Part shown: one piece after another, positions 1 through 9,468 of the stretch
How the letters are laid out: each line of letters begins with the position of its first letter
Position numbering within the stretch: position 1 is the first letter of the stretch
Origin: a virus
Lineage: Duplodnaviria > Heunggongvirae > Uroviricota > Caudoviricetes
Length of the DNA stretch: 9,468 bases
Direction: 5' to 3' (one strand)
Virus record (IMG/VR): IMGVR_UViG_2648501787_000002
The notes under the pieces: generated by a model
The model's input: the letters and a program-made list of their open reading frames with translations, nothing else
What the model was told of the DNA's origin: nothing
Databases searched by the model: none
Position numbers and translations under genes: made by a program

Positions 1-98
<98 letters not shown>

Positions 99-100
99 CC

Positions 101-400
101 TCAGAACTCCATCTGGATTTGTTCAGAACGCTCGGTCTTGCACACCGGGCGTTTTTTCTTTGTGATTTCATCAAGCGCATACTTAAAAGCCCTGCTAATC
201 GGGCTGATGTCTGATGCCATTCCGAAAGCACACAAGACCGAAGCAATAAATCTCCAGTCCGTTCTGCTTATCTTCGATTCATGACAGCCAATCATCTTTG
301 CCAGACCGCGCTGTGTAAGCGTTGACAGGTTAATGAGTAAATATGTTTCTGCGCGATCAACGTCGCGCTGTGATAGTTTGCTGTAACTTGTTTGTTCCAT
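101..400 (-). CDS. cII: CII-like transcriptional activator (lysogeny establishment); C-terminal end lambda-like, N-terminal two thirds divergent
   Basis: 99-aa ORF directly downstream of cro on the same strand. C-terminus KKRPVCKTERSEQIQMEF closely matches my recollection of lambda CII (NKKRPAATERSEQIQMEF). Central helix-turn-helix-like segment TQRGLAKMIGCHESKISR. Same size class as lambda CII. Confidence 0.75.
   Translation of the reverse strand: MEQTSYSKLSQRDVDRAETYLLINLSTLTQRGLAKMIGCHESKISRTDWRFIASVLCAFGMASDISPISRAFKYALDEITKKKRPVCKTERSEQIQMEF
129..160 (+). terminator. Rho-independent terminator of an oop-like antisense RNA, inside the 3' end of cII
   Basis: Stem cgctcggt / accgggcg (8 bp, one G-U wobble), loop cttgcac, then tttttt. 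Flanking sequence matches my recollection of the lambda oop RNA 3' region (CAGAACUCCAUCUGGAUUUGUUCAGAACGCUCGG...GGGCGUUUUUU). Confidence 0.5.
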
Positions 401-485
401 TTCTTAAGATTTCCAGTAGTGAATAGTTAGTTGAAAGGTATGCGTGGAAACGCATATGGCCTTAGTTGGTCAGATATCTTGGGAC

Positions 486-500
486 TCGCTTTGTCAGCGA
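486..500 (-). promoter_or_regulatory. nutR boxB-like RNA hairpin (N-utilisation site), with a possible boxA at about 518..531
   Basis: Minus-strand RNA reads UCGCUGACAAAGCGA: 5-bp stem with GACAA loop, just downstream of the cro stop. Same loop as the hairpin at 2678..2692 downstream of pL, with a compensatory change in the outer stem pair. Upstream CGCUAUUUUCACAA resembles boxA (CGCUCUUA). Confidence 0.6.
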
Positions 501-538
501 CGTAGGACGAATGTCCATTGTGAAAATAGCGGTGTTAC

Positions 539-748
<210 letters not shown>

Positions 749-763
749 TTAGTACATGCAACC

Positions 764-1553
<790 letters not shown>

Positions 1554-1560
1554 CACGTAA

Positions 1561-1998
1561 ATGATTAAAGAACGTATTTCTTATATCATTCCGATTGCGA
1601 TGGATGAAGGCAACCCAGTAACTCCAGTTCTTATCTATGAAATGGATAAAGACTCCCATGAAGTGGATCTATCATTTGGCGCTTTTTTTATCGGCCTTAA
1701 GGCTACAAAAAAATATTCCATAGGCATTGAGGTTTTCAATGCTCAAGAAATACCGATACCAATTGACACAAAACTGTACTCCAACCATAAGTTTTTTACG
1801 GTAGCAGAAGCCAACGATGGAGAAACCATCGTATCAACTTCTATGAGAATTAACTTCCCAAGGGTGAAAATTATCAAGCCTGGGATATTCGAAGTTAGAG
1901 CATCTCTGGTTAATCCTGATAAAGGCGAAGTAATTGATGTAAAAAGTTCGTTTTTTGACGTGAAGATAACAGGATCAGTTCGCGATGAGTTTAGATAA
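1561..1998 (+). CDS. Hypothetical soluble protein, first gene of a two-gene cargo module in the rexA-rexB slot
   Basis: 145-aa ORF starting 8 nt after the cI stop on the same strand. No recognisable resemblance to RexA or any family I know. Appears more AT-rich than cI. Overlaps the next ORF by 14 nt. Confidence 0.6.
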   Translation: MIKERISYIIPIAMDEGNPVTPVLIYEMDKDSHEVDLSFGAFFIGLKATKKYSIGIEVFNAQEIPIPIDTKLYSNHKFFTVAEANDGETIVSTSMRINFPRVKIIKPGIFEVRASLVNPDKGEVIDVKSSFFDVKITGSVRDEFR

Positions 1999-2356
1999 CA
2001 AGGTTGCTCAGCTTCGTCCAAATCAAAACATATCTCGCCCAATTGGACACTATTCCACTGATGATGCATACTCACGGCATGGTGGAGGAAACGGCGGAGG
2101 TAACATGCTTGAGGCTAGAGTTGCAAAGCTAGAGTCTGATGTTGAATACATCAAGCGCGATCTCGCTGAAGTAAAGTCAGATATAAAATCTGTAGATTCT
2201 CGTCTGTCAGGTATTGAGACAAGCATTAGCTCAGCAAAAATCACCATCAAGGCATCTGCGGTCGTTGTCAGTTTCGTGTTCGCATTTTGCGCCTACATTT
2301 TTGGAAGTTATGTTTCCAAAATCCTTGATGCCTTAAACGGACTCGTTCTTAAGTAA
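1985..2356 (+). CDS. Hypothetical small membrane protein: Gly-rich linker, coiled-coil segment and one C-terminal transmembrane helix
   Basis: 123-aa ORF with GGGNGGGN linker, heptad-like LEARVAKLESDVEYIKRDLAEVKSDIKSVDSRL, and hydrophobic stretch ASAVVVSFVFAFCAYIFGSYV. AGGAT lies 9 nt upstream of the ATG. Followed by a strong terminator. Not RexB-like (RexB is polytopic). Confidence 0.6.
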   Translation: MSLDNKVAQLRPNQNISRPIGHYSTDDAYSRHGGGNGGGNMLEARVAKLESDVEYIKRDLAEVKSDIKSVDSRLSGIETSISSAKITIKASAVVVSFVFAFCAYIFGSYVSKILDALNGLVLK

Positions 2357-2361
2357 CACAC

Positions 2362-2389
2362 AACCCGGCCTCAGCGCCGGGTTTTCTTT
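2362..2389 (+). terminator. Rho-independent terminator ending the cI-cargo (pRM) transcript
   Basis: Stem cccggc / gccggg (6 bp, extendable by two A-T pairs), loop ctcagc, then ttttcttt. Confidence 0.7.
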
Positions 2390-2546
2390 GCCTCACGATC
2401 CCCTTCACCCAATAACACATAACCAATTGTATTTATTTGAAAATTAATAGATACAACTCACTAAACATCGCAATTCAGATCTCTCGATCACCTCCCAAGC
2501 CACACCCCCCTGCAAAAAAATAAATCTATATAAAAAACATACAGAT

Positions 2547-2609
2547 AACCATCTGCGGTGATAAATTATCTCTGGCGGTGTTGACATAAATACCACTGGC
2601 GGTGATACT
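2547..2609 (+). promoter_or_regulatory. Left operator/promoter: oL3 (2547..2563), oL2 (2567..2583), oL1 (2591..2607); pL -35 TTGACA (2581..2586), -10 GATACT (2604..2609)
   Basis: Sequence ...ACATACAGATAACCATCTGCGGTGATAAATTATCTCTGGCGGTGTTGACATAAATACCACTGGCGGTGATACT matches lambda oL/pL as I recall it. Lambda similarity ends a few bases downstream of the -10. Confidence 0.9.
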
Positions 2610-2677
2610 AAACACATCAGCAGGACGCACTACTCACCAGGGCGGTGAATATACAACGATTCGAATATGAATCTACG

Positions 2678-2692
2678 GCGCTGACAAAGCGC
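2678..2692 (+). promoter_or_regulatory. nutL boxB-like RNA hairpin
   Basis: GCGCUGACAAAGCGC: 5-bp stem with GACAA loop, about 65 nt downstream of the expected pL start. Matches the P22-type boxB as I recall it and pairs with the site at 486..500. Confidence 0.65.
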
Positions 2693-2857
2693 AATAACCA
2701 AAGTGAACTTTGGGGTGTGGTGAAGGGTTCATGGACGGGAATATGTCGCACGTAAAGCGGCGAGGCCTGCGGGACTATTGCCGAATTGAAGTAGGCCGAA
2801 ACAGGTCGAAATGGGTCTCCCACCTACCACACCACCAAAGTTCATCAGGAGGTCTAT

Positions 2858-3241
2858 ATGACACGCAGAACTCAGTTCAAAGGCAATTCACGTTCTCGTC
2901 GTCGTGAGCGTTTAAAGGCAAAGGCATTAGCTAACGGCGTACTGGCCCGCGAAGAAGCAATAAGTTCAGAAGTATTACACCGCCCTACTCTAAGCAGAGC
3001 GCAGATTCAGGCTAAAGGTACTCACGAAACGCCTGAGCGCATAGAAGACGCTAAGCCAATTAAGTTCATGGCACAGGACGTGATCTGGCAACAGAAAGAA
3101 TACAGACGCAATCTGGAGCGAGCGGCCATTGTGTACGCGAATGAGTTTGGACATAAGCAACCAGAAACTGGTGTATGTCTTCCAAACGTAGCTCTTTACG
3201 CGGCAGGCTACAGGAAATCAAAACAACTGACAGCGAGATGA
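2858..3241 (+). CDS. N: N-type transcription antitermination protein, P22 gp24-like rather than lambda N
   Basis: 127-aa ORF, first gene after pL/nutL. AGGAGG lies 5 nt upstream. N-terminal arginine-rich motif (GNSRSRRRERLKAKAL). C-terminus VALYAAGYRKSKQLTAR resembles the P22 gene 24 C-terminus (VALYAAGHRKSKQITAR) as I recall it. Confidence 0.75.
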   Translation: MTRRTQFKGNSRSRRRERLKAKALANGVLAREEAISSEVLHRPTLSRAQIQAKGTHETPERIEDAKPIKFMAQDVIWQQKEYRRNLERAAIVYANEFGHKQPETGVCLPNVALYAAGYRKSKQLTAR

Positions 3242-3284
3242 CGATACCCCGCCAACTAGGGCACTAACCGACAGGAGCATGACC

Positions 3285-3422
3285 ATGAATAACGATAACG
3301 AAGCACTTAAAGAAATGATTGCGAAACTTCTTGAAGATGCCCGCCGCCTTCAGGTAGTGGAGCCAAACGCAGGGACACAATCACGCATTGATGAAGCGAT
3401 GAAATTGCTCAAAGCAGAATAA
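3285..3422 (+). CDS. Hypothetical small protein (45 aa, predicted helical)
   Basis: ATG 7 nt after AGGAG; translates to MNNDNEALKEMIAKLLEDARRLQVVEPNAGTQSRIDEAMKLLKAE. Below the ORF-track length cut-off. Sits where lambda has ral but does not resemble Ral. Confidence 0.3.
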   Translation: MNNDNEALKEMIAKLLEDARRLQVVEPNAGTQSRIDEAMKLLKAE

Positions 3423-3456
3423 GCTCAGGCAGCAAACCACTTATTTGAGGTGAGAT

Positions 3457-3708
3457 ATGGAATTTCATGAAAGTGCGATTTATGATTTTCGCGCTAACGC
3501 AAATTCAGTAAAACCACTGCCAATTGCAGTTCTTTTTAAAACAATGGGGGCGTGGGCTGTTTTATGCTTCGCCTCTGATGACACTGACGCAAGAATGGCA
3601 ATAAGCCAAGAGATGGAGATGGACCCGACAAACGATGAATTCATAATTTATGGCGCTCCATCTAATTACTTACTTGATACCTGCAACATTTACAACAAGG
3701 CTGCCTGA
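3457..3708 (+). CDS. Hypothetical protein (83 aa)
   Basis: ORF with GAGGTGA ribosome-binding site upstream, same strand as the pL operon. No recognisable family. Confidence 0.5.
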   Translation: MEFHESAIYDFRANANSVKPLPIAVLFKTMGAWAVLCFASDDTDARMAISQEMEMDPTNDEFIIYGAPSNYLLDTCNIYNKAA

Positions 3709-3766
3709 TGGTGGCCTTTATTTTTGTCCGTAAATAATTTCATGCTTATTACAATCAAGGTGATAT

Positions 3767-4216
3767 ATGGAAGAACAAGCAAACAAGATTCTCGTAGAAC
3801 TACTGCAAAAAGCCAGTAATGGAATAGACGCGGCTGTTTCATTTAGCCAGGCACAGATTCCTGATGTTGTTCATCAGTTGCTGCTATGGAATATGGTTGA
3901 CAGTCTGATTAAAACATTAATAGCCATTCTAACAATCCCACTGGTTTTCTGGTTTATGAAGAAGCAGTGCCAAAGAGTTGAGACAGGTAAAATCGGTGAT
4001 GAAGGATACTCATGTGAGAGGGGAAATCCCAAATACAGGCCGACAATGGTTTGGGATAGCAAAGGAGATATTAACCTTCTTATCGTGCCATTGGTTGGAG
4101 TTTTGACTCTGTGGGGGATTTTTATTATTGGTGTAGTAACCAATATGACTTGGTTAAAAATTTGGCTGGCCCCAAAACTTTACCTTATCGAATATGCAGC
4201 ATCATTGGTTAAGTAA
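3767..4216 (+). CDS. Membrane protein with two predicted transmembrane helices; possible superinfection-exclusion (SieB-like) protein by position
   Basis: 149-aa ORF with AGGTGA ribosome-binding site. Hydrophobic segments LIKTLIAILTIPLVFWFM and LLIVPLVGVLTLWGIFIIGVV. Lambdoid phages carry sieB/ral-type genes just downstream of N. Functional call is positional only. Confidence 0.5.
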   Translation: MEEQANKILVELLQKASNGIDAAVSFSQAQIPDVVHQLLLWNMVDSLIKTLIAILTIPLVFWFMKKQCQRVETGKIGDEGYSCERGNPKYRPTMVWDSKGDINLLIVPLVGVLTLWGIFIIGVVTNMTWLKIWLAPKLYLIEYAASLVK

Positions 4217-4404
4217 TTTCAGGCCGTATAATCGTCCTTCATTTTTGGCATAAACAACAGAATAAATACTGCACTGTGTATTCATTCCAACGAGTGAATA
4301 CACGGAGCAATGTCGCTCGTAACTAAACAGGAGCCGACTTGTTCTGATTATTGGAAATCTTCTTTGCCCTCCAATGTGAGGGCGATTTTTTTGACGGAGG
4401 AATT

Positions 4405-4821
4405 ATGGAAATTACAGATATTCTGGTTAATCCAGATAATTACGACCGATTCAATATCTCTACTCAATCAGTTGATTTGGGTTGCGCAACTGTCAGCGCA
4501 TGGCTACTTAATGGTAAACAGTTGGATAAATGCCTTGATGCACATATGACGGTTAACAGCTTCCTTGCAGAAAAAACACACTGGCAAGATGCTGGAGGGA
4601 AATATGCTGGATGGCTTGAAAGCATGGGATTTGAATATCAATCTGATGAAGGTTGGTGGAGCCTTATAGCTGTAACGCCTGAGACAATAGAATGCTTCGT
4701 TAAATACTCAAACGACGATGACTATAAACACCAGGTGGATTCTGCGATAGAAAGATACAAAAGAAAATCGTTCAACCACGAAATATCATCAGTTCTTGAT
4801 TTCATAGAAATCTTCAAATAA
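4405..4821 (+). CDS. Hypothetical protein (138 aa)
   Basis: Probable start at ATG 4405 (GGAGG 5 nt upstream), in frame with the longer 4351 ORF in the track. No recognisable family. Confidence 0.5.
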   Translation: MEITDILVNPDNYDRFNISTQSVDLGCATVSAWLLNGKQLDKCLDAHMTVNSFLAEKTHWQDAGGKYAGWLESMGFEYQSDEGWWSLIAVTPETIECFVKYSNDDDYKHQVDSAIERYKRKSFNHEISSVLDFIEIFK

Positions 4822-4904
4822 GCCGCCAAGCGCGGCTTTACCGCATACCAATAATGCTTCACGAGAGGCATTTTCGTTATGCAATCAAATATAAGGAGTT
4901 ACCC

Positions 4905-5039
4905 ATGATGCACTTTCAGCTCGCGGGTAGCGGCGTCATGTCCGCTTTCTACCCGCACGAATCTGAATTATCACGCCGAGTTAAACAATTAATCAGAGCA
5001 GCAAAGAAACAACTGGAGGCGTTATGCGCAATGAAATAG
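4905..5039 (+). CDS. cIII: CIII-like small protein (candidate FtsH/HflB inhibitor that stabilises CII)
   Basis: Probable start at ATG 4905 (AGGAG upstream). 44 aa, MMHFQLAGSGVMSAFYPHESELSRRVKQLIRAAKKQL... Core resembles lambda CIII as I recall it (AIAGWPVAGCPSESLLERITRKLRDGWKRLI). Correct position in the pL operon. Confidence 0.5.
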   Translation: MMHFQLAGSGVMSAFYPHESELSRRVKQLIRAAKKQLEALCAMK

Positions 5040-5176
5040 CCATCAATCACCAGATGCTTCGTGCTGCACAAAACAAAGCAGTAATAGCCAGATTTATTGG
5101 TGATTCCAAAATGTGGCTTGAAGCAAATAAAGCGATGAAATCAGCTATCAACCTTCCGTGGTATCGCAGGAAATGA
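5024..5176 (+). CDS. Hypothetical small protein (50 aa), possibly Kil-like
   Basis: ATG 5024 with GGAGG upstream; overlaps the end of the cIII-like ORF. Translates to MRNEIAINHQMLRAAQNKAVIARFIGDSKMWLEANKAMKSAINLPWYRRK. Position (immediately after cIII) matches lambda kil. Similarity to Kil is from uncertain memory. Confidence 0.35.
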   Translation: MRNEIAINHQMLRAAQNKAVIARFIGDSKMWLEANKAMKSAINLPWYRRK

Positions 5177-5331
5177 GTTTTACAGATAACTGGTCAGACG
5201 AAGAATTCATTCGTCAGATGAAAGAATTAATCGGTAACGAAGGAGATATTCATGTCACTTGCAACCACAGTGAAGGAGAGCAAGTTACAGAGACGCATGT
5301 ACACGCAGAAAGCTCTCTGGTATCGCCATAA
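5173..5331 (+). CDS. Hypothetical small acidic protein (52 aa)
   Basis: ATG 5173 overlaps the stop of the preceding ORF (ATGA). Translates to MSFTDNWSDEEFIRQMKELIGNEGDIHVTCNHSEGEQVTETHVHAESSLVSP, about 11 acidic and 2 basic residues. Competes with the alternative-frame ORF 5252..5422. Confidence 0.3.
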   Translation: MSFTDNWSDEEFIRQMKELIGNEGDIHVTCNHSEGEQVTETHVHAESSLVSP

Positions 5332-5422
5332 TGGTGACCGCGAAGGAATGCGGGTATGCCTTAACTTGTCCCGAGTCGAAGTATTAAATCAGCGTTATTT
5401 CCTTGTGCCGTGTCCATTCTGA
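5252..5422 (+). CDS. Hypothetical small basic protein (56 aa), alternative frame to 5173..5331
   Basis: ATG 5252 lies 6 nt after AAGGAG. Translates to MSLATTVKESKLQRRMYTQKALWYRHNGDREGMRVCLNLSRVEVLNQRYFLVPCPF. Ends 8 nt before the annealase gene. I cannot tell which of the two overlapping frames is real, or whether both are. Confidence 0.3.
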   Translation: MSLATTVKESKLQRRMYTQKALWYRHNGDREGMRVCLNLSRVEVLNQRYFLVPCPF

Positions 5423-5430
5423 GGTGAATT

Positions 5431-6129
5431 ATGGATTTGAATAAATTCGATGAGCCATTCAGCCCCGAAGATATCGAATGGCGAATACAGCAAAGCGGTA
5501 AAACACGCGATGGCAAGGTGTGGGCTATGGTGCTGGCTTATGTCACGAACCGGGCAATCATGAAACGCCTGGACGATGTTTGCGGCAAAGCAGGATGGCG
5601 CAATGAATACCGCGATATTCCCAACAACGGCGGAGTTGAATGCGGCATATCAATCAAGATTGATTCCGAATGGGTAACCAAATGGGATGCTGCTGAAAAC
5701 ACGCAGGTAGAAGCCGTCAAAGGTGGTCGTTCCGGTGCAATGAAGCGTGCTGCCGTTCAATGGGGAATCGGTCGGTATCTGTATAACCTTGAGGAAGGTT
5801 TCGCACAAACATCTCTCGATAAAAAGCAGGGATGGCACAGGGCAAAACTGAAAGATGGAACAGGATTTTACTGGTCCCCTCCATCGCTGCCGGGATGGGC
5901 AATCCCAGCATCAGATAACAAACCATCACCAGAAAATACCAACCAGAAATCTCCATCGGTTGACTGCGAACAAATCCTGAAAGACTTCAGCGATTATGCG
6001 TCAACAGAAACTGACAAGAAAAAACTCATCGAGCGTTATCAGCGTGACTGGCAATTAATGGCTGGCAACGAGGAAGCGCAGGCTAAATGCGTTCAGGTAA
6101 TGAACATCAGAGTTAACGAACTAAAATAG
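5431..6129 (+). CDS. Single-strand annealing protein (Rad52/Erf-type recombinase) with a C-terminal extension
   Basis: 232-aa ORF with GAGGTGA ribosome-binding site. Contains AMKRAAVQWGIGRYLY, reminiscent of the Rad52 annealing-domain motif (KRALRSFGNALG in human Rad52). Immediately upstream of an SSB gene. C-terminal KKKLIERYQRDWQL region recalls P22 Erf from memory. Confidence 0.65.
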   Translation: MDLNKFDEPFSPEDIEWRIQQSGKTRDGKVWAMVLAYVTNRAIMKRLDDVCGKAGWRNEYRDIPNNGGVECGISIKIDSEWVTKWDAAENTQVEAVKGGRSGAMKRAAVQWGIGRYLYNLEEGFAQTSLDKKQGWHRAKLKDGTGFYWSPPSLPGWAIPASDNKPSPENTNQKSPSVDCEQILKDFSDYASTETDKKKLIERYQRDWQLMAGNEEAQAKCVQVMNIRVNELK

Positions 6130-6138
6130 GCGGCATAA

Positions 6139-6600
6139 ATGGCAAGCAGAGGCGTAAATAAGGTGATTATCCTTGGTCGGGTAGGACAAGACCCGGAAGT
6201 TCGATACTCACCATCAGGTACAGCGTTCGCTAACCTGACAATAGCCACGTCAGAACAATGGCGAGATAAAAATACTGGCGAGCAAAAGGAATTGACTGAA
6301 TGGCATCGTGTTGCTGTATCCGGGAAACTGGCTGAGGTCGTGGGGCAGTATGTGAAAAAAGGTGATCAGATTTATTTCGAGGGAATGCTGAGAACCAGAA
6401 AGTGGAAAGACCAGTCAGGGCAAGACCGTTACACAACCGAGGTTCATGTCGGAATTAATGGCGTGATGCAAATGCTTGGCGGCATTGGCGACAGCAAACA
6501 ACAAGCAGCCAGCAGGCAATCACAGAAGCCACAGCAGCAATCATCACCAGCACAACACAACGAACCTCCTATGAACTTCGACGATGAGATCCCATTTTAA
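6139..6600 (+). CDS. ssb: Single-stranded DNA-binding protein (SSB)
   Basis: 153-aa ORF. N-terminus [23 protein letters not shown] and [11 protein letters not shown] match E. coli SSB closely. Gln/Pro-rich linker and acidic tail NFDDEIPF (E. coli: DFDDDIPF). Confidence 0.92.
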
Positions 6601-6615
6601 TCATTGGGAGAAAAT

Positions 6616-7083
6616 ATGATCACTTGCAAAAAATGTGGAGAGAATAAACCACCTAATGGTTTTTATCCTAGAAATAAGGTGTGCAAGGAATGCACTAAAA
6701 AACGAGTAACTGAATATCAAAAAGGAATAGGAAAGCTAATACATAATAATGCTTGCAAAAAATATAACAAAAGCGAAAAGGGCAAGGTTGCATTAAGCAA
6801 AGCAAGAGAGAACTATCTGGAATCTCATCGCCAAAGACAGCAAGCAAGATGGTCAGTCAAACGGGCAATTAAATCTGGTAAGTTATGTAGACCAACAACG
6901 TGTCAGAAATGCAACAGCAAATGCCACCCAGACGCTCACCACTGCGATTACAGTAAACCTCTTGAAGTGATGTGGCTATGCAAAGCATGTCATGTTGAAT
7001 GGCACAAGCACAACAAGCCAATATATCCAGACGAGGAACCAGTAACTCTCCCCTTCCCTCGTCACGCTATTAACGCAATTTAA
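6616..7083 (+). CDS. Cys-rich zinc-binding protein with an HNH-endonuclease-like motif
   Basis: Probable start at ATG 6616 (GGGAG upstream; the track's 6604 start is a TTG). N-terminal CxxC...CxxC zinc ribbon; C-terminal CQKCNSKCHPDAHHCDYSKPLEVMWLCKACHVEWH fits an HNH pattern (H-x-D-H-H ... C-x2-C-H-x3-H). Confidence 0.5.
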   Translation: MITCKKCGENKPPNGFYPRNKVCKECTKKRVTEYQKGIGKLIHNNACKKYNKSEKGKVALSKARENYLESHRQRQQARWSVKRAIKSGKLCRPTTCQKCNSKCHPDAHHCDYSKPLEVMWLCKACHVEWHKHNKPIYPDEEPVTLPFPRHAINAI

Positions 7084-7096
7084 TCAGGAGAAAAAC

Positions 7097-7393
7097 ATGC
7101 CAGCGCCTTTGTATGGTGCGGATGACGCGCGCCGCTGTTCCGGCAATTCCGTATCGGAGGTGCTGGATAAATTCAGAAAAAACTACGATCGAATAATGTC
7201 TCTACCGCAGGAAACGAAAGAGGAAAAGGAATTTCGCCACTGTATATGGCTTGCAGAGAAAGAAGAACGCGAGCGAATTTACCAGACATCAATCCGACCA
7301 TTCCGCAAAGCCACATATACCCACTTCCCTGAATATATCGACCCGCGCCTGCGTAATTACCGCTCACGCTATGGCGCTATCAGTAATGACTGA
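7097..7393 (+). CDS. Hypothetical protein (98 aa)
   Basis: ORF with AGGAG ribosome-binding site, same strand as the operon. No recognisable family. Confidence 0.5.
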
Positions 7394-7403
7394 GGAATTT
7401 ACC

Positions 7404-7571
7404 ATGAGAGGACTTGCATACAATCCCGGCATTCTTCCGGCAGAAATGATTATTCGCCAGCGCGTAAAGCCAATGCCATCGAGAGAGGAATTGCTTAAGA
7501 GAAATTCTTTTCCGTCAGTGAATCAAAACAAATATCTGAATGCGATGTGGCGCAAAGGAGGCAACCAGTGA
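7404..7571 (+). CDS. Hypothetical small protein (55 aa)
   Basis: ATG 7404 with GAGGA upstream; in frame with the tail of track ORF 7251..7571. Its stop overlaps the next start (GTGA). Confidence 0.4.
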
Positions 7572-8374
7572 GCAAGATTGACTATCAGGTACTGCGTGCC
7601 AAGGCAGAAAAAGCAACGTGTGGTGTATGGTCGCTCGAATATGGAGAGGGCCGATTTGATGGTGATGATGCACTAATTCATCGCGAGGCTGCTGGATATA
7701 TTCCCATTTGCAGAATTGAAGGAGCGCATCCAGAAAGCGGTTTCGATGAAGATTTCCAAATGGAACAGCAGGCCAATGCTGAATTCATCGCCGCAGCCAA
7801 TCCGGCTACCGTCTTGGCGCTGCTTGGCGAGCTGGAAGCAGCAGAGAACAACCTTATTGATAGTGAATGCCATGTTGCTGAACTGGAAGAAGCGCTACGC
7901 GATAAGCAGGCGTTACTTGAAGCATCAGAAAAGCGCATAGCAGAACTGGAAGCCGAACTCGTAAGCCAAACTTACAAGTTGCCAGAATTAATCGAGGGCA
8001 TGGAAGTTTCCATTGATGTAAGCACTTGTGATGCTGATTTAGGTAATCGCTATTTCGGCACCGTCACCGAGGCGTTAGAACTTGATACTGCCAAGAATGG
8101 TTACATCCTCCTGGTTCAGGACGCAGAGCCAAACTTCGATGTAAATGGCAACTCTCCGGTAACTCCGGATGGTTGGATAAGCTGTAGTGATCGAATGCCG
8201 GATGATGGTCAGCACGTAATTATTTTATGTGATGGCGCATTCGTTCTTTATGCGCAATATCGAGACAGTGAGTTTTTTGATGTTGTCCGCAATGGTGAGG
8301 AGTTCTTCGAAACGCAGAGCCGCAATGTAACCCACTGGATGCCGCTACCGGAACCGCCGCAGGAGGTAAAGTGA
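7568..8374 (+). CDS. Ea22-like prophage protein (coiled-coil middle region, DUF551-like C-terminal domain)
   Basis: Probable GTG start at 7568, 6 nt after AAAGGAGG (track shows a longer 7547 start). N-terminus [21 protein letters not shown], central coiled coil ([47 protein letters not shown]), C-terminal [14 protein letters not shown]...HWMPLPEPP. Assignment is from memory of prophage Ead/Ea22-like proteins. Confidence 0.55.
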
Positions 8375-8658
8375 TGGACTCCTTCGCGAAATATACGATT
8401 ATTGACTGGATAGCATTCCTTCAGGTTTTGCTCATCTGGTTTTATATGGCTTACAGGAGTGGACAGTGGATTGTCAGTGTAGCCTGTAGCAGGGGATGGC
8501 GTTGGTGGAACCGAAAGAATAAAAAAGCACTGGCCTTGGATTCGTTTTACGAAGCATTCAATCTTAACAGCCTTCAGCCTGGTTCTGTCATTGTAGTCAC
8601 CACTCAAAGCGGCATGACGATACAAATTCACAAGCCAAAGGAGGAAGGTCGTGGCTAA
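8374..8658 (+). CDS. Hypothetical small protein with one predicted N-terminal transmembrane helix
   Basis: ATG 8374 lies 7 nt after AGGAGG and overlaps the upstream stop (TGATG). Hydrophobic IIDWIAFLQVLLIWFYMAY segment. Confidence 0.45.
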   Translation: MDSFAKYTIIDWIAFLQVLLIWFYMAYRSGQWIVSVACSRGWRWWNRKNKKALALDSFYEAFNLNSLQPGSVIVVTTQSGMTIQIHKPKEEGRG

Positions 8659-8932
8659 CCTGCAACTTGCCGTCAAAGGTGAATACTTCAACGCCATGAT
8701 TCGCGGGGAGAAAACGGAAGAGTATCGCCTGTGCAATGACTACTGGAATAAACGCCTCGTTAATCGTAAGTATGACCGCCTGATTATCACAAAGGGATAT
8801 CCGAAGCGCGACGATTCCAGCCGCAGAATTGACGTCCCGTATGACGGATATGAAATCAAGACAATCACACATCCGCACTTCGGCGATAAACCGGTAACGG
8901 TATTCGCGATAAAGGTGAATATCAATTGCTAA
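8651..8932 (+). CDS. Small PUA/ASCH-like (DUF3850-type) protein
   Basis: GTG start 6 nt after AGGAGG. N-terminal KGEYFNAMIRGEKTEEYR resembles the ASCH/DUF3850 signature (Y-F-x-x-I-x-x-G-x-K-T-x-E-x-R) as I recall it. Confidence 0.45.
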   Translation: MANLQLAVKGEYFNAMIRGEKTEEYRLCNDYWNKRLVNRKYDRLIITKGYPKRDDSSRRIDVPYDGYEIKTITHPHFGDKPVTVFAIKVNINC

Positions 8933-8956
8933 ATTAGTAGCATAGCATAAAGATGC

Positions 8957-8980
8957 TTGCATTAATGAAGTGTGTATAAT
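8957..8980 (+). promoter_or_regulatory. Candidate sigma70 promoter (consensus -10 TATAAT at 8975..8980; TTGCAT at 8957..8962)
   Basis: Perfect TATAAT preceded by TGTG, in an AT-rich intergenic region upstream of ORF 9046..9237. The TTGCAT element is only 12 bp upstream, so it is unlikely to be the true -35. Confidence 0.3.
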
Positions 8981-9045
8981 AACGCCTCATCAATAGTAAA
9001 CTACTGAAATAGCAAAAAAAATGCATATTAAAGAGGATTCAAAAA

Positions 9046-9237
9046 TTGAAAATGTTCATGCAAATAGACAGACGCATAGATATTAATGGCAATTCATACT
9101 TAGTTAGATGCGAAGAGAGGCCTAACGGTGAGTGGCGTGTATATGATATTGACCGTAAGATCAATATCAGCACCATGAACAAAGACACTGCCTTTGATGA
9201 ATGGAAAGCTGAAGCTAAAAAACAACATAATTCGTAA
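9046..9237 (+). CDS. Hypothetical small protein (63 aa), stand-alone moron-like gene
   Basis: TTG 9046 or ATG 9052 start downstream of AAGAGGA. Bracketed by a candidate promoter and a rho-independent terminator. No recognisable family. Confidence 0.4.
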   Translation: MKMFMQIDRRIDINGNSYLVRCEERPNGEWRVYDIDRKINISTMNKDTAFDEWKAEAKKQHNS

Positions 9238-9280
9238 AATTACAAAAACCCTAACCAATTGATGGATTTCTTTTATCTGA

Positions 9281-9305
9281 ACTCGCTACGGCGAGTTTTG
9301 TTTTA
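9281..9305 (+). terminator. Rho-independent terminator
   Basis: Stem actcgc / gcgagt (6 bp), loop tacg, then ttttgtttt. Confidence 0.65.
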
Positions 9306-9368
9306 TGGAGATGATAAATGAACTTCCGAGTTACAGGTGAATGGAATGGAGAGCCATTCAACAGGGTT

Positions 9369-9468
<100 letters not shown>

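Follow-up and report, generated by a model that had tools for sequence, protein, structure and literature searches.

Rex, the first abortive-infection system, was discovered in the slot behind the cI repressor gene, and its mechanism is still debated. It keeps out T4 rII and other phages by depolarising the membrane, and its membrane protein, RexB, has four membrane helices. In actinophages Sbash and Butters, the gp30/gp31 pairs, each of a soluble and a membrane protein expressed from the prophage and encoded near immunity genes, reportedly defend against heterotypic phages. The Bacillus prophage PBSX carries the gene of a cytotoxic beta-sandwich protein, xepA, directly upstream of xhlA, which is essential for lysis, and both products act on the cytoplasmic membrane (PMC6834076). 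In the Salmonella phage epsilon34, a version of the gene pair studied here was described in 2008 as rex-like, its function not being assigned.

In the stretch of DNA analysed here (9,468 nucleotides, hereafter the window; IMG/VR virus record IMGVR_UViG_2648501787_000002), two genes in the rexA-rexB slot had been put forward as a candidate undescribed prophage exclusion system by an initial annotation. The immunity region contains the following features:

740..839: oR/pR/pRM control region separating cro from cI, where the lysogenic transcript for cI, ORF1 and ORF2 presumably starts
840..1553, + strand: lambda-type cI repressor (237 aa; HTH_3 plus Peptidase_S24)
1561..1998, + strand: ORF1 (A), 145 aa, predicted cytoplasmic 8-strand beta-sandwich; PHROG family 5893, function not assigned
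1985..2356, + strand: ORF2 (B), 123 aa, predicted tail-anchored coiled-coil membrane protein; PHROG family 6136, function not assigned
2362..2391, + strand: intrinsic terminator of the immunity transcript and right-hand junction of the cassette, homologous to the lambda terminator after rexB
2540..2609, + strand: oL operators and pL promoter, the conserved right flank of the slot

BLAST comparison with lambda aligned window positions 525-1549 with lambda 38255-37231 (from cro to the end of cI; 97.8% identity) and positions 2362-2648 with lambda 35826-35550 (rexB stop codon, terminator and oL/pL; 89.5%). The 812 nt at 1550-2361 had no lambda counterpart and stand for 1404 nt with rexA-rexB, which bore out the proposal that this slot holds an unrelated pair. 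The exchange is precise, its junctions being the cI stop codon and the terminator. Both flanks carry recognisable control elements: a pR-like promoter (TTGACT-17-GATAAT) on the minus strand (792-764), an operator-like 14-mer that occurs at 820-833 and again at 2554-2567 in oL, and the lambda pL promoter (TTGACA-17-GATACT) at 2581-2609. The two ORFs were present as annotated, on the + strand like cI and overlapping by 14 nt. The ATG of ORF1 lies 7 nt past the cI stop codon, and a scan of the window found no terminator between the two genes. The terminator after ORF2, also claimed to be strong, has a stem at 2362-2383 of 8 pairs, 6 of them G-C, followed by TTTTCTTT; its fold of -15.5 kcal/mol has a z of -3.3 versus shuffles, and the homologous stretch carries a terminator annotation in the records of phages HK542 and HK244. 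No RNA genes were found in the window by Rfam and tRNA scans. Since ORF1-ORF2 stands where lambda has rexA-rexB, behind cI and ahead of the immunity terminator, the pair would be expected in lysogens on the cI transcript from pRM, which we take, from what is established for lambda, to lie within 740..839; its co-orientation with cI and the 7-nt gap suggest that it is presumably expressed from the repressed prophage.

ORF1 and ORF2 are real genes and not chance ORFs, because they match PHROG 5893 (E = 8e-65) and PHROG 6136 (E = 4e-46), respectively, show dN/dS values versus diverged relatives of 0.10 (ORF1, strong purifying selection) and 0.26-0.5 (ORF2), and the identical ORF1 protein is recorded in 1124 blocks of the assembly collection. 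Searches of Pfam, NCBIfam, PHROGs and PADLOC returned only PHROGs without assigned function and sub-threshold coiled-coil matches. Against PADLOC-DB v2.0.0, ORF1 had no match at E <= 1 and ORF2 only weak coiled-coil matches (CorA-like, 3.9e-3; LmuB, 3.4e-2). Neither protein could thus be placed in a family of known function, in agreement with the initial annotation. The label "undescribed" held only in part: the pair had already been noted as rex-like in epsilon34, and both proteins belong to PHROG families. Our literature search found no functional study, expression or phenotype data on the pair, and the papers on HepS, SNIPE and DefensePredictor were unrelated or did not mention it.

The predicted structure of ORF1 is all-beta and soluble (pLDDT 87.6), with no signal peptide found in the protein. 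Structural matches placed the fold among generic Ig/CBM/RhoGDI-like sandwiches, with no diagnostic site found in the comparison. Profile searches for the A family gave nothing meaningful in the PDB, and a profile HMM search of 1.8 billion representatives returned only 19 matches. Our preferred reading of the model is that ORF1 is a cytoplasmic beta-sandwich binding module.

Both RexA/RexB and ORF1/ORF2 occupy the identical slot, from cI to the immunity terminator and upstream of oL/pL, and are co-oriented with cI; each system consists of two genes, one for a soluble and one for a membrane protein, with presumed expression in lysogens. Homology to RexAB was rejected: neither ORF had a RexA or RexB match in PADLOC, in which lambda RexA (1.3e-108) and RexB (8.6e-61) scored as positive controls, and ORF1 had no Pfam RexA match. 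RexA has 278-279 aa and a different fold class from the 145-aa beta-sandwich of ORF1; RexB is polytopic, whereas ORF2 has a coiled coil and one C-terminal helix (a single hydrophobic segment at about 91-110); and a 112-nt spacer separates cI from rexA in lambda, whereas the ORF1 and ORF2 genes overlap here. As far as sequence comparison goes, the proposed parallel with Rex is therefore one of position and of soluble/membrane logic, and not of homology.

The protein encoded by ORF2 could be divided into four parts:

1985..2080, + strand: residues 1-32, variable N-terminal peptide predicted to be disordered, proposed docking peptide
2081..2109, + strand: Gly-rich hinge (GGGNGGG) and mosaic recombination joint
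2105..2254, + strand: residues 41-90, heptad coiled coil
2255..2353, + strand: residues 91-110, predicted single transmembrane helix, and residues 111-123, short conserved C-terminal tail (SKILDALNGLVLK)

In the structure model, residues 1-39 are disordered (pLDDT of the N-terminal peptide about 45-52) and are followed by a single helix from 40 to 121. The Kyte-Doolittle 19-mer maximum of 2.11 starts at residue 92; the model makes residues 91-110 a helix, and the alignment shows them to be conserved. The soluble plus single-helix layout described at the outset was thus recovered in the models, and the likely topology of ORF2 would be N-in/C-out. The GGGNGGG hinge is kept in nearly all ORF2 relatives, and the start of the coiled coil (MLEA-RVAKLESDVEYIKRDI) is the most conserved part of the whole family. 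Most PDB profile matches were to coiled coils, and several of these form trimers (Lpp, P22 gp26, reovirus sigma-1 and designed trimers). The stalk is probably trimeric.

ORF2 also fits the layout of XhlA, a short protein with a coiled coil and then one C-terminal transmembrane helix. Its score against Pfam XhlA (PF10779) was 19.3 bits, below the gathering threshold of 34.7 (E = 1.3e-3), and it matched a PHROG named hemolysin at E = 4.7e-4 and one named holin/anti-holin at E = 2.8e-3. XhlA was matched at E <= 0.01 by 21 of 31 ORF2 relatives (best 8.3e-6), and the unrelated coiled-coil family FlaC_arch by 22 of the same 31. Membership of ORF2 in the hemolysin XhlA family was rejected, the match being sub-threshold and no better than that to FlaC. 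The resemblance to XhlA/holin-like proteins noted in the initial annotation therefore stood for the layout and fell short in the score.

True homologues of ORF1 and ORF2 are gp45/gp44 of epsilon34 (also gp40/gp39 of g341c), with gp45 74% identical to ORF1 and gp44 61% identical to residues 1-67 of ORF2. They show the same 14-nt overlap and the same place directly after the repressor, whereas the epsilon34 repressor, gp46, is of another immunity type than the cI of the window. Similarity between gp44 and ORF2 stops at the Gly-rich hinge, beyond which gp44 has a different coiled-coil/TM module. At the DNA level, similarity of the window stops at 2109 with epsilon34 and at 2101 with E. coli strains EPSSH018 and LR-60. 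Across relatives, ORF1 identity correlated with that of the ORF2 N-terminal peptide (Mantel r = 0.31, p = 0.001) and not with that of the TM part (r = 0.04, p = 0.07). The motif V.QLRPNQ[DN][IV] of the peptide is retained where the ORF1 of relatives is only 44% identical, and B proteins 71-87% identical in the coiled-coil/TM part accompany A proteins only 21-31% identical; the same part also teams with unrelated double-CxxC partners. These alignments indicated that the module is a mosaic in which ORF1 co-varies with the N-terminal peptide of ORF2 and the coiled-coil/TM part recombines freely. Because A and the B N-terminus are adjacent on the DNA, their co-variation could reflect physical linkage alone. 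The domains seem to follow a clean logic, in which a soluble partner that varies is matched by a docking peptide and the membrane stalk stays conserved, and the pair is thus a candidate new sensor/effector design that would be easy to test. At 812 nt it is small, and it occurs in the cultivable phage epsilon34 as well as in model strains, enteropathogenic E. coli (EPEC) E2348/69 among them.

An A-family gene lies directly upstream of B in 84 of 141 loci with B-type genes, usually with overlapping stop and start. In most of 50 distinct cases, the gene upstream of A encodes a DNA-binding repressor-like protein (HTH_3 in 29, Peptidase_S24 in 17, Arc in 2), several unrelated repressor types being represented. 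The partner gene overlaps the repressor stop codon by 1 nt in epsilon34 according to its record, and the spacing is -8 and -4 at two further loci (L003 and L105, mechanical ORF calls). The pair is conserved across Enterobacterales, its usual place being right after a prophage repressor of varying type. Carriers make up 15 of 5426 complete E. coli genomes. One strain has two copies. Besides the P22-like epsilon34, the module occurs in Enterobacter and Yersinia, in prophages that are Rac-like or otherwise lambdoid. Its place in Photorhabdus and Xenorhabdus is within tail gene clusters, which in Photorhabdus are of the myovirus type (Mu- or P2-like), with a terminator directly after B. More distant B-like genes of Vibrio, Pseudomonas and alpha-proteobacteria were checked for a place in lysis cassettes and were set aside as remote coiled-coil matches, their neighbours being mixed housekeeping or prophage genes. 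The pair persists in a prophage remnant bracketed by IS100 ends.

In E. coli, the slot between the same cI and terminator/oL holds varying cargo: rexAB, DUF1828 pairs, PIN, NYN, KilA-N, HicAB, an SDH protease, a P63C protein and other small uncharacterised pairs. Across E. coli genomes the cI-proximal slot is thus a cargo hot spot. The pair shows the marks of accessory cargo (a "moron"), namely conserved flanks with unrelated alternative cargo in the slot, unrelated phage backbones and positions, and a terminator of its own. By these comparisons, ORF1 and ORF2 form an accessory operon, conserved and horizontally mobile, in place of rexA-rexB. Even if it did not act in defence, it would still show the space between cI and the terminator to be a general hot spot for cargo, most of it uncharacterised.

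As to function, we tentatively prefer, as a real possibility short of an even chance, that the pair is a prophage-encoded exclusion or abortive-infection module with A as sensor and B as membrane effector. Its position, the sensor/anchor-like mosaic, the weak XhlA/holin resemblance and the xepA-xhlA gene order of PBSX make such a role plausible, and the Sbash and Butters gp30/gp31 pairs, unrelated in sequence and host, offer a likeness by analogy only. In the proposed mechanism, A would dock on the N-terminal peptide of B and serve as the specificity (sensor) subunit, and B, tail-anchored in the inner membrane, would be the effector. Recognition of an incoming phage would change the hold on B, which might then re-organise in the membrane as XhlA/holin-like proteins do, so that the membrane would be depolarised or the cell would lyse early, before the invader finishes its cycle. 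If the pair does defend, an anchor that takes at least three classes of partner would offer a natural system in which to study the swapping of specificity modules, and a misleading "hemolysin XhlA" annotation that is spreading in enterobacterial genomes would be corrected. Several points run counter to the defence reading: no known defence protein is a homologue of ORF1 or ORF2, the XhlA match is sub-threshold and equalled by that to FlaC, the ORF1 fold is a generic one, linkage could explain the co-variation, and adjacency to a repressor implicates the pair by association alone. The hex gene of phage 434 is also repressor-adjacent and is reportedly not a defence gene.

A wider form of the preferred reading, which we regard as somewhat unlikely, is that a large unnamed family of prophage "tethered-sensor" immune systems exists, of which ORF1-ORF2 would be the E. 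coli representative. Swappable soluble sensors (the beta-sandwich A, the double-CxxC zinc-ribbon-like proteins and a family of about 90 aa) would dock through a co-varying peptide on a tail-anchored effector with a Gly hinge and a trimeric coiled coil, an XepA/XhlA-like lysis pair having been re-purposed for abortive infection and shuffled at the hinge.

On balance unlikely is a non-abortive superinfection exclusion at the inner membrane, in which B would tether A, or the double-CxxC partners, to the cytoplasmic face, and A would bind ejection proteins or DNA and block genome entry like P22 SieA or T4 Imm, the cell surviving. The stalk and flexible hinge of B would hold A roughly 50 coiled-coil residues off the membrane, the partner is interchangeable on a retained anchor, the pair and the repressor share the lysogenic operon, and the double-CxxC partners resemble zinc ribbons, which are often nucleic-acid binders. 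However, conservation in B is highest at the hinge and the coiled-coil start and not in a generic anchor, which argues that B does more than tether, and PHROGs, Pfam and PADLOC gave no match to SieA, SieB, Imm or any other exclusion protein.

A role in prophage maintenance or addiction, or another lysogenic-conversion function, is quite doubtful. B would here be a small membrane toxin that A restrains, and would stabilise the prophage or alter envelope physiology, as an overlapping two-gene operon with a small membrane protein might suggest. Persistence in the IS100-bracketed remnant, the two copies in one strain, and travel as a moron to varied sites, including the tail clusters of Photorhabdus and Xenorhabdus, where the pair has a terminator of its own, are consistent with it. 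Yet such extreme diversification and swapping of a soluble partner on a conserved anchor is more typical of conflict systems than of housekeeping conversion genes, and the family libraries gave no similarity to known toxin-antitoxin families. Nor does the name "hemolysin" help the toxin idea: no signal peptide or secretion signal was found in B, so the name is an annotation artefact.

There is little chance that the pair is an auxiliary lysis function for the lytic growth of the carrier phage itself, equivalent to XepA-XhlA of PBSX and aiding holin-dependent lysis. The order is the same, a beta-sandwich gene immediately before a short coiled-coil/C-terminal-TM gene, in a system in which XhlA is lysis-essential and XepA cytotoxic (PMC6834076); the pair of Photorhabdus lies within a late (tail) gene cluster, and the weak XhlA/holin profile matches point the same way. 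The PBSX genes are late lytic and stand beside a holin and an amidase, whereas ORF1-ORF2 is in the lysogenic operon, after the repressor as in epsilon34 and outside the lysis-cassette setting of XhlA: E2348/69 and related prophages have their holin and lysozyme genes on the opposite strand, at a distance of about 8-10 kb. Homology of ORF1 to XepA or YomS was rejected at the sequence level, with no sequence match and both proteins absent from the top structural matches.

It is scarcely probable that the pair modulates the lysis-lysogeny switch, acting on repressor stability or induction like Hex of phage 434 and perhaps linking membrane state to induction: the tight coupling to many different repressor genes, with stop and start codons sometimes overlapping, would fit, but in tail clusters the pair also occurs with no repressor beside it, unrelated cargo is accepted in the slot, and the repressors beside the pair are of unrelated types (S24 CI-like, short HTH_3 and Arc), which argues against a specific protein-protein partner.

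The window spans an immunity and early-left region of lambdoid type, organized as follows:

101-400, minus strand: cII
539-739, minus strand: cro
840-1553, plus strand: lambda-type cI
1561-1998, plus strand: ORF1 (145 aa)
1985-2356, plus strand: ORF2 (123 aa)
2362-2383: terminator hairpin, followed by TTTTCTTT
3' of this terminator: lambda-type oL/pL
2858-3241, after oL/pL: N antiterminator
Beyond N: a Rad52-type recombinase, then SSB, then an Ea22/DUF551 protein

BLAST comparison with lambda revealed that positions 525-1549 correspond to lambda 38255-37231 (97.8% identity) and positions 2362-2648 to lambda 35826-35550 (89.5% identity), and that 812 nt (1550-2361) are present in place of the 1404 nt of lambda rexA and rexB. 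The left junction of this cassette is the cI stop codon and the right one is the rexB stop, immediately 5' of the terminator hairpin (folding energy -15.5 kcal/mol, z = -3.3). The initial annotation had proposed both the replacement of rexA-rexB and a terminator 3' of the pair, and this comparison bore it out; its coordinates for ORF1 and ORF2, their 14-nt overlap and its descriptions of the two proteins were also correct.

ORF1 and ORF2 are real genes. ORF1 matched PHROG 5893 (E = 8e-65) and ORF2 matched PHROG 6136 (E = 4e-46), both families being of unknown function. Calculated against relatives in which synonymous change is saturated or nearly so, dN/dS was about 0.10 for ORF1 and 0.26-0.5 for ORF2, the latter value being raised because of module swapping. 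Fourteen complete E. coli genomes, EPEC E2348/69 among them, contain the pair at no less than 97.5% identity; the entire cI-to-pL segment occurs in 15 of 5426 such genomes, and the exact ORF1 protein in 1124 blocks of a public assembly collection. A lambda-type cI preceded the exact ORF1 in all eight places listed, in prophages that were otherwise mosaic. When 1.8 billion representatives were searched exhaustively by profile, only 19 relatives of ORF1 emerged, the longest matches being to proteins of 131-149 aa. ORF2 comprises the following elements:

residues 1-32: disordered N-terminal peptide
GGGNGGG: hinge
from residue 41: regular heptad coiled coil
residues 91-110: hydrophobic helix
13 residues: conserved tail

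Conservation in the ORF2 family is strongest in the hinge and first heptads ([HY]GGGNGGG..MLEA-RVAKLESDVEYIKRDI). Most of the solved structures matched by its profile were coiled coils, and a number of these (Lpp, P22 gp26, sigma-1) are trimeric.

Neither protein matched RexA, RexB or any PADLOC model, in a type of search in which lambda RexA and RexB matched their own models at 1e-108 and 9e-61, respectively. ORF2 had also been likened to XhlA, and it does share the XhlA layout; membership of that family was rejected, since the score of 19.3 bits fell below the cut-off of 34.7 and was no better than that against the unrelated coiled-coil family FlaC. Relatives of ORF2 (P0021, P0022, P0030, and others) are called "hemolysin XhlA" by NCBI and UniRef. 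This name derives from a sub-threshold coiled-coil match to PF10779, and it misdescribes a protein that has no secretion signal and is predicted to be tail-anchored and to face the cytoplasm.

The pair corresponds to gp40/gp39 of phage g341c and to gp45/gp44 of Salmonella phage epsilon34, where it lies 3' of a different repressor (gp46) with an identical 14-nt overlap. The epsilon34 genes were reported as two genes downstream of the repressor "like rexA and rexB" and without database matches (Villafane et al., 2008). The pair's existence and rex-like position have thus been in print since 2008, and both proteins are already catalogued, as unknown; the term "undescribed" in the initial annotation is only half correct. 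Scanning one-genome-per-species and viral contig collections with the profile of the ORF2 family (B) identified 141 loci. A gene of the ORF1 family (A) was located directly 5' of B in 84 of them, in most cases with its stop codon overlapping the start of B; in another 25 the partner was a 102-154 aa protein with two CxxC motifs, and other partners were divergent A-like proteins or belonged to a family of some 90 aa (MNEKELVKKS...DAYSDSFGYSSFG; loci L099 and L136-L138). The CxxC protein, zinc-ribbon-like, stands in for the beta-sandwich protein before closely related B proteins (L087-L092, L103-L106, L011, L037, and others). Among 50 distinct genes immediately 5' of A, HTH_3 was found in 29, Peptidase_S24 in 17 and Arc in two; Enterobacter, for example, has a short RacR-like repressor there as well as CI-like ones, the latter also occurring in Yersinia and Kluyvera. 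CxxC-partner modules likewise often lie 3' of S24/HTH repressors. Photorhabdus and Xenorhabdus are the exception: between baseplate hub and spike/wedge genes, the pair is embedded in a tail cluster of myovirus type (Mu- or P2-like). In Photorhabdus cinerea (L025, 3123-4568) and similar loci of both genera, a 119-aa PHROG 3443 protein is encoded ahead of A and a terminator-like hairpin (4529-4548 in L025) lies directly 3' of B. Such placement, behind varied repressors and yet also in these tail clusters, marks the pair as a moron able to enter several permissive sites, with a preference for the end of the repressor gene.

Similarity at the DNA level to epsilon34 and two E. coli strains ends within the Gly-rich hinge (window positions 2101-2109). 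Identity of A was compared with that of three parts of B by Mantel tests over 50 distinct A-B pairs: correlation was highest for the N-terminal 28 residues (r = 0.31, p = 0.001), followed by the coiled coil (r = 0.10, p = 0.004) and the transmembrane part (r = 0.04, p = 0.07). Individual loci showed the same exchange. Relative to the window, L107 and L108 are 73-74% identical in A and 79% in the B N-terminus and only 18% in the transmembrane part, whereas L083 and L085 are 21-24%, 14-19%, and 85-87% identical, respectively; in the CxxC-partner loci L087-L092, B matches residues 27-123 of ORF2 at 71% identity. The Mantel pattern, the hinge breakpoints and these loci indicate, at the sequence level, that the unit of inheritance is the partner plus the B N-terminal peptide, joined through the hinge to an exchangeable coiled coil and transmembrane module. 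This would fit the N-terminal peptide being the docking site for the partner; as partner and peptide are neighbours on the DNA, linkage alone could likewise yield the co-variation, and binding is inferred. E. coli EPSSH018 (CP125889.1) has two prophages that each carry cI-ORF1 with a 107-aa variant of ORF2 (L154 and L155, 9280-10748 in each locus); this variant has in common with ORF2 only the N-terminal peptide and hinge, followed by another C-terminal module.

E. coli genomes with the same cI and terminator/oL flanks contain many alternatives between them: rexAB, PIN, NYN, KilA-N, HicAB, SDH-protease and P63C proteins, several unknown pairs, and a DUF1828 pair weakly matching the PADLOC candidate PDC-M24. 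Most of these cargos were not recognized by PADLOC; unrecognized modules in L144-L148 include 88 + 216 aa and 93 + 183 aa pairs, a PIN protein and an NYN protein. The slot acts as a hot spot for cargo and a reservoir of candidate modules, which makes a conflict-related function more likely a priori without proving it. Transcription of the pair in lysogens would come from pRM, as suggested by the 7-nt gap after cI, the lack of a terminator there and the repressor stop/start overlap in other phages. We tentatively favour a prophage-expressed exclusion or abortive-infection module, in which A would be the sensor, docked on the N-terminal peptide of B, and B a tail-anchored effector with a probably trimeric coiled coil that, once triggered, would perturb the membrane. 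A suggestive parallel by analogy is Bacillus PBSX, where xepA (two beta-sandwich domains, cytotoxic, with collapse of the proton motive force as its proposed action) lies directly 5' of xhlA (essential for lysis), as ORF1 does of ORF2 (PMC6834076); however, xepA and xhlA are late lytic genes, and no sequence or specific structural link was found. Non-abortive exclusion through a membrane-tethered blocker is unlikely, and an addiction or conversion module somewhat more so. Auxiliary lysis for the carrier phage is improbable, and a modulator of the switch most improbable.

Pending a phenotype, the pair is regarded as a two-gene exclusion-type prophage cargo, a good and cheap experimental candidate rather than a surprise. 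No functional work on it was found in the literature searched, whose coverage excluded the directly relevant Brenes & Laub (2025). New here are the breadth of the A-B family, its preferred position in the slot next to repressors that are themselves unrelated, and the mosaic of partner/peptide versus anchor, with at least three partner classes.

Positions 1-98 and 9371-9468 are perfect inverted copies of one 98-nt sequence, which is the istB-proximal end of IS100 (IS21 family) and matches many plasmid copies at 100% identity. Since phage homology in E. coli genomes is limited to about 98/108 to 9370, the window holds a 9.27-kb fragment between two inverted IS100 ends, extending from cII to the Ea22/DUF551 region without O/P or any late genes. 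This is either a composite-transposon-like prophage remnant or a contig whose two ends enter one repeat; 98 equals k-1 for a k = 99 assembly, compatible with the latter. The plus-strand ORF at 3767-4216 (149 aa, two or three hydrophobic segments, no Pfam match), 3' of N at roughly the lambda/P22 sieB position, represents a further membrane cargo gene in the pL operon, likewise uncharacterised. A 41-nt direct repeat (73% identity) between 1882-1922 in ORF1 (GIFEVRASLVNPD) and 4399-4439 in the ORF at 4351-4821 (GIMEITDILVNPD) is probably due to chance.

What the first reader, a model, noticed from the sequence alone, without database searches (positions are those of the whole stretch)
2697..2852. 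Long-range pairing in the N leader ending just before the N ribosome-binding site
GTGAACTTTGGGGTGTGGTG (2703..2722) is nearly complementary to CACCTACCACACCACCAAAGTTCATC (2821..2846). Pairing would form an imperfect stem of about 20 bp enclosing about 100 nt and ending 1 nt before the AGGAGG of N. In lambda, an RNase III-processed structure in the N leader modulates N translation. This looks like an analogous element built from different sequence.
Basis: partly seen in the sequence, partly recalled or inferred. Interest (0 to 1): 0.4.

Follow-up and report, generated by a model that had tools for sequence, protein, structure and literature searches.

The report
RNase III-type hairpin in N leader
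The long-range stem is real and evolutionarily conserved, and it is this phage's copy of the well-known phage lambda leader hairpin that RNase III cuts to control synthesis of the antiterminator N, so it is a known kind of element with a few new details.

Summary
G2703-G2722 pairs with U2825-U2845 in 20-21 bp, with one bulged A (2834). The stem closes about 100 nt and ends 1 nt before the AGGAGG of N. Chance does not explain it: the longest helix in 500 shuffles was 16 bp.

The stem is homologous to the lambda N-leader RNase III hairpin, not merely analogous. Twelve nt of the 5' arm and 13 nt of the 3' arm are identical to lambda, including the bulged A. Only the interior differs.

Across 15 lambdoid leaders with at least 9 unrelated interiors, 96% of stem positions stay paired and 12 of 20 pairs show compensatory changes. 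Many G.U pairs place the structure on the pL-sense RNA.

The most likely role is the one described for lambda. The stem holds nutL next to the N ribosome site, and RNase III cutting separates them and raises N translation. Cleavage itself was not testable here.

New details:
- A short upstream copy (CCAAAG, 2698-2703) can pair with the base of the 5' arm. This local hairpin covaries and would end flush at the predicted cut.
- In some P22-like phages the interior is a tRNA-like gene.
- The module is unannotated in 499 of 5426 complete E. coli genomes.

Verdict: new member of a known kind, moderate interest.

The parts
2581..2609 (+). pL promoter (TTGACA, 17-nt spacer, GATACT). The transcript start is inferred at about 2616 (ATCAGCAGGACGC, as in lambda).
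   Evidence: Promoter scan. Sequence identity to lambda pL and the start of its transcript.
2626..2692 (+). nutL region. The boxB hairpin GCGCUGACAAAGCGC is at 2678-2692.
   Evidence: The homologous stretch is annotated nutL in GQ499361. A second copy with a compensated closing pair, UCGCUGACAAAGCGA, lies at the nutR position 486-500 on the minus strand. Identity of this boxB with P22 boxB is seen in L136.
2698..2703 (+). X: an upstream copy (CCAAAG) of the base of the 3' arm. It can pair with Y (2708-2713) to form a local 6-bp hairpin with loop UGAA. This hairpin competes with the lower helix.
   Evidence: Folds of the nascent RNA and of the 5' fragment. Present in all leader types. Covariation of X with Y.
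2703..2722 (+). 5' arm of the long stem. Lower helix 2703-2713 includes Y = CUUUGG at 2708-2713. Upper helix 2714-2722 (GGUGUGGUG) is the GU-rich boxC-like element.
   Evidence: Twelve nt are identical to the lambda 5' arm.
2723..2824 (+). Interior of the hairpin, a 102-nt multibranched cassette. It contains one covarying helix, 2764-2770 with 2801-2807.
   Evidence: Nearly invariant in 186 held loci (26 variants). Helix covariation. Unrelated to the interiors of lambda, P22 and others. No Rfam or tRNA match.
2825..2845 (+). 3' arm of the long stem: upper helix 2825-2833, bulged A2834, lower helix 2835-2845 (Z = CCAAAG at 2835-2840).
   Evidence: Thirteen nt are identical to the lambda 3' arm.
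2713..2714 (+). Predicted RNase III cut on the 5' arm, between G2713 and G2714.
   Evidence: Inference only. Transferred from the lambda sites +88/+89 and +197/+198, which I recall from memory and could not verify in a readable paper. The geometry fits a 2-nt 3' overhang.
2836..2837 (+). Predicted RNase III cut on the 3' arm, between C2836 and A2837. It would leave N mRNA starting AAAGUUCAUCAGGAGG.
   Evidence: Inference only, on the same basis as the 5' cut.
2847..2852 (+). Shine-Dalgarno AGGAGG of N, 1 nt after the last stem pair.
   Evidence: Accessibility calculation.
2858..3241 (+). N antiterminator gene (127 aa, 933W/HK97 type).
   Evidence: Pfam PF25694 N_peptide, E = 9.8e-16. Annotated N in HK97, HK106 and Stx phages.

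Best explanation
The element is this phage's version of the RNase III-sensitive hairpin of the lambdoid pL/N leader RNA.

Steps that are shown:
- The pL transcript starts at about 2616 and first makes nutL (boxB 2678-2692).
- About 130 nt later the 3' arm (2825-2845) pairs with the 5' arm (2703-2722). The result is a 20-bp helix with one bulged A.
- This helix places nutL 10 nt from one end and the N Shine-Dalgarno 1 nt from the other.

Steps inferred from lambda:
- In this closed form, the N/Nus complex held at nutL sits next to the ribosome site. The helix also abuts the site and leaves no single-stranded landing space. N translation is therefore low and autoregulated.
- RNase III cuts both strands near the bulge (predicted 2713|2714 and 2836|2837). 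The cut detaches nutL and the helix from the N message. The message then starts with a 10-nt unstructured leader before AGGAGG, and N synthesis rises.
- Because RNase III level follows growth conditions, this links early phage development to host physiology.

An added inference from this work:
- A short upstream repeat (CCAAAG, 2698-2703) pairs with the base of the 5' arm before the 3' arm is made.
- It would pair again after the cut, giving the released nut RNA a flush 3'-terminal hairpin.
For: - The stem is predicted in the MFE and centroid folds and is far longer than chance allows.
- The arms are identical to lambda's over 12 and 13 nt, including the bulged A.
- Lambda-nutL/lambda-N leaders occur naturally with this window's hairpin in place of lambda's own.
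- In 15 leaders, 96% of stem cells are paired and 12 of 20 pairs carry compensatory changes. No shuffle of 500 reached this, and slid controls gave 37-47% pairing.
- G.U pairs are frequent, which fits RNA of the pL-sense strand only.
- The position is constant: after boxB and before the first ribosome site.
- N is confirmed by Pfam, pL by scan, and boxB by its nutR twin.
[quoted passage not shown] That paper cites Wilson 1997 and Wilson 2002. Steege 1987 on N-leader processing is cited in PMC5371410.
- The local X-Y hairpin forms in folds of the nascent RNA and of the 5' fragment and covaries.
Against: - No cleavage data exist for this leader type, and none could be produced here.
- The lambda cut positions are recalled from memory, because Wilson 2002 and Steege 1987 were not readable.
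- The stem does not itself sequester the Shine-Dalgarno, so any effect on translation must be indirect.
- In some relatives the same hairpin precedes small ORFs that are not N. Control of N cannot therefore be its only role.
- The P22 leader fragment P22B reported in PMC13397905 has ends that do not match a lambda-like double cut.
- P22-type and L019-type leaders carry a mismatch in the lower helix.
Confidence: 0.75

Rival explanations
1. Processing stalk for a cargo RNA. On this reading the main purpose of the stem is to excise the enclosed RNA, as the RNase III stems of rRNA operons excise 16S and 23S. The interior (2723-2824) would be a functional small RNA, and the effect on N would be secondary.
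For: - At least 9 unrelated interiors sit between the same stem.
- One interior is a tRNA-like gene: ARAGORN calls tRNA-Pro and Rfam RF00005 scores 38.1 bits against a threshold of 29.
- P22 yields an abundant 96-nt RNA from this region (PMC13397905).
- The window-type interior is almost invariant in 186 loci that carry several different nutL and N types, and it has one covarying helix.
- In rrn operons, boxC forms part of the RNase III stem around 16S (PMC8632103).
Against: - The interiors share no sequence, size (32 to about 200 nt) or fold, so no common cargo function is apparent.
- The window interior matches no Rfam family or tRNA model.
- Its near-invariance may only reflect recent horizontal spread.
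- The ends of P22B do not match excision at the stem.
Confidence: 0.12
2. A structural element that works without RNase III. The helix would only act as a fixed barrier next to the ribosome site, as a folding scaffold holding nutL near the site, or as a shield against RNase E. It would not be cleaved.
For: - The helix abuts the Shine-Dalgarno.
- The leader is strongly structured.
- Some relatives have mismatches at or near the predicted cut region.
Against: - The arms, the bulge and the helix length are the same as in lambda, where I recall RNase III cleavage of the N leader being established. The work is cited.
- Selection keeps about two helical turns of double strand in every variant. From general knowledge, this is the size RNase III needs.
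Confidence: 0.08
3. A DNA-level element. The inverted repeat would mark the boundary of a mobile or recombining cassette, that is, a mosaic junction. The RNA pairing would be a by-product.
For: - Different interiors are flanked by the same arms.
- The same interior is linked to different nutL and N genes.
Against: - Compensatory changes preserve pairing rather than sequence.
- G.U pairs would be A.C mismatches on the other strand or in cruciform DNA.
- Orientation and position relative to pL, nutL and the ribosome site are constant.
- No transposase, target duplication or other copy occurs in the window.
Confidence: 0.04
4. Chance complementarity in a GU/CA-rich leader.
For: None beyond the low-complexity look of GGUGUGG / CCACACC.
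Against: - 0 of 500 shuffles reach 20 bp; the maximum was 16.
- Covariation is present.
Confidence: 0.01

Closest known systems
RNase III-sensitive hairpin (rIII) of the phage lambda N leader. References: Steege et al. 1987, Kameyama et al. 1991, Wilson et al. 1997 and 2002. These are cited in PMC5725501 and PMC5371410 but could not be read here.
   Same: - Same place: after nutL and before the N ribosome site on the pL transcript.
- Same architecture: two helical segments separated by a bulged A on the 3' strand.
- Identical 12-nt and 13-nt arm cores.
- The same upstream X repeat that can pair with the base of the 5' arm.
   Different: - The interior is 102 nt and unrelated to lambda's 90 nt.
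- The lower helix is 11 bp here against 8 in lambda, using different outer pairs (GUGAAC/GUUCAU against GGC/GCU).
- The stem ends 1 nt before the Shine-Dalgarno here and 8 nt before it in lambda.
- boxB and N are of the P22/933W type, not lambda's.
- Cleavage is not demonstrated for this variant.
RNase III processing stems of E. coli rRNA operons, where boxC of the leader pairs with sequence downstream of 16S.
   Same: A nut-like antitermination signal is followed by a GU-rich boxC. BoxC forms the 5' strand of a long-range RNase III helix that excises what lies between (PMC8632103; nut = boxA, boxB, boxC in PMC2724277). A tRNA-like insert in some P22-like leaders sharpens the parallel.
   Different: - The enclosed RNA here is about 100 nt with no known function, not an rRNA.
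- The downstream product is an mRNA whose translation is affected.
- No sequence homology to rrn was tested.
Other RNase III sites that control translation or stability of messages, such as lambda cIII, adhE, rnc and pnp leaders.
   Same: RNase III acts on a structured 5' leader and changes expression of the downstream gene (PMC5371410).
   Different: In the cIII and adhE cases the ribosome site itself is buried in the structure. Here the Shine-Dalgarno is outside the helix, and the effect is expected to go through separation from nutL.
P22B, a small non-coding RNA from the P22 gene 24 leader (PMC13397905).
   Same: - It comes from the same leader position in a related phage.
- It contains the interior and the 3' arm of the P22 version of the hairpin.
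   Different: - The P22 interior is of another sequence class.
- The reported ends (5' inside the interior, 3' 16 nt before the start codon) do not coincide with a double cut in the stem.
- No function is shown.

Membership tests
Lambdoid N-leader RNase III hairpin (lambda rIII) | Lies on the pL transcript between nutL and the ribosome-binding site of the first gene (N). | tested here: met
   pL at 2581-2609, boxB at 2678-2692, stem at 2703-2845, SD at 2847-2852, N at 2858-3241.
Lambdoid N-leader RNase III hairpin (lambda rIII) | Long-range pairing gives about two turns (about 20 bp) of imperfect double-stranded RNA. | tested here: met
   11 bp, then bulged A2834, then 9 bp. Shuffles reach at most 16 bp.
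Lambdoid N-leader RNase III hairpin (lambda rIII) | Sequence homology of the arms to the lambda site. | tested here: met
   CTTTGGGGTGTG and CACACCACCAAAG are identical to lambda, with the same bulged A. Natural lambda-nutL/lambda-N leaders carry this window's hairpin.
Lambdoid N-leader RNase III hairpin (lambda rIII) | Pairing is maintained in evolution (covariation). | tested here: met
   96% of cells paired, 12 of 20 pairs with changes on both sides, 0 of 500 shuffles as high. Three leader types with a shifted register or a 1x1 mismatch were left out of that alignment.
Lambdoid N-leader RNase III hairpin (lambda rIII) | Cleaved by host RNase III on both strands. | not testable with these tools
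   No cleavage data found for HK97, 933W or this leader. The papers on lambda were not readable.
Lambdoid N-leader RNase III hairpin (lambda rIII) | Cleavage raises N translation by relieving repression exerted from nutL. | not testable with these tools
   Only the geometry is shown (nutL 10 nt from the stem, SD 1 nt from it). The stem does not bury the SD.
tRNA or tRNA-like RNA (considered for the interior) | Match to tRNA covariance or heuristic models. | tested here: not met
   The window gives no ARAGORN gene and no RF00005 hit even at E <= 10 on 2700-2850. The feature is met only in relatives L150, L151 and L175.
Any curated RNA family (Rfam 15) | Covariance-model match. | tested here: not met
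   No hit at E <= 1 for the window or for the lambda, phi80 and P22-type leaders. Rfam therefore appears to hold no family for this element.
Intrinsic terminator | GC-rich hairpin followed by a U run. | tested here: not met
   The terminator scan finds none in 2600-2860. The stem is followed by CAGGAGG.

The most novel reading that the evidence does not exclude
The leader may contain a three-part device (X 2698-2703, Y 2708-2713, Z 2835-2840) whose main job is to release and protect the nut RNA.
- Y pairs first with X, then with Z to build the RNase III helix.
- After the cut, Y pairs with X again. The nutL fragment that stays on RNA polymerase would then end in a flush 3' hairpin resistant to exonucleases.
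- The helix would also serve as a general processing stalk with a swappable interior, which in some phages is a tRNA-like RNA.

Facts that point this way:
- In three independent lineages, compensatory changes preserve X-Y while leaving a mismatch in Y-Z.
- The hairpin travels with nutL even when the next gene is not N.
Probability: 0.3. Interest if true: 0.6.

Novelty: new member of a known kind. Interest (0 to 1): 0.38.

Why it matters
The element sits at the first regulatory step of early gene expression in HK97-like and Shiga-toxin phages. It is present in about 9% of complete E. coli genomes and is annotated in none of the records inspected.

The lambda RNase III switch turns out to be a conserved, covarying module shared by phages with different N proteins, nut sites and hosts. 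This extends a lambda-only model to medically relevant prophages. It also gives a clear target for testing how host growth state feeds into induction.

Two further points, if confirmed, would add to the textbook picture of N antitermination. One is the conserved alternative pairing X-Y. The other is the cassette-like interior, which includes a tRNA-like insert in some phages.

Tried and rejected
- **Rfam.** Searches of the window, of 2700-2850 at E <= 10, and of 16 related leaders found no family for this element. The weak hits (nhaA-II, bxd_1, TLS-PK2) are far below threshold and were rejected.
- **tRNA in the window.** ARAGORN on the window and on 7 relatives was negative. The idea that the window interior is a degenerate tRNA was dropped.
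- **Coding potential of the interior.** An ATG at 2731 opens a 58-codon frame. In phi80 that frame stops early (TAA), and the substitutions do not look like those of a coding sequence. Rejected by reading.
- **Prophage anti-sRNAs.** AgvB/AsxR and the Pas sRNAs lie near PR'/Q, not in the N leader. Rejected.
- **Duplexfold shuffle test.** A shuffle test using duplexfold on the two leader halves was uninformative, because it allows huge loops. It was replaced by a helix-length test.
- **RNAalifold interior structure.** It showed no compensatory pairs. An alternative with helix 2764-2770/2801-2807 has two. The rest of the interior fold remains unsettled.
- **Primary papers.** Attempts to read Wilson 1997 and 2002, Court 2013 and Bubunenko 2013 failed because they are not held. 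Searches for 'N leader' with 'RNase III' returned nothing.
- **Genome-contig scan with N.** It gave only 6 loci, though these supplied three new interior classes.

Full report
**Context**

The window is the immunity and early-left region of a mosaic lambdoid phage or prophage. Its closest records are HK106, HK97, mEp234 and Stx phages. On the + strand it carries, in order:
- a lambda-type cI (840-1553; Peptidase_S24 and HTH_3);
- two unassigned ORFs;
- the lambda-type pL promoter, TTGACA-17-GATACT, at 2581-2609;
- a leader;
- a 127-aa N antiterminator at 2858-3241 (Pfam PF25694, E = 9.8e-16).

By identity with lambda (ATCAGCAGGACGC), the pL transcript should start at about 2616. The stretch homologous to 2626-2692 is annotated nutL in a 933W-like record. 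The boxB hairpin GCGCUGACAAAGCGC is at 2678-2692. It has a twin, UCGCUGACAAAGCGA, with a compensated closing pair at the nutR position, 486-500 on the minus strand.

**The observation**

It is correct. The folds of 2697-2852 and 2610-2880 both put G2703-G2722 against U2825-U2845. The register is:
- 11 bp (2703-2713 with 2835-2845);
- a bulged A2834;
- 9 bp (2714-2722 with 2825-2833).

C2846 is the only base between the helix and AGGAGG (2847-2852).

Two tests rule out chance. The fold is more stable than every one of 200 shuffles (z = -3.6). A direct test of helix length gives 20 bp, against a mean of 10.9 (sd 1.4, maximum 16) in 500 dinucleotide shuffles of the leader.

**Homology to lambda**

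The lambda leader reads GGCUUUGGGGUGUGUG ... CACACACC-A-CCAAAGCU. The window shares CUUUGGGGUGUG and CACACCACCAAAG exactly, including the bulged A. The stem is therefore homologous to the lambda N-leader hairpin, not an analogue built from different sequence.

What differs is the interior. It is 102 nt here and 90 nt in lambda, with no detectable similarity.

Nature has already performed the swap. CL707 and more than 20 IMG/VR contigs have lambda nutL and lambda N but this window's hairpin.

**Distribution**

The 156-nt module occurs in:
- 147 phage records, including HK97, HK106, mEp234, 933W-like and Stx1/Stx2 phages, phi80 and PA2;
- at least 120 IMG/VR contigs;
- 499 of 5426 complete E. 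coli genomes, never annotated in the listed hits.

It is linked to at least six different nutL/N combinations: 933W type, lambda, phi80, P22 type, and two further N families in L019 and L117.

**Covariation**

Leaders retrieved through N or nutL homology show the same stem around quite different interiors. These are Salmonella SPN9CC and SF10, ST2-8624/BP-4795, Enterobacter, and several metagenomic genomes.

I built an arms-only alignment of 15 leaders (A1). Its pair counts are:
- 96% of 300 cells paired;
- 12 of 20 pairs with changes on both sides (for example G-C/A-U at 2715-2832, and several types at 2718-2721);
- 0 of 500 shuffles as high;
- 37-47% pairing when the partner strand is slid by 1-3 columns.

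Many pairs are G.U. These would be A.C on the opposite strand, so the selected structure is RNA of the pL sense.

One caveat applies. Three leader types (L019/L015, L031, L133) have a 1x1 mismatch or a shifted register at the bulge. They were left out of A1.

**Interiors**

At least nine unrelated interior classes of 32 to about 200 nt occupy the same stem.

The window class is almost invariant, with 26 variants among 186 loci. Variation is concentrated in 2768-2803. One internal helix, 2764-2770 with 2801-2807, has two covarying pairs. The rest of its fold is not settled.

The window interior matches no Rfam family and no tRNA model. It does not look coding, since the frame opening at 2731 is closed early in phi80.

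**Mechanism**

For lambda the literature states the following:
- nutL lies about 200 nt upstream of N;
- N with Nus factors at nutL represses N translation;
- simple occlusion cannot explain this;
- the intervening RNA is highly structured (PMC5725501, citing Wilson 1997 and 2002).

RNase III processing of the N leader is cited in PMC5371410 (Steege 1987). From my own knowledge of Wilson 2002, cleavage of the hairpin leaves antitermination intact but prevents N autorepression and strongly raises N translation.

The window has the same layout in a tighter form. boxB ends 10 nt before the stem, and the Shine-Dalgarno begins 2 nt after it. The helix does not bury the Shine-Dalgarno. Its expected effects are therefore indirect:
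- it holds the nutL complex at the ribosome site;
- it leaves no single-stranded landing region.

Transferring the lambda cut sites gives cuts at 2713|2714 and 2836|2837. The lambda sites (+88/+89 and +197/+198) are from memory, but their geometry fits a 2-nt 3' overhang. The processed N message would then begin AAAGUUCAUCAGGAGG. This step is inferred, not shown.

**A conserved alternative pairing**

Every leader type carries, between boxB and the 5' arm, a copy X of the base of the 3' arm. Here X is CCAAAG at 2698-2703, and it is identical to Z at 2835-2840. X can pair with Y (CUUUGG, 2708-2713) in a 6-bp hairpin.

Where Y has changed, X has changed to match but Z has not:

| Lineage | X | Y | Z |
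|---|---|---|---|
| P22 type | CCAAAC | GUUUGG | CCAAAG |
| L019 | CCGAAG | CUUCGG | CCCAAG |
| L132 | CCACA | UGUGG | CCAAAG |

An arms-only test (A3) gives three core pairs with double changes and 0 of 500 shuffles as high. A scan of about 285 leaders finds X-Y fully paired in all major types. X was chosen as the best-pairing upstream word, which biases these counts. However, its position and its identity to Z are constant.

Folding predicts the X-Y hairpin in two situations: in the nascent RNA before the 3' arm exists, and at the very 3' end of the 5' cleavage product (2616-2713). The same holds in lambda, where X-Y spans +70 to +88. I therefore propose two roles for X-Y. It guides folding, and after the cut it caps the nut RNA that stays with the polymerase. 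This is speculative.

**The hairpin travels with nutL**

In several contigs the gene after the hairpin is a small ORF unrelated to N (L028, L034, L080, L188). This fits a role tied to nut RNA rather than only to N.

**tRNA-like insert**

In P22-like contigs L150, L151 and L175 the interior is a tRNA-like gene. ARAGORN calls it tRNA-Pro(GGG), 82 nt with an oversized anticodon loop. Rfam RF00005 scores 38.1 bits against a threshold of 29. Its acceptor stem is the conserved upper helix of the RNase III stem.

Only one GenBank phage in the collection carries it (Salmonella phage P6), and there it is unannotated.

A 2026 paper reports an abundant 96-nt RNA, P22B, from the P22 gene 24 leader (PMC13397905). 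It covers the interior and the 3' arm of the P22 hairpin. Its ends do not fit a double cut in the stem.

Together with the known role of boxC in the RNase III stem around 16S rRNA (PMC8632103; boxC as part of nut sites, PMC2724277), this suggests the stem can act as a general processing stalk.

**Verdict**

The finding is real, and its kind was correctly guessed. It is a homologue, and the commonest variant, of a known lambda regulatory element. Hence the label 'new member of a known kind'.

The unverified step is RNase III cleavage and its effect on N in this leader.

The X-Y pairing, the cassette-like interiors and the tRNA-like insert are the parts that might be new. None is proven.

Noticed in passing
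window 2698-2713 (X 2698-2703, Y 2708-2713), with Z at 2835-2840: An upstream direct copy of the base of the 3' arm can pair with the base of the 5' arm in a local 6-bp hairpin. Compensatory changes in the P22-type, L019 and L132 leaders keep this local pairing while leaving a mismatch in the long stem. The hairpin would end flush at the predicted RNase III cut.
   Followed up: yes
L150 342-423, L151 342-423, L175 342-423 (P22-like IMG/VR contigs); also Salmonella phage P6 OP265889 13179-13329: The interior of the gene 24 (N) leader hairpin is a tRNA-like gene (ARAGORN tRNA-Pro GGG with an oversized anticodon loop; Rfam tRNA 38.1 bits). Its acceptor stem is the conserved upper helix of the RNase III stem. 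It is unannotated in GenBank.
   Followed up: partly
L131 about 560-690 (Enterobacteriaceae MGYG-HGUT-00110): Another interior class has a T-arm-like GUGG-UUCGACU-CCAC next to the 3' arm and a D-arm-like AGCUC-AACGGC-GAGCU after the 5' arm. It is not called a tRNA by ARAGORN or Rfam.
   Followed up: partly
L136 251-346 (phage P22 leader): The published small RNA P22B (PMC13397905) maps to the interior plus the 3' arm of the P22 version of this hairpin. Its ends do not match a lambda-like double cut.
   Followed up: partly
window 1-98 and 9371-9468: The two ends of the window are a perfect 98-nt inverted repeat. The matches to HK106 and HK97 cover only 145-9370. This may be an assembly artefact or a real terminal structure.
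   Followed up: no
window 1561-1998 and 1985-2356 (+): Two ORFs (145 and 123 aa) occupy the position of lambda rexA/rexB between cI and pL. They have no Pfam family above threshold (only a weak XhlA-like coiled-coil hit). They are candidate prophage-expressed exclusion or conversion genes.
   Followed up: partly
window 486-500 (-) and 2678-2692 (+): The nutR and nutL boxB hairpins share the loop UGACAAA but differ by a compensated closing pair (U-A against G-C). The boxB is identical to that of P22, although N is of the 933W/HK97 type.
   Followed up: partly
window 2613-2628; also L008, L022, L074, L132, L136 and others: The first nucleotides of the pL transcript (CATCAGCAGGACGC) are conserved in phages whose operators and promoters upstream are unrelated. 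This suggests a function for the 5' end of the leader itself.
   Followed up: no
L028, L034, L080, L188 (downstream of the hairpin): In these contigs the hairpin is followed by small ORFs of 39-67 aa that do not resemble N. In L188 gene 24 follows later. The hairpin therefore stays with nutL when a gene is inserted.
   Followed up: partly
L232 and L257 (933W-type N, IMG/VR): A variant has the same arms but an interior of about 200 nt that starts like the window's (GGTGTGGTGAAG). It has no Rfam or tRNA match.
   Followed up: no
window 1882-1922 and 4399-4439: A 41-nt direct repeat (73% identity) lies inside two different ORFs (1561-1998 and 4351-4821). It hints at a shared protein segment.
   Followed up: no

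Follow-up and report, generated by a model that had tools for sequence, protein, structure and literature searches.

The early-left (pL) operon of phage lambda contains an accessory part in which sieB/orf28, ral and ea10 are located. The function of Ea10 is itself not understood (bioRxiv 10.1101/2024.10.31.621285). Between ral and ea10 lies the gene of LPR1/PreS, a recently described phage sRNA of ~88 nt that ends at the terminator tL2a. PreS is bound by Hfq and activates translation of dnaN, boosting host DnaN; it was detected in lytic growth and not in the lysogen (bioRxiv 10.1101/2024.10.31.621285). In phage Sf6, gene 34 follows the ral-slot gene and precedes the tL2A spacer, and encodes a protein with two transmembrane (TM) helices.

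We analyzed a stretch of 9,468 nucleotides from a virus of the Caudoviricetes (IMG/VR record IMGVR_UViG_2648501787_000002), referred to as the window. Its cI is 99% identical to lambda cI, and positions 2408-2648 are 90% identical to the OL/PL region of lambda. An IS100 end is located directly beside cII in the prophage. The putative nutL hairpin (Table 1) is presumably a boxB of the P22 type, judging from the P22 boxB sequence; its inverted 19-nt copy sits downstream of cro, the position expected for nutR. Between N and cIII, the operon's next conserved gene, there are four ORFs of 45, 83, 149 and 138 aa (ORF1 to ORF4; 3285-4821), all on the + strand and present at the coordinates and sizes given in an earlier sequence-only reading of this DNA. 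Its placement of the four genes in the accessory part of the pL operon was supported as well; in lambda this place is taken by sieB/orf28, ral and ea10.

Table 1. Features of the pL operon segment in the window, in order of position.
Feature	Position	Strand	Evidence
PL promoter (TTGACA-17-GATACT), in lambda-type OL/PL region	2581..2609	+	promoter scan, 10/12 matches
Putative nutL boxB hairpin GCGCTGACAAAGCGC	2678..2692	+	19-nt inverted copy at 487-505
Antiterminator N, 127 aa	2858..3241	+	Pfam N_peptide 1e-15; PHROG 271 1e-38
ORF1, 45-aa acidic helical peptide, PHROG 32391	3285..3422	+	PHROG 4.8e-29
ORF2, 83-aa acidic protein, PHROG 2471	3457..3708	+	PHROG 3.6e-58
Intrinsic terminator, homologous to the post-ral terminator of lambda	3697..3727	+	9-bp stem 3697-3718, T-run to 3727
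ORF3, 149-aa two-TM protein, Sf6 gp34 family, PHROG 3054	3767..4216	+	PHROG 3.5e-63
14-bp hairpin directly upstream of PreS, in conserved spacer	4274..4305	+	fold
PreS/LPR1 orthologue (putative)	~4305..4392	+	sequence identity to lambda lpr1
Intrinsic terminator tL2a, also the PreS 3' end	4364..4392	+	GC-rich 8-bp stem 4364-4385, then T7
ORF4, 138-aa acidic protein, PHROG 8967	4405..4821	+	PHROG 2.9e-86
7-bp hairpin 3' of ORF4, without T-run	4820..4838	+	fold
cIII, 44 aa	4905..5039	+	Pfam cIII 5e-30; 44-aa call in identical public contigs

The non-coding parts of this segment closely follow lambda. Positions 3692-3737 are 89% identical to the 3' end of lambda ral with its terminator, and the terminator here folds with -13.9 kcal/mol (z = -2.5). 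The ral-ea10 spacer of lambda is matched at 97% identity over 156 nt (4236-4391). The fold of 4255-4400 reaches -51 kcal/mol (z = -5.8), and the 14-bp hairpin within it is invariant in sequence in lambda, Sf6 and Gally. tL2a is the strongest terminator of the region, and the equivalent site of Sf6 is annotated tL2A. The spacer that holds the 7-bp hairpin after ORF4 is 85% identical to the ea10-cIII spacer of lambda. The sequence-only reading had described weak hairpins after two of the genes. The first is a true intrinsic terminator, located slightly upstream of the assigned 3711-3735, whereas the second has only a 7-bp stem and lacks a T-run; tL2a and the strongly folded spacer around it had gone unmentioned, as had the conserved lambda scaffold and PreS. 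The GC content is ~0.39-0.41 over ORF2 to ORF4, as opposed to 0.47-0.51 in N and the recombination genes.

We consider it probable that the segment consists of swapped accessory cassettes in the pL operon of a lambdoid prophage with lambda immunity, including the lytic expression and the low-confidence functions set out below. The lambda scaffold, comprising PL/OL, the ral terminator, the ral-ea10 spacer with PreS and tL2a, and the ea10-cIII spacer, would have been kept, and the coding cassettes between these conserved linkers would have been exchanged by recombination. Since this scaffold flanks the cassettes, ORF2 appears to replace ral and ORF4 to replace ea10; ORF1 would belong with the 3' end of N, and ORF3 would be an extra cassette. 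Comparison of the ORFs by blastp with P22 gp17, orf78 and orf87, with Sf6 gp33 and gp36 and with the E2348/69 cassettes gave no match.

ORF1 to ORF4 are true protein-coding genes, on which purifying selection acts. Each has a good ribosome binding site (RBS) and matches a PHROG profile from end to end, and dN/dS against diverged homologues ranges from 0.10 to 0.36. No PHROG profile matched the alternative and antisense ORFs of the region. The sequence-only reading had called the four genes unrecognized, which was too strong: all belong to catalogued PHROG families, ORF3 is a member of the Sf6 'gene 34 protein' family, and a public assembly carries the whole ORF1-ORF4 array at 100% identity. 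Note that all of these PHROG families are families of unknown function. Scans of the four proteins with Pfam (E<=0.1), NCBIfam and PADLOC (E<=1) returned no relevant match, and searches of PDB sequences with single sequences and family profiles gave nothing below E = 0.1. Thus, the profile and structure searches that had been proposed matched no characterized family or solved structure in these four resources. The literature yielded no study of the families, and the sequences are absent from the text supplementary files of an accessory-gene screen (PMC12373910). The statement that the genes do not resemble ral, sieB or ea10 was borne out by tblastn and hhalign, all negative.

ORF1 apparently moves together with the 3' end of N. 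The exact ORF1 protein was always found 3' of N and with the same spacing, whichever of three N alleles was present. ORF1 and the final 22 codons of N belong to one module (3176-3462), which is shared at 96%. Proteins of Pectobacterium, Serratia and Cronobacter phages have 60-75% identity to ORF1 (dN/dS = 0.12). Its ATG at 3285 is preceded by AGGAG 7 nt upstream; a 47-aa form starting at 3279 lacked RBS spacing and was rejected.

ORF2 is located directly upstream of the ral terminator in the pL operon. With lambda Ral it shares the slot, the last codons (…NKAA), the terminator and the character of a small early protein. The two proteins differ in chemistry: Ral (PF11058) is basic (pI 8.8), whereas ORF2 is acidic (pI 4.2, net charge -7). 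Moreover, ORF2 gave no match to Ral in Pfam, tblastn found nothing, and hhalign returned a probability of 0.07%. The ORF2 family is narrow and enterobacterial, including Stx phages, mEp234, HK633 and Gally, with HK633_045 matched by blastp; dN/dS is 0.12. In other and sister prophages the slot after ORF1 is occupied by Ral, Nmad5, DUF7446 or a 156-aa protein.

These relations bear on whether ORF2 is a Ral analogue, which would relieve type I restriction or another nucleic-acid-targeting defense early on behalf of the unmodified incoming genome. Its place in the exact ral slot, with the last codons and terminator of ral kept, would suit such a role, as would its small size and strong negative charge. 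A position before the first strong terminator would permit immediate synthesis, and Ral, Nmad5 and other cassettes use the same slot in sister prophages. However, a common slot is no proof of common function, ORF2 is unrelated to Ral in sequence and opposite to it in charge, and the narrow family limits inference. We regard this specific assignment as unlikely. In the cassette model, ORF2 and ORF4 would more generally be small acidic proteins binding and inhibiting host proteins. We favor counter-defense, in the manner of Ral from this slot, as their most plausible task, at low confidence; note that neither acidity nor slot position predicts counter-defense well.

ORF4 occupies the slot before cIII, which in other prophages holds DUF2528 (Ea10), an Sf6 gp33-like protein or ORF4. 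ORF4 and lambda Ea10 are bounded by the same two lambda spacers and are similar in size (138 and 122 aa) and pI (4.6 and 4.3). There was no Pfam match between them, and hhalign of the ORF4 family against Ea10 gave a probability of 0.6%. The ORF4 family is also found in virulent Vequintavirinae, with proteins ~65% identical to ORF4. An exhaustive HMMER search with a profile of ORF4 recovered 63 remote relatives, and all 52 that were scanned match PHROG 8967. In Pfam these relatives have no consistent domain, with three isolated single-member matches only. The family as a whole is acidic, and dN/dS of ORF4 is 0.10. The start was assigned from GGAGG 5 nt upstream and from the length of the homologues, all 138 aa. 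Two other ORFs, a 156-aa version of ORF4 with a TTG start at 4351 and a 79-aa ORF at 4310-4549, overlap PreS and tL2a and are without homologues; both were rejected. A candidate metal-binding site in ORF4 (C27, C43, H47) was also discarded, as the residues are not conserved in the remote relatives.

The spacer between ORF3 and ORF4 contains, judged from its identity to lambda, a near-identical orthologue of the sRNA PreS (~4305-4392). The PreS part differs from lambda at a single base, located in the terminator loop, and ends at the tL2a hairpin and U-tail, a terminator supported by both scan and folding. The 5' end is approximate and was obtained by counting back 88 nt from where the terminator T-run ends. 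A scan of the window with Rfam gave no match; PreS is without an Rfam family. In lambda PreS is flanked by ral and ea10, whereas here the ORF3 cassette lies upstream and ORF4 downstream. That PreS is unchanged while the genes on both sides have been swapped argues for PreS being under selection of its own.

We next turn to ORF3, which is apparently a cassette inserted at the ral terminator. Residues 1-149 align to positions 1-137 of the 137 in the PHROG 3054 profile. The sequence-only reading had predicted two TM helices in this protein, and these were recovered at residues 46-64 and 106-124, with Kyte-Doolittle means over 19 residues of 2.0 and 2.6; the secondary structure predicted by AlphaFold agrees with both. 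The topology is ambiguous: the charge bias favors a cytoplasmic loop with both termini periplasmic, although not decisively. The AlphaFold2 model is of low confidence (pLDDT 60, pTM 0.34), and Foldseek with this model against BFVD gave no match. The fold search with ORF4 (model pLDDT 71) was likewise without a match. Since both models are mediocre, the absence of fold matches is weak evidence of a new fold.

ORF3 shares its genomic position and two-TM architecture with Sf6 gene 34, and the proteins are 51% identical over full length (blastp). Both have the motifs QIPDV.HQLL.W and WLKIW.APKLYLIEYAA. Identity reaches 98.5% over codons 1-41 at the DNA level and 89% at the C-terminus, whereas the central 87 codons, encoding TM1, loop and TM2, have no DNA similarity and the protein is only weakly similar there. 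With like ends and dissimilar centers, ORF3 and Sf6 gene 34 appear to form an intragenic mosaic. Homologues of ORF3 fall into 516 clusters. Conservation is 86-88% at the termini, as compared to 36-61% for the center, and invariant positions include P32, Q37-L39, A135-P136-K137 and E142. The family motifs (Q/E)(I/L)P.V..(Q/E)LL.(W/Y) and L(K/Q)I..AP(K/R)..L.E(Y/F)A flank the TM helices, are both present in ORF3, and are kept in phages of Enterobacteria, Vibrio, Pseudomonas, Ralstonia and Rheinheimera. dN/dS of ORF3 is 0.35. Homologues occur in temperate phages and in strictly virulent N4-like, phi92-like and jumbo phages; in the virulent phages they are early genes, located among host-takeover genes.

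A role of ORF3 in superinfection exclusion had been suggested from position and topology. As a protein made in the lysogen, it would reside in the inner membrane and block DNA entry or development of an incoming phage, like SieB, SieA or T4 Imm. ORF3 is indeed a two-TM membrane protein, sieB of lambda and P22 is located in the same part of the genome, and lambda SieB has hydrophobic stretches in its N-terminal half. Constant termini around a center that is variable, or replaced relative to Sf6 gp34, could reflect switching of specificity. However, ORF3 is not related to SieB in sequence: hhalign gave a probability of 0.3%, tblastn of lambda SieB against the window found nothing, and no Pfam family matched at E<=0.1. 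Nor did family scans with Pfam, NCBIfam and PADLOC for membrane exclusion proteins of the T4 Imm and P22 SieA types return anything at E<=0.1-1. The expression signals also differ. According to the P22 annotation, sieB is read from a promoter of its own on the strand opposite to pL, with expression in the lysogen. In contrast, ORF3 is on the pL strand, between terminators of an N-dependent transcript, and a consensus scan, which weak or non-sigma-70 promoters would escape, detected no promoter-like site upstream of ORF3 or ORF4. A moron-type promoter for ORF3 was rejected, with no acceptable -35/-10 pair between 3727 and 3767, and antisense ORFs, in the orientation of sieB, had no PHROG match. 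Furthermore, PreS was not detected in the lambda lysogen, and the spacer homologous to that of lambda PreS directly follows ORF3 here. Salmonella phage Oslo carries a homologue 89% identical to ORF3 together with a genuine sieB, and the presence of early homologues in strictly virulent phages likewise speaks against this role. Thus, exclusion in the lysogen is not favored, given the lack of a promoter of its own, the location between terminators and the coexistence of a homologue with sieB; we regard it as clearly improbable. An exclusion role during lytic growth, in the manner of T4 Imm, would instead fall within the cassette model.

ORF3 might alternatively kill the host or contribute to lysis as a membrane protein of the holin, Kil or membrane-depolarizing type. 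Class II holins are small two-TM proteins too, kil is expressed early from the same operon, and the homologues in virulent phages are found among host-takeover genes. Yet the conserved parts of ORF3 are membrane-adjacent soluble segments and not the TM helices, which is unusual for pore formers. No Pfam or PHROG family of known function, including holin, lysis and Kil families, was matched, and in the contexts seen ORF3 never adjoins endolysin or spanin genes. A lytic or killing function is consequently doubtful, and we would be surprised to find it.

That at least one of the four genes is a chance ORF or a decaying remnant, as might be suspected from the mere 45 aa of ORF1, the IS100 end beside cII and phage HK633, where the stop codon of the ORF2 homologue is gone and only 58 aa are left of the truncated ORF3 homologue (HK633_044, matched by blastp), is extremely improbable in view of the full-length profile matches, RBSs, dN/dS values and homologues across genera. 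The damage in HK633 suggests that the cassettes are dispensable.

Returning to the model of exchanged cassettes, the arrangement of terminators suggests how the genes would be expressed. Upon loss of the repressor, transcription would start at PL. ORF1 and ORF2 precede the first strong terminator and could be made together with N. ORF3, PreS, ORF4 and cIII, on the other hand, would require N-modified polymerase to pass the terminators at 3697-3727 and 4364-4392. Such N-dependent read-through implies that these genes would act in lytic or early development and not in the resting lysogen. Some expression of ral in the lambda lysogen is known, and complete silence of these genes is thus less certain. 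ORF3 would be an inner-membrane protein whose conserved membrane-adjacent N- and C-termini may engage an envelope component common to Proteobacteria in the course of infection, an assignment made at low confidence.

In conclusion, the locus is a case of textbook lambdoid mosaicism, which is not new in itself. The conserved linkers, consisting of terminators, the sRNA gene and RBS regions, would serve as recombination joints between interchangeable cassettes. The practical value of the analysis lies in the selection of targets. ORF2 and ORF4, in the slots of Ral and Ea10, are cheap candidates for counter-defense screens. ORF3 is the best experimental target: its family counts hundreds of proteins from diverse kinds of phage and genera of host and has striking conserved motifs, and the literature search yielded no study. 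We put forward, as a tentative possibility, that the ORF3 family represents a widespread class of early inner-membrane proteins whose nearly invariant membrane-adjacent termini are directed at one conserved envelope machine of Proteobacteria, constituting a new mechanism of infection-phase exclusion or envelope takeover, and that ORF2 and ORF4 are new counter-defense inhibitors. If true, an unstudied class of proteins would be common to temperate lambdoid and P22-like phages and to virulent N4-like, phi92-like and jumbo phages.

The window is the immunity and early-left region of a lambdoid prophage, with pL oriented rightwards. A 19-nt sequence at 2673-2691 recurs in inverted form at 487-505, downstream of cro. 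This pair contains GCGCTGACAAAGCGC, which we take to be a P22-type boxB (hairpin site 2678-2692), and is thus likely to represent nutL and nutR. Regulation is hybrid: cI, OL and PL are of lambda type, yet N is non-lambda and the presumed nutL/nutR carry the P22-type boxB-like hairpin. GC content is 0.39-0.41 over ORF2-ORF4, compared to 0.47-0.51 in N and the recombination genes.

Features of the immunity and early-left region (window positions)
Feature	Position	Strand	Size, identity or structure	Basis
cII	101-400	-		ORF call
cro	539-739	-		ORF call
cI	840-1553		99% identical to lambda cI	
Two overlapping ORFs, rex position	1561-2356			
PL promoter in lambda-type OL/PL	2581-2609		TTGACA-17-GATACT	Promoter scan and blastn vs lambda
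N	2858-3241			Pfam N_peptide
ORF1	3285-3422		45 aa	PHROG 32391
ORF2	3457-3708		83 aa	PHROG 2471
ral last codons and terminator	3692-3737		89% to lambda	blastn
Terminator-like element after ORF2	3697-3718 (stem), T-run to 3727		9-bp stem, -13.9 kcal/mol	
ORF3	3767-4216		149 aa	PHROG 3054
ral-ea10 intergenic region	4236-4391		97% to lambda	blastn
Best terminator of the region	4364-4385		followed by seven T	
ORF4	4405-4821		138 aa	PHROG 8967
Hairpin after ORF4	4820-4838		no T-run	
ea10-cIII spacer	4822-4881		85% to lambda	blastn
cIII	4905-5039			3' of ORF4
kil, Rad52-type recombinase, ssb	beyond cIII			Pfam/PHROG matches

ORF1-ORF4, the four open reading frames between N and cIII, are real genes. 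The sequence-only reading had placed them correctly: each was recovered as an ORF call, is preceded by a Shine-Dalgarno sequence at proper spacing, and matches a PHROG profile end to end (E 5e-29 to 3e-86). It had called the genes unrecognised, but all four belong to families that are already catalogued, with no function assigned by PHROG. Compared with diverged homologues, dN/dS was 0.12 for ORF1 and ORF2, 0.35 for ORF3 and 0.10 for ORF4 (Nei-Gojobori). The start codons were also correct. A 47-aa version of ORF1 leaves no space for a ribosome binding site, and a 156-aa version of ORF4 starting at TTG would cross an intrinsic terminator, while its homologues are all 138 aa. The remaining ORFs on both strands of the segment had no match, and the segment contains no sieB-like gene on the opposite strand.

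Three non-coding pieces are conserved with lambda and form a scaffold around exchangeable accessory genes (cassettes), so that slots can be assigned. Judged from sequence, ORF2 takes the place of ral, ORF4 takes that of ea10, and ORF3 is an extra cassette inserted at the ral terminator. ORF2 ends in ...NKAA, as does lambda Ral, and CCTT(T/C)ATTTTTG occurs on either side of ORF3. Exact-protein look-ups in sister prophages found ORF2, Ral, Nmad5, DUF7446 or a 156-aa protein in the slot after ORF1, and ORF4, DUF2528 (the Ea10 family), a 322-aa Sf6 gp33-like protein or nothing in the slot before cIII. None of 5,426 complete E. coli genomes and no phage record carried at least 80% of the segment contiguously. 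However, contig CYBU01000029.1 (GCA_001286005.1) matches window 1-9370 at 100% identity, and thus the array is already in public data; further similar places exist.

Both weak hairpins described from the sequence exist, but the first is a proper terminator-like element and only the second lacks a T-run. The best terminator of the region, between ORF3 and ORF4, had been missed; the spacer around it folds far better than shuffled controls (z = -5.8). In lambda, the spacer between ral and ea10 encodes LPR1, renamed PreS, an Hfq-bound sRNA of ~88 nt, processed to ~68 nt, with its 3' end at the terminator tL2a (10.1101/2024.10.31.621285, 2024 preprint). PreS is produced in the lytic cycle and was not detected in the lysogen; it activates dnaN translation and aids phage replication (10.1101/2024.10.31.621285). 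A single base, in the terminator loop, distinguishes the orthologue at window ~4305-4392 from the lambda sequence, which is invariant in Sf6 and Gally too, despite different flanking genes. Rfam 15 contains no model for PreS. Thus, the 188 nt that separate ORF3 from ORF4 correspond to a known functional RNA gene with its terminator.

ORF3 belongs to a broad family that includes Sf6 gp34. A large protein-database search returned 516 homologous clusters, mostly 149-aa prophage proteins, from Escherichia, Salmonella, Citrobacter, Cronobacter and Pantoea. By tblastn, 178 phage records matched, including Sf6 gp34 (51%), CUS-3 and HK633. Strictly virulent phages have homologues too: phi92 (gp220), N4-like Schitoviridae that infect Salmonella or Vibrio, phages of Pseudomonas and Rheinheimera, and a Ralstonia jumbo phage. 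Their neighbours are small, mostly unannotated early/middle-region genes in the phi92 and N4-like genomes examined, and unannotated or nucleotide-metabolism genes in the Pseudomonas, Rheinheimera and Ralstonia phages.

The two predicted transmembrane helices of ORF3 are clear hydrophobic helices (TM1, residues 46-64; TM2, 106-124). In the temperate and virulent phages alike, near-invariant segments lie directly before TM1, ...F..(Q/E)(I/L)P(D/E)V.(H/K/Q)(Q/E)LL.(W/Y), and directly after TM2, (W)L(K/Q)I(W)...AP(K/R).(Y)L.E(Y/F)A..L, and the inter-helix loop has a variable length of 10 to 44 residues. In the close family the N- and C-termini have mean pairwise identities of 86% and 88%, compared to 56% in TM1, 61% in the loop and 36% in TM2. 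ORF3 and Sf6 gp34 are near-identical in DNA over the first 41 codons and the C-terminus, whereas the centre is replaced, so that the gene is an intragenic mosaic. The N-terminus is acidic and 3-5 Lys/Arg follow right after TM1; a cytoplasmic loop with both conserved termini periplasmic is mildly, not decisively, favoured. Fold searches with ORF3 were empty, and its AlphaFold model is of low confidence.

Position and topology had suggested superinfection exclusion for ORF3. However, no relationship to SieB was detected, the scan found no promoter-like site before the gene, terminators lie on both flanks, and in Salmonella phage Oslo a close homologue adjoins a genuine sieB. An exclusion function expressed in the lysogen is thus unlikely. 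Taken together, ORF3 is predicted to be an inner-membrane protein made in the lytic phase; its family is broad and uncharacterised. It may have an Imm-like role during infection or act otherwise on the envelope; action on a conserved envelope target is our best guess, and a tentative one.

Directly 3' of cI, at the position of lambda rexA/rexB, lie ORFs of 145 aa (PHROG 5893) and 123 aa (PHROG 6136), the latter with weak coiled-coil-type Pfam matches (XhlA, LPP) and a weak CorA-like PADLOC match. In the lysogen they probably share the cI transcript, which makes them better candidates than ORF3 for exclusion or abortive infection expressed from the prophage. At this position, sister prophages have different cassettes, e.g. 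a HigB toxin with two ORFs, or an SDH protease.

The ORF2 family is narrow and enterobacterial. It lies directly 3' of N in Stx2 phages (VT2-Sakai), mEp234, HK633, Gally and a Salmonella P22-like phage, coexisting with sieB in the last. ORF2 is acidic (pI 4.2) and, despite its slot, unrelated to Ral. In HK633 the stop codon of the ORF2 homologue is gone (129 aa), and only a 58-aa C-terminal fragment is left of the ORF3 homologue, indicating that the cassettes are dispensable; such decay is seen in some phages. ORF1, an acidic helical peptide, has relatives in phages of Pectobacterium, Serratia and Cronobacter. Together with the last 22 N codons (CLPNVALYAAGYRKSKQLTAR) it forms a module (3176-3462) found at 96% identity and constant distance behind three N alleles. 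The N proteins ahead of it have quite different RNA-binding N-termini, which places a mosaic joint inside N. ORF1 and N may be functionally linked.

ORF4 has only about 10 close clusters. Virulent Vequintavirinae carry homologues ~65% identical, with small and almost entirely unannotated genes around them. By exhaustive profile search, 63 remote relatives (110-160 aa) were recovered, which share D(W)GG.YA.WL...G(I/F)...(S/T)(D/E).GWWS..A(V/I).P.NI..F; all 52 of those scanned match PHROG 8967, and no Pfam domain recurs consistently among the 63. The Cys/His of the close family are not kept in remote relatives, which makes a metal site unlikely. All of the family is acidic (median pI 4.7), as is Ea10, but ORF4 has no homology to Ea10, whose slot it fills. 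From slot and chemistry, our best guess for ORF2 and for ORF4, possible rather than probable in either case, is an inhibitor of host proteins, with counter-defence the leading option. ORF4 homologues also occur in 16 unannotated 'Campylobacter phage' records (128-146 kb), and ORF3 homologues in four. These are the same proteins as in E. coli rV5-like and phi92-like phages, and the host labels therefore look doubtful.

The window ends (1-98 and 9371-9468) are perfect inverted copies of one 98-nt sequence, which is the end of IS100kyp (IS21 family, end of istB) and is present in 2,979 of 5,426 E. coli genomes. On the left, the copy adjoins the cII stop codon. The identical public contig also begins in an IS100kyp end, yet its prophage DNA continues past position 9370; the right copy therefore reflects either a second insertion of IS100 or an artefact of assembly. 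A 159-aa ORF rich in CxxC pairs (6604-7083), with no Pfam match on record in that contig, lies between ssb and the anti-RecBCD gene; in E2348/69 an HNH endonuclease is annotated at roughly this position.

Promoter, terminators, gene order and scaffold homology of the pL operon were observed directly; for read-through and timing we infer the following. Upon loss of repressor, the PL transcript would carry N, ORF1 and ORF2 as far as the terminator at 3697-3727. With N acting at nutL, polymerase would read on through ORF3, PreS/tL2a, ORF4 and cIII. On this scheme, the ORF1-ORF4 proteins would act in the early lytic or establishment phases.

In conclusion, ORF1-ORF4 are new members of a well-known type of element, the mosaic accessory cassettes of the lambdoid early-left operon, and nothing in the array should strongly surprise specialists. 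Two leads are the most useful: the Sf6 gp34 family, for its breadth and its conserved motifs, and the PreS gene, which is unchanged amid swapped cassettes.

What the first reader, a model, noticed from the sequence alone, without database searches (positions are those of the whole stretch)
4905..5422. Chain of translationally coupled micro-ORFs (cIII-like, Kil-like, acidic 52-aa protein) with two competing frames
Three or four small ORFs are packed with overlapping stop/start codons (cIII-like end overlaps the 5024 start; ATGA at 5173..5176). Between the Kil-like ORF and the annealase, two ORFs overlap in different frames: 5173..5331 is strongly acidic and 5252..5422 is basic with the better ribosome-binding site. 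The acidic one sits where lambda has gam, so it could be a nuclease inhibitor or DNA mimic. Dual coding is also possible.
Basis: partly seen in the sequence, partly recalled or inferred. Interest (0 to 1): 0.5.

Follow-up and report, generated by a model that had tools for sequence, protein, structure and literature searches.

The report
Small overlapping genes before phage recombinase
This is the already-catalogued run of tiny early-left-operon genes of an HK97/Sf6-type lambdoid prophage (cIII, kil, gp42.1, gp42). In the two-frame overlap only the basic 56-aa gene is under protein-level selection, and that gene always sits directly in front of the phage's DNA-annealing recombinase.

Summary
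cIII (4905-5039), kil (5024-5176), acidic ORF A (5173-5331) and basic ORF B (5252-5422) are stacked with overlapping stops and starts, upstream of a Rad52-family annealase (5431-6129).

None of it is new sequence. A and B are 98-100% identical to Sf6 genes 30 and 29 and match the HK97 gp42.1 and gp42 families (PHROGs 2123 and 1723). The 250-nt region occurs in 856 of 5,426 complete E. coli genomes.

Comparing five diverged lineages separates the two frames:
- B is under purifying selection throughout (dN/dS 0.04-0.27).
- A is constrained only in its first 26 codons (dN/dS about 0.1-0.6, with in-frame indels and a retained start codon).
- A's 26-codon tail inside B is unconstrained (dN/dS 0.9-2.5), and its openness is expected by chance (P = 0.43-0.83).

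True dual coding is therefore not supported.

B also occurs without A, and in all 119 readable fetched loci it lies 1-13 nt upstream of an annealase gene or, in one locus, of an inserted HNH gene followed by ERF (ERF, Rad52-like or AAA_24/Sak4 types). It is most likely the first gene of the recombination module.

A resembles P22 Arf only in position, acidity and an SDEEFI motif, and profile comparison rejects homology. The Gam-like idea has no support, and Abc2 is present at 7097-7393. The functions of A and B remain unknown.

The parts
4815..4838 (+). G+C-rich hairpin followed by T's, just upstream of cIII. It corresponds to the 'putative terminator' annotated in HK97 between gene 45 and cIII.
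   Evidence: HK97 annotation at L001 1466-1489, mapped through the alignment offset. The sequence GCCGCCAAGCGCGGCTTT can be read. A second terminator-like hairpin at 4853-4872 came from the scan.
4905..5039 (+). cIII (HK022/HK97 type), 44 aa, an FtsH-inhibitory lysogeny factor.
   Evidence: Pfam PF08134, E = 2e-30. phrog_550. Annotated as cIII in HK97, HK022 and Sf6. SD AAGGAG, -8.8 kcal/mol.
5024..5176 (+). kil, 50 aa, a host cell-division inhibitor. Its start lies 16 nt inside cIII.
   Evidence: Pfam PF06301, E = 1.7e-20. phrog_2055, E = 1e-35. SD GGAGG, -9.3 kcal/mol.
5173..5331 (+). ORF A: acidic, 52 aa, net charge -9. It equals Sf6 gene 30 and belongs to the HK97 gp42.1 family. The start ATG overlaps the kil stop (ATGA), and the SD is weak.
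   Evidence: phrog_2123, E = 6.6e-42. Annotations. SD -4.3 kcal/mol.
5173..5250 (+). The constrained part of ORF A: N-terminal 26 codons, MSFTDNWSDEEFIRQMKELIGNEGDI (core motif W-S-D/E-x-x-F-I/V-R-x-M-K-D/E-L-I-G).
   Evidence: Between-lineage dN/dS is 0.05-0.6 in frame A. Summed pN/pS is 0.32 in frame A against 1.2 in the other two frames, and differences concentrate at third codon positions. Indels are in-frame and the start codon is retained (ATG, or GTG in L097). The same N-terminus is reused in a 35-aa short form in HK140.
5240..5245 (+). Shine-Dalgarno sequence AAGGAG of ORF B, embedded in A's codons for N-E-G-D, 6 nt from the ATG at 5252.
   Evidence: Sequence. Duplex -8.8 kcal/mol. GAAGGAG is conserved in every A-bearing lineage.
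5252..5422 (+). ORF B: basic, 56 aa, net charge +6. It equals Sf6 gene 29 and belongs to the HK97 gp42 family. It is the first cistron of the recombination module and is predicted to be a helical hairpin.
   Evidence: phrog_1723, E = 1.4e-34. dN/dS 0.04-0.27. It stands alone without A in S9-5-type and L094-type loci. AF2 gives helices 7-26 and 30-51, pLDDT 89.7. It lies 1-13 nt upstream of an annealase gene (or, in one locus, an inserted HNH gene followed by ERF) in all 119 readable loci.
5251..5328 (+). Tail of ORF A inside ORF B (26 codons). It is open but unconstrained in frame A.
   Evidence: Frame-A dN/dS 0.9-2.5. Polymorphism 1 S / 11 N in frame A against 9 S / 3 N in frame B. Mean between-lineage amino-acid identity is 48% for the A tail against 73% for B. 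Probability of openness by chance is 0.43-0.83.
5399..5419 (+). C-terminal tail of B, FLVPCPF (family consensus F-L-G-x-x-P-F at the free C-terminus). It is among the most conserved segments of the family and is predicted to be flexible.
   Evidence: L51, P55 and F56 are invariant and F50 and G52 nearly invariant. Distant homologues all end in ...PF. pLDDT for residues 51-56 is about 70. The window carries a rare G52V allele.
5431..6129 (+). Rad52/Rad22-family single-strand annealing protein. Its SD (GAGGTG) overlaps the stop codon of B.
   Evidence: Pfam PF04098, E = 4.8e-26. phrog_1097, E = 1e-128. Sequence.
6139..6600 (+). Phage SSB, C-terminus ...DDEIPF.
   Evidence: Translation. Sf6 gene 27 annotation.
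7097..7393 (+). Abc2, the P22-type anti-RecBCD protein.
   Evidence: Pfam PF11043, E = 4.1e-61.

Best explanation
The segment is the middle of the N-antiterminated early-left (pL) operon of an HK97/Sf6-type lambdoid prophage. It carries four small cistrons in series, each start overlapping or abutting the previous stop: cIII (FtsH inhibitor), kil (division inhibitor), ORF A and ORF B. A Rad52-type annealase, SSB and Abc2 follow.

Shown:
- ORF B is a bona fide conserved 56-aa protein, predicted to be a helical hairpin with a conserved flexible tail ending ...FLGxxPF. It has its own strong SD.
- B is the gene that always sits directly in front of the annealase gene, whatever the annealase family.
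- ORF A is a second, optional small gene. Its weak-SD start always overlaps the stop of whatever gene lies upstream.
- Only A's first 26 codons are under protein-level selection. After that, A simply runs on in B's -1 frame until the first stop. That frame is rarely closed given B's amino-acid sequence, so the 80-nt two-frame overlap is a by-product and not a dual-coding device.

Inferred:
- A is translated mainly by ribosomes that terminate on kil and re-initiate at the ATGA.
- B is translated by independent initiation.
- B, and perhaps the acidic N-terminal helix of A, are accessory factors of the phage recombination module. They would act on a partner common to ERF, Rad52-like and Sak4 annealases (ssDNA/SSB or a host nuclease/recombination protein), most likely through B's C-terminal peptide.
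- A is a positional and compositional analogue of P22 Arf, not a demonstrable homologue.
For: Identity and operon context:
- Pfam and PHROG hits.
- HK97, Sf6, HK022 and P22 annotations.
- No excess of promoters in 4700-5600, and no terminator-like site downstream of the cIII start (the two hairpins at 4815-4838 and 4853-4872 lie upstream of cIII).

B is real:
- The family keeps 56-60 aa across about 20 clusters at 50% identity.
- dN/dS is 0.04-0.27. Within-population pN/pS is 0.14.
- It occurs without A.
- AF2 pLDDT is 89.7.

Synteny of B with the annealase:
- Downstream gene in the fetched loci: ERF 58, Rad52-like 51, AAA_24 6+1, a second ERF type 2, and HNH followed by ERF 1.
- Distant homologues P0121, P0122, P0129 and P0133 each lie 7-8 nt upstream of ERF.
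- Upstream neighbours vary: kil, a kil variant, kilR, a long cIII-like gene and others.

A's N-terminus is coding:
- pN/pS is 0.32 in frame A against 1.2 in the other frames, and 10/15, 13/22 and 7/11 differences fall at third positions.
- Indels are in-frame (-1 codon, +4 codons), and the start is retained at the upstream stop in all lineages.

A's tail is unconstrained.

RBS contrast.

The Arf position and role come from the P22 record ('stimulates erf-mediated recombination') and from PMC12315714, which says Arf aids but is not essential for recombination and that its molecular function is unknown.
Against: - No expression data were available, so translation of A and B is inferred.
- At short evolutionary range A's N-terminus is only weakly constrained: 8 S / 23 N, pN/pS 0.6, including singleton start-loss and nonsense variants.
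- A is absent from several B-bearing lineages.
- B's role in recombination rests only on gene order.
- B has no detectable homologue of known function by Pfam, PDB sequence search, Foldseek against PDB and BFVD, or PADLOC.
- Natural frameshift variants replace B's first 17-19 residues with A-frame sequence and fuse A to B's C-terminal two-thirds. They occur in the HK97 record and in protein P0030, which is indexed in 36 blocks of the contig collection (24 contigs read). Either B's N-terminus is dispensable or those prophage copies are decaying.
- RefSeq annotation of the region is inconsistent: A only, B only or neither.
Confidence: 0.65

Rival explanations
1. ORF A has no protein function. 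It is a bridging or leader ORF (or a spurious one) whose translation merely carries ribosomes from kil across B's initiation region, modulating B's translation by occlusion or by unfolding. The conserved nucleotides serve B's translation-initiation region or act as a homology patch for module exchange.
For: - Within-population pN/pS is 0.6, with singleton start-loss (M1V, M1K) and nonsense (S8*) alleles.
- A is missing in the S9-5-type and L094-type lineages.
- A has a weak SD.
- A always ends inside the next gene, both in the long form and in the HK140 short form.
- The first 50 nt are 100% identical between phages with different flanks, as expected for a recombination joint.
- The 3' part of the A-only region contains B's SD.
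Against: - Between diverged lineages the A-only region shows dN/dS of 0.05-0.6, a frame-specific third-position bias (pN/pS 0.32 against 1.2 in the other frames), in-frame indels and conservative replacements across the whole 26 codons, not just near B's SD.
- There is no significant mRNA structure around B's start that would need unfolding (z = -0.98).
Confidence: 0.2
2. True dual coding: both reading frames of 5252-5331 encode functionally important residues, so A's acidic tail matters as well as B's N-terminus.
For: - Frame A is open through the overlap in all five A-bearing lineages and closes early (14 nt into B) in the S9-5 lineage, which lacks A.
- The tail is acidic or polar in every lineage.
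Against: - Frame-A dN/dS is 0.9-2.5 against 0.06-0.27 for frame B.
- Polymorphisms are 11 N / 1 S in A against 3 N / 9 S in B.
- Tail identity is 48% against 73% for B.
- Openness is expected by chance at 0.43-0.83 per lineage, and L094-type loci without A are open for 128 nt anyway.
- The stop position varies: 80, 86 or 92 nt after B's ATG.
Confidence: 0.05
3. One reading: the acidic ORF A is a Gam-like nuclease or restriction inhibitor, or a DNA mimic, occupying lambda's gam position.
For: - Net charge is -9 in 52 aa.
- It is located between kil and the annealase, where lambda has gam (established gene order of lambda).
- P22 Arf, the positional analogue, has an unknown molecular function.
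Against: - There is no similarity to any Pfam family, including Gam families, or to PADLOC models.
- Only 26 N-terminal residues are constrained, which is short for a DNA mimic.
- The operon already encodes the anti-RecBCD protein Abc2.
- A-type N-termini occur in modules with and without Abc2. This was not systematically counted.
Confidence: 0.06
4. A and B are joined by programmed +1 (or -2) ribosomal frameshifting into an 82-aa A-B fusion protein.
For: - Fused 82-83-aa versions exist naturally: the HK97 gp42.1 record (+2 nt) and P0030 (indexed in 36 blocks of the contig collection, 24 contigs read; 1-nt deletion), plus singletons with other junctions. Fusions are therefore at least tolerated.
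Against: - All fusions are caused by genomic indels, not by a shared slippery site.
- The HK97 +2 pattern is found in no other viral contig.
- No recognisable shift site or stimulatory stop codon could be read in 5252-5331.
- B's N-terminal 26 residues are conserved in their own frame. That would be unnecessary if the fusion were the product.
Confidence: 0.03

Closest known systems
HK97 gp42 / Sf6 gene 29 protein (PHROG 1723), which corresponds to ORF B
   Same: ORF B matches phrog_1723 end to end (E = 1.4e-34). The DNA is 97-99% identical to Sf6, HK97, ECP1, CUS-3 and IME10. It occupies the same position immediately upstream of the annealase gene.
   Different: The window's allele carries G52V at a >=90% conserved glycine, found in only 3 of the fetched loci. 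The deposited HK97 gp42 differs at its N-terminus because of a +2-nt frameshift. The PHROG label 'recombinase' is not backed by any tested function that I could find.
HK97 gp42.1 / Sf6 gene 30 protein (PHROG 2123), which corresponds to ORF A
   Same: ORF A matches phrog_2123 end to end (E = 6.6e-42). The ATGA junction with kil is the same.
   Different: The HK97 record shows an 83-aa A-B fusion, whereas here (as in Sf6, HK022 and ECP1) A is a separate 52-aa ORF overlapping B.
P22 Arf (accessory recombination function; PF17585, phrog_2445)
   Same: - Small acidic protein (47 aa against 52 aa).
- Encoded between kil and the annealase gene, with overlapping starts and stops.
- Shares an N-terminal F/W-SDEEFI motif at almost the same offset.
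- One public source labels an A homologue 'accessory recombination function protein' (P0016).
   Different: - No family-level homology: no Pfam hit for A at E <= 0.1.
- hhalign of the A family against the Arf family gives probability 0.5% and E = 0.11 over 11 columns.
- Arf abuts erf directly, whereas here B lies between A and the annealase.
- Arf's conserved core (VEQQINLAAER...W.EFAG) has no counterpart in A.
Lambda Gam / P22 Abc2 (anti-RecBCD proteins of lambdoid Rec modules)
   Same: They occupy the same general region of the pL operon, between kil and the recombination genes or just after them.
   Different: Neither A nor B resembles them. A genuine Abc2 is present separately at 7097-7393.
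Serially overlapped, translationally coupled small cistrons in lambdoid pL operons (for example P22 c3-kil-arf-erf)
   Same: Stop/start overlaps between successive genes: 16 nt for cIII/kil and ATGA for kil/A here, compared with 20 nt, 11 nt and ATGA in P22.
   Different: The 80-nt out-of-frame A/B overlap is much longer than a coupling overlap. The evidence here indicates that it is a run-on of A and not a functional design.

Membership tests
cIII protein family (PF08134) | Match to the curated family HMM above its gathering score | tested here: met
   104.7 bits against a cut-off of 25, E = 2e-30, residues 2-38
Lambda Kil (PF06301) | Match to the curated family HMM above its gathering score | tested here: met
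   72.6 bits against a cut-off of 27.6, E = 1.7e-20; phrog_2055, E = 1.2e-35
Lambda Kil (PF06301) | Blocks host cell division (filamentation on expression) | not testable with these tools
   Requires an experiment
HK97 gp42 family (phrog_1723), ORF B | Full-length profile match | tested here: met
   E = 1.4e-34, residues 1-56 on profile positions 3-58 of 58
HK97 gp42 family (phrog_1723), ORF B | Evolves as a protein (purifying selection in its own frame; conserved length) | tested here: met
   dN/dS 0.04-0.27; 24 S / 12 N polymorphisms; 56-60 aa in all homologues
HK97 gp42 family (phrog_1723), ORF B | 'Recombinase' activity, as the PHROG label says | not testable with these tools
   No literature found. 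A 56-aa helical hairpin is unlikely to be an enzyme. Only the synteny with annealase genes supports a link to recombination.
HK97 gp42.1 family (phrog_2123), ORF A | Full-length profile match | tested here: met
   E = 6.6e-42, residues 1-52 of 52
HK97 gp42.1 family (phrog_2123), ORF A | Evolves as a protein over its whole length | tested here: not met
   Only codons 1-26 are constrained (dN/dS 0.05-0.6). Codons 27-52 have dN/dS of 0.9-2.5.
P22 Arf (PF17585 / phrog_2445), considered for ORF A | Sequence or profile homology to Arf | tested here: not met
   No Pfam hit at E <= 0.1. hhalign probability 0.5%, E = 0.11. Pairwise, only a 7-residue motif aligns. For the HK97 fusion, phrog_2445 E = 0.069.
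P22 Arf (PF17585 / phrog_2445), considered for ORF A | Small acidic protein encoded between kil and the annealase gene, with overlapping starts and stops | tested here: met
P22 Arf (PF17585 / phrog_2445), considered for ORF A | Stimulates annealase-dependent recombination | not testable with these tools
   Requires phage crosses or recombineering assays
P22 Arf, considered for ORF B | Sequence or profile homology to Arf | tested here: not met
   hhalign probability 0.08%
Gam-like / anti-nuclease DNA mimic, considered for ORF A | Similarity to a known anti-RecBCD or anti-restriction family | tested here: not met
   No Pfam or PADLOC hit. Abc2 is present elsewhere in the operon.
Dual-coding overlapping gene pair | Purifying selection detectable in both frames of the overlap | tested here: not met
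   Frame B dN/dS 0.06-0.27; frame A 0.9-2.5. 9 of 12 polymorphisms fall at B's third codon position (binomial p = 0.004).
Dual-coding overlapping gene pair | The second frame is open longer than expected given the first frame's protein | tested here: not met
   P(open >= 26 codons) = 0.43-0.83 in codon-resampling simulations
Programmed ribosomal frameshift (A to B) | A conserved slippery site or stimulator in the overlap | tested here: inconclusive
   None is recognisable by eye in 5252-5331. Natural fusions arise from different genomic indels. No dedicated frameshift-site predictor was available.

The most novel reading that the evidence does not exclude
ORF B (the gp42 family) is a general, annealase-family-independent cofactor of phage recombination modules. 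Its conserved, flexible C-terminal peptide (...F-L-G-x-x-P-F with a free carboxylate) would dock into the pocket that normally receives the ...I-P-F tip of SSB, on the phage annealase or on host SSB-interacting proteins such as ExoI, RecQ or RecO. This would tune access of SSB partners to recombination intermediates. The acidic N-terminal helix of ORF A could supply the missing acidic element or act as a second adaptor. If true, adding this 56-aa gene could improve or broaden recombineering systems.
Probability: 0.08. Interest if true: 0.6.

Novelty: already known. Interest (0 to 1): 0.27.

Why it matters
As a sequence feature this is ordinary. The ORFs have been in GenBank since the HK97, HK022 and Sf6 genomes were deposited, and they belong to existing PHROG families.

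The follow-up adds three practical points:
- It settles which frame is selected in the overlap. Automated annotation currently gets this wrong or leaves it out, calling A only, B only or neither in RefSeq E. coli genomes.
- It identifies a very common but uncharacterised 56-aa protein (the locus is in 856 of 5,426 complete E. coli genomes). The protein is locked in position directly upstream of single-strand annealing protein genes of at least three families. That makes it a cheap, testable candidate accessory factor for phage recombination and recombineering.
- It shows that the resemblance of the acidic ORF to P22 Arf is one of position and composition only.

Tried and rejected
1. Arf homology for A. 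Pairwise BLASTP aligns only WSDEEFI, and hhalign of the A family against the Arf family gives probability 0.5%. Rejected as membership; kept as an analogy.
2. Arf homology for B. hhalign probability 0.08%. Rejected.
3. B as a Kil paralogue, suggested by a helix-GD-helix look. BLASTP finds no alignment. Rejected.
4. Function of B from its fold. The AF2 model is confident, but Foldseek against PDB and BFVD gives only generic helical hairpins with E >= 0.2. The PDB profile search gives nothing, and PADLOC gives nothing.
5. An A-B complex inferred from the natural fusion P0049. AF2 pLDDT was 58, which is uninformative.
6. An mRNA structure sequestering B's SD, which would require translation of A. 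MFE z = -0.98, not significant.
7. The HK97 A-B fusion as a conserved form. The exact +2 pattern is found only in HK97 itself among viral contigs. It is either a strain-specific mutation or an old sequencing error.
8. Openness of frame A as evidence for selection. Simulation shows it is expected.
9. Literature on gp42, gp42.1 and Arf. Nothing was found on the HK97/Sf6 ORFs. Arf is only described as aiding recombination, with unknown molecular function.
10. The alternative GTG start of A at 5158, listed by the ORF finder. It has no SD (+1.2 kcal/mol), whereas the ATG at 5173 is the position conserved in all lineages.
Full report
**What the window is.** The + strand carries the immunity region and early-left (pL) operon of a lambdoid prophage.
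- cII (101-400, minus strand; PF05269) and cro (539-739, minus strand).
- cI (840-1553) and N (2858-3241; PF25694).
- Several unknown ORFs.
- Then cIII, kil, two small overlapping ORFs, a Rad52-family annealase (5431-6129), SSB (6139-6600) and Abc2 (7097-7393; PF11043, E = 4e-61).
- The closest phage records are HK106, HK97 and mEp234 in mosaic pieces. For 4850-5450 itself, ECP1 is 98% identical, and Sf6, IME10 and CUS-3 are 98-99% identical over the kil-to-annealase part.
- No excess of promoter-like sites occurs in 4700-5600. The only terminator-like hairpins (4815-4838, annotated as a putative terminator in HK97, and 4853-4872) lie upstream of cIII. The four small ORFs and the annealase are therefore read from one transcript.

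**Check of the observation.** All coordinates are right.

| Gene | Coordinates | Size | Net charge | SD / anti-SD duplex |
|---|---|---|---|---|
| cIII | 4905-5039 | 44 aa | +4 | -8.8 kcal/mol |
| kil | 5024-5176 | 50 aa | +7 | -9.3 kcal/mol |
| ORF A | 5173-5331 | 52 aa | -9 | -4.3 kcal/mol (AGGA only 3 nt from the ATG) |
| ORF B | 5252-5422 | 56 aa | +6 | -8.8 kcal/mol (AAGGAG 5240-5245, spacing 6) |
| annealase | 5431-6129 | 232 aa | n/a | -6.9 kcal/mol (SD overlaps B's stop) |

- kil starts 16 nt inside cIII.
- ATGA at 5173-5176 links the kil stop to the A start.
- B overlaps A by 80 nt in the +1 frame.
- The cIII and Kil calls are supported by Pfam (E = 2e-30 and 1.7e-20).

**Both ORFs are already catalogued.**
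- A matches phrog_2123 (E = 6.6e-42) and B matches phrog_1723 (E = 1.4e-34), both end to end.
- They are annotated as gene 30 / gene 29 in Sf6, 42.1 / 42 in HK022, and Gp42.1 / Gp42 in HK97.
- The 250-nt A+B region is found at >=80% coverage in 856 of 5,426 complete E. coli genomes.
- RefSeq annotation of it is erratic: A only, B only or neither.
- I found no paper on either protein.

**Which frame is selected?** I collected about 140 related loci and analysed them with scripts.

Within the window-type population (104 loci, 70 haplotypes):

| Region | Synonymous / non-synonymous | pN/pS |
|---|---|---|
| Overlap, read in frame B | 9 S / 3 N | (with B-only) 0.14 |
| Overlap, read in frame A | 1 S / 11 N | 3.3 |
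| B-only part | 15 S / 9 N | (with overlap) 0.14 |
| A-only part | 8 S / 23 N | 0.6 |

- The overlap has 12 variants. Nine of them fall at B's third codon position (binomial p = 0.004; Fisher p = 0.003 for frame A against frame B).
- The A-only part differs significantly from B (Fisher p = 0.001).

Between five diverged lineages (window type; L097/L099; L111/L113/L124; L122/L123; L096), Nei-Gojobori dN/dS:

| Region | Frame | dN/dS |
|---|---|---|
| B-only | B | 0.04-0.25 |
| Overlap | B | 0.06-0.27 |
| Overlap | A | 0.9-2.5 |
| A-only (26 codons) | A | 0.05-0.6 |

- As a control, the A-only region gives summed pN/pS of 0.32 in frame A but 1.2 in the other two frames. Ten of 15, 13 of 22 and 7 of 11 differences fall at A's third codon positions.
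- A's N-terminus also shows in-frame indels (-1 codon in L122/L123, +4 codons in L096).
- A keeps a start codon (ATG, or GTG in L097) that overlaps the stop of whatever gene is upstream: kil, a kil variant, kilR or a long cIII-like gene.
- Mean amino-acid identity in the overlap is 73% for B and 48% for the A tail.
- Resampling synonymous codons for each lineage's B protein leaves frame A open for >=26 codons with probability 0.43-0.83. The long open tail therefore needs no selection. L094-type loci, which lack A, are open there anyway, whereas S9-5-type loci close after 14 nt.

Conclusions from these tests:
- B is a constrained gene throughout.
- A is a real but weakly constrained gene whose functional part is residues 1-26 (MSFTDNWSDEEFIRQMKELIGNEGDI).
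- The A/B overlap is a run-on of A and not dual coding.

**Independence of the two genes.**
- B occurs without A in Salmonella phage S9-5 and its relatives, and in L094/L095.
- A's N-terminus occurs without B as a 31-35-aa acidic ORF (MSFTDNWSDEEFIRQM[K/N][E/K]MLNQ...DDDSDSE). In HK140 this sits between a long cIII-like gene and a 103-aa ORF followed by RecT. Its end again overlaps the next gene.

**What B is attached to.** In every fetched locus where the downstream gene is readable (119 loci), B's stop lies 1-13 nt from the start of a single-strand annealing protein gene:

| Downstream gene | Loci |
|---|---|
| ERF (HK97 type) | 58 |
| Rad52/Rad22 type | 51 |
| AAA_24 / Sak4 type | 6 + 1 |
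| Second ERF type | 2 |
| HNH homing endonuclease inserted, then ERF | 1 |

- More distant family members found by an exhaustive profile search (20 clusters at 50% identity, all real members 56-60 aa) obey the same rule. P0121, P0122, P0129 and P0133 each lie 7-8 nt upstream of a PF04404 ERF gene.
- Upstream neighbours, by contrast, vary.
- B therefore belongs to the recombination module, as its first cistron, rather than to the cIII/kil module.

**Structure of B.**
- AlphaFold2 with a 15-sequence alignment predicts a helical hairpin (helices 7-26 and 30-51, mean pLDDT 89.7) followed by a less confident tail.
- That tail is among the most conserved segments of the family...N-x-[RK]-[YF]-F-L-G-x-x-P-F at the free C-terminus. 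L51, P55 and F56 are invariant.
- Fold and sequence searches against PDB, BFVD, Pfam and PADLOC give nothing specific.

**Relation to P22 Arf and lambda Gam.**
- In P22 the gene between kil and erf is arf (47 aa, acidic, 'stimulates erf-mediated recombination'). According to PMC12315714 it aids but is not essential for recombination, and its molecular function is unknown.
- A shares with Arf its position, size, acidity, overlapping starts and stops, and an F/W-SDEEFI motif at nearly the same offset.
- A does not hit the Arf Pfam family. A profile-profile comparison of the two families gives probability 0.5%. B is also unrelated to Arf.
- A is thus an analogue at best.
- The Gam-like reading has no positive support, and the operon has its own anti-RecBCD gene, Abc2.

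**Natural A-B fusions.**
- The HK97 record has two extra bases (and a T>G change) around 5300-5308. These fuse A's frame to B's C-terminal two-thirds, giving the 83-aa 'Gp42.1'. That exact pattern occurs in no other viral contig.
- A different 1-nt deletion at the same spot gives the 82-aa P0030. It is listed in 36 blocks of the contig index, and 24 carrying contigs of E. coli assemblies were read.
- Singleton fusions with other junctions exist.
- The indels cluster where window-type and HK022-type sequences diverge: they are identical up to about 5307 and differ by my estimate about 25% beyond (inferred from the protein comparison and the 87.6% overall identity).
- These are genomic frameshifts, not evidence for programmed frameshifting. 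They suggest that B's C-terminal 37 residues are the essential part, or that those prophage copies are decaying.
- An AF2 model of the fusion P0049 was too poor to use (pLDDT 58).

**Most likely mechanism.**

Shown:
- One transcript with serial stop/start overlaps.
- A strong independent SD for B and a weak one for A.
- Protein-level selection on all of B and on codons 1-26 of A.
- Strict B-annealase adjacency.

Inferred:
- A is made mainly by termination-reinitiation from kil, or from whatever gene precedes it.
- Ribosomes translating A run through B's start and stop 80 nt into B, with at most a modest effect on B's initiation. There is no significant local RNA structure (z = -0.98).
- B, possibly with A's acidic helix, acts as an accessory factor of the recombination module on a partner common to ERF, Rad52-like and Sak4 annealases.
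- Annealases are thought to depend on the C-terminal tail of SSB (PMC12054835), and B ends in a conserved ...PF, as SSB does (...DDEIPF in this window). A speculative reading is therefore that B's tail uses SSB-tail-binding pockets. The similarity is only two residues, so I give this reading low probability.

**Verdict.**
- The feature is already known as annotated ORFs of unknown function.
- The useful residue is a clean answer on frame selection and a testable lead on the gp42 family as a universal annealase-adjacent small protein.

Noticed in passing
window 1-98 and 9371-9468: The two ends of the window form a perfect 98-nt inverted repeat. The arms are 100% identical to the istB-side end of IS100kyp, an IS21-family element present in many copies in E. 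coli genomes. Phage homology runs only from about 108/145 to 9370. The 9.3-kb immunity/pL segment is therefore bracketed by two inverted IS100 ends. It is either a prophage remnant cut by IS insertions (just past the cII stop on the left) or a contig that breaks in IS copies.
   Followed up: partly
window 5173-5422 equivalents in RefSeq E. coli genomes (L129, L143, L144, L145): PGAP annotation of this 250-nt stretch is inconsistent. Only the acidic ORF A is called in CFSAN027350, only ORF B in APEC20/16, and nothing in VR50 or GPEC1240. The frame under stronger selection (B) is often missing.
   Followed up: partly
window 5405-5407 (codon 52 of ORF B): The window's B allele has Val at position 52, where >=90% of the family has Gly (FLVPCPF against FLGPCPF). 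Only 3 of the fetched loci share it. It sits in the conserved C-terminal tail, so this copy might be functionally impaired.
   Followed up: no
L001 (HK97 AF069529) 1899-2075; window about 5300-5308: The deposited HK97 sequence has two extra bases 6 nt apart, plus a T>G change that creates a new ATG. Together these turn A and B into nested in-frame ORFs (Gp42.1 and Gp42). No other viral contig has this pattern. It is possibly a 1990s sequencing error. An independent 1-nt deletion at the same spot is found in at least 24 contigs of E. coli assemblies.
   Followed up: partly
window 7097-7393: A P22-type anti-RecBCD gene, abc2, is present (PF11043, E = 4e-61). It lies downstream of SSB and of a 159-aa Cys/His-rich ORF (6604-7083) that has no Pfam or PADLOC hit.
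   Followed up: partly
L007 (HK140) 1501-1608; proteins P0050-P0053: A short (31-35 aa) acidic ORF shares the first 16-18 residues and the first 50 nt (100% identical) with ORF A. It then diverges and ends inside the next gene, a 103-aa ORF upstream of RecT. The shared 50 nt look like a module-exchange joint.
   Followed up: partly
L006 (Salmonella phage S9-5) 1690-2160: An HNH_3 homing-endonuclease gene is inserted exactly between the ORF B homologue and the ERF gene. This is the only locus where B and the annealase are separated. L132-L134 have HNH genes just after ERF.
   Followed up: no
window 1561-1998 and 1985-2356: Two ORFs (145 aa and 123 aa) sit directly after cI, where lambda has rexA/rexB. 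The first has no Pfam hit. The second has only weak coiled-coil-type hits (XhlA, E = 0.0013, below the cut-off) and a hydrophobic C-terminus. They are a candidate prophage-expressed exclusion or defence pair.
   Followed up: no
window 1882-1922 and 4399-4439: A 41-nt direct repeat with 73% identity, located inside two unrelated ORFs. It is probably chance.
   Followed up: no

Follow-up and report, generated by a model that had tools for sequence, protein, structure and literature searches.

A catalogued lambdoid recombination module that encodes a Rad52/Sak-type annealase, an SSB, an HNH-like zinc protein and Abc2

INTRODUCTION

Phage lambda pairs the protein Bet with the exonuclease Exo. Phage P22 carries the operon c3-kil-arf-erf-abc1-abc2, which includes no phage exonuclease. 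Its Abc2 protein has been proposed to bind RecC and redirect host RecBCD to end resection; the effect of Abc2 on purified RecBCD is subtle, and the loading of the annealase by Abc2-RecBCD is a proposal rather than a demonstrated step (PMC9836394). In work on phage HK620, Abc2 is described as turning RecBCD into a 5'-3' exonuclease; the partner of Abc2 in that phage is Sak4, a RecA-like annealase, and the HK620 single-strand binding protein (SSB) stimulates the HK620 annealase via the SSB C-terminal tail (PMC5928155).

A survey of lambdoid phages (PMC12315714; Genome Res 2025) recognizes among such modules an HK75 type, consisting of an anti-RecBCD protein, an SSB and an annealase (27 phages), and an ES18 type, consisting of an anti-RecBCD protein, an SSB, an annealase and a nuclease (25 phages). 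The survey lists HNH and DnaQ-like genes as Rec-module nucleases and cautions that HNH genes can be mobile, and it does not treat annealase domain shuffling or the linkage of SSB and HNH genes. The order annealase, SSB, HNH-type gene is also typical of staphylococcal phages, where it recurs in SSAP-ssb-HNHc_6-rep modules (PMC8093625). Here, we describe a related locus in a stretch of 9,468 nt from a tailed-phage record of IMG/VR (IMGVR_UViG_2648501787_000002), referred to as the window.

RESULTS AND DISCUSSION

Gene content and class of the module

The original prediction was a three-gene module, and the identities that it gave to the genes were right: the annealase (positions 5431 to 6129), the SSB (6139 to 6600) and a Cys-rich, HNH-like protein (6616 to 7083) are all encoded on the plus strand. 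It stopped one gene early, however, and missed abc2 (7097 to 7393, plus strand), which is part of the module. The gene order is cIII-kil-two small open reading frames (ORFs)-annealase-SSB-HNH-like-Abc2. Intergenic gaps within the module measure 9 to 15 nt, with the HNH-like gene lying 15 nt past ssb and 13 nt ahead of abc2, and promoter- or terminator-like sites are not in excess. At the DNA level, the block is 98.5% identical to phage Huey and about 95% identical to phage Sf6. Its order and orientation are those of Sf6 gp28-gp27-gp26-gp25 and of Huey CDS0030 to CDS0027 (annealase, SSB, HNH-like "endonuclease", Abc2), while the window differs from both phages in having lambda-like immunity and IS100 ends on both sides.

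The recombination module is therefore already known as a catalogued prophage gene cluster, and the block fits the ES18-type Rec module (PMC12315714). Its set of functions equals that of the ES18 type, whereas the HK75 type is without the nuclease; the ES18 nuclease itself, gp47, is a Pfam HNH_3 protein whose sequence is unrelated to that of the HNH-like protein in the window. As a module, the locus is one more copy of a catalogued lambdoid cassette and changes little, and the puzzle of an annealase without an exonuclease has already been answered in print by Abc2 and RecBCD. We consider it probable that positions 5431 to 7083 represent the central part of a recombination module of the P22 style that depends on Abc2 and lies in the early-left (pL) operon of a lambdoid prophage, with the HNH-like gene as an accessory. 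This grading covers the whole reading, that is, resection by Abc2 and RecBCD, the SSB, the annealase and the accessory HNH-like protein, with the mechanism drawn from work on P22 and HK620 and not from experiments at this locus.

Compared with P22, the operon frame matches in having cIII and kil, then a small ORF and the annealase gene, and finally abc2 after one or two further genes, and the two loci share Abc2, an Erf-type C-terminal region and the lack of a phage exonuclease. In contrast to P22, the annealing domain in the window is of the Rad52/Sak type and not Erf, and Abc1 is absent, its position being taken by the SSB and HNH-like genes. The lambda Red genes (exo-bet-gam) occupy the same pL operon position and do the same overall job, with an annealase acting on resected ends and RecBCD neutralized. 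Unlike lambda Red, the window has no Exo/YqaJ and no Gam and adds a phage SSB, and under the published model RecBCD would be co-opted through Abc2 and not blocked.

Two small plus-strand ORFs lie between kil and the annealase gene and overlap by 80 nt in different frames. The first (5158 to 5331; 57 amino acids [aa]) belongs to PHROG 2123 ("recombinase") and is a homologue of HK022 gp42 and Sf6 gp30; the second (5252 to 5422; 56 aa) belongs to PHROG 1723 ("recombinase") and resembles Sf6 gp29. The 57-aa ORF occupies the position of arf in P22, and its similarity to Arf is a 7-residue match only (pairwise E = 0.014), which leaves their equivalence unsupported. The HNH-like protein was likewise considered as a counterpart of P22 Abc1 and shows no similarity to it. 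HK620 is also without Abc1 and Arf (PMC5928155), and these two proteins do not appear essential to the Abc2-dependent module class.

Genomic setting

The ends of the window form a 98-nt perfect inverted repeat that corresponds to the 3' end of the IS100kyp istB gene. Prophage matches cover only about 99 to 9370 of the window, and no E. coli genome has 80% of the window in one place. The locus may thus be an IS100-bracketed copy in a defective prophage. The same features would be expected if the module belonged to a prophage fragment caught between two IS100 copies in inverted orientation and survived there as an inactive relic, no longer expressed or used. We regard a relic as a real but lesser prospect, since the stretch from cII to the ea genes has intact ORFs throughout, without frameshifts relative to Huey, Sf6 and HK75, while cI, cro, N and the pL operon are all present; in addition, contig ends in an IS repeat may be an effect of assembly. 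A 41-nt direct repeat in the window (D1; two copies, 73% identity) looks like chance.

Abc2 and the source of end resection

Judged by sequence similarity, the ORF at 7097 to 7393 is an orthologue of P22 Abc2 (anti-RecBCD protein 2). It matches Pfam PF11043 (E of about 4e-61; 203.6 bits), is assigned to PHROG 656, aligns with the P22 Abc2 chain of PDB entry 8B1T (E = 1.8e-55) and is 91.8% identical to P22 Abc2 by tblastn and 97% identical to Sf6 gp25. The IRPFRK segment, the Pro of which has been placed in the PpiB site (PMC9836394), is identical to that of the 8B1T chain in the alignment.

The observation in the original prediction that the module has no recognizable exonuclease holds: no exonuclease family, Exo, YqaJ and RecE included, turned up among the window ORFs scanned with PHROGs or Pfam. 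No Gam family member was found among the scanned window ORFs either, and no exonuclease is annotated in the early-left regions of Huey, Sf6 and HK75. The window contains no Chi site, which is weak evidence given that 0.2 would be expected. Of the two sources of nuclease activity that had been envisaged, the HNH-like protein and the host, dependence on a host nuclease is the supported one, via Abc2. By analogy with P22 and HK620, Abc2 would bind RecC of the host RecBCD and render the enzyme insensitive to Chi, and RecBCD would then resect DNA ends to leave 3' single strands. A phage exonuclease would be absent because this redirected RecBCD makes one unnecessary.

SSB and annealase

The protein encoded at 6139 to 6600 has the sequence hallmarks of a bacterial-type SSB, namely an OB-fold profile (Pfam PF00436; E = 1.2e-36; 125.4 bits; cut-off, 26) and, at the C terminus, an acidic tip, NFDDEIPF, that ends in IPF. 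Together with its match to TIGR00621 (166 bits; cut-off 53.95) and its assignment to PHROG 44, this confirms the prediction that the module carries an SSB of its own. As proposed from P22 and HK620, the SSB would coat the single-stranded DNA, and its acidic DDEIPF tip would aid the annealase.

By family assignment, the annealase is a Rad52/Sak-type single-strand annealing protein (SSAP), and its Rad52/Sak-type N-terminal domain (about aa 1 to 140) is joined through a Pro/Ser-rich linker to a C-terminal region that resembles the corresponding part of P22 Erf. Residues 4 to 136 match Pfam PF04098 (Rad52_Rad22; E = 4.8e-26; 91.9 bits against a cut-off of 20.3), which bears out the Rad52-type annealing domain of what had been called a Rad52/Erf-type annealase, and the protein matches PHROG 1097 (1.4e-128). 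In tblastn, residues 6 to 138 of the N-terminal domain are 61.7% identical to Sak of Lactococcus phage Q33 (E = 5e-52). Lactococcal phage Sak, a Rad52-like SSAP of the ul36/Q33 family, falls in the same Pfam Rad52_Rad22 family, and the match spans 95% of the length of the N-terminal domain; however, this match ends at residue 138 of the window protein, short of the Erf-type C-terminal region, and the lactococcal phages have another host range and other genes next to the annealase.

The sizeable C-terminal extension noted in the original prediction is real. About 95 residues lie beyond the Pfam match, and residues 157 to 232 are 63% identical to residues 134 to 202 of P22 Erf (BLASTP; E = 3e-29), with the C-terminal domain (CTD) proper comprising about aa 176 to 232 (nt 5956 to 6129). 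Only these C-terminal 76 residues align when the annealase is compared with P22 Erf by BLASTP, and the Erf-type N-terminal annealing domain (PF04404) gave no match in the annealase at an E value of 0.01 or below. The Erf-type C-terminal region is accordingly found on two annealing domains that share no detectable sequence similarity, an arrangement which suggests that it is portable and binds a partner, and mapping it would be of interest for the design of recombineering tools.

A protein homologue search with the C-terminal region gave short fragments only, and tblastn against phage genomes was used instead; by this search, the Erf-type CTD is present in 118 phage records. We considered whether the region serves as a dedicated partner of Abc2 and rejected a strict link between the two. 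By tblastn, phage EhrS_49 has a weak copy of the region, and the module class of which this phage is the prototype is listed without an anti-RecBCD protein (PMC12315714); in HK620, moreover, Abc2 occurs with Sak4. In the module described here, the ring-forming Sak/Rad52-type domain, together with the Erf C-terminal region, would anneal complementary strands as envisaged for P22 and HK620, and annealing would serve genome circularization, concatemer formation and recombination-dependent replication.

The HNH-like zinc protein

The ORF that contains the HNH-like gene opens at a TTG codon at 6604 and encodes 12 Cys residues (6604 to 7083). An ATG at 6616, located behind a GGAG, gives a protein of 155 aa, the length also seen in phage Huey and cluster P0001, and is probably the true start. 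The protein matches PHROG 2340 ("endonuclease"; 4e-40), and searches of Pfam, NCBIfam and PDB sequences, performed singly and as a profile, returned nothing significant. In its layout, an N-terminal Cys4 ribbon is followed by a region of four helices and then by a C-terminal beta-beta-alpha-metal domain, which contains another Cys4 site. The motif CxxC...HH...CxxCH...H, the conservation of which had been raised as a check, is kept in all of 32 homologues, down to 29% identity; C100, C103, H112, H113, D115, C126, H130 and H134 are invariant in this set, and position 129 is Cys or His. No Asn of the H-N-H signature is conserved between H113 and C126 in the 32 homologues, which have an invariant D115-Y116 instead.

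The C-terminal domain has the beta-beta-alpha-metal fold. BFVD yielded significant matches to HNHc and Endo VII proteins, and a Foldseek search of the full model against the PDB yielded none, for which the helical insert is the probable reason; structurally, the protein comes closest to nickases, restriction enzymes and Endo VII. No HNH family is among those that the 32 homologues matched most often. When C-terminal domains were isolated, they matched PF01844 below threshold only (best, 17.9 bits; cut-off, 21.4), with four of ten covering the complete or almost complete Pfam HNH model in the alignment, and the domain from the window matched HNH_5 at an E value of 0.63. Pfam scans of long homologues obtained by profile search gave weak matches to the Stc1 zinc ribbon and no HNH model. 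In line with the HNH-like zinc protein of the original prediction, we class the Cys-rich protein as a divergent member of the zinc-ribbon HNH (His-Me finger) proteins that lies outside Pfam coverage, with both the fold and the Cys4/His pattern in place. The known nucleases closest to it are the zinc-ribbon HNH nicking endonucleases Gme HNHE (PDB 4h9d) and phage gamma HNHE, PacI, and His-Me finger nucleases of the T4 endonuclease VII type, from which it differs in having no conserved Asn, a short loop between the HH and the second CxxC and a four-helix insert between the ribbon and the HNH domain; in addition, its gene adjoins ssb and not terminase.

Since the canonical Asn is missing and no Pfam HNH threshold was reached, we infer, and do not assert, that the protein is catalytic. 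Both features would also suit a non-catalytic zinc finger that binds DNA or protein on an HNH-like scaffold, whether as an adaptor for the SSB or the annealase or as a regulator. Such a role seems improbable, as His112, His113, Asp115, His130 and His134 are invariant alongside eight zinc-binding Cys residues in the 32 sequences, a set that corresponds to the catalytic His-Me pattern and amounts to more than a structural zinc site. The significant BFVD matches and the four C-terminal domains that span the whole or nearly the whole sub-threshold Pfam HNH model likewise argue for a nuclease.

Linkage of the HNH-like family to SSB genes

The HNH-like family is very large, with about 59,000 clusters at 50% identity (E of 0.001 or below), and keeps a single architecture. 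In 30 of 74 IMG/VR loci, a bacterial-type SSB gene lies directly upstream of the HNH-like homologue, and 11 further upstream neighbors match other SSB PHROGs or a Gp2.5-like PHROG; at loci L034 and L036, the upstream neighbor is probably an SSB as well, judging by its N-terminal similarity to those of L032 and L035. An SSB gene is thus directly upstream in at least 43 of the 74 viral loci, a lower bound obtained with low-sensitivity searches on a non-random sample (the best 80 of 572 confirmed hits) that includes near-duplicate loci. The upstream SSBs belong to several families (bacterial-type, PHROG 7364/18154, PHROG 9002 and Gp2.5-like). Five of the eight distant contexts that were inspected individually also have an SSB gene directly upstream, and the annealases differ among the phages that carry distant homologues.

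Because the family directly follows SSB genes in many unrelated phages, an accessory role on SSB-associated DNA is the most likely one, in which the HNH-like protein would nick or cleave SSB-associated DNA intermediates. We put forward more tentatively, at rather less than even likelihood, the specific proposal that the HNH-like family and phage SSBs of several families form a conserved two-gene unit, with an SSB-directed endonuclease that acts on SSB-coated replication or recombination intermediates. If this is true, nicking could start recombination-dependent or rolling-circle replication, and the unit would represent a distinct and hitherto uncharacterized accessory step of phage recombination modules. 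A very large uncharacterized family that travels with SSB genes offers a testable lead on the role of HNH proteins in Rec modules. The staphylococcal annealase-SSB-HNH arrangement is at most analogous to that of the window, HNHc_6 (PF16784) giving a chance-level match to one HNH-like homologue (E = 0.26).

The variable slot between ssb and abc2

The content of the slot between ssb and abc2 varies among related phages. The HNH-like gene is missing from HK75, the module of which is otherwise 97% identical; in ES18 and 103203_sal5 the slot gene is of the HNH_3 family; and in other relatives a DnaQ-like exonuclease gene fills the slot. The slot can therefore be empty, or it can hold an HNH gene of one or the other unrelated type, a gene for a DnaQ-like exonuclease or, as it appears, an HNH-like gene together with a DnaQ-like one.

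This variability bears on the suggestion in the original prediction that the annealase has a dedicated nuclease partner in the HNH-like protein, which would replace lambda Exo and make the single-stranded DNA substrate. The gene does lie within the module, its HNH-type residues are invariant, and the HNH_3 and DnaQ-like nucleases of relatives make the slot look like a "nuclease position"; such slot genes are counted as Rec-module nucleases in the lambdoid survey (PMC12315714). However, HK75-type phages, of which the same survey counts 27, have no gene in the slot, and Abc2 is present and has been proposed in print to supply resection via RecBCD. Distant HNH-like homologues also co-occur with genes for YqaJ (lambda-Exo-type) exonucleases, and the nearest structures are those of nickases, restriction enzymes and Endo VII. 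Enzymes of the HNH type cut as endonucleases or nickases and are not processive 5'-3' exonucleases. The suggestion is poorly supported on these grounds, and we consider it very improbable. The HNH-like protein would instead be an optional accessory endonuclease cassette and not the resection nuclease.

A shared stretch of 45 nt (7039 to 7083, plus strand), which encodes PVTLPFPRHAINAI plus a stop codon just upstream of the abc2 ribosome binding site, marks the cassette boundary. DNA alignment and translations identify it as the tail of the HNH-like ORF in the window, where its pLDDT is below 50, and as a C-terminal extension of the SSB in HK75 and mEp235. The GC content of the HNH-like gene is 0.40 (0.36 in the first two-thirds; GC3, 0.28), compared to 0.48 to 0.49 in the flanking genes, and substitutions clustered in the final ~30 nt of ssb separate cassette-plus from cassette-minus genomes. 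The HNH-like gene is an optional, compositionally foreign cassette.

A cassette of this kind could be a selfish mobile endonuclease of the homing type whose insertion site is the 3' end of ssb and which stands outside the recombination pathway. Its presence in the window and Huey and absence from HK75, whose modules are 97% identical, would fit such an origin, as would its low GC content, the substitutions at the end of ssb together with the 45-nt tail captured at the junction, the occurrence in the same slot of ES18 and 103203_sal5 of HNH_3, a family that Pfam ties to homing endonucleases, and the published warning about the mobility of HNH genes (PMC12315714). We give this reading a modest probability, as homing at a target site is unlikely to place homologues directly behind SSB genes of several PHROG families in many phages with different annealases. 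The great size and single architecture of the family also argue against it, and the DnaQ-like exonuclease that shares the slot is not a homing enzyme. For the accessory cassette, comparison with Sf6 gives a further view of its history: over its first two-thirds the Sf6 allele is only about 50% identical to that of the window, but the two become nearly identical at the HH motif and stay so to the end, which indicates that the HNH-like allele in the window is a mosaic.

A probable Abc2- and RecBCD-dependent recombination module

The original prediction had singled out an annealing protein, its own SSB, and a Cys-rich HNH-like protein encoded at 5431-7083 and had remarked on the absence of an exonuclease. 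All three genes were confirmed, but the extent of the module was underestimated, as a fourth gene, abc2 (7097-7393), begins 13 nt downstream of that interval. The N-terminal domain of the annealase (5431-6129) is of the Rad52/Sak type, with residues 4-136 matching Pfam Rad52_Rad22 at 91.9 bits (cutoff, 20.3); a Pfam scan gave no match to Erf (PF04404). The SSB (6139-6600) is of the bacterial type (PF00436, E value of 1.2e-36, and a match to TIGR00621) and ends in NFDDEIPF. Abc2 matches PF11043 (E value of 4e-61), PHROG 656, and the P22 Abc2 chain of PDB entry 8B1T (E value of 1.8e-55) and is 97% identical to Sf6 gp25. As predicted, the Exo, YqaJ, and RecE families were unmatched in the scanned open reading frames (ORFs) of the window. 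In the published model for P22, Abc2 binds RecC, RecBCD is no longer Chi responsive, and the co-opted RecBCD carries out resection for the phage annealase; work on HK620 describes Abc2 as turning RecBCD into a 5'-3' exonuclease (PMC5928155). In a module of this type, with Abc2 present, it is therefore to be expected that an exonuclease is "missing." We consider it likely that the block is a P22-style module that depends on Abc2 and RecBCD and combines its own SSB with a Sak-type annealase carrying an Erf C-terminal region.

The gene frame is common to both systems, reading c3-kil-arf-erf-abc1-abc2 in P22. Here, cIII (4854-5039) and kil (5024-5176) are followed by two small ORFs, 5158-5331 (57 amino acids; PHROG 2123) and 5252-5422 (56 amino acids; PHROG 1723), which share 80 nt in different frames, carry the PHROG label "recombinase," and are also annotated in Sf6 and mEp235. 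They sit where P22 has arf but do not convincingly resemble it. Within the flagged block, the genes lie on one strand with gaps of 9 to 15 nt, and promoter- and terminator-like sites are no more frequent than expected, consistent with one stretch of the pL operon.

This module is already known. The block at 5100-7450 is present in 245 phage records, with 98.5% identity to phage Huey across the 87% that aligns and about 95 to 97% identity to HK75, mEp235, and Sf6. The equivalent block in Sf6 is gp28-gp27-gp26-gp25, and the four Huey genes are annotated as annealase, SSB, endonuclease, and abc2. Classes of Rec modules were set out in 2025 in a survey covering 325 lambdoid phages, among them an HK75 type (anti-RecBCD, SSB, and annealase; 27 phages) and an ES18 type that adds an HNH or DnaQ-like nuclease to this set (25 phages) (PMC12315714).

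The predicted C-terminal extension of the annealase is indeed sizeable, at about 95 residues past the Rad52_Rad22 domain. Residues 157-232 are 63% identical to residues 134-202 of the C-terminal region of P22 Erf (E value of 3e-29), and tblastn located this region in 118 phage records, with P22-type, ES18, Sf6, and HK75 phages among them. The extension is thus a C-terminal module shared by two different annealing domains between which no sequence similarity is detectable, which fits the "shuffling of partner interaction domains" of which the survey speaks (PMC12315714). By analogy with Red-beta, the region may bind SSB. A strict tie between this region and Abc2 was rejected: a weak copy is present in EhrS_49, prototype of a class of modules recorded as being without anti-RecBCD, and the Abc2 of HK620 partners Sak4, a RecA-like annealase. 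The annealase N-terminal domain, present in 160 phage records, shares 61.7% identity with the Sak protein of Lactococcus phage Q33. For an enterobacterial prophage and phages of a Gram-positive host, so close a resemblance (62% for 5431-5850 against lactococcal Sak proteins) is unusual.

The HNH-like protein and its link to SSB

The Cys-rich ORF (6604-7083) matches PHROG 2340 "endonuclease" (4e-40) and nothing in Pfam, NCBIfam, or PDB sequences; its start is likely the ATG at 6616 behind GGAG, giving 155 amino acids as in the Huey coding sequence and cluster P0001. In an alignment of 32 of the 53 homologues found (identity down to 29%), an N-terminal CxxC...CxxC is nearly invariant, and C100, C103, H112, H113, D115, Y116, W124, C126, H130, and H134 are invariant. 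The AlphaFold model (pLDDT of 88) has an N-terminal zinc ribbon followed by four helices, with residues 110-136 forming the strand-strand-helix of a beta-beta-alpha-metal unit. Foldseek returned nothing significant from the PDB, with Hpy99I ranking first and PacI fourth; among predicted viral structures, 14 matches at an E value of ≤0.001 included "Recombination endonuclease VII" (4e-6), "HNHc domain" proteins (5.5e-5), an HNH restriction endonuclease, and, lower in the list, NinG. Isolated C-terminal domains of homologues cover all or nearly all of the Pfam HNH model but stay below threshold (best score, 17.9 versus 21.4 bits), and the canonical HNH Asn is absent. We class the protein as a divergent, putatively catalytic His-Me finger (HNH-like) protein, in line with the predicted HNH character. 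It belongs to a large family, with 58,965 matches at an E value of ≤0.001 and 32,717 at ≤1e-10 when 1.84 billion representative proteins were searched with a profile. The family is in effect without annotation, and ten of the longer top matches had weak zinc ribbon matches and no HNH model in a Pfam scan.

One of the original proposals was that this protein may provide the nuclease partner of the annealase. Three comparisons make it unlikely to stand in for Exo. HK75 shares this annealase, SSB, and Abc2, yet its ssb-abc2 slot is empty. In other phages, the slot holds unrelated genes, namely Pfam HNH_3 proteins (ES18 gp47 and 103203_sal5 gp33) or a DnaQ/Rv2179c-like 3'-5' exonuclease (mEp235 gp30 and, by annotation, epsilon34 gp34); some genomes appear to carry both HNH-like and DnaQ-like genes. 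Finally, distant homologues occur in modules that already have the lambda-Exo-type nuclease YqaJ (for example, Vibrio phage vB_VpP_1 and locus L011).

A second alternative, that the gene is a selfish element, is kept alive by its mosaic makeup. Its last 45 nt (7039-7083) encode PVTLPFPRHAINAI and a stop codon, and by DNA alignment the SSBs of HK75 and mEp235 are extended at the C terminus by the same sequence (...DFDDDIPF-APVTLPFPRHAIHAI). Whichever ORF lies in front thus runs on into this stretch, which comes immediately before the abc2 ribosome-binding site. The PVTLPFPRHAINAI tail has a pLDDT of <50 and is absent in distant family members. The GC content of the gene is 0.40 (first two-thirds, 0.36, with a GC3 of 0.28) versus 0.48 to 0.49 in its neighbors, and, compared with the Sf6 allele, the window allele is about 50% divergent as far as the HH motif, after which the two are almost the same. 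The gene is thus a mosaic, recently exchanged cassette. However, homing to a target site would hardly explain a linkage to SSBs of several different PHROG families. Among eight distant homologues inspected individually, five have SSB directly upstream and one has Sak4 (AAA_24); annealases nearby are of the Rad52, Erf, or Sak4 type. We also sampled 80 IMG/VR loci encoding relatives, 74 of them with enough upstream sequence. In local phmmer and jackhmmer searches, the gene immediately upstream encoded a bacterial-type SSB at 30 of these, and 11 of 20 remaining neighbors compared with PHROGs matched other families labeled as SSB (7364, 18154, 14578, and 9002) or Gp2.5-like proteins, two of them weakly (E value near 1e-3). 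Upstream neighbors at loci L034 and L036 have N-terminal sequences closely like those at L032 and L035. Counted together, these give at least 43 of the 74 loci with an SSB or SSB-like neighbor directly upstream; the figure is a lower bound, and the sample is not random and contains near-duplicate loci. For staphylococcal phages, annealase-ssb-HNHc_6-rep, an analogous order, has been described as typical (PMC8093625). The linkage to SSBs of several families points to a role connected with SSB-coated DNA, and we judge the gene, which probably encodes an optional accessory endonuclease, more likely to be SSB linked than purely selfish.

Several variants of these genes were observed. Compared with the window SSB (6139-6600), the SSBs of HK75 (locus L003, 4040-4546) and mEp235 (locus L004, 4040-4546) have the 15 residues of APVTLPFPRHAIHAI beyond the canonical DDDIPF tip, so that the Phe of the tip, usually recognized by partners of bacterial SSBs as the C-terminal residue, becomes internal; this might alter the partner range of these SSBs. 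In vB_VpP_1 (locus L009, 3425-4965), a VRR_NUC nuclease directly follows the SSB-HNH-like pair, which adjoins a divergently transcribed Erf-YqaJ pair, giving three nucleases in a single recombination cluster. Three chimeric ORFs in public Escherichia coli records (P0016, P0017, and P0024) appear to have arisen by deletion or frameshift at the ssb-abc2 slot in decaying prophages: two fuse an SSB N terminus in frame to an Sf6-type HNH C-terminal domain, and one joins an HNH-like C terminus to a DnaQ-like exonuclease.

Genomic context

The ORFs and their family matches identify the window as the immunity and early-left region of a lambdoid prophage. It encodes cII-like (101-400) and cro-like (539-739) genes on the minus strand, a cI-type (LexA family) repressor (840-1553) that, from reading its sequence, we take to be lambda-cI-like, an N-like antiterminator (2858-3241), several small genes of no assigned function between it and cIII, and, after abc2, an Ead/Ea22-DUF551 protein (7547-8374). 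Two genes following the repressor (1561-2356) occupy the position of lambda rexA/rexB, but their products are unrelated proteins of PHROGs 5893 and 6136, neither with an assigned function; that of the second gene has a hydrophobic segment at its C terminus.

The window ends (1-98 and 9371-9468) form a perfect 98-nt inverted repeat corresponding to the 3' end of istB of the IS21 family element IS100kyp, so a 9.27-kb phage segment is flanked by two inverted IS100 copies. This is either a composite-transposon-like arrangement or the result of contig breaks within repeats. E. coli genomes carry the window only piecewise, for example, in a prophage of strain E2348/69, and E. coli prophage matches end at about 99-108 and at 9370.

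Follow-up and report, generated by a model that had tools for sequence, protein, structure and literature searches.

This locus raises the question of whether a small open reading frame (ORF) at the right end of a lambdoid prophage fragment is a transcription unit of its own, with a private promoter and terminator, or an accessory gene of the operon that precedes it. The window, which is the whole stretch of DNA that was analysed, comprises 9,468 nucleotides. A preliminary description of the region 8933–9305 had read it as an independently transcribed gene at an element boundary, of the type seen for lysogenic-conversion morons or for toxin and regulator genes.

The prophage fragment and its IS100 ends

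The leftward (pL) operon of a lambdoid prophage reads along the plus strand of the window. The genes cII (101–400) and cro (539–739) are situated on the minus strand, a lambda-like cI gene occupies positions 840–1553, and the pL/OL region at 2564–2609 is identical to that of lambda. After pL/OL come N, cIII, kil, a Rad52-type recombinase gene, ssb, the anti-RecBCD gene abc2, an Ead/DUF551 gene and a DUF4752 gene. The final gene of the pL operon ahead of the region of interest (8651–8932, plus strand) carries the RefSeq name 'ASCH domain-containing protein' and belongs to phrog_625; a Pfam search with its protein gave no match. In the immunity region (1561–2356), rexA and rexB are replaced by two overlapping ORFs without known function, one of 145 amino acids (phrog_5893) and one of 123 amino acids (phrog_6136) with a coiled coil and weak XhlA-like similarity. 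PADLOC gave no match for this pair, which could be an alternative exclusion or defence cassette that is co-expressed with cI.

The two ends of the window, 1–98 and 9371–9468, form a perfect 98-nt inverted repeat, and both match the istB-proximal end of the insertion sequence IS100 (IS21 family). The terminal 98 nt of the element lie on the minus strand at 9371–9468, with the mirror copy at 1–98. The right inverted repeat, which had been taken for an element boundary, is thus the end of an IS100 copy and not a boundary of the phage or of an element. The two inverted IS100 ends bracket a 9.27-kb prophage fragment that extends from cII to a truncated orf55. The right copy interrupts a homologue of lambda orf55 (lambdap35) past codon 17, so that only its first 17 codons are left (9319–9370, plus strand), and the left copy directly adjoins the stop codon of cII. 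The 5-mers adjacent to the two ends, CCTCA and GTTAT, differ, and the ends therefore share no target duplication. The whole IS100-bracketed arrangement was found in no record of three collections, in which the window is covered to 64% at best. Through the IS100 insertion the window has lost the orf55/xis/int part that would lie downstream of the small gene.

The 63-codon gene and its relatives

The small ORF has 63 codons, starts with TTG at position 9046 and extends to 9237 on the plus strand. It encodes MKMFMQIDRRIDINGNSYLVRCEERPNGEWRVYDIDRKINISTMNKDTAFDEWKAEAKKQHNS. A Shine-Dalgarno sequence, AGAGGA (9032–9037), is present 8 nt before the start codon, and the homologues have GAGGAG or AAGGA preceding TTG or GTG starts. 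The ribosome-binding site is strong and the TTG start weak. That translation starts with the TTG at 9046 is supported by the N termini of the homologues (M-x-x-FMQIDR) and by the distance to the Shine-Dalgarno sequence. The protein aligns with phrog_16329, a PHROG without functional annotation, over its full length (residues 1–63 to profile positions 1–63 of 63, E = 8.5e-49). In E. coli, Shigella and Salmonella, hundreds of contigs encode an identical protein, whose database names are 'hypothetical' or plainly automatic labels throughout. RefSeq/PGAP leaves the ORF uncalled in all of the full-length E. coli copies listed (27 of 27).

An exhaustive HMMER search over 1.84 billion representatives, combined with a profile search, revealed just four more diverged lineages, with proteins of 60–62 amino acids that are 66, 51, 49 and 36% identical to the protein of the window. 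Long repeat proteins that also appeared in the HMMER search (P0010–P0012) were discarded as low-complexity repeat matches, and a scan of genome contigs for further relatives confirmed nothing. Across the five lineages the length is kept and 17 alignment columns are invariant. Synonymous sites are saturated between lineages (pS 0.74–1.0), whereas nonsynonymous differences are few (pN 0.11–0.39). The indels among 33 near-identical copies are all outside the ORF. Judged by this pattern of substitution, the 63-codon ORF is a genuine gene under purifying selection.

The gene proposed in the preliminary description is thus borne out by the PHROG match, by the saturated pS and low pN, and by a confident AlphaFold model, and its conservation in related elements by the homology search, with five diverged lineages at 36–66% identity. 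The contrary reading would make the frame a chance product of AT-rich filler, or the region a non-coding RNA. The missing RefSeq/PGAP annotation in the E. coli genomes listed and the TTG start codon would fit such a reading, but the pS/pN pattern already makes it very unlikely. Length and amino acid pattern have been kept while synonymous sites became saturated, none of the 33 copies has a frame-breaking indel, and the predicted structure is confident. Moreover, an Rfam scan of the whole window gave no match at E ≤ 1, and the RNA structure of the leader is not significant (fold z = 0.0 and −1.4). We give this reading hardly any credence.

A stretch of 17 nt within codons 4–9, TTCATGCAAATAGACAG, is identical in four lineages despite the otherwise saturated synonymous sites. 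It is located at 9055–9071 in the window, at 6010–6026 in both L007 and L008, and at 4070–4086 in L043, and it includes the rare codons ATA and AGA/AGG. The start codon is weak (TTG or GTG) in four of the five lineages. The 17 nt may have been kept by a constraint at the nucleotide level that acts on translation initiation, or their identity may be due to chance.

The genomic position of the gene differs between lineages, with one recurrent feature: in five of five no further gene separates it from an intrinsic terminator, which follows within 15–45 nt and has a different sequence in each lineage. The lineage with 66% identity (L042) has the order recombination genes, a 105-nt gap, the gene with a TTG start, terminator, xis (DUF1233) and int. 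In the lineage with 36% identity (L008), the gene is part of the early-left operon of a prophage; it begins with GTG after a gap of 123 nt, and 16 nt separate its stop codon from a terminator. In the two lineages with 49 and 51% identity (L007 and L043, respectively), the first codon of the gene and the stop codon of a DNA polymerase III theta-like gene overlap, and here, too, a terminator comes next. A private promoter is certainly absent in these two lineages. The remaining three have AT-rich gaps with some −10-like hexamer, and these gaps do not align with one another. An intact relative of the window type (L001) shows the order insert, orf55, a gene for an HTH protein and the integrase gene, which supports the earlier remark that in lambda this position would hold xis/int: the gene lies just upstream of the xis/int site of intact relatives. 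An integration/excision module is found downstream in three lineages, directly in L042 and at a distance in the window type and L008.

The mobile insert, its leader and the terminator

The gene is carried by a low-GC insert of ~330–340 bp (8924–9263, plus strand), which replaces about 30 bp of the backbone of phages HK022, CUS-3 and 933W. The GC content of the insert is 33%, compared with 44.6% for the rest of the window. In the alignment, the three phages have the ASCH-type gene, about 30 bp, and then the sequence GGATTTCTTTTATCTGAACTCGCTACGGCG(A/G)GTTTTGTTTTATGG, which is identical in the window; the insert is located between the gene that RefSeq calls ASCH-domain and the backbone terminator. 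The 3′ end of the upstream gene (about 8924–8932, with the stop codon at 8930–8932) is likewise part of the insert, so that the C terminus of that gene product reads ...KVNIDNE* in HK022 and ...KVNINC* in the window. The insert is therefore a presence/absence polymorphism between collinear phages. It was found in 30 of 5,426 complete E. coli genomes, with the uninterrupted (empty) junction in 747, and in one of 50,697 phage records, the Stx2a phage Stx2_16002. In the same phage collection, 250 records match the query 8800–9468, which consists of the flanks and the IS100 end. Compared with the conserved exo-xis block, the family is much less common.

Among the 33 near-identical copies, the insert is much more uniform than its mosaic flanks, and the leader always accompanies the ORF. 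The comparison suggests that the region is a horizontally exchanged accessory-gene module, made up of the AT-rich leader and the 63-codon gene. At the insert borders, copies of the Stx2_16002 type (L011) have the 8-bp sequence ATTGATGG on both sides, and the window has CAATTG at both borders (8922–8928 and 9255–9261). These border repeats may be microhomology that was used in illegitimate recombination. Because about 30 bp of backbone have been replaced, the borders are not a simple target duplication.

A 95%-identical module is present in Gifsy-like prophages of Salmonella, where it is part of the rightward (pR) operon. The gene order is O, a P-like gene, DUF977, an ASCH-like gene, the ORF, dinI, DUF1367 and ninG. 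The part of the insert that is common to the Salmonella copies corresponds to about 8924–9251 of the window. In one such prophage (L040), the module region at 2600–3700 is situated between the ASCH-like gene and the dinI homologue, and the latter has a LexA-box-like sequence, CTGT-N8-ACAG, upstream. The Salmonella protein is STM14_1438 of S. Typhimurium 14028S and occurs on at least 1,000 contigs; a literature search found no paper naming STM14_1438. A near-identical module is thus present in two different operons with mosaic flanks.

The leader of the module is the AT-rich gap of 113 nt (8933–9045, plus strand; 28% GC) that had been described after the pL-operon genes, and it is present as described. 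The promoter that had been assigned to it is at most a candidate. An exact TATAAT, a candidate −10 element, is found at 8975–8980 on the plus strand, 71 nt upstream of the TTG start, but a −35 or an extended −10 element is missing. Hexamers at a spacing of 15–19 nt match TTGACA in at most two of six positions, a TTGCAT precedes the −10 by just 12 nt, and no TG dinucleotide is in register for an extended −10. A sigma-70 promoter scan of the gap 8933–9045 gave no site, and by eye there is no CII-type TTGC-N6-TTGC site near 8957. An exact TATAAT arises in 22% of dinucleotide-preserving shuffles of the gap, i.e. with a chance P of about 0.22. The hexamer has changed to AATAAT in 9 of the 33 near-identical copies (the Salmonella type).

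The repeated ATGCAT/TGCAT motifs reported for the gap are present as well, but they are not enriched relative to shuffles (P = 0.07–0.3). The 4-mer GCAT is enriched, with a P of about 0.009 that is post hoc and uncorrected. The ATGCAT at 9021–9026 is destroyed in the Salmonella copies. The AATAAT and the lost ATGCAT of the Salmonella version argue against a strong constraint on either motif. In the upstream gaps of two other lineages, −10-like hexamers are found (GATAAT in L042 and TAATAT in L008), and an alignment of the three gaps revealed no conserved promoter block. The position of the TATAAT before the start codon and the hexamers of these two lineages leave room for an independent promoter. 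A weak promoter that consists of a −10 element only, perhaps silenced by H-NS, is a tentative interpretation that we regard as doubtful.

Two further observations concern this part of the sequence. The poly-A run at 9010–9020 of the leader differs in length among otherwise near-identical copies, which fits slippage in a non-coding stretch. Within the ORF, there are two sigma-70-like matches of 9 in 12 positions, at 9143–9170 on the minus strand and at 9202–9231 on the plus strand, and both are kept in L040. Across the window 13 matches of this quality were found and 19.0 were expected from shuffles; as the total is below expectation, the two within the ORF are probably meaningless.

The terminator reported after the ORF is clearly recognizable. 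It covers 9279–9305 on the plus strand and consists of a hairpin (9279–9298) with an 8-bp stem and a dG of −11.9 kcal/mol (z = −4.1 compared with shuffles), followed by the T-run UUUUGUUUUAU. However, it does not belong to the gene. Together with the 15 nt upstream, it aligns nearly base-for-base with the sequence annotated as 'tL4 terminator' in HK022 (X51962). The terminator is present in HK022, CUS-3 and 933W, which are without the ORF, and Salmonella prophages (L040) have the same module with no such terminator behind it. Because insert-free phages have it in common with the window, it is not part of the mobile module and is a terminator of the backbone. A literature search found no paper naming HK022 together with tL4.

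On the plus strand, there are no terminator-like sites from 4872 to 9279. With no terminator between the upstream pL genes and the ORF, co-transcription is expected, and the region is not the stand-alone unit that it had been thought to be. Expression as part of an operon is also indicated by the L007 and L043 lineages, in which the gene start overlaps the preceding stop codon. [quoted passage not shown] The main transcript of the 63-codon gene would be the N-antiterminated pL transcript that is made during infection or induction, with the gene as its last delayed-early member. Transcripts that are unmodified by N, including any that begin at the TATAAT in a lysogen, would end at tL4, and transcription of the module would in that way stay out of orf55, xis and int. 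This scheme takes pL transcription, the part played by N and the activity of tL4 from homology and a database annotation. Taken together, the region is probably best explained as an ordinary accessory gene on a mobile insert in the pL operon, followed by a backbone terminator and co-transcribed with the pL genes.

The gene product and alternative readings

The gene product is predicted to be soluble and compact, a domain of about 7.5 kDa in which four antiparallel β strands precede a C-terminal helix. AlphaFold2 gave a pLDDT of 85.9 from the single sequence and of 89.6 with an alignment of seven sequences, with the same order of secondary structure elements. Inspection of the sequence revealed no signal peptide and no hydrophobic or transmembrane segment, and a hand count gave a near-neutral net charge. 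Searches of the protein and its homologues against Pfam (E ≤ 10), NCBIfam and PADLOC gave no match, and neither did a profile search against PDB sequences. Kinship with the orf55 protein, which was suspected from a common GEW...F/YD.W pattern, was dropped when BLASTP gave no alignment, and kinship with AP2/ERF domains, which was suspected by eye, received an hhalign probability of 0.1%. The fold shows weak resemblance to the TriX immunity protein and to HicB N-domains. By analogy with the small exo-xis proteins, our guess is that the protein would bind a macromolecule of the host or the phage and act as a small modulator that is not essential.

One alternative is that of a true moron, in which transcription, constitutive or regulated, is driven from the repressed prophage by the TATAAT at 8975–8980 and ends at tL4, and the protein gives the lysogen a new property, such as phage exclusion or a fitness or virulence trait. 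The indel polymorphism and deviant GC content agree with this idea, and this part of the moron interpretation in the preliminary description holds; the part that does not is the terminator, which is outside the mobile module and is not carried along with the gene. The constant association of leader and ORF, the exact −10 hexamer with its counterparts in the L042 and L008 gaps, and the terminator within 15–45 nt in every lineage can also be counted in favour of a moron, as can the different operon in Salmonella, where an internal promoter would free expression from its context. Against it are the negative promoter scan and the missing −35 and extended −10 elements, the frequency with which TATAAT arises in shuffles, the AATAAT of the widespread Salmonella copies, upstream regions that do not align between diverged homologues, and the overlap with the upstream stop codon in two lineages. 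A PADLOC match is also missing. On balance, we consider a true moron rather unlikely and prefer co-transcription with the pL genes.

The other alternatives concern the function of the protein. It might be a small β-sheet nucleic acid-binding factor of the AP2, integrase-arm or lambda Orf60a type, or of the dsRBD type, that acts near the end of the operon, for example in excision/integration or in termination or read-through at the adjoining terminator. The predicted fold, four antiparallel strands packed on one helix, fits the description published for Orf60a and AP2-type DNA-binding domains (PMC8614690), and the gene recurs directly 5′ of a terminator and, in L042, directly 5′ of xis-int. However, neither sequence nor profile comparison showed similarity to Orf60a, to the AP2 domain or to any PDB chain, the net charge by hand count is about neutral and not basic, and the Salmonella and theta-linked contexts are distant from xis/int, all of which makes such a factor improbable. 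A more specific form of the idea starts from the gene-then-terminator order in five lineages, the weak starts in four, the identical 17 nt and the small sheet-plus-helix protein, and takes the family as a dedicated operon-end factor that tunes termination or read-through into xis/int or the next module, or excision. This would add a new regulatory layer to lambdoid phages, and we regard it as distinctly improbable. A toxin, or one part of a toxin-antitoxin or abortive-infection pair, would suit a small gene in a prophage accessory region, with weak TTG/GTG starts that could limit the dose and with the weak fold resemblance to TriX and HicB, but it appears very improbable. A partner ORF next to the gene is missing, as is a convincing antisense promoter, the protein is without a hydrophobic or transmembrane segment, PADLOC, Pfam and NCBIfam have no model of a toxin-antitoxin or defence system that matches, and the neighbouring genes differ in every lineage. 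The toxin or regulator gene of the preliminary description finds no support in these results.

Significance and comparison with known systems

The feature is a small uncharacterised accessory gene in the variable exo-xis region that is already catalogued as a PHROG. On its own it is of little consequence, one more small accessory gene of lambdoid prophages. It is nevertheless a selected gene that is widespread in prophages of E. coli, Shigella and Salmonella, an Stx2a phage and Gifsy-like prophages among them, but that RefSeq has not annotated in the complete E. coli genomes examined. It is also an example of a promoter-gene-terminator unit that looks self-contained but consists of a mobile gene and a terminator that the backbone already had. 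Its unusual points are the gene-then-terminator order in five lineages, the weak starts in four of five and the identical 17-nt stretch in four lineages. The recurrent layout and the weak starts provide a testable handle for exo-xis accessory proteins.

Morons, a concept reportedly due to Hendrix and colleagues, are extra genes between conserved neighbours in lambdoid phages. The module resembles them as a presence/absence insert between features that are adjacent in HK022, CUS-3 and 933W, in its GC content below that of the surroundings, and in being near-identical within mosaic flanks at two genome positions. It is unlike a moron in that its terminator is the backbone tL4, its promoter is a lone −10 hexamer that is not conserved, and it has no insulation from upstream pL transcription.

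[quoted passage not shown] The map of the window and that of L001, compared with lambda, place the gene in the pL operon after the recombination genes (exo/bet or erf type) and before xis/int, and it shares with the exo-xis genes the size class of about 60 amino acids, a non-essential, variable character and presumed transcription from pL. The sheet-plus-helix fold predicted for its product resembles the published model of Orf60a (PMC8614690). In contrast, the product has no similarity to Orf60a that BLASTP could detect, in a homology test that covered direct comparison with Orf60a and orf55 only. Since the product has no Pfam match, it also matches no Pfam family of any lambda exo-xis protein.

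HK022 offers a third comparison. There, tL4 is found directly after the homologue of the ASCH-type gene, whereas in the window a 340-bp module is wedged between the two.
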